Source of the DNA: an uncultured bacterium
GTDB lineage: Bacteria > Lernaellota > Lernaellaia > Lernaellales > Lernaellaceae
Direction: 5' to 3'
Assembly (NCBI GenBank): GCA_964534375.1
Contig: CAZHPN010000077.1
Span: 1 to 25,547, forward strand
Length of the DNA stretch: 25,547 nucleotides
Made by a program: the position numbers and the translations under genes
The notes under the pieces: generated by a model
Told to the model about the DNA's origin: nothing
Databases searched by the model: none
The model's input: the letters and a program-made list of their open reading frames with translations, nothing else
Shown here: piece after piece, positions 1-25,547 of the stretch
Layout of the letters: the number at the start of each line of letters is the position of its first letter
Position numbering within the stretch: the first letter of the stretch is position 1

Positions 1-2
1 AT

Positions 3-857
<855 letters not shown>

Positions 858-895
858 GCGACGCCCTCACGGCAGAGTCCCGAGGAGAACCAAAG

Positions 896-1492
896 ATGTA
901 CAGCGAAAATTACGCCAAGGGAACAATCACGCGCGCGATGCTGATCTTGACGTTATTGACGGTCGTAGCCCTTGCGTTCAACGAAGCGCAAGCGCAAACG
1001 CCTCCGGCGCCGAAGAAGATCCTCGTGGTCTATTTCTCGCGCACGGGCAACACGGCCGAAGTCGCCAAGCAAATTCACGCAAGCGTCGACAGCGATCTAT
1101 TCCGGATCGAGATGGAAGATCCGTATCCCGGCGATTATGAGGCGACGAAGACGCGGGCAAGGAACGAACAGGAATCGGGCGCCAAGCCGGCGCTGAAAAC
1201 AAAAGTCAAAAACATCGAGTCCTACGACGTCATTTTTGTCGGCTACCCGATCTGGTGGGGGACCATCCCGCCGCCGATCGTGTCCTTCTTATCGCAGTAC
1301 GATCTGTCCCGCAAAACGATCGTCCCGTTTTGCACGCATGGCGGCAGCGGTCTCGACCGCAGCGTCGACGAAATCAAACGACTTTGCCCGAAGTCCACGA
1401 TTCTCGATGGCCTGGCGGTTTTGGGACGCAACGCGAAAGCGGCGAAAAACGACGTGGCGGATTGGCTTCGGCGCATAAAAATCAAGAAGTGA
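896..1492 (+). CDS. Flavodoxin with N-terminal signal peptide
   Basis: FMN-binding motifs ILVVYFSRTGNT, VGYPIWWGT and PFCTHGGSG. Hydrophobic leader ending AQA. GAGGAG RBS upstream. Confidence 0.9.
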   Translation: MYSENYAKGTITRAMLILTLLTVVALAFNEAQAQTPPAPKKILVVYFSRTGNTAEVAKQIHASVDSDLFRIEMEDPYPGDYEATKTRARNEQESGAKPALKTKVKNIESYDVIFVGYPIWWGTIPPPIVSFLSQYDLSRKTIVPFCTHGGSGLDRSVDEIKRLCPKSTILDGLAVLGRNAKAAKNDVADWLRRIKIKK

Positions 1493-1504
1493 GAGCGGAA
1501 AGGA

Positions 1505-2338
1505 ATGACCATGAAAGATTTGATTGTCGTAATCGGGTCTGGTCAGATCGGTCAGGCGATTGCGCGCCGGGTCGGGGTCGGCAAGCACGTCCTGCTTGCG
1601 GACATGCGCGAGGACAATGCCAATGCGGCGGCTGAGGTCATGGGGAACGCGGGATACGACGTGAGCGTCGCGACGGTCGACGTGTCCTCGCGCAAGGCCG
1701 TGAATGCGCTCGTCGAAAAGGCCACGGGTCTGGGCGATGTCGCCGGGCTGATCCACGCTGCCGGCGTCTCCCCCACGCAGGCGTCGCCGGCGACGATTCT
1801 CAAAGTCGATCTGTACGGCACGGCCCTCGTGCTCGAAGCGTTCGGCGCCGTGATCGCCCGCGGCGGCGCCGGCGTCGTCATCGCCTCGCAGTCCGGGCAT
1901 CGTCTTCCCCCGCTCACTGTCGAACAAAATCGGGCATTGGCCACGACACCCGTGGAAGAGTTGCTCAGTCTTTCCTTCCTTCAGCCCGACCAAGTGACAG
2001 ATTCGCTTCATGCATACCAAATCTCGAAGCGCGCGAATTCGTTGCGGGTGATGGCCGAGGCCGTGCGCTGGGGCAAGCGCGGCGCCCGCATCAACACCAT
2101 CAGCCCGGGCATCATTATGACCCCGCTCGCCAAGGACGAATTGACCGGGCCGCGCGGCGCCGGGTACCGCCGCATGCTTGAGATCTCCGCGGCCGGGCGC
2201 GCCGGCACGCCGGACGAGGTGGGAACTGTCGGCGCGTTGCTCATGGGCCCGGACGGCGGATTCATCACGGGCAGCGACTTTCTCATGGATGGCGGCGTGA
2301 CCGCCGCGTATTGGTACGGCGAACTCGCTCCAAGATGA
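1505..2338 (+). CDS. SDR family oxidoreductase
   Basis: GSGQIG nucleotide-binding motif, IHAAGVSP, catalytic YQISK, RINTISPG, ITGSDFLMDGG. Confidence 0.92.
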   Translation: MTMKDLIVVIGSGQIGQAIARRVGVGKHVLLADMREDNANAAAEVMGNAGYDVSVATVDVSSRKAVNALVEKATGLGDVAGLIHAAGVSPTQASPATILKVDLYGTALVLEAFGAVIARGGAGVVIASQSGHRLPPLTVEQNRALATTPVEELLSLSFLQPDQVTDSLHAYQISKRANSLRVMAEAVRWGKRGARINTISPGIIMTPLAKDELTGPRGAGYRRMLEISAAGRAGTPDEVGTVGALLMGPDGGFITGSDFLMDGGVTAAYWYGELAPR

Positions 2339-2412
2339 GCATTGCGCCGCCCTGATTGAACGAATCAAGGCCGGGCGACCGAGACGTCCGGCGCAAATGA
2401 AGGAGGCATCCC

Positions 2413-3429
2413 ATGCGAGGAACCATTCTCTACGGCCCGCGCGACGTGCGCTTCGAGGAGCGCGACGAGCCGAAAATTATCAAGCCGACCGACGCCGTTA
2501 TCGGCATCGCGGCCGCCTGCGTGTGCGGCTCCGACCTCTGGCCCTACCGCGGCGTCAGCCATTTTGCCGCGCCGACGCCGATGGGGCACGAGTATTGCGG
2601 CGTCGTCGAAGAGGTGGGCGGCGCCGTTAGGACGATCAAACCGGGCCAGTTTGTCATCGGGTCGTTCTTCGCTTCCGACAACACCTGCCCGCACTGCCAA
2701 TTCGGCTACCAGACATCCTGCCAGCATCGCGAGCCGGTTGGCGGCGCGCAGGCGCCCAGGCTGCGCGTGCCGTTGGCGGACGGCACGCTTGTTGCCACGC
2801 CAGACATCCCGCCCGATGAGATGGTCCCGAGCCTGCTGACGCTTTCCGACGTCATGGGCACGGGTTGGTTTGCCGCCATCGCGTCCGACGTGAAGCCGGG
2901 CGCGACGGTGGCGGTCGTCGGCGACGGCGCGGTGGGCCTGCTCGGCGTGCTGTCCGCGGCGGTCATGCGCGCCGGGCGGATCATCGCCATGAGCCGCCAC
3001 CCCACGCGCCAGAAACTCGCGCGCGAGTTCGGCGCGACCGACATCGTAACCGAGCGCGGCGACGAAGGCGTGGCCCGCATCAAAGACCTGACCGCCGGCG
3101 TCGGCGCCGACGCGACGCTCGAATGCGTGGGCACAAATGAATCCATGTGGCAGGCGATTCAGGCGACGCGCCCGGGCGGCGGCGTGGGTTTCGTCGGCGT
3201 CCCGCACGGCGTCGCGATCGGCGGCGAAGCGCTGTTTTACACGCACGTCCGACTCCACGGCGGCCCCGCGCCCGTGCGCCGCTTCCTGCCCGAGTTGATC
3301 GACCTGGTCTGGAACGGCAAGATCAACCCCGGCGAAGTGTTCGACCTGCGCCTGCCCCTCGACCAGGTCGCCGAAGGCTACCGCGCAATGGACGAACGCC
3401 GCGCGATCAAGGCGCTGTTGCTTCCCTAG
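2413..3429 (+). CDS. Zinc-dependent alcohol dehydrogenase (MDR family)
   Basis: CGSDL, GHEYCG, structural-Zn motif DNTCPHC...C, GDGAVG Rossmann motif. AAGGAGG RBS upstream. Confidence 0.95.
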   Translation: MRGTILYGPRDVRFEERDEPKIIKPTDAVIGIAAACVCGSDLWPYRGVSHFAAPTPMGHEYCGVVEEVGGAVRTIKPGQFVIGSFFASDNTCPHCQFGYQTSCQHREPVGGAQAPRLRVPLADGTLVATPDIPPDEMVPSLLTLSDVMGTGWFAAIASDVKPGATVAVVGDGAVGLLGVLSAAVMRAGRIIAMSRHPTRQKLAREFGATDIVTERGDEGVARIKDLTAGVGADATLECVGTNESMWQAIQATRPGGGVGFVGVPHGVAIGGEALFYTHVRLHGGPAPVRRFLPELIDLVWNGKINPGEVFDLRLPLDQVAEGYRAMDERRAIKALLLP

Positions 3430-3455
3430 TCTTTATTTTGCACAAGGAGCGAACC

Positions 3456-3788
3456 ATGAGTGAAAAATCCACCGTGGCGAAAACATTGATCGGCGACATC
3501 GCGCCGAAGCTGGCCGAGATCACCGACGGCGTTTTGTTCGACGACGTGTGGGAACGCCCGCAGTTGTCGAAACGCGATCGCAGCCTGATTACGTGCGCCG
3601 CGCTGGTGACGGCCGGCAAGATCGAACAACTGAAAATGCATTTTCCGTTCGCGATCGAAAACGGCGTGACGCACGAAGAGCTCATCGAGCTCATCACGCA
3701 TTTGGCGTTTTACGCCAGTTGGCCGAGCGCGATGAGCGCCCTCACGGTGGCGAGGGAAGTGTTGCCAAAACAAGACGCATCCCGCTGA
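3456..3788 (+). CDS. Carboxymuconolactone decarboxylase (CMD/AhpD-like) family protein
   Basis: [20 protein letters not shown]...H...[21 protein letters not shown]. The ATG at 3456 follows AAGGAG; the ORF track start at 3147 is a spurious extension. Confidence 0.9.
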
Positions 3789-3816
3789 CCAAACAAGGCG
3801 TCCGGAGGGCTCGCAG

Positions 3817-4758
3817 GTGAAATCTTCCAACGACAAATCGCCGGAACCGAGCGAACCCGCTGTAGCGCGGCTCGCCGAGTTGATCAAAGCCTACGCGCCG
3901 CACGACGGCATCTTCGATTTGCGCGTGCCCGGCGTGCAAGTGATTCGTCGTTCGCGCGTCTACACGGAACTCGTGCACGGCCTGCAATCGGCGGCCGTGT
4001 GCATCGTCGCGCAGGGCGCGAAGAGCGTGATGGTGGGGCGGGAGGTTTACGAGTACGACGCGTCGCGCCTGATCGCCTTCTCGGTCGATCTGCCCGTGGC
4101 CGCGCAGGTCACGCGCGCCAGCTACGCCGAGCCTTTTCTCTGTTTCCGGCTCGATCTCGATCCGAGCACGATCGCGCGGCTGGTCTTGAAGGTGTTTCCG
4201 CACGGCCTGCCGCGGGCGCCAGACAGCCGCGCGGTGGTCCTCGGCCAGGCCGACGCGAATATCATCAACGCCGCCATTCGCTTGGTCGAATTGATGGCGC
4301 AGCCCGGCGACGCGGAACTGCTCGCGCCGCTGGTCGTCGATGAAATTCTGATCCGCCTGCTGCGCAGTCCCGTGGGCGTTCGCGTGGCCCAGATCGGCTT
4401 GGCGGATTCCGGCGTGCACGGCGTCGCGAAAGCGGTGTCGTGGCTGCGAACCAATTTCGCGCAGCCGATGAAGGTCGAAGAGCTGGCGAAATTGGCGAGC
4501 ATGAGCGTCTCTTCGTTCCACCAGCATTTCAAATCCGTCACCTCGATGAGCCCGTTGCAGTTTCAGAAGGTGCTCCGCCTGCAAGAGGCAAGGCGCCTGA
4601 TGCTGTCGGCGATGATGGATGCGGGCAGCGCCAGTTGGCGCGTGGGGTACGCCAGCGCCTCGCAGTTCAGCAGAGAATACGGCCGTTTCTTCGGCAGCGC
4701 GCCGACCAAAGACATCGCCCGGTTGCGCGAACGAGTGGGTGAAGTTGCCGAGGGGTAG
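3817..4758 (+). CDS. AraC family transcriptional regulator (AraC_N-type N-terminal domain)
   Basis: CIVAQGAK...YEYD N-terminal domain. C-terminal double [21 protein letters not shown]...SPLQFQK...[21 protein letters not shown] start is uncertain. Confidence 0.93.
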
Positions 4759-5886
4759 ATGAAAAAGACTCGTTGGTTTATCGCCATTCTGTTCGCCATC
4801 GCGACGTTTTCGGTGTACGCGGCGGCCGGGCCCGGCATCGACTATGGCCCGTGGCTGACCGGCGTGACGCAACATTCGGTTACGGTGAAGTGGGGTTCGT
4901 CGCCATCCGTCGGCAAGGTGGAATACGGCCCGACCGCGGCGCTGGGCCGCGAGGCCGAGGCGGTGTACGCCGGCGGCGTTCATCAGGCGGAGCTGACCTC
5001 GCTGGCCGCCGGCGCGCGCTGCTACTACCGCGTGACCGGCGGCGGCGAGACCGGCAAGCTGCAATCCTTCCTGACCGCGCCGGAACCCACCGCGCCGTTT
5101 CATTTCGGCGTCCTCAGCGACACCCAGGGCGCCCCGAGCGCCTACGCGGCGGTCATCGAGCCGCTCAAGGCGACCGACCCGGCTTTCGTGCTGCACAACG
5201 GCGACTTGGTCGACTACCCCTTTGTCGATCTCGAATGGCGGCATTTTTGGGGCGTGACGGATCGGCTCGCCGGCCAGGCGCCCTATTTCCCCGTACGCGG
5301 CAATCACGACGGGATGCTCGGCGGCAAACAGCATTTCGCTTTGTACTGGTCCAATCCGCGGAACAACAGCGTCATTTCGCGCTCCGTCTATAGCTTTCAA
5401 TACGGCAATACGTACTTCATCGCGTTGGACATCAACGAACCGTATGCCGCCGGTTCGCCGCAACACCAGTGGCTCGCCAGGCAACTCGCGTACGCCAAAA
5501 TCCGGCCCGACGTAAAACATTGCATCGTGTACGCGCACTTTCCGCCGTATTCCTGCTCCGCGCACGGCGCCGACGCCAACGTCCTGGAGTTCCGCGCGGC
5601 CGTGGTCCCGCTGTTCGAGAAATACGACATCGATCTTTCCCTGGCGGGGCACGATCACGGCTATCAGCGCTCGGTCGTGAACGGCATTACGTACGTGGTC
5701 GCCGGCTGCGCGAGCTCGCGCACCTACAGTTGCAACCCCCAATCGTGGACGTTGAAGTGCGAAAAGACGACCAACTTCGCCAACATCGCGATCGACGGCG
5801 AGGCCATGCGCGTCGAGGCCCGCCGGCCGGATCGCAGCCTGATCGATTCGTTCACCATCACCCACGATTTCCACGGACGAAGTTGA
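4759..5886 (+). CDS. Secreted metallophosphoesterase, purple-acid-phosphatase-like, with FN3-like N-terminal domain
   Basis: Signal peptide, then HQAELTSL..GARCYYRV (FN3-like). Metal-binding motifs SDTQ, GDLVD, GNHD, AHFPPY, GHDH. Confidence 0.88.
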   Translation: MKKTRWFIAILFAIATFSVYAAAGPGIDYGPWLTGVTQHSVTVKWGSSPSVGKVEYGPTAALGREAEAVYAGGVHQAELTSLAAGARCYYRVTGGGETGKLQSFLTAPEPTAPFHFGVLSDTQGAPSAYAAVIEPLKATDPAFVLHNGDLVDYPFVDLEWRHFWGVTDRLAGQAPYFPVRGNHDGMLGGKQHFALYWSNPRNNSVISRSVYSFQYGNTYFIALDINEPYAAGSPQHQWLARQLAYAKIRPDVKHCIVYAHFPPYSCSAHGADANVLEFRAAVVPLFEKYDIDLSLAGHDHGYQRSVVNGITYVVAGCASSRTYSCNPQSWTLKCEKTTNFANIAIDGEAMRVEARRPDRSLIDSFTITHDFHGRS

Positions 5887-5929
5887 CGGCGGCGACGACG
5901 ATCATCAACCGGCGATGAGGGGAGGGGCC

Positions 5930-6727
5930 TTATTCTTTTACGCCGATCGTGCGGCTGATGTTATTCGCGCGCTTGCCGACTTCTTTTTCAATAAAGGGCC
6001 GAAACAAGGGAATGTGCCGCGCCACACGCGCCGCAAGCGGGATTTTTATGAAAGGCTGCTGCGTGATTTTTTTTGTTTTGTTCGAGATACGCCCAGTTGA
6101 CGCCAGTTCCTCTCCCGCCCGGCTATAGGCGGCCAAAACGGTTTTCGCCTTATCGTGTTCTTGGCGTTCGGTCGCTTCCAACATTGCCATCCATGCTGCC
6201 GCGCCTCGACGCTCCAAATGCGCCAACTGCGGCGCGTCCATGAATCGTCCGAAAATTCGGAAGTACTCCCCGGTGTTGCGAACCGTCATATTCTCCACAT
6301 TATCGCACACCACGATAGAAACAAACGGCTTGCCGGCGATTGCCCGATCCGTGTCGTGGAAAAATAAACCCGATTTCGTTAATAATATTTTTTCAACAGG
6401 CGCAAGTGAATGAATTCTCTCCAGGAAACGTTTCAAAAGGCTCGATGCGCCAAACAGATAGACCGGCGACGCATAAATCAGAATATCGGCGTCCCGCATC
6501 TTGTGGAAGACCTCTGCGGCGTCGTCCTTGCCGTCGAAAATACATTGATAAGCTTTTGTTCTCTGACAATGATTGCACGCCCGGCAACTGTCAATATTCA
6601 GTTGGGCAAGATGCACTGCCTCCCAGACTCCGCCTGCTTTCTCGACGCCCGCGCCCATGCTCTGAAGAATTTTGCCGGTAGCGCCCCTGTCGCCCCGAAG
6701 ACTTCCATTGAGCGCCAAAACTTTCAT
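5930..6727 (-). CDS. Flavodoxin-family iron-sulfur flavoprotein / NADPH-dependent FMN reductase
   Basis: MKVLALNGSLR..GAT, CRACNHC...C cluster motif, ADILIYASPVY, LKRFLER. Confidence 0.88.
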   Translation of the reverse strand: MKVLALNGSLRGDRGATGKILQSMGAGVEKAGGVWEAVHLAQLNIDSCRACNHCQRTKAYQCIFDGKDDAAEVFHKMRDADILIYASPVYLFGASSLLKRFLERIHSLAPVEKILLTKSGLFFHDTDRAIAGKPFVSIVVCDNVENMTVRNTGEYFRIFGRFMDAPQLAHLERRGAAAWMAMLEATERQEHDKAKTVLAAYSRAGEELASTGRISNKTKKITQQPFIKIPLAARVARHIPLFRPFIEKEVGKRANNISRTIGVKE

Positions 6728-6776
6728 GCTGCATCTCCCAATTCTGCCGCAGGGACCGCAGCCGCCAGACCGCCGT

Positions 6777-7232
6777 CTACGCCTCGTTCTTTGCGCCTTT
6801 CGACGTGGCGTTCGCGTACACTTTCCCGATCAGACGAAACAGCGCCGTCTTCTCGCGCTCGCTCAGGCCGCGGTACAACTCCGCGTTCATGGCGTCGGAG
6901 ATTTCCCAAACCACCGGCCGGAGCCCCCTCGCCTTCTTGGTCATTCCGATCACCACGACGCGCGAATCGCCCGCGCTCCTCTCCTTCGTGACGTACCCGC
7001 CGGCCTCTAGCCGCTTGATCACCGCCGAAACCGTGGACTTGTCCTTCAACGTCAGACGCGCAATATCCTGCAACGCCAACGGTCCGCGCTGGTCCAACAC
7101 GAACAACACGTCGCCGTAGGACGGGGAGATGTCTTTGACGCCCCGCGCCACGAGTTCGCTTTCGAGGAAAGCGTGCTGCTGTTGGCGGATCTTCGACAGC
7201 GCGAACAGAAGATTATTCTGGTTGATCTTCAC
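6777..7232 (-). CDS. MarR family transcriptional regulator
   Basis: wHTH DIARLTLKDKSTVSAVIKRLEAGGYV and DSRVVVIGMT wing. Its GTG start overlaps the upstream TGA (GTGA). Confidence 0.9.
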   Translation of the reverse strand: MKINQNNLLFALSKIRQQQHAFLESELVARGVKDISPSYGDVLFVLDQRGPLALQDIARLTLKDKSTVSAVIKRLEAGGYVTKERSAGDSRVVVIGMTKKARGLRPVVWEISDAMNAELYRGLSEREKTALFRLIGKVYANATSKGAKNEA

Positions 7233-8182
7233 TGGATCACGTCGGTCGGCCGTGGCCGCGCCAGATGGTATTTCACGTTTTCGCTTCGGTGCGTCAGTTT
7301 ATAGCCCGAAAAGACCAGGAACGTGGTGAACGCCAGGAAAAAGACATAGCTCAACTTCAGCGCGCCGGGTTCTTCGTACGAGGGAATGCGGCTTTCGTCG
7401 AGCACCATCGTCAGGCCGCCGCTCTTGCATTGTTCGGCGCAAAGGCCGCAGCCCAGGCATTGGTTGAGGTCGATGACCGGCCGCTTGTCGTCGGTCAAGG
7501 AAATGGCCTTCACCGGGCACCGCTTGGCGCAGGCGCCGCATTGCTTGCAGTCGGCGGCGTTGACAACCGGTTCGTACGGGCCGCGCGGCGAAACGTCCAG
7601 GCCGAACTTGTAGCGCATATTGAGCTCGATGCAGCAATCGGCGCAGCATGAGCAAATGTTGTATTGATACGGCTCGATGCACGATTCCAGCGAGAGGACC
7701 AAGCCGTGCTTTCGCGCGTTCCGCACGATCGCGATCGCCTCTGCCTTGGTGAGCTCCTTGCTGTACGGATTGCCCACCTTGAGACCGCGCTTCGCGCGCA
7801 ACTTCGCCGCCAGTTTCTCCATGCTCGTGATCATTTTGGAAAAGGTATTGATCTTTATACAACAGTAGAGCGGCGCGTCGCAGCCCTTGTCGAAGACCGC
7901 CCGACAAGCGCACGGCCCGACCGAAATGTGCTCGGTCGCGTTGATGACTTCTTCGATGTCCTGCAGCGGCAGCTTCACGGCGGCCGTGTGGACGTGCTTG
8001 TAGTAGGCGGTCATCAGCGCCTTGAACGCGTGGCCGACCACCGGGAGCTGCGACTTTTCGCCCATGAAATAGTAGAACTTGATGGCGTCGACGGCGTTGA
8101 GCGCGAACAAGCGGAAAAGCTGCCGCCGCATGAACGAGCGATCGTCCACCAGGCGGACGGCGGGGTTTACTCTTTGGTCCAT
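7229..8182 (-). CDS. 4Fe-4S dicluster binding protein with C-terminal membrane anchor
   Basis: Two CxxCxxCxxxC motifs (CKQCGACAKRCP, CLGCGLCAEQC), plus CACR and ICSCCADCC. Hydrophobic helix near the C-terminus. Confidence 0.85.
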   Translation of the reverse strand: MDQRVNPAVRLVDDRSFMRRQLFRLFALNAVDAIKFYYFMGEKSQLPVVGHAFKALMTAYYKHVHTAAVKLPLQDIEEVINATEHISVGPCACRAVFDKGCDAPLYCCIKINTFSKMITSMEKLAAKLRAKRGLKVGNPYSKELTKAEAIAIVRNARKHGLVLSLESCIEPYQYNICSCCADCCIELNMRYKFGLDVSPRGPYEPVVNAADCKQCGACAKRCPVKAISLTDDKRPVIDLNQCLGCGLCAEQCKSGGLTMVLDESRIPSYEEPGALKLSYVFFLAFTTFLVFSGYKLTHRSENVKYHLARPRPTDVIQ

Positions 8183-8224
8183 GGCGCGGTTCCCCTTCCC
8201 CTCTCTTGCCGTGACGAGGCGAAA

Positions 8225-8244
8225 ATAGTTTTGTACAAAACCAT
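8225..8244. promoter_or_regulatory. Palindromic operator, likely bound by the MarR protein of this operon
   Basis: ATAGTTTTGTACAAAACCAT has a perfect 14-bp palindromic core (8228-8241) and lies directly downstream of the minus-strand -10 box. Confidence 0.7.
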
Positions 8245-8248
8245 CTCG

Positions 8249-8277
8249 ACATTATCGCGGGGCGCGCGGCCGGTCAA
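8249..8277 (-). promoter_or_regulatory. Sigma70-type promoter for the 4Fe-4S/marR/flavoprotein operon
   Basis: TTGACC (8277-8272), 17-nt spacer, TAATGT (8254-8249). Confidence 0.55.
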
Positions 8278-8372
8278 GCCGCGCCGGCACGAGGACAAAC
8301 ACTCGTTGCTCACATAACGGGCACAAGAAATAACCATGCATGTTTGCTGTTGGCGAAACTAATGGCGCGGGC

Positions 8373-8401
8373 TTTACACTCTCGATTCGAGAGTTTATAC
8401 T
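8373..8401 (+). promoter_or_regulatory. Sigma70-type promoter with inverted-repeat operator in the spacer; probably leaderless transcript
   Basis: TTTACA (8373-8378), 17-nt spacer, TATACT (8396-8401). ACTCTCGA-T-TCGAGAGT at 8378-8394. The ATG is 6 nt after the -10 box and has no SD. Confidence 0.75.
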
Positions 8402-8407
8402 TCGCAC

Positions 8408-8680
8408 ATGAATTTGGATCAGACAAATATTGAAAAGGCGTTGACGACCCTGGGCGCGGTTCTCGCAAGCAGAGGATTTACGTATGAGCTTGTCGTCGTC
8501 GGCGGCAGTGCCTTGATGATGCTCGGCGTCATCTCGCGGCCGACGAAAGACATTGACGTAGTGGCGTTGGTTCAGGCGGCCGCCTGGGCGGAAAGCCATG
8601 ACCCCTCGCCGGCTTTCCATTCCTTGGCAAAACAGGCGTTGGCCGCCTTCGGCATCGGGGAAGACAATGATCGGGCTTAG
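8408..8680 (+). pseudogene. DUF6036/AbiEii-like nucleotidyltransferase, apparently with an in-frame internal deletion
   Basis: The NTase signature ELVVVGGSAL...RPTKDIDVVALV is joined directly to a C-terminal-type segment, AAAWAESHDPSPAF. The product is only 90 aa and lacks the central part I recall for this family. Confidence 0.65.
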
Positions 8681-9617
8681 CGAACGGCTTCTTGAACAGG
8701 CCCTCGATCTGCTCTGGAGCCTTTGGACTGAACTCGGGGTTTCGGGATGGGGCAAGGCTTATCCGGATTGCGCTGTCGATCCTGAACCGCTCATTCTTTT
8801 TACGGCCGCGCTCGGCGATGCGGACCCACGCTTGCGGGATGAGGCAACGGACTGGTGCATCAAATACGGCTGCTATATCTCGGGCACTCGCCTGCGGAAT
8901 CTGCTGAACAAAGAAAGTGAATCGGCGCAAAAGAAGTTCGGAGAATTCGCGGCAACGGTAGCGGCTCATTCGAAGCAACGCTGGCCGGGTGCAACCAGTG
9001 CGCGAAAATACCGACCGACCGGGCGTTCTCAGATTGACGACTTCTCCAAGCCCTCGATGATTGTGCTCCGTCTGCGGGCGTTGCTGGGAGTCAGTGCGAG
9101 AGCCGATGCCGTGAAGGTGTTTCTATCGCGCCCCGGCGATTCATTTTCGGCCTCGGATATCGCCGGCGAAACGAACTTCACCAAGCGGCACGTCGCGACG
9201 GCGTTGGAGAGCCTGAGGATGGGGGGCCTATTGGAGTCGTTGCCGCTTCGGAACCAAGTGCAGCACCAACTACGGTCGGCAGAGGAAGTGCTTGTCGCAG
9301 TTGGTTCCGTGCCGCGTGCTTTTCCGAATTGGGTTGCCGTATTTCATTGTCTCGGGACGCTCGTGGAAATGGCGCGAAGAGTCGAAAAGCTGAATGAGGT
9401 TGTTCGCGAAGTCGAGGTAAAATCCGCGCTGAACAAACTTGCGATTGAAATACGCGCGGCCCGATTGCCGGCGCCGCCAAACGGTGTCTCAGGGGCCGCC
9501 TTTTGGCCGGCATTCACGGCCTGGGTCTTGGGAATTGCCGACAGGGCGAAAAACGCGGGAACAAATCGGGGTTGGCTCGTTGCGACGCAGCCTGTTCCTG
9601 CGCCAAGTCTTCGATAA
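8667..9617 (+). CDS. Conserved hypothetical protein with internal winged HTH; putative antitoxin/regulator partner
   Basis: The ATG at 8667 overlaps the upstream ORF by 14 nt. N-terminal LWSLWTELGVSG..DPEPLILFT..DPRLRDEATDWC. HTH: FSASDIAGETNFTKRHVATALESLRMGGLL. Confidence 0.7.
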   Translation: MIGLSERLLEQALDLLWSLWTELGVSGWGKAYPDCAVDPEPLILFTAALGDADPRLRDEATDWCIKYGCYISGTRLRNLLNKESESAQKKFGEFAATVAAHSKQRWPGATSARKYRPTGRSQIDDFSKPSMIVLRLRALLGVSARADAVKVFLSRPGDSFSASDIAGETNFTKRHVATALESLRMGGLLESLPLRNQVQHQLRSAEEVLVAVGSVPRAFPNWVAVFHCLGTLVEMARRVEKLNEVVREVEVKSALNKLAIEIRAARLPAPPNGVSGAAFWPAFTAWVLGIADRAKNAGTNRGWLVATQPVPAPSLR

Positions 9618-9674
9618 ATAGTGGTGGATCAGAACGTTCTTCGACCGCATCGACATCGGGCCGCAGGTCCGAGA

Positions 9675-9736
9675 CAAAAATGGGAAGGGGACCAAGCGCA
9701 GGAAGCTCGCGCTTCGCACGCTGTTTCCCCTTCCCA
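9675..9736 (-). terminator. Intrinsic terminator of the tRNA operon (long hairpin plus U-tract)
   Basis: Perfect 11-bp inverted repeat TGGGAAGGGGA (9681-9691) / TCCCCTTCCCA (9726-9736), with inner AGCG/CGCT and GAAGC/GCTTC stems. Followed by TTTTTG on the minus strand. Confidence 0.7.
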
Positions 9737-9751
9737 ATCCGAGAAGGCTTG

Positions 9752-9825
9752 CGACCCCAACGGGATTCGAACCCGTGTTGCCGGCGTGAAAGGCCGGTGT
9801 CCTGACCGGGCTAGACGATGGGGTC
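9752..9825 (-). tRNA. tRNA-Glu (TTC)
   Basis: Acceptor stem GACCCCA/TGGGGTC, anticodon arm CCGGC-CTTTCAC-GCCGG, T arm with GGTTCGAATCC. CCA is not encoded. Confidence 0.96.
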
Positions 9826-9874
9826 AGAAAATGCCCAGGCGCCTCGGCGCTCGCTCCGTTCGGCCCCGGACCGT

Positions 9875-9947
9875 TGAGTCGGCCGGGGTTCGAACCCGGG
9901 GCCTACGGATTAAAAGTCCGTTGCTCTACCGGCTGAGCTACCGACTC
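9875..9947 (-). tRNA. tRNA-Lys (TTT)
   Basis: Acceptor stem GAGTCGG/CCGACTC, D arm TAGCTCAGCCGGTAGAGC, anticodon arm ACGGA-CTTTTAA-TCCGT, T arm CCGGGTTCGAACCCCGG. CCA is not encoded. Confidence 0.96.
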
Positions 9948-9958
9948 GAAGCGGGGGG

Positions 9959-9987
9959 ATTCTAGGGATGCGGTTCTGGCTTGTCAA
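9959..9987 (-). promoter_or_regulatory. Sigma70 promoter of the tRNA-Lys/tRNA-Glu operon
   Basis: TTGACA (9987-9982), 17-nt spacer, TAGAAT (9964-9959), followed by a GC-rich discriminator CCCCCCGC. Confidence 0.85.
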
Positions 9988-10009
9988 GCAAGAGTTGCGT
10001 TCCACTTCG

Positions 10010-11692
10010 CTACCTGCGGTGAAACTCATCGTCTCCCCCGCCGCTGGCGCCGAGCGGCGTCGACGGGCGCCAAGATTGCCGCGTAAATATCCAATATCGA
10101 TCCGCTTGCGGCGACTCGTCGCGACGGATCACCTTCGCCAATTGAAACGCTTCAAGCGCGATAAAGCGCTGCAAATCGTCGTCGTCGAAATCCGCGGCCA
10201 CGGAATAATGCGCCAGGCAGTCGATGCCGCGACTTCGCCAATGCGCAACGAACGCCGGCGGCGGCGCGCGGTCCGCCCGCAAACGCGCGACAACCGGATC
10301 GGTCAGCCCTTCCAGATCGGCGAACGGCCGGTCGAGGAAATAGCCGAACGCGCCGGCGTTCTCCGAGGCGACTCGCGCGCCCACGCCGAAGCGCTCGCGG
10401 ATCCATTGCGCGGCGATGCGGTGCAGATTGTGCGCGTCGGCCTACGACAGCGCCGCGGCGCCCGTGGTCCAAGGCGTCAATTTCTCGCCCGCGCCGCCGA
10501 ATAAATCCGCGATGCGGAAGACGGGCGGCATTTGCGCATCTTTCGGGATCGCCGGCCGCCATGCCTGACCCAGCCAGAGTCCGATCGCCGCCGCCGCGGC
10601 AATGCCGATCACTGCCAGCGCTCTTGCCGTTCCGGCCGCGCGAAACGACCCCGCGACCTCGATCAGCCACAAGGCCGCGAGAACGGTCAGCGGAGCGAAC
10701 AGCCGCAGCGAAGCGTACATGTGCACCCAATCGACGCCCGTCAGGCCGGCCGTCAGCGCCCCGGCGAGGGCAAATACGCCGAATTCGTTTCTTCGCGACG
10801 CGGGGACCAATACGGCCGCCGCGCCGGCGACGCCGGCCAGCGCAACGAAGAGCGGGTCGCGCGTCAAAAAAAGCGCCAGGCAAGTGAAGCCGCGCCCGGC
10901 AATGACGGCCCAGCCGCCGCCCAGTTCGGCGTATTTCAAGAGCACCGCGCTGGAAATCAGCGATTGGAAATGAATTGCGCGCCAGAGCGTGTCCGGCGCG
11001 AAAACCACCGCGAACCCGGCGGCGACGCGGCCAAACTCACGCCCGGTCGTCCGCCACGCGGCCGGGTGGAAGAGAAATTCGAGATAAAAATAGATCGCCA
11101 TCCATAGCGGAAACTCCGGCCGCGACAGCGCGCCCACGCCGCAAATCAGGCCCGCCGCCCACCCTGCCCGGCGCCCGCCCGTTCGCCGCGCGCGATTCAA
11201 CGCGATCGCCGCCGCCGCCGCGATGAAACCGTATTGCGTCGTCTCCAAACCGTTCCAGGCGTGGCAGCGTAACAGCGGATCGAGCAACAGCAGAAACGGC
11301 ACGGCCCATGCGACGCCGCCCCCGCGCCGCGCCGCGAACCACAGCAGCAGCAACCCCGCGAGCACCGTAAAGATCAGCCCGTGCCAGACGCCGGCCAGCG
11401 GCAAATCGCCGAACCGTTTCGCCAGCGGCGCCAAAAGCATGATCTCCAGAAAATTCGAATAGCCTTCGACCGGCTCCTGGCCCGGGTTGTACGTCAGCCC
11501 GGCCCCCGCGGCGAGATTCTGCGCATAGCGAAATGACACGAATGCGTCATCGAACGGCACGGCGCGCTGCACGATGTCGCGGCACCGGAATAACCACAAA
11601 AAACAGGCGAGATAGGCGATGGCGACCACGGCGAACAAAAACCGATAAGTCCTGCGCGAAGCTCGGTTGCCGGCCGCTGGCGGAGAATCCAA
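10010..11692 (-). pseudogene. AftB-like GT-C membrane glycosyltransferase interrupted by an in-frame TAG at 10442-10444 (pseudogene, sequencing error or read-through)
   Basis: DDAFVSFRYAQNLAAGAGLTYNPGQEPVEGYSNFL, NGLET, SRPE and many TM helices. After the TAG the same frame continues IAAQWIRERF..ENAGAFGYF..DLEGLTDPVVAR. Probable TTG start at 11692 after GAAAGG. Confidence 0.72.
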
Positions 11693-11842
11693 CAGATTTG
11701 CCTTTCGTTTCCTGACCAAGAACGAATCCGCCAAGATGCTAACAAGTTGGCAGTGAGGCAACAAGACGACGAAGCGAGTGAGGTGAACCGGGAGCAAACG
11801 CGAGAATACGCCCGACAAAAGTCGATAACCGACGCCAAAACA

Positions 11843-11858
11843 AGTTTCACGTGAAACA
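11843..11858. other. parS centromere-like site
   Basis: AGTTTCACGTGAAACA, a 15/16 match to TGTTTCACGTGAAACA, in a divergent intergenic region. Confidence 0.85.
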
Positions 11859-11979
11859 ATTGCCTGGGTGCACCGGCCGCGACGCGAACATGAAATTGCC
11901 AAACAAAGCCAATTTTTCTGAGCGGCCGGAACCCCCTAATCGCCGTCCGCGTGAACCCTCGAATTTTCGGCAACGCCAA

Positions 11980-12008
11980 TTAACTTAGCCGCGCCGCTGT
12001 TGTATACT
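11980..12008 (+). promoter_or_regulatory. Putative sigma70 promoter of the glycan-modification operon
   Basis: TTAACT (11980-11985), 17-nt spacer, TATACT (12003-12008). Confidence 0.45.
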
Positions 12009-12065
12009 CCGCGCCAACGGCAACCAAGCGAAACGATGTTTATTGTTTCGCGCGGAAGAGAACGC

Positions 12066-13097
12066 ATGGGAAAAAGCCGACTGATTCACAACCGCTGGCT
12101 GGCGATTCTCGGGGCCGTCATCGGCGTCGGGCTGCTGTGCGTGGCCGGTCGCAACGTGCATTGGCGCGAGGTGCGCGAAGCGCTGGCCGGCGCGCGGCTG
12201 TTTCCGTGGCTGCTGTTCGCCGTGGCGTTTTATCTGGCCGGCCACGTGGTGCGCGGCCTGCGCACCCAGCGCCTGGTCAGCCGCGACGCGGACCTGACGC
12301 TGGCCACGGCGACCAACGTCGTGGTGCTCGGTTACGCGGTCAACAATATCCTGCCGGCGCGCCTGGGCGAGATCGCCCGCGCCGGCATGCTTGCCGAGCG
12401 CACCGGCCTGCCGGTTGCGCAAACGCTGACGGTCACCCTGCTCGAGCGCATCCTCGACGGCTGGGTGCTGTTTCTGCTGCTCGCCCTCACGTCGTTCGCC
12501 GTGCCAATGCAGGGCTGGATGCACGAAATCATGCGCATCGCGGCAATCGTCTTTTTCCTGGCCACTACGGGCATCGTCACCGTGCTGGTCGCGCCTAATT
12601 CGTTCATCGGCTTCGTCTCGCGGCACGCCAGCCGGCTGCCGGATAACTGGCACGATCGCGCCATTCACACGGCGATCCACGTGGCGCAGGGTCTGGCGTA
12701 TCTGCGCCGGCCGAGCCAGGCGGCGCGCATTCTCGGACTCAGCACCATCGTGTGGCTATTCGAGAGTTGCCTCTTCCTGATGCTTTTCCCGGCGTTCCAC
12801 ATCCCCATGCATCTCTCGTGGGCGATTCTCGCGCTGACGGTTACGAATCTCGGCATCCTGATCCCATCGACGCCCGGCTTCATCGGGCCGTTCCATCATT
12901 TCTGCAAGATCGCCCTGATGGCGGTCGGCGTCGCCGAAGCGACCGCCTTCAGTTGCGCGATCATGATTCACCTTGCATTCTTCATCCCGATCACGTTATG
13001 GGGAGTCGGCATCATCATGTGGTACGGCCTCGAACTCGGCTCGACCATCGCCATGGCCCAAAGCGCCAAGCAGTTGACCGTCGCGGAGCGCCCATGA
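12066..13097 (+). CDS. Lysylphosphatidylglycerol synthase TM-domain / UPF0104 flippase-like membrane protein
   Basis: GYAVNNILPARLGEIARA, LLERILDG, IPSTPGFIGPFH and multiple TM helices. The start could alternatively be 12036. Confidence 0.88.
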   Translation: MGKSRLIHNRWLAILGAVIGVGLLCVAGRNVHWREVREALAGARLFPWLLFAVAFYLAGHVVRGLRTQRLVSRDADLTLATATNVVVLGYAVNNILPARLGEIARAGMLAERTGLPVAQTLTVTLLERILDGWVLFLLLALTSFAVPMQGWMHEIMRIAAIVFFLATTGIVTVLVAPNSFIGFVSRHASRLPDNWHDRAIHTAIHVAQGLAYLRRPSQAARILGLSTIVWLFESCLFLMLFPAFHIPMHLSWAILALTVTNLGILIPSTPGFIGPFHHFCKIALMAVGVAEATAFSCAIMIHLAFFIPITLWGVGIIMWYGLELGSTIAMAQSAKQLTVAERP

Positions 13098-13507
13098 AAG
13101 AGCCCGGCGCGAACATCTATGCGGCGATCGCCGAGGCGCTGACGCCGCTGGACGACTTCGCCCTGACGCCCGACGAGCGGCGGCGCGTCGTGGCCGACAC
13201 GGCCGAGTTCATCGCCGGCGAGATGGCCGCGCTGCCGCTGCGCCTGCTGGTGCTCTTTCACATCGGTTTGACGGGGTTCCGCGTGCTGATCCGCGGGCTG
13301 AATTTCCAGAGCTTCTGCGCGCTGCCGCCCGCCAAACGCCGGCAAATCGCCGAATCCTGGGCCTACGGCCGCGTCGGCCTGATGCGGCAGTTCTTTCGCC
13401 CGCTGCGCAGCACGGCGTTTCTTGCCTTCTTCGAGCATCCGTTGATCGAGGCCAAATTGGCGCCGCACGAGCCCCCGGCCGGCGCGTCCGCGCGGGGCGA
13501 CGCATGA
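13094..13507 (+). CDS. Small hypothetical protein resembling the gluconate 2-dehydrogenase subunit 3-like partner of GMC enzymes
   Basis: ATGA overlaps on both sides. Pattern FCALPPAKRRQIAESW...FRPLRSTAFLAFFEHP. Sits directly before the GMC gene. Confidence 0.6.
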   Translation: MKEPGANIYAAIAEALTPLDDFALTPDERRRVVADTAEFIAGEMAALPLRLLVLFHIGLTGFRVLIRGLNFQSFCALPPAKRRQIAESWAYGRVGLMRQFFRPLRSTAFLAFFEHPLIEAKLAPHEPPAGASARGDA

Positions 13508-14970
13508 ACGCCATCCGCCAACCGCAAGTGCTCGTTATCGGCTCGGGCGCCGGCGGCGCCACCACCGCCCTCGAATTGGCCCGGGCCGGCCTCGACGTGC
13601 TCATCCTCGAAGAAGGCCGGCGCTTCGGCCTCGCCGATTACGGCGGCACGGCGCCGGAGGCGATGCGCAAGCTGTATCGCCGCCGGGGCATGACGCCGAT
13701 CATGGGTTCGACGCCGATCGGCTACGTCGAGGGCTGCTGCGTCGGCGGCAGCACCGAAATCAATTCCGGTTTCTGGCACCGCACGCCGCCGGAAATCCTG
13801 CTGCGCTGGAAGGCGCAATTCGACTTGCAAAACGCGGCGCCCGGCGACCTGGAGCCGCACTTCGCCGCGCTCGAAGCCGCGCTGCACGTCGGCCTGCACC
13901 CTGGCCAATGGCCGCCGAGCACCGTGGCTTTCGCCCGCGGCATCGACGCCATGGGCTGGTCGCGGCAGGAAGTGCCGCGCGCCGTCAGCGGGTGCAGCGA
14001 CCAAAACTGCTGCGCCAGCGGCTGCCCGAGCGGCGCGAAACAGAGCATGACGCAGTCGCTGCTGCCCGCGGCCGAGGCCGCCGGCGCGCGCCTGTTGCCG
14101 GAATGCCGCGTCAAACTGCTGCTGCGCCGGCGCGGCCGCGTCGTCGGCGTGCTCGCGGCGCGGCAGCGCGAGGACGGCGTCGAGGAACTGGTGCGGCTCG
14201 ACGCGGAGCACGTCTTCGTCTGCGCCGGCCCGACGGAAACGCCGGCCCTGCTGCGCCGCAGCGGCATCCGCTATCACGTCGGTGCGAATTTCGCCACGCA
14301 CCCGATGCTGAAGATCGCGGCGCGGTTCCCGGAGACGATGGACTCGCACCGCACCGTGCTGCCCCTGTTGCAGGTCAAGGAATTCTGGCCCGACATCTCG
14401 CTGGGCGGCTCGTATTACTCGCTCGGCCACTTGGCGATGCTGTTCTCTGAAAACTGGCCCGTGCTTCGCGACCGCATGGCGCAGCACCGCAACATGGCCA
14501 TTTACTACGTGGCCGTCCGCGGCACCGGCAAGGGCTCGGTGCAGCCGGCGTTTCTCGGCGAGGACGGCGCGGTCGTCCGCTACGAGCTTTCCGACGAAGA
14601 CCACCGGAACTTGAACAAAGGCCTGGCGCGCCTGTCGACGCTGCTGCTCGAGGCCGGCGCGGAAGAAGTGTACCCGTGCGTGCACGGCTTGCCCGTGATC
14701 CGCACGAAAATGGAGTCGATCCGCTGGCTCGACGAACGCGTGCCCAAGTCGGCGCTCAGCCTGACGACCGTGCACGCCTTTTCGACGTGCCCGATCGGCG
14801 AACGCCGCGACCGTTGCGCCGCCGACTCGTACGGCCGCGTGTACGACCACGAGAACCTCTACGTCAACGACGCCAGCATTTTGCCGGATTCGCCCGGCGT
14901 GAACCCGCAAGGCAGCGTGATGGCCCTGGCGCGTCGCAACGCCCTGCACTTCAAGGAAGATCATAAATGA
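13504..14970 (+). CDS. GMC family FAD-dependent oxidoreductase
   Basis: IGSGAGG, ILEEG, GCCVGGSTEINSG, Cys cluster CSDQNCCASGCP, catalytic His (VHAFSTC), DASILP..PGVNP. Confidence 0.92.
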   Translation: MNAIRQPQVLVIGSGAGGATTALELARAGLDVLILEEGRRFGLADYGGTAPEAMRKLYRRRGMTPIMGSTPIGYVEGCCVGGSTEINSGFWHRTPPEILLRWKAQFDLQNAAPGDLEPHFAALEAALHVGLHPGQWPPSTVAFARGIDAMGWSRQEVPRAVSGCSDQNCCASGCPSGAKQSMTQSLLPAAEAAGARLLPECRVKLLLRRRGRVVGVLAARQREDGVEELVRLDAEHVFVCAGPTETPALLRRSGIRYHVGANFATHPMLKIAARFPETMDSHRTVLPLLQVKEFWPDISLGGSYYSLGHLAMLFSENWPVLRDRMAQHRNMAIYYVAVRGTGKGSVQPAFLGEDGAVVRYELSDEDHRNLNKGLARLSTLLLEAGAEEVYPCVHGLPVIRTKMESIRWLDERVPKSALSLTTVHAFSTCPIGERRDRCAADSYGRVYDHENLYVNDASILPDSPGVNPQGSVMALARRNALHFKEDHK

Positions 14971-16022
14971 CGGAACCGATGGCGCTGGTCACCGGCGCGC
15001 CCGGTTGGCTCGGCACGCGGCTCGTGCGCACGATGGCCGAGGGCCTGCCCGACGTCCCGGCGTTCGCCCAGGGCTCGCCGCGGCCGATTCGGGTGCTCGT
15101 GCTGCCGGGTCAGGATGCGACGGCGCTCGAAAAAATCGCCGGCGACGTGCGCATCGTCCGCGGCGATCTGACCGACGCGCGCAGCCTCGAGCCCTTTTTT
15201 GACGGCGCGGCCGGCGCGACGGTCTTCCATTCGGCGGGCGTGATCCACCCGACCCACGGCGTCAAGCAGTTCTATGACGTCAACGTCACAGGCGTGCGCC
15301 ACCTGCTCGCGGCGGCGCGCGGCGCCAAGGTGCGGCGGTTCGTGCACGTCTCGTCGAATTCGCCGCTCGGTTGCAATCCGCGGCCGGACCACACGTTCGA
15401 CGAAAGCTCGCCGTACAACCCGTACATGAATTACGGCAATAGCAAGAAGCTCGCCGAAGACGCGGTCAACGAGGCTGGCGCGCGCGGCGATCTGGAGACG
15501 GTCCTCATTCGGCCGCCGTGGTTTTACGGGCCCGACCAGCCCGAGCGGCAAACGCGGTTTTTCCGCATGATCAAAGAGGGCCAAGCGCCGATCATCGGCT
15601 CCGGCGCCAACCGCCGCTCGATGGCCTACGTCGACAACATCTGCCAGGGACTGCGCCTGTGCGAAACCGTCGCCGCCGCGGCCGGACGCACCTATTGGAT
15701 CGCCGACCGCCGGCCGTACACGCTGAACGAGGTCGTCGACACGATCGAATCCGTGCTCGAAAAGGACTTCGGCCTGCCGGTCGCGCACAAGCGCCGGCGG
15801 CTGCCGAATTTCGTCTCCGAAATCGCCTGGCTGGCGGACAAGACGATCCAGGGCCTCGGCTTCTACCAGCAGGAAATCCACGTACTGTCGGAAATGAACA
15901 AGACCATCGCCTGCGACATTTCGCGCGCGCAGACGGAACTCGGCTACGAGCCGCGCGTCGACCTCGCCGAGGGCATGCGTCGCAGCGTGCGCTGGATGAT
16001 CGACCAGGGCATCGCCATTTGA
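14967..16022 (+). CDS. NAD-dependent epimerase/dehydratase (extended SDR, 3-beta-HSD-like)
   Basis: TGAPGWLG, HSAGVIH, VHVSS, YGNSK, RPPWFYGP. Confidence 0.92.
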   Translation: MTEPMALVTGAPGWLGTRLVRTMAEGLPDVPAFAQGSPRPIRVLVLPGQDATALEKIAGDVRIVRGDLTDARSLEPFFDGAAGATVFHSAGVIHPTHGVKQFYDVNVTGVRHLLAAARGAKVRRFVHVSSNSPLGCNPRPDHTFDESSPYNPYMNYGNSKKLAEDAVNEAGARGDLETVLIRPPWFYGPDQPERQTRFFRMIKEGQAPIIGSGANRRSMAYVDNICQGLRLCETVAAAAGRTYWIADRRPYTLNEVVDTIESVLEKDFGLPVAHKRRRLPNFVSEIAWLADKTIQGLGFYQQEIHVLSEMNKTIACDISRAQTELGYEPRVDLAEGMRRSVRWMIDQGIAI

Positions 16023-17644
16023 ACGGGCCGGCGCCGGCCGCCGTCGCGACGCGACCGACGCACGTTTGGCCGCTGATCCTCGCCAATATCTTTGCCCTCG
16101 CCCTCCTCTGCATATTTTCCGGGCCGCTGCAACTCAACCACGACGCGGCGATGTATTTGCAAAGCGGCCAGTTGCTGCTCGAGGGAAAACTTCCCTATGT
16201 GGATTTCATCGATCTCAACCCGCCGCTGATCATGTACCTGAGCGCCATTTCGGCGGCGTTGGCCCGGCATCTGCCGTGGCATGTCATCACCACCTTTCTG
16301 CTGTCGGTGTGGCTGTTCGCCGTCATCTCGACCCTCTGCTTCCGGCGGATCCTGCTCGAAGCGTTCGACCCCGGCGAAGTCGTCTATGCCGAAATGCTCT
16401 CGGTCGCGTACGCCTGGTTCTCGCTGCAACTGCTGCTGAACCTCTTTTTCGGCCAACGCGAACATTTGTTCGTCCTCGCCTATATGCCGTTTTTCGCGCT
16501 GCGCTTCAGCCGTTGGCAGGGCCGGCCGCTCATCTGGCGGCGGGCGCTCGCCTGGGGCGCCCTCGCCGGCGTTCTCGTCAGCCTCAAGCCGTATTTCCTG
16601 CTCGTCGCGGCGGCCCCGGAATTCGTCTGGCTCTGCACCCACCGCAAGATTCGGCCGCTCGTCGCGCCCGAGGCGTTGGCCTTCGTCGTCGCCGGCCTCG
16701 GCTACGCGGTGCACTTCCTGTTTTTGCTGCCCCCGGTGCGCGCCGCGTTCTTGTTCCGCTGGCTGCCGTTTGTCGCCAAGGGCTATGCCGCGATGAATTT
16801 GCCGTACACGGTCGTGTTCCTCAATCCGGCGTTTTGGATCGCGTGCGCGCTGTTGCTTGCCGCGCTGCTTCGTCCGCCGCGCGGGTCGGGGCGGGCTCCG
16901 CAGCTCGCGGCGCCGCTGACGGCGATGGGTCTCGCGGCCGCACTATCGTACGTCTTGCAGCACAAGGGTTGGACCTATCATTTGACGCCCGCGCTGGCGG
17001 CGATTCTGGGAATTCTTGCGCTTTGGCTGGCCCCGCGGCATATCTTTCAGCGCCTGGGCAGCTTCGTGTCCGCGCGAAATGCGCTCGCCACGACCTTCGT
17101 GTTGCTTGGACTTTGGGCGCTCAATTTGGGCACGCAGGCCAACGCGCCGCGCTTCCGCGACCGGCTTGTCAAAGATCCGGGGGTGCCGCGCGCGATCGCG
17201 GAGTTGTCGCGCGAGGGCGATCCGATTCTGGTGATCTCCCGCCTCGAAGTCGTGTACCCGACGCTGCTGCAACTGAACCGGCGGCCGGGGTCGCGCTACC
17301 TGTGGTCCTTTCCGCTGCCGATGCTTTATGAGGACGCCGTGTATCGCGACGGCCAATTCCCGTATCGCGGCGCGCTCACGGCGACGCCCGACGAAAATCG
17401 TTTCCTCGACGAATTGGCCGAGGATATCCGGCGGTTGCGGCCGAAGCTGATTTTCCTCGACGACAAACGCCTGGTGTTCCTGCTCCATGACCCCCAAAAC
17501 TTCTGGCCGAGGCCGAAGCGCTTTTCCGTCAACGACTACCTGGCGCAGAACGGGTTTCTCGCCGCCGCGATGTGGGATTATCATCGGTCCGATTTTCAGG
17601 GCGATCTCGTGCTTTACGTTTTGAACGAAAAGGACGCAACATGA
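16019..17644 (+). CDS. Polytopic GT-C-like membrane glycosyltransferase
   Basis: TTG start overlaps the upstream TGA (TTGA). First loop NHDAAMYL..GQLLLEGKLPYVDFIDLNPPL, then FGQREHL, LKPYF, QHKGWTYH, and a soluble C-terminal domain. Confidence 0.72.
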   Translation: MNGPAPAAVATRPTHVWPLILANIFALALLCIFSGPLQLNHDAAMYLQSGQLLLEGKLPYVDFIDLNPPLIMYLSAISAALARHLPWHVITTFLLSVWLFAVISTLCFRRILLEAFDPGEVVYAEMLSVAYAWFSLQLLLNLFFGQREHLFVLAYMPFFALRFSRWQGRPLIWRRALAWGALAGVLVSLKPYFLLVAAAPEFVWLCTHRKIRPLVAPEALAFVVAGLGYAVHFLFLLPPVRAAFLFRWLPFVAKGYAAMNLPYTVVFLNPAFWIACALLLAALLRPPRGSGRAPQLAAPLTAMGLAAALSYVLQHKGWTYHLTPALAAILGILALWLAPRHIFQRLGSFVSARNALATTFVLLGLWALNLGTQANAPRFRDRLVKDPGVPRAIAELSREGDPILVISRLEVVYPTLLQLNRRPGSRYLWSFPLPMLYEDAVYRDGQFPYRGALTATPDENRFLDELAEDIRRLRPKLIFLDDKRLVFLLHDPQNFWPRPKRFSVNDYLAQNGFLAAAMWDYHRSDFQGDLVLYVLNEKDAT

Positions 17645-17650
17645 ACAAAC

Positions 17651-17731
17651 TGTGGAATGCGGGGTGCGGAGTTCGGAATGTCGCGAGCCGAATCGCCGCG
17701 CCCGAGTCCCGAATCCCGAATCCCGAACCCC
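17651..17731. repeat. Inverted pair of heptamer tandem-repeat arrays
   Basis: TGTGGAA TGCGGGG TGCGGAG TTCGGAA (17651-17678), then CCCGAGT CCCGAAT CCCGAAT CCCGAAC (17701-17728). Confidence 0.75.
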
Positions 17732-17743
17732 AAGGTCCGCGCC

Positions 17744-18787
17744 ATGCCCGCGCCTGACCTTGTCACCGGCGGCTCGGGCTACTTCGGCAGTTTGCTGGTG
17801 CGGCAGCTTCGCGCGCACGGTCGCGCCGTGCGCATCTTCGACTTGAACGACGCCGACGACCGCCCGGCGGAGGTCGAGTTCTTTCAGGGCGACATCCGCG
17901 ACGCCGCGGCCGTGCGCCGCGCCTGCGATGGCTGCGCAGCCGTCTATCACAACGTGGCCATGGTGCCGCTGGCGAAAGACAAAAGCGCCTTTTGGAGCGT
18001 CAACGAAGGCGGCACGCGCGTGCTGCTCGAGGCCTGCCGCGAAACGGGCGTGAAAAAAGTGGTCTACACCTCGTCAAGTGCGGTGTACGGCGCGCCGCCA
18101 AAAAATCCGGTCGACGATGACACGCCGCTGAACCCCGGCGAGGAATACGGCCGCGCCAAACTCGCCGGCGAAGAACTGTGCCGGCAATTCTCCGCCGCCG
18201 GCCTCGACGTTTCGATCATCCGCCCGCGCACGATCATGGGCCACGGCCGCCTCGGGATCATGCAGATTCTCTTCGAGTGGATCCGCCGCGGCATGAACAT
18301 CCCCGTGCTCGGCAAGGGCGACAACCTTTATCAGTTCGTGCATGCCGACGACCTCGCCGACGCGTGCGTCCGCGCCGCCGCGCGGCCCGGCCCGGCGGCG
18401 TACAACATCGGCGCGGCCTCGTTCGGCACGATGCGCGAAACGCTCGACGGGCTCATCGCCCACGCGAAGACCGGCAGCCGCGTCGTCTCGCTGCCGATGG
18501 CGCCGGCGGTCGCGCTGATGAAGCTGACCAGCGCGCTCGGCCTTTCGCCGCTGGGCGCCTATCACTCGCTGATGTACGGCCGCTCGATGTACTTTGATAT
18601 TTCGCGCGCGCAACGCGAACTCGGCTGGACGCCGCGGTACGACAACGTGGAGATGTTCCGCCAATCGTACGATTGGTATCTGGCCAACCGCGAGGCGATT
18701 CTCGCCGCGCGCGGCATGTCGCATCATCGTTCGCCGGTCGATCAGGGCGCGCTGAAAATCGTGGGGTGGATATTGCGGCTGCGGTGA
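17744..18787 (+). CDS. NAD-dependent epimerase/dehydratase (extended SDR)
   Basis: LVTGGSGYFG, YHNVA, YTSSSAVYG, YGRAK, QFVHADDLA. Start placed at the ATG at 17744, after the repeat cassette. Confidence 0.92.
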   Translation: MPAPDLVTGGSGYFGSLLVRQLRAHGRAVRIFDLNDADDRPAEVEFFQGDIRDAAAVRRACDGCAAVYHNVAMVPLAKDKSAFWSVNEGGTRVLLEACRETGVKKVVYTSSSAVYGAPPKNPVDDDTPLNPGEEYGRAKLAGEELCRQFSAAGLDVSIIRPRTIMGHGRLGIMQILFEWIRRGMNIPVLGKGDNLYQFVHADDLADACVRAAARPGPAAYNIGAASFGTMRETLDGLIAHAKTGSRVVSLPMAPAVALMKLTSALGLSPLGAYHSLMYGRSMYFDISRAQRELGWTPRYDNVEMFRQSYDWYLANREAILAARGMSHHRSPVDQGALKIVGWILRLR

Positions 18788-18982
18788 CGGCAGCTCAGGG
18801 GCGCCGGGTCCGCCCGCGACGGGCGCCTCGCCGGCCGCGTGTCGGCGCCGGAGGATTGCGTTCCGTTGCGCGAATCGGCAATACTGCGCGACGCATTGAA
18901 AATCCCGAGGTCGGGATCCACTTGAAAAGAACGCAAGAGCGGCGATCTGGAGGGCATCTCCGGGGGCCGAAGGAGCAAGACT

Positions 18983-19975
18983 TTGAACCGAATCGCGGGT
19001 CTCTTGTCCGCGGCCGTGCTGTTCGCCGCCGCGCTTGGCGCGTGCGCGTCGCCGAAAACTGTTCGGCCCGCGGCGACGCCCGCCGCCGGCGGCGCGGCCG
19101 AGCAAGTCAACATTTTCGTCGATCTGTACGATCTGTGGAAACTGAACATGCAGGACGGCACGTATAGCGCCGATTTTGCGGTCATGACGGTGTGGAAAGG
19201 GGATTTGGCGCCCGAGATCGAAATCATGAATGGCTCGGAAAAAAAGGCGGAGTTTCAACCGGACTATCCGGACACGAACGGCTATCACGTGCGGCCGGCC
19301 CGCTACGAGGTTGAATTTCGCTCCGATCTGAATTTCGCCAATTATCCGCTGGATCGCCAAACGTTGAAACTGGTCTTGGAATCGAAAGTTTTAGAGACGG
19401 ACAAGATGGTTTTTTTTACGCGGCCCAAGCAAAACAAATTCTATTCGCCGCCGCATCTGATCGGCTGGGAAGTCCATGAGCCGGACTGCCGCGTCGAGAC
19501 GAAAACCTACGATCAGGAGACCGTTGCCGGCGTCGTCGAACATTTCCCCTATTCGCGTCTGGTTTGCAACGTGGTGATCGAGCGCAGCCAGCGACTGCGG
19601 TTGTTGTTCAAACTCGCCATCCCGCTGCTCATTTCCGTGCTGCTGGTCTTCGTCGGTTTCATCTTGCCGCCCGAAAAAACCGATACGCGCTTCACGATTG
19701 CCGTCGCCAGCGTGTTTGGCGTATTGGGCTCGCAACTGATTTACCAGCAGAGCTTGCCGCCTATCGCCTCGATCGTGCTGATCGAGTGGGTGCACATCAT
19801 CGGTCTGCTGACCGTGCTTTCCGTATTGTGCGTCTACGCCTGGAGCGCCCGGTTGGCCGGCCAGGCAAAGCCGCGGGAAACGATCGCCGCCTGGGAACGG
19901 AAAGGGCTGAAATACGCGATCTGCGTGTTTGCCGGCTGCAACCTGCTGCTGCTCGTGAGCCGGCTGCTGTTTTAA
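18983..19975 (+). CDS. Prokaryotic pentameric ligand-gated ion channel (GLIC/ELIC-like) with lipoprotein signal
   Basis: YSADF....W beta strand, EIMN, Pro-loop LNFANYPLDRQTL, IGW, IER before M1, and four TM helices with Pro in M1 and LP in the M2-M3 loop. Lipobox LGAC. AAGGAG RBS with TTG start. Confidence 0.82.
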   Translation: MNRIAGLLSAAVLFAAALGACASPKTVRPAATPAAGGAAEQVNIFVDLYDLWKLNMQDGTYSADFAVMTVWKGDLAPEIEIMNGSEKKAEFQPDYPDTNGYHVRPARYEVEFRSDLNFANYPLDRQTLKLVLESKVLETDKMVFFTRPKQNKFYSPPHLIGWEVHEPDCRVETKTYDQETVAGVVEHFPYSRLVCNVVIERSQRLRLLFKLAIPLLISVLLVFVGFILPPEKTDTRFTIAVASVFGVLGSQLIYQQSLPPIASIVLIEWVHIIGLLTVLSVLCVYAWSARLAGQAKPRETIAAWERKGLKYAICVFAGCNLLLLVSRLLF

Positions 19976-20181
19976 GGAACAAGGAACAAGGAAAAAGGAA
20001 AAAGTCGACGCCCCGTTCGTTCGCCGTCATTGTGCCGGCGTTACCGTTTGAACTTTCCCATCAATCCCACGTTTCCCATGTTTGGGTCGAAAGTGTGCTC
20101 GCGTTAAAAGGATAGTCGTACACGCTGATGACGGGCGGTCTGCTTTCTTATTTTTTCCTTTTTCCTTTTTCCTTGTTCATT
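19974..20181. repeat. Inverted heptamer arrays flanking the gap between convergent genes
   Basis: AAGGAAC AAGGAAC AAGGAAA AAGGAAA (19974-20001) versus TTTCCTT x3 plus GTTCATT (20154-20181). Internal 9-mer repeat with TCCCAY core x3 (20055-20081). Confidence 0.8.
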
Positions 20182-20188
20182 CTCCGCC

Positions 20189-22831
20189 CTATTGTTCTCC
20201 GAAATCGCCCACCTTCGCGACGACGATGTTTTCCAACGTCAGGTATTTCCGCGCGACCTTGGCCGCCAACGGGTCGGTGACGCGGCGAATCTGTTCGTCG
20301 AGCTTCAGATGGGTGCGATAGCCGAGGCCGAGCAATTCGTTGAGGCCGATGGTCAAGGCGACGCTGCCCGCCGTTTGCAAATCGAGTTGCTGGCTGCCGA
20401 TCAGTCGGCGCTTGGCGCGGCGGAGTTCCGCGCCGTGCGGCGGCTGGTCGAGCACGCGGCGCAACTGCGCGAGCATCGCCTCCTGCGCCCGGTCGGCGGA
20501 GGCGGCGTTGGTGGCGATGTAAACGCCGAACGTGCCGCGCTCGACCCCCTCGCGGAAAAAACTGTAGACGCTGTAGGCGAGGTGCAGCTTGTCGCGCAGT
20601 TCGAGAAACAGGCGGCCGCCCTGCCCCGAGAGCGCGGCGTTGAGCAGGTGCAGCGCGTGTTCGTCGGGCGAGGCGAGCGGACAGCCCAGGAAACCGGCGA
20701 AGATGTGCGTTTGCTCTTTCTTGCGCGACGCGGCGACGATGGTCGGCTCGGCGGCCGGCTTCGGCGACGGCAAGGCGAGCGGCTTGAACTTGCCCTGCTT
20801 CATCCGGCCGAACGCCTTGTCGACCTGGGCCACGGCGTCGTCGAAATCCACGTCGCCGGCCAGCGCGATGACGAGGTTTTTCGGGTGCAGCAGGCTGCGC
20901 CAATGCGCCTCAAGATCTTCGGCGTTGAGCCCTTGCAGCGATTCTTCCGTGCCGAGCAGCGGCCGGGCATAGGGATGGTCGCCGAACAGGGTCCGCATGA
21001 ACAGGTCGCGCGCGACCTGCGACGGCTCGTCGTTGTGCTCGCGGATCAGCCCGACCAGTTCGTCTTTCTTGCGTTTGACCTCCAGTTGCCGGAACCCCGG
21101 AGTCAACATCGCCTCGGCCGTCAATTCGATCGCCCGCGTAAAGTCGCGCGACAGAAATTCGGCCGCCACGCCGATCGAGTTCTGGCCGGAGAAACCGTGC
21201 AGGCTGCCGGCCATGCCCTCGACGATCTTCGCGAAGGTGATCGCGCTCTTCTCCTGCGTGCCGCGCGACAGCAGATGCGCGGTCAGGTTGGCGATGCCGC
21301 TCTGCTCGGCGCGTTCGGCCCGCAGCCCGCCCGCCAGCATCGCGCGAATCGCGACCAGCGGCGCGTGCGCCGATTCCTGCACCGCGACGCGCAAGCCGTT
21401 GGCCAGCGTGGCCATCTTCAGGCGGCCTTTGCGGCCGGCGAAGCCGACCAGCGCGGGCGCGACGCCGGGCCGGGATTTGCCGACGATTTTCGCGGTCGGC
21501 ACGGGCGCGACGTAGGCTTCGCGGGCGATCCGATCGAGGTCGGCCTCGGTGAAGGTGTCGTTGTCGGGCGTCAGCGCCGCGGCGGTGAGGTGGGCATGCG
21601 TCAGGAATTTTTGCGCCGCCTGCTTCAAGGTCGCGCGGTCGGCCGCCATGACGCGCCGCAGATAGTCTTCCTCCAGGCGGATATCGCCGGTGAGCGAGAC
21701 CGAGTAACCCAGCGAATGGCCGATGCCGCCCGCAGTTTCGTGCTTGCCGATGAACGCCGCCTCGAGATTGCGTTTGGCGCGTTCGAGTTCCTCTTCCTGC
21801 ACGGGCTCGACGCGCAGCCGATAGACCTCGCGCAGGATCGCGCCGACCGCCGCCGGCAGCAATTCGGGATTGGTCACGGCATCGACGCCGAAGATGCCGG
21901 GGTCGCGCGGCGCGAAGACGTGCGCCGAAACGTCATGGACGAGCTGCTTGATCGATTTGACCCGATGCTCGAGCCGCGACGAATCGCCGTGGCTGAGGAT
22001 CATCGAGAGCAAATCGAGTTCCGCGGCGTACGGCTCCTGCCAGTTCGTGCCGCGCCACGCGAGATACAAATGCGACTGGCGAATCGGATCGCGCAGCACG
22101 AGGCTCTGAAAAGCCGTTTGCGGCGGCTCGACCGCCCGCGGCGCCCGCTTGACCGCCCCGCCCCGCCAGCCGCCGAAGAGGTTGTGGATCAGCTTCATCG
22201 TTTTGTCGCGGTCGAAATCGCCGGCGACCGAGAGCACCATGTTGCCGGGCCGGTAGCGCTGCTTGTAGAAGCGCAGCACGTCCGCGCGGCGCAGCGGCGA
22301 CAGCGACGCCGGCGAACCGAGAATCGGCCGGCCGTAGGGGTGCGTGCCAAACACCTTGGCCCAGCAGCTTTCGGAAACGTGATGCGCCGGCAAATCGCGG
22401 TAGAGGCGGATTTCCTCGAGCACGACTTCGATTTCTTTTTTGAGCTCGTGCGGGTCGAACGCGGCGCCGCCGACCGCGTCGGCGATGATGTCGAGGCCCA
22501 GCGCCAGTTCGTCTTTGCCGAGCGTCAGGTAGTAGCAGGTCTGGTCGTACGACGTGAAGGCGTTGATCTCGCCGCCCGCGCCCTCGACTTCGGCCGCGAT
22601 CTGGCCGAGGCCGCGCCGCGCCGTGCCTTTGAAAATCATGTGCTCGTGCAAATGCGCGAGGCCGGCTTCGGCGGGCGTCTCGTCGGCGCTGCCGACGTTG
22701 ACCCACATCGAAACCGAGACCACCGGGGCGAACCCGACCGGCTGCAAGACAACCCGCAGGCCGTTGGGGAGCGCGGTCAGGACGGCGGGATCGGATTTTC
22801 GATCATCCCGGCTTGCGCCAGCTTTTGCCAC
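20189..22831 (-). CDS. M16 family zinc metallopeptidase (pitrilysin/PqqL-like, fused two-half form)
   Basis: LPNGLRVV, GLAHLHEHMIFKGT (HxxEH), INAFTSYDQT. The second half has degenerate TAHLLSRGT. GTG start at 22831 after AAGGAGG. Confidence 0.93.
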   Translation of the reverse strand: MAKAGASRDDRKSDPAVLTALPNGLRVVLQPVGFAPVVSVSMWVNVGSADETPAEAGLAHLHEHMIFKGTARRGLGQIAAEVEGAGGEINAFTSYDQTCYYLTLGKDELALGLDIIADAVGGAAFDPHELKKEIEVVLEEIRLYRDLPAHHVSESCWAKVFGTHPYGRPILGSPASLSPLRRADVLRFYKQRYRPGNMVLSVAGDFDRDKTMKLIHNLFGGWRGGAVKRAPRAVEPPQTAFQSLVLRDPIRQSHLYLAWRGTNWQEPYAAELDLLSMILSHGDSSRLEHRVKSIKQLVHDVSAHVFAPRDPGIFGVDAVTNPELLPAAVGAILREVYRLRVEPVQEEELERAKRNLEAAFIGKHETAGGIGHSLGYSVSLTGDIRLEEDYLRRVMAADRATLKQAAQKFLTHAHLTAAALTPDNDTFTEADLDRIAREAYVAPVPTAKIVGKSRPGVAPALVGFAGRKGRLKMATLANGLRVAVQESAHAPLVAIRAMLAGGLRAERAEQSGIANLTAHLLSRGTQEKSAITFAKIVEGMAGSLHGFSGQNSIGVAAEFLSRDFTRAIELTAEAMLTPGFRQLEVKRKKDELVGLIREHNDEPSQVARDLFMRTLFGDHPYARPLLGTEESLQGLNAEDLEAHWRSLLHPKNLVIALAGDVDFDDAVAQVDKAFGRMKQGKFKPLALPSPKPAAEPTIVAASRKKEQTHIFAGFLGCPLASPDEHALHLLNAALSGQGGRLFLELRDKLHLAYSVYSFFREGVERGTFGVYIATNAASADRAQEAMLAQLRRVLDQPPHGAELRRAKRRLIGSQQLDLQTAGSVALTIGLNELLGLGYRTHLKLDEQIRRVTDPLAAKVARKYLTLENIVVAKVGDFGEQ

Positions 22832-24339
22832 AGATCCTCCTTCACCATCAGGTGTATTTTCCAGCCCGGAAAGACGGGATACACGCCGAACGTATGATAT
22901 TCCCCGTCCAGGTGCTCCTGGTATTCCTTCATTTCGTTTTCGCGGATCAACGCCACCGGTTGCGCGATCTTGTCCCGGGCGCTCAATTTTTCGAAGTAAA
23001 CCTTGATTTTCTTGATGTTGAACGGGTGCAGATAGAAGCGGCCGGGATTCTTGGAGCCCGACGACAAGGCGATCGGAATCTCCCGCCCGCGGCCGTCGAC
23101 TTCCGCGATCCGATCCAGGTCGACGTACATTTTTTCGTATTCGCGCTGCGTTTGCACGTAGACGATATCGTGTTTGATCGGCTCGTCTTTGCTGTTGTAG
23201 TTGAAATCGTACTCCTGAAAATTGACGCGGTACGAGAAATAGCCGTAATAGCCCAGCATCGCCAGCGCCACGACCGCCAGCGCGGCCTTCGCCTCGCGCC
23301 GCGGCAGCACGCGCCACAGATCGCCGAACCCTTCGGCGGACAGCAAAATCCACGACACGCCCATCGAGATGATGCACCAAGGCGTCTTGTAGGGAATCAC
23401 GCTGTAGATGGTCGTCAGCCCGAAAGCGATGATCGCCAGGGCGATGCCTCGCGGCCGCGGCAGCCGGAGCGACCGGACCGTGCCCCACAGCGCGAACGGC
23501 AAAACCGGCCAGTAGTACTCGCCGATCAATTTGGGGAAGTAATACCAGGGCTTCACGTGCGTCGGCGCCGACACGCCCGTCTGGAACCAGGGCATGTACG
23601 AGCGGAAAAACTCCAGCAGGCCCTTCGGGTAATGGCCGAAGCTGCTGTAGAAACCGAGGTACATCAGCGCGGTGATGGACAAACCGATCGCCACCGGTTC
23701 CCAGCCCCCGAAGCCCAGCAGCGTCCGCGGAAAAAACGGCTCGGCCGGCTGGAAGCGGCGCGTGACCAGCCACGCCGCCGCGATCGCCGCGGTGAAGACG
23801 ACGACGTGAAATGCGGCCGTCTCTTTGTTCATGAACGACAGGGCCAACGCCACATAGAAGAGCACCGTCGCCCACCATTTGCCGGTGCGGTTCGCTTCGA
23901 TCATCGTCAGCACGCCGCCGACAAAGCCGATGGTGAAATACACCTCGTGCAGGTAGGTCTTGCCGTAGTAGATATCGGCCGGCGACAGCGCCAGCGCCGC
24001 CGCCGCGAACAGCGCGCCCGGCGGGCTGATCCCCCGCGCCAGCAGCAGCACGAGCACGACCGTCAGCAGGCTGCACACCGCCGGCGCCGCGCGCAGCGTC
24101 GTCTTGGAAAAGCCCGCGAGCGCCACGACCGGCAGATCGATGTAATAAATGAAGGGGCCGTGGTAGGCGGTGGAGTTGTATTTGTAGTCGTTCTTCCAGA
24201 GCAGGTTCCGCGTGAATACGTAGTTGACGCATTCGTCATGGTGGATCGGCTTGAGTTCCAAGCCCGTCAGCCGAAAGAAAGCGGCGACGATGACGATGAG
24301 CAACGCCGCTGCCAGAAATATCTTCTGAGGTGATTTCAT
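22777..24339 (-). CDS. TIGR03663/Agl23-like GT-C (ArnT/PMT-like) membrane protein
   Basis: RLTGLELKPIHHDE...YKYNSTAYHGP, NKET, HVKPWYYF, IPYKTPW, YVQT. Start at 24339 or 24348. Confidence 0.8.
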   Translation of the reverse strand: MKSPQKIFLAAALLIVIVAAFFRLTGLELKPIHHDECVNYVFTRNLLWKNDYKYNSTAYHGPFIYYIDLPVVALAGFSKTTLRAAPAVCSLLTVVLVLLLARGISPPGALFAAAALALSPADIYYGKTYLHEVYFTIGFVGGVLTMIEANRTGKWWATVLFYVALALSFMNKETAAFHVVVFTAAIAAAWLVTRRFQPAEPFFPRTLLGFGGWEPVAIGLSITALMYLGFYSSFGHYPKGLLEFFRSYMPWFQTGVSAPTHVKPWYYFPKLIGEYYWPVLPFALWGTVRSLRLPRPRGIALAIIAFGLTTIYSVIPYKTPWCIISMGVSWILLSAEGFGDLWRVLPRREAKAALAVVALAMLGYYGYFSYRVNFQEYDFNYNSKDEPIKHDIVYVQTQREYEKMYVDLDRIAEVDGRGREIPIALSSGSKNPGRFYLHPFNIKKIKVYFEKLSARDKIAQPVALIRENEMKEYQEHLDGEYHTFGVYPVFPGWKIHLMVKEDLWQKLAQAGMIENPIPPS

Positions 24340-24401
24340 CCGGCGCATCTTGTCACAGCGGGCGGGCGACGGTCAACGGGTTTGTGCAGGGGCGCCCCGT
24401 T

Positions 24402-24488
24402 CGGGCCGCTTCCGGCGCGGCCGAGGGCGGCGGCGCCGCACACGGGTCGCTTCCGGCACGGCCGAGGGCGGCGGCGCCGCAGATGGGC
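24402..24488. repeat. 41-bp tandem repeat (2 copies), REP-like
   Basis: CGCTTCCGGC(G/A)CGGCCGAGGGCGGCGGCGCCGCA at 24407 and 24448. Confidence 0.85.
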
Positions 24489-24718
24489 TCGCACGGCCGC
24501 TCGTTTTTTTCGCGGCGCAACCGGCTTTTCCTCAACGATTATTTACGCTAGGATAAGTATGCAACTAAGCAGATCGCTCGCGCTTGCGGGCGGCCGTGCG
24601 ACGGCCGGCCGCGAGGGCGATTGAATTTTTTCGGGCGTCAGGGACGTATCCGACAGGGGCGGCCGGGTTGCGCGCCGTGGGTTCCATGGCGTGAAGAACC
24701 TCGGTCTTGGCGGCTTAA

Positions 24719-25547
<829 letters not shown>

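Follow-up and report, generated by a model that had tools for sequence, protein, structure and literature searches.

Toxins of the nucleotidyltransferase (NTase) type, AbiEii and MenT among them, feature increasingly in work on bacterial growth control and phage defense; to our knowledge, each one characterized so far is paired with an antitoxin that is encoded upstream and is either AbiEi-like or very small. NTases also occur in MNT-HEPN (type VII) systems, where the NTase gene comes first, and as ANT(2'')-Ia, an aminoglycoside nucleotidyltransferase encoded by a resistance gene of integrons and plasmids for which we know of no coupled winged helix-turn-helix (wHTH) partner. The closest described relatives of the locus considered here are AbiE (AbiEi/AbiEii), a type IV toxin-antitoxin (TA) and abortive-infection (Abi) system of Streptococcus agalactiae and Lactococcus (Dy et al., 2014; PMC3985639), and MenAT1 and MenAT3 of Mycobacterium tuberculosis (Arrowsmith et al., 2024; PMC11375011; Xu et al., 2023; PMC10435456). 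AbiE is a bicistronic operon in which the gene for a wHTH regulator precedes that for a pol-β-superfamily NTase, with paired inverted repeats in a promoter bound by AbiEi; the NTase displays motifs I and II (hG[G/S]x(~15)DhD and a family-specific Arg), motif III (KLxAaxxR), and motif IV (+DxxD), and single mutations in motif III or IV abolish its toxicity (Dy et al., 2014; PMC3985639). In MenAT, the antitoxin gene likewise comes first, the antitoxins are MenA1 (7.4 kDa) and the AbiEi-like MenA3, and the toxin MenT1 features R37/T39/D41xD43 and K137, with T39 as the phosphoacceptor (Arrowsmith et al., 2024; PMC11375011).

The window, i.e., the entire 25,547-nucleotide stretch of DNA from an uncultured bacterium of the Lernaellaceae, carries a two-gene cassette that we regard as a novel variant of these AbiE/MenAT-type systems, in a decayed state (Table 1). 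Its two frames overlap by 14 nt, and their GC3 (0.69 for the NTase gene and 0.62 for the partner gene) is lower than that of the left (0.83 and 0.85) and right (0.76) neighbors. The 3' end of the module lies 133 nt from a tRNA-Glu gene that, along with a tRNA-Lys gene, is convergent with the module; an Rfam scan recovered these two tRNAs and no further RNA family. The long hairpin between the module and the tRNAs is missing from the terminator scan because its loop exceeds the limit of that scan, and likely terminates the tRNA-Lys/tRNA-Glu transcript, opposite to the partner gene, whose 3' end it faces. The layout agrees with the preliminary description, which had noted two overlapping genes of weaker GC bias than their flanks, just past a tRNA terminator and preceded by their own promoter, the spacer of which holds a perfect 8-bp inverted repeat.

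Table 1. Features of the cassette and its surroundings (positions are those of the window).
Feature	Position	Strand	Details
Inserted islet, ~1.47 kb	8281..9750		As delimited against the empty site in G002, a genome of the same family
Putative operator, four half-sites	8366..8406		Consensus of homologous promoters
HS1	8366-8371		CGCGGG, degenerate, 3/6 matches
Sigma-70-type promoter	8373..8401	+	TTTACA (8373-8378), 17-nt spacer, TATACT (8396-8401); 10/12 consensus positions
HS2	8379-8384		CTCTCG; forms the 8-bp inverted repeat with HS3
HS3	8388-8393		CGAGAG; forms the 8-bp inverted repeat with HS2
HS4	8401-8406		TTCGCA, degenerate, 3/6 matches
NTase remnant, 90 aa	8408..8680	+	55 N-terminal residues (GG...R-x-T-x-D-x-D) joined in frame to 35 C-terminal ones
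Partner gene, 316 aa, intact	8667..9617	+	Homolog alignment, AF2 model
Hairpin	9675..9735	-	GGGAAGGGGA ... TCCCCTTCCC, T-run after; read by eye
tRNA-Glu (UUC; ttc)	9751-9825	-	3' end is the insertion site; arranged alike in a related genus (G004)
tRNA-Lys (UUU; ttt)	9875-9947	-	Own promoter TTGACA-17-TAGAAT at 9987..9959

The 90-aa product of the first gene (P0001) retains the signature GGSA...RPTKDIDV and matches two Pfam families, each with its N-terminal part only, namely DUF6036 (PF19502; 30.9 bits against a cut-off of 23.6) and AbiEii/DUF1814 (PF08843; 25.4 bits against 22.5). The DUF6036 gathering threshold is passed by five of five full-length homologs (26.2-35.8 bits), two of them also exceeding that of AbiEii (24.6 and 29.9) and three falling below it (14.2, 14.5, and 21.7), and weak matches to the PADLOC AbiEii models occur in 5/21 members at E<=0.01. 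DUF6036, whose 164-position model is partly covered by the NTase family, is described in Pfam with neither function nor partner; a full-text literature search on it found no publication, and searches on NTase toxins, leaderless transcripts, and orphan antitoxins returned nothing relevant. Across 21 full-length sequences, G32, G33, R44, T46, D48, D50, D125, K130, and D146 are invariant. The residues G32, G33, R44, D48, and D50 recapitulate AbiEii motifs I and II with their family-specific Arg and are also present in the remnant; T46-x-D48-x-D50 along with K130, as seen in the intact members, is a MenT-type feature, with the R-x-T-x-D-x-D core matching R37/T39/D41xD43 of MenT1. The downstream motifs are of the K-L-x-A and K/R-x-x-x-D types known from AbiEii, in the variant forms F-K130-L-Y-A-A-x-D and K142-H143-x-x-D146. 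This upholds the earlier reading of a pol-β-superfamily signature of the AbiEii/MenT type, even as the cassette enzyme differs from AbiEii in being ~193 aa long, in matching DUF6036 better than DUF1814, and in lacking the motif III Arg.

The window NTase is an internally deleted version of such an enzyme. Relative to the intact 193-aa ortholog that a related genus (G004) has at the corresponding tRNA-Glu gene, which served as the deletion reference, codons 56-158 are gone through a 309-nt in-frame deletion: the pairwise DNA alignment shows nt 1-165 and 475-582 retained, with the junction at 8572|8573, and tblastn splits the match of the remnant between the N- and C-termini of ~193-aa homologs. 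Contigs from two DNA runs bridge this junction without differences, whereas an X1 contig departs from the sequence there, and an undeleted allele may thus co-occur. The deleted segment includes motifs III and IV as well as the invariant K130, and the window copy therefore cannot be an active system; judging from the codons that remain, the NTase is dead as a toxin, and the cassette is a decayed copy that has lost the middle third of the enzyme and kept an intact partner. The remnant is still in frame and preserves the 14-nt coupling overlap. An intact partner beside a gutted NTase is the look of a disarmed TA pair. That the 90-aa frame is a remnant of a larger enzyme had been merely hinted at in the preliminary description.

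The neighborhoods of homologs indicate that the pair is a conserved, apparently translationally coupled unit across many phyla, with the NTase gene first. Each locus set consisted of the best 80 of 160 or 242 matches; loci were recovered by an alignment-based search, a single-protein search having found none. In the NTase-selected set the partner lies directly downstream on the same strand in 79/80 loci; the sole locus without it (L097) has an unrelated downstream ORF (hhalign probability 0.1). In the partner-selected set, counting loci whose upstream sequence extends for 600 nt or more, a relative of P0001 is directly upstream in 66/75, and an HMM-based count places NTase sequence there in 70 of the 75 evaluable loci (51 intact, 19 partial). 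The frames of 103 distinct intact pairs overlap by exactly 14 nt in 49 cases and by 8-20 nt in 75. The family spans 452 clusters at 50% identity (E<=1e-30) and 160-242 species genomes, and uncultured members of the Actinomycetota, Chloroflexota, Myxococcota, Chlamydiota, and other groups commonly carry the cassette.

The 316-aa start of the partner is confirmed by the N-termini of 26 homologs, which align at M1, and 491 homologs were recovered at E<=1e-3 among 8000 candidates scored. An AF2 model (pLDDT 91.3, pTM 0.89) shows a five-helix N-terminal domain (aa 4-100), an ordered linker (101-128), a wHTH domain (129-212), and C-terminal helices (222-295). The wHTH alone matches known structures and families (Pfam, PADLOC, PDB), with the helical parts barely covered by the fold search; in the ESM Atlas the whole protein matches unnamed clusters only, and residues 1-128 gave no usable match to named clusters. 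Thus, the profile and structure searches that the preliminary description had proposed lead from the NTase to DUF6036/AbiEii and from the partner to a wHTH only, and its remark on an unfamiliar N-terminal domain and a central HTH unlike canonical AbiEi holds: the N-terminal wHTH and C-terminal antitoxicity domain of AbiEi and MenA3-type (COG5340) proteins are not the plan of the partner, and none of 27 family members matched the AbiEi_1-4 families at E<=1. Long forms include one GGDEF fusion (P0238), and 746-aa and 1591-aa forms whose extensions contain no Pfam family. The window version keeps all 33 invariant columns of the homolog alignment and deviates at 2 of the 63 highly conserved columns (7 in G004); its 32 lineage-specific changes against 24 in G004 (chi2 1.14) give no rate acceleration. 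The orphan partner of the window is still conserved, and probably still expressed and autoregulated.

The regulatory region is conserved as well. A promoter scan found three promoter-like sites in 1.9 kb, compared with 0.5 +/- 0.6 in shuffles, and the -10 box of the window ends 6 nt before the ATG, such that its transcript is predicted to be leaderless. A TAnnnT ending 5-8 nt before the start codon is present in 65/113 distinct homologous upstream regions (7-26/113 at shifted positions and 0-10/113 inside the gene), and most transcripts of the cassette family accordingly look leaderless in prediction. The perfect inverted repeat in the spacer, ACTCTCGA-T-TCGAGAGT (8378-8394, 1-nt center), is beyond chance, because the 70 nt preceding the NTase gene contain CTCG-N3-CGAG in 15/51 homologous loci, as do 7/3838 background windows of 70 nt. 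Anchoring 65 promoters on the -10 box yields the consensus CGAGaa-N-TTTACa-TtCTCG-nTT-CGAGaa-gtTAaAcT-tCTCG, and the likeness of half-sites is greater within than between loci in 6/6 pairings, with 0/2000 permutations reaching the observed value. These comparisons support the view that the promoter repeat belongs to a conserved putative operator of four CGAG/CTCG half-sites that co-vary within each locus. This is reminiscent of the paired inverted repeats of the abiE promoter, from which it differs in comprising four half-sites of 6 nt each, placed about the -35 and -10 boxes, and in the mostly leaderless mRNA predicted downstream.

Comparison with a same-family genome (G002, locus L166) delimits the insertion: homology is lost at window position ~8280 and picks up again from the tRNA-Glu 3' end, and the order at the site in G002 is MarR, an Fe-S gene, 182 nt, and tRNA-Glu. 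This empty site establishes the cassette as an insertion of roughly 1.5 kb. In G004, the module lies between direct, att-like copies of 35 nt from the 3' end of tRNA-Glu (33/35 identical); no left att repeat is detectable in the window. Integrase families were not found by Pfam at E<=1e-5 in the 8 window ORFs or in the 9 G004 ORFs scanned, out of 24 ORFs of at least 150 aa in the 12 kb upstream. The family is patchy, being present in 1/7 same-family genomes and 1/40 relatives. A tRNA within 600 nt of the module is seen in only 9/156 loci, and tRNA linkage is hence not general.

The fates of the two genes are unequal. Of 75 loci with an intact partner, 16 have an NTase that is absent or has a large deletion, or 24 if frameshifted and borderline cases are counted; of 76 evaluable loci with an intact NTase, 2-3 have an absent or broken partner (Fisher p 3e-4); these counts come from metagenome-assembled genomes, in which some loci are mutually related and some frameshifts may be sequencing errors. 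Frequent loss of the NTase beside an intact partner fits a scenario in which the NTase would be the toxin and the partner an antitoxin and autorepressor. In one clade (L063, L066, L073, and L076) the partner is found on its own, in a housekeeping neighborhood that is itself conserved and consists of a PBP gene on one side and an Rv2525c-like gene on the other, suggesting that it can have a role without the NTase. The earlier proposal of a TA-like module in toxin-first order is therefore sustained in part: the genes are conserved, coupled neighbors and the loss pattern suits an NTase toxin, but the window copy, lacking codons 56-158 of the NTase, is inactive.

Several observations were counted against a TA assignment, namely the NTase-first order, opposite to that of AbiE and MenAT and found in the window, in G004, and in nearly all NTase-selected loci; a partner without similarity to AbiEi or the MenA antitoxins; the partner-only clade; the absence of copies in the plasmid, phage, and IMG/VR collections searched; and the lack of clear defense-island flanks.

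The cassette might instead be an anti-phage Abi module, in which infection would be detected by the non-wHTH domains of the partner, setting the NTase free. According to Dy et al. (2014; PMC3985639), AbiE acts as a TA as well as an Abi system, and the weak PADLOC AbiEii matches of the NTase, the patchy, islet-like distribution, and a few flanking genes coding for HipA, Fic, Schlafen/AlbA_2, ResIII, or another DUF6036 protein all point in this direction. However, no PADLOC system model covers the pair, the PDC-M05A and Csa3 matches of the partner being limited to the wHTH; tblastn against plasmid and phage collections and a pattern scan of IMG/VR gave no family match; and only about 8/88 flanking ORFs are TA-, defense-, or mobile-element-like, most being housekeeping genes, so the defense-island enrichment envisaged earlier is not seen. 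We hence regard this as unlikely. Still less probable is an ordinary enzyme operon, wherein the NTase nucleotidylates a small molecule, e.g., an antibiotic as does ANT(2'')-Ia, and the wHTH protein is a ligand-responsive repressor, neither being toxic. The best structural match of the NTase is ANT(2'')-Ia (Z 8.3, 148 residues aligned, 17% identity), an enzyme of similar length and two-domain architecture, but it shows no sequence-family match to the cassette NTase, which Pfam instead assigns to DUF6036 and AbiEii. Moreover, the Arg of R-x-T-x-D-x-D is reported by Dy et al. (2014; PMC3985639) to be absent from other pol-β NTases; a strict 14-nt overlap at fixed stoichiometry, and losses that strike the enzyme and spare the regulator, would be unexpected in a resistance operon, where an orphan repressor would be useless.

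The roles could also be reversed as in MNT-HEPN, with the NTase as an antitoxin that modifies and thereby silences a toxic helical partner. Apart from the NTase-first order, this draws on the top Foldseek match of the partner, the Roquin ROQ region, in which a wHTH lies between helical HEPN halves (E 7e-3). That lead was rejected: the superposition has a TM of 0.17 and an rmsd of 20 Å, the match is not in the top 50 rows of a Foldseek-independent search, and among 27 sequences there is no conserved HEPN Rx4-6H and no invariant His, with R30/H35 varying (K30 and C35 in the window). Further, the NTase resembles AbiEii/MenT and not a minimal MNT, and it is often destroyed beside an intact, conserved partner, which would be lethal were the partner the toxin; we consider this reading barely credible. 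As for the window itself, the two genes might be a functionless, decaying pseudogene pair, with the partner intact only because the deletion is recent. The dead NTase, the degenerate HS1 and HS4, and the undetectable left att repeat are compatible with such decay, yet the partner retains every invariant residue without accumulating lineage-specific changes in excess, the remnant remains in frame with its overlap, and orphan partners recur in other lineages. In two studies, metatranscriptome contigs also match the interior of the partner gene with full identity, which hints only weakly at expression given that DNA carry-over could explain them. There is thus a small chance that the pair is no longer functional.

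The account that we favor, with somewhat better than even confidence, is that of a horizontally acquired islet with an NTase toxin/wHTH antitoxin cassette, the toxin of which has been deleted in the window. A small islet would have been acquired at the 3' end of tRNA-Glu as one copy of a self-contained two-gene cassette, which in its intact form combines an AbiEii/MenT-related DUF6036 NTase of ~193 aa with a coupled ~300-aa central-winged-helix protein. We infer that the intact NTase would be a growth-arresting toxin, its target by analogy with MenT perhaps being the tRNA 3' end, which it would nucleotidylate, that the partner would neutralize it, and that the partner would also be the protein repressing the operon through the four half-sites bracketing the -35 and -10 boxes. 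In the window, the in-frame deletion would then have killed the toxin and left an orphan partner. A bolder extension, possible but doubtful, is that DUF6036 NTases with ~300-aa partners constitute an undescribed, phylum-spanning TA/Abi class, distinguished by toxin-first order, leaderless expression, four-half-site repression, and a wHTH-between-helices antitoxin. In it, neutralization could proceed via Thr46 auto-phosphorylation as with MenA1/MenA3, and the cassette may be mobile as a minimal islet of ~1.6 kb that has flanking att sites and no integrase, sits at tRNA 3' ends, and is mobilized in trans.

The cassette pairs an NTase of MenT1 size with an unrelated and much larger partner, whose fold is known for the wHTH only; as a widespread, unstudied two-gene unit, it appears to present a new kind of DNA-binding partner. 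The family offers a compact system with an operator code co-varying with its regulator, predicted leaderless expression, and natural toxin-deletion alleles, and the main value of the window copy lies in being a natural "disarmed" allele with a dated insertion at a tRNA site.

The module consists of two overlapping plus-strand genes behind a promoter of their own, and every sequence feature for which the preliminary description had singled it out is found in the window (see table). The promoter matches the consensus at 10 of 12 positions, has a 17-nt spacer, and stands out in a 1.9-kb scan with 3 promoter-like sites versus 0.5 +/- 0.6 in shuffled sequence. The weaker GC bias in codon use is likewise borne out, with GC3 values of 0.69 in P0001 (the nucleotidyltransferase [NTase] gene) and 0.62 in P0002 (the partner gene), below the 0.83-0.85 of the Fe-S and MarR genes to the left and the 0.76 of the membrane-protein ORF to the right. 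The tRNA-Glu and tRNA-Lys genes lie on the minus strand, convergent with the module, under a TTGACA-17-TAGAAT promoter of their own. No convincing gene was found between tRNA-Lys and the membrane-protein ORF (9968-10440); the related genomes G001, G002, G004, and G005, unlike the window, have rubrerythrin-like genes beyond tRNA-Lys, so that the window has been rearranged beyond the tRNA pair as well. A palindrome of the type TAGTTTTGTACAAAAC in the upstream region of the Fe-S/MarR operon is conserved with G002, and is probably the MarR operator of that operon, with no relation to the module.

Features of the module and its surroundings in the window
Feature	Coordinates	Strand	Remarks
Palindrome	8224-8244		upstream of Fe-S/MarR operon
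Operator half-site HS1	8366-8371		outer; 3/6 positions match
-35 box	8373-8378		TTTACA
Inverted repeat	8378-8394		perfect, 8 bp, inside promoter spacer
Operator half-site HS2	8379-8384		inner
Operator half-site HS3	8388-8393		inner
-10 box	8396-8401		TATACT
Operator half-site HS4	8401-8406		outer; 3/6 positions match
P0001 ORF	8408-8680	+	90 aa
P0002 ORF	8667-9617	+	316 aa; 14-nt overlap with P0001 ORF
Membrane-protein ORF	10442-11902		486 aa; without Pfam match

The NTase gene of the window is a remnant. Of the Pfam models DUF6036 and AbiEii, its product covers just the N-terminal part (for DUF6036, positions 13-47 of 164), and tblastn against homologous loci aligns its residues 1-~56 with the start, and residues ~45-88 with the last ~40 codons, of ORFs of ~193 aa. 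The genome G004, from another genus of the same family, codes for an intact 193-aa NTase in a module at the same place, adjoining tRNA-Glu and tRNA-Lys; in a pairwise DNA alignment the window gene corresponds to nucleotides 1-165 plus 475-582 of this version, i.e., it has suffered an in-frame deletion of 309 nt (codons 56-158), the junction showing possible microhomology of 2-4 nt. Contigs of two DNA runs from different studies, including one run that may itself have been the source of the window, span this junction (between 8572 and 8573) without differences, so that we read it as a real allele rather than an assembly join. A second contig of 348 nt and lower depth in run X1 shows 5 differences from window 8515-8576 up to the junction and then diverges from the window; it may stem from a relative present alongside, in which the NTase is undeleted. 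The deleted segment carries the family-invariant D125, K130, Y132, D136, H143, and D146, residues that correspond to variants of AbiEii motifs III and IV; in these AbiEii motifs, single substitutions abolish toxicity according to Dy et al. (2014, PMC3985639).

The intact NTases share G32 and G33, an R44-x-T46-x-D48-x-D50 signature, K130, and D146 as invariant positions, and an AF2 model yields a two-domain NTase (pLDDT 92.8). The family resembles DUF1814 in motifs I/II, including a family-specific Arg (Dy et al., 2014, PMC3985639), and MenT1, whose R37, T39, D41xD43, and K137 have counterparts here, T39 being the residue auto-phosphorylated when the antitoxin binds (Arrowsmith et al., 2024, PMC11375011). 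At one locus (L020:5189-6034, minus strand), another DUF6036-family NTase gene follows closely downstream of the module, on the opposite strand.

The conserved pairing anticipated in the preliminary description emerges from both sides: a relative of P0001 lies directly upstream on the same strand in 66 of the 75 partner-selected loci with an upstream sequence of 600 nt or more (from the best 80 of 160 stretches in one-genome-per-species contigs), and the partner lies directly downstream in 79 of 80 NTase-selected loci (the best 80 of 242), the two sets having some contigs in common; the sole exception, L097, has an unrelated ORF downstream. Of 103 distinct intact pairs, 49 have an overlap of exactly 14 nt between the reading frames, and 75 one of 8-20 nt. 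Named organisms are mainly uncultured Actinomycetota, Chloroflexota, Dormibacterota, Myxococcota, Chlamydiota, and Verrucomicrobiota.

The AF2 model of the partner has high scores (pLDDT 91.3, pTM 0.89): five helices (aa 4-100) are joined by an ordered linker to a winged helix-turn-helix (wHTH; 129-212), which four C-terminal helices follow. The wHTH is the sole part recognised by searches on sequence and fold (ArsR 2oqg, 7.5e-6; HTH_20 in 16 of 27 partner members), and AbiEi models match none of the members, in keeping with the central HTH unlike that of canonical AbiEi noted earlier. PADLOC matches (PDC-M05A, Csa3) are limited to the wHTH, and Atlas matches are to unnamed clusters. The dense invariant charged and aromatic residues of the N-terminal domain (W17, W20, D38, D53, R55, E59, D62, W63, C64, R75) suggest that it provides a binding or catalytic surface. 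P0002 has 491 homologs at E<=1e-3 among 8000 candidates scored, mostly of ~300 aa and labelled hypothetical or 'ArsR family', and when 1.84 billion cluster representatives were searched with a profile, 1997 were found at E<=1e-3, 1503 at 1e-10, and 452 at 1e-30. Longer forms include P0238 (465 aa) with a C-terminal GGDEF domain, P0131 (746 aa) and P0134 (1591 aa) with extensions lacking a Pfam family, and a mainly myxococcotal group (P0043, P0062, P0071, P0074, P0097; ~390 aa) with a conserved C-terminal extension of ~85 aa.

A TAnnnT element ends 5-8 nt 5' of the start codon in 65 of 113 distinct upstream regions (7-26 of 113 in shifted controls), with an SD-like leader in its place in 17. 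As the -10 box of the window ends 6 nt before the ATG, a leaderless module mRNA is predicted. Aligned on TAnnnT, the 65 regions give the consensus CGAGaa-N-TTTACa-TtCTCG-nTT-CGAGaa-gtTAaAcT-tCTCG, namely two 19-bp palindromes, centered on the -35 and the -10 box, respectively, at a distance of 22 bp; the 8-bp inverted repeat of the window is the inner half-site pair (HS2 and HS3). The half-site word varies among loci (CGAGAA, CGAGCA, CGCGCA, and others) and is common to all four sites of a locus, identity within loci exceeding that between loci in all six pairings (observed value reached in 0 of 2000 permutations). Such covariation is what one would see if a specific protein-DNA code and its regulator were evolving together, and we infer that the wHTH partner would be the regulator reading the predicted operator. 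Metatranscriptome contigs from two studies match the interior of the window's partner gene without differences (8964-9165, 9046-9196), a hint of transcription that is weak because DNA carry-over is possible.

The gene family occurs in only 1 of 40 related genomes and in 1 of 7 from the same taxonomic family. In G002, from that taxonomic family, MarR and Fe-S genes 78% and 73% identical to those of the window are followed by 182 nt and then tRNA-Glu, an empty site (L166:1318-1501) without the module. Since its homology to the window stops near 8280 and restarts at 9751, the window module is an insertion of ~1.47 kb. The second tRNA at this empty site is tRNA-Asn(att) by ARAGORN, not tRNA-Lys. 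The intact module of G004 lies between direct repeats of 35 nt that correspond to the tRNA-Glu 3' end (33/35 identical; L084:820-854 and L084:2473-2507). Such a repeat, on the far side of the module, is the signature of site-specific integration, and the islet so enclosed is att-bounded, ~1.6 kb long, and holds two genes only and no integrase. In the window no repeat of this type is left, and integrase families are unmatched in 9 scanned G004 ORFs (12 kb upstream) and 8 scanned window flanking ORFs. Linkage to tRNAs is not general, as a tRNA lies within 600 nt of the module in 9 of 156 loci.

The NTase of the 75 partner-selected loci that could be evaluated is intact in 51, largely deleted or truncated in 11, only frameshifted in 6, borderline in 2, and absent in 5. 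Conversely, in the 77 NTase-selected loci that have an intact NTase, the partner is full length in 70, broken in 2, absent in 1, and truncated by the end of the contig in 1; in 3 more (L134, L154, L155) it is covered to profile position ~262, with no C-terminal HMM match. The asymmetry (NTase loss 16/75 versus partner loss 2/76; Fisher p = 3e-4, with the provisos that some loci are related, that MAGs may contain errors, and that the best 80 were sampled) indicates that NTase loss is common and tolerated, and partner loss beside a live NTase rare, the pattern expected if the NTase is a toxin. The deletion boundaries in L039 (L039:1756-2011; profile positions 56 and 160) almost match those of the window. 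Internally deleted or truncated NTase remnants beside intact partners also occur in independent lineages, Acidimicrobiia and others (L039:1756-2011, L061:3720-3969, L046:551-913, L011, L017, L026). In L063, L066, L073, and L076 the partner lacks an NTase and sits between an upstream class A PBP gene and a downstream Rv2525c-like glycoside-hydrolase gene; these records bear differing phylum labels despite the common context.

The toxin-antitoxin-like reading of the preliminary description is partly supported, by the conserved pair and the loss pattern; the copy in the window, whose NTase lacks codons 56-158, is not an active system. We regard it as rather probable that the window holds an AbiE/MenAT-like toxin-antitoxin cassette in disarmed form, whose partner family is new and whose gene order is reversed relative to AbiE/MenAT. 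That the locus is purely decaying, as the NTase deletion by itself might suggest, appears unlikely: the partner shows 32 lineage-specific changes versus 24 in G004 (chi2 1.14), and of 63 highly conserved columns 2 deviate, versus 7 in G004. An ordinary regulated-enzyme operon is still less likely, in view of the one-sided loss of the enzyme. A role of intact copies in phage defence is doubtful. About 8 of the 88 flanking ORFs from 44 loci (duplicates L032 and L034 dropped) are toxin-antitoxin-, defence-, or mobile-element-like (a second DUF6036, Schlafen/AlbA_2, ResIII, Fic, two HipA, NTP_transf_5, TrwC); most of the 88 are housekeeping, not the defence-island context envisaged earlier, and they include no conserved third gene. 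Searches of 72,556 plasmids, 50,697 phages, and IMG/VR revealed no relatives. The family as a whole would be a new form of the AbiE/MenAT-like kind already known, and the window copy is a broken member.
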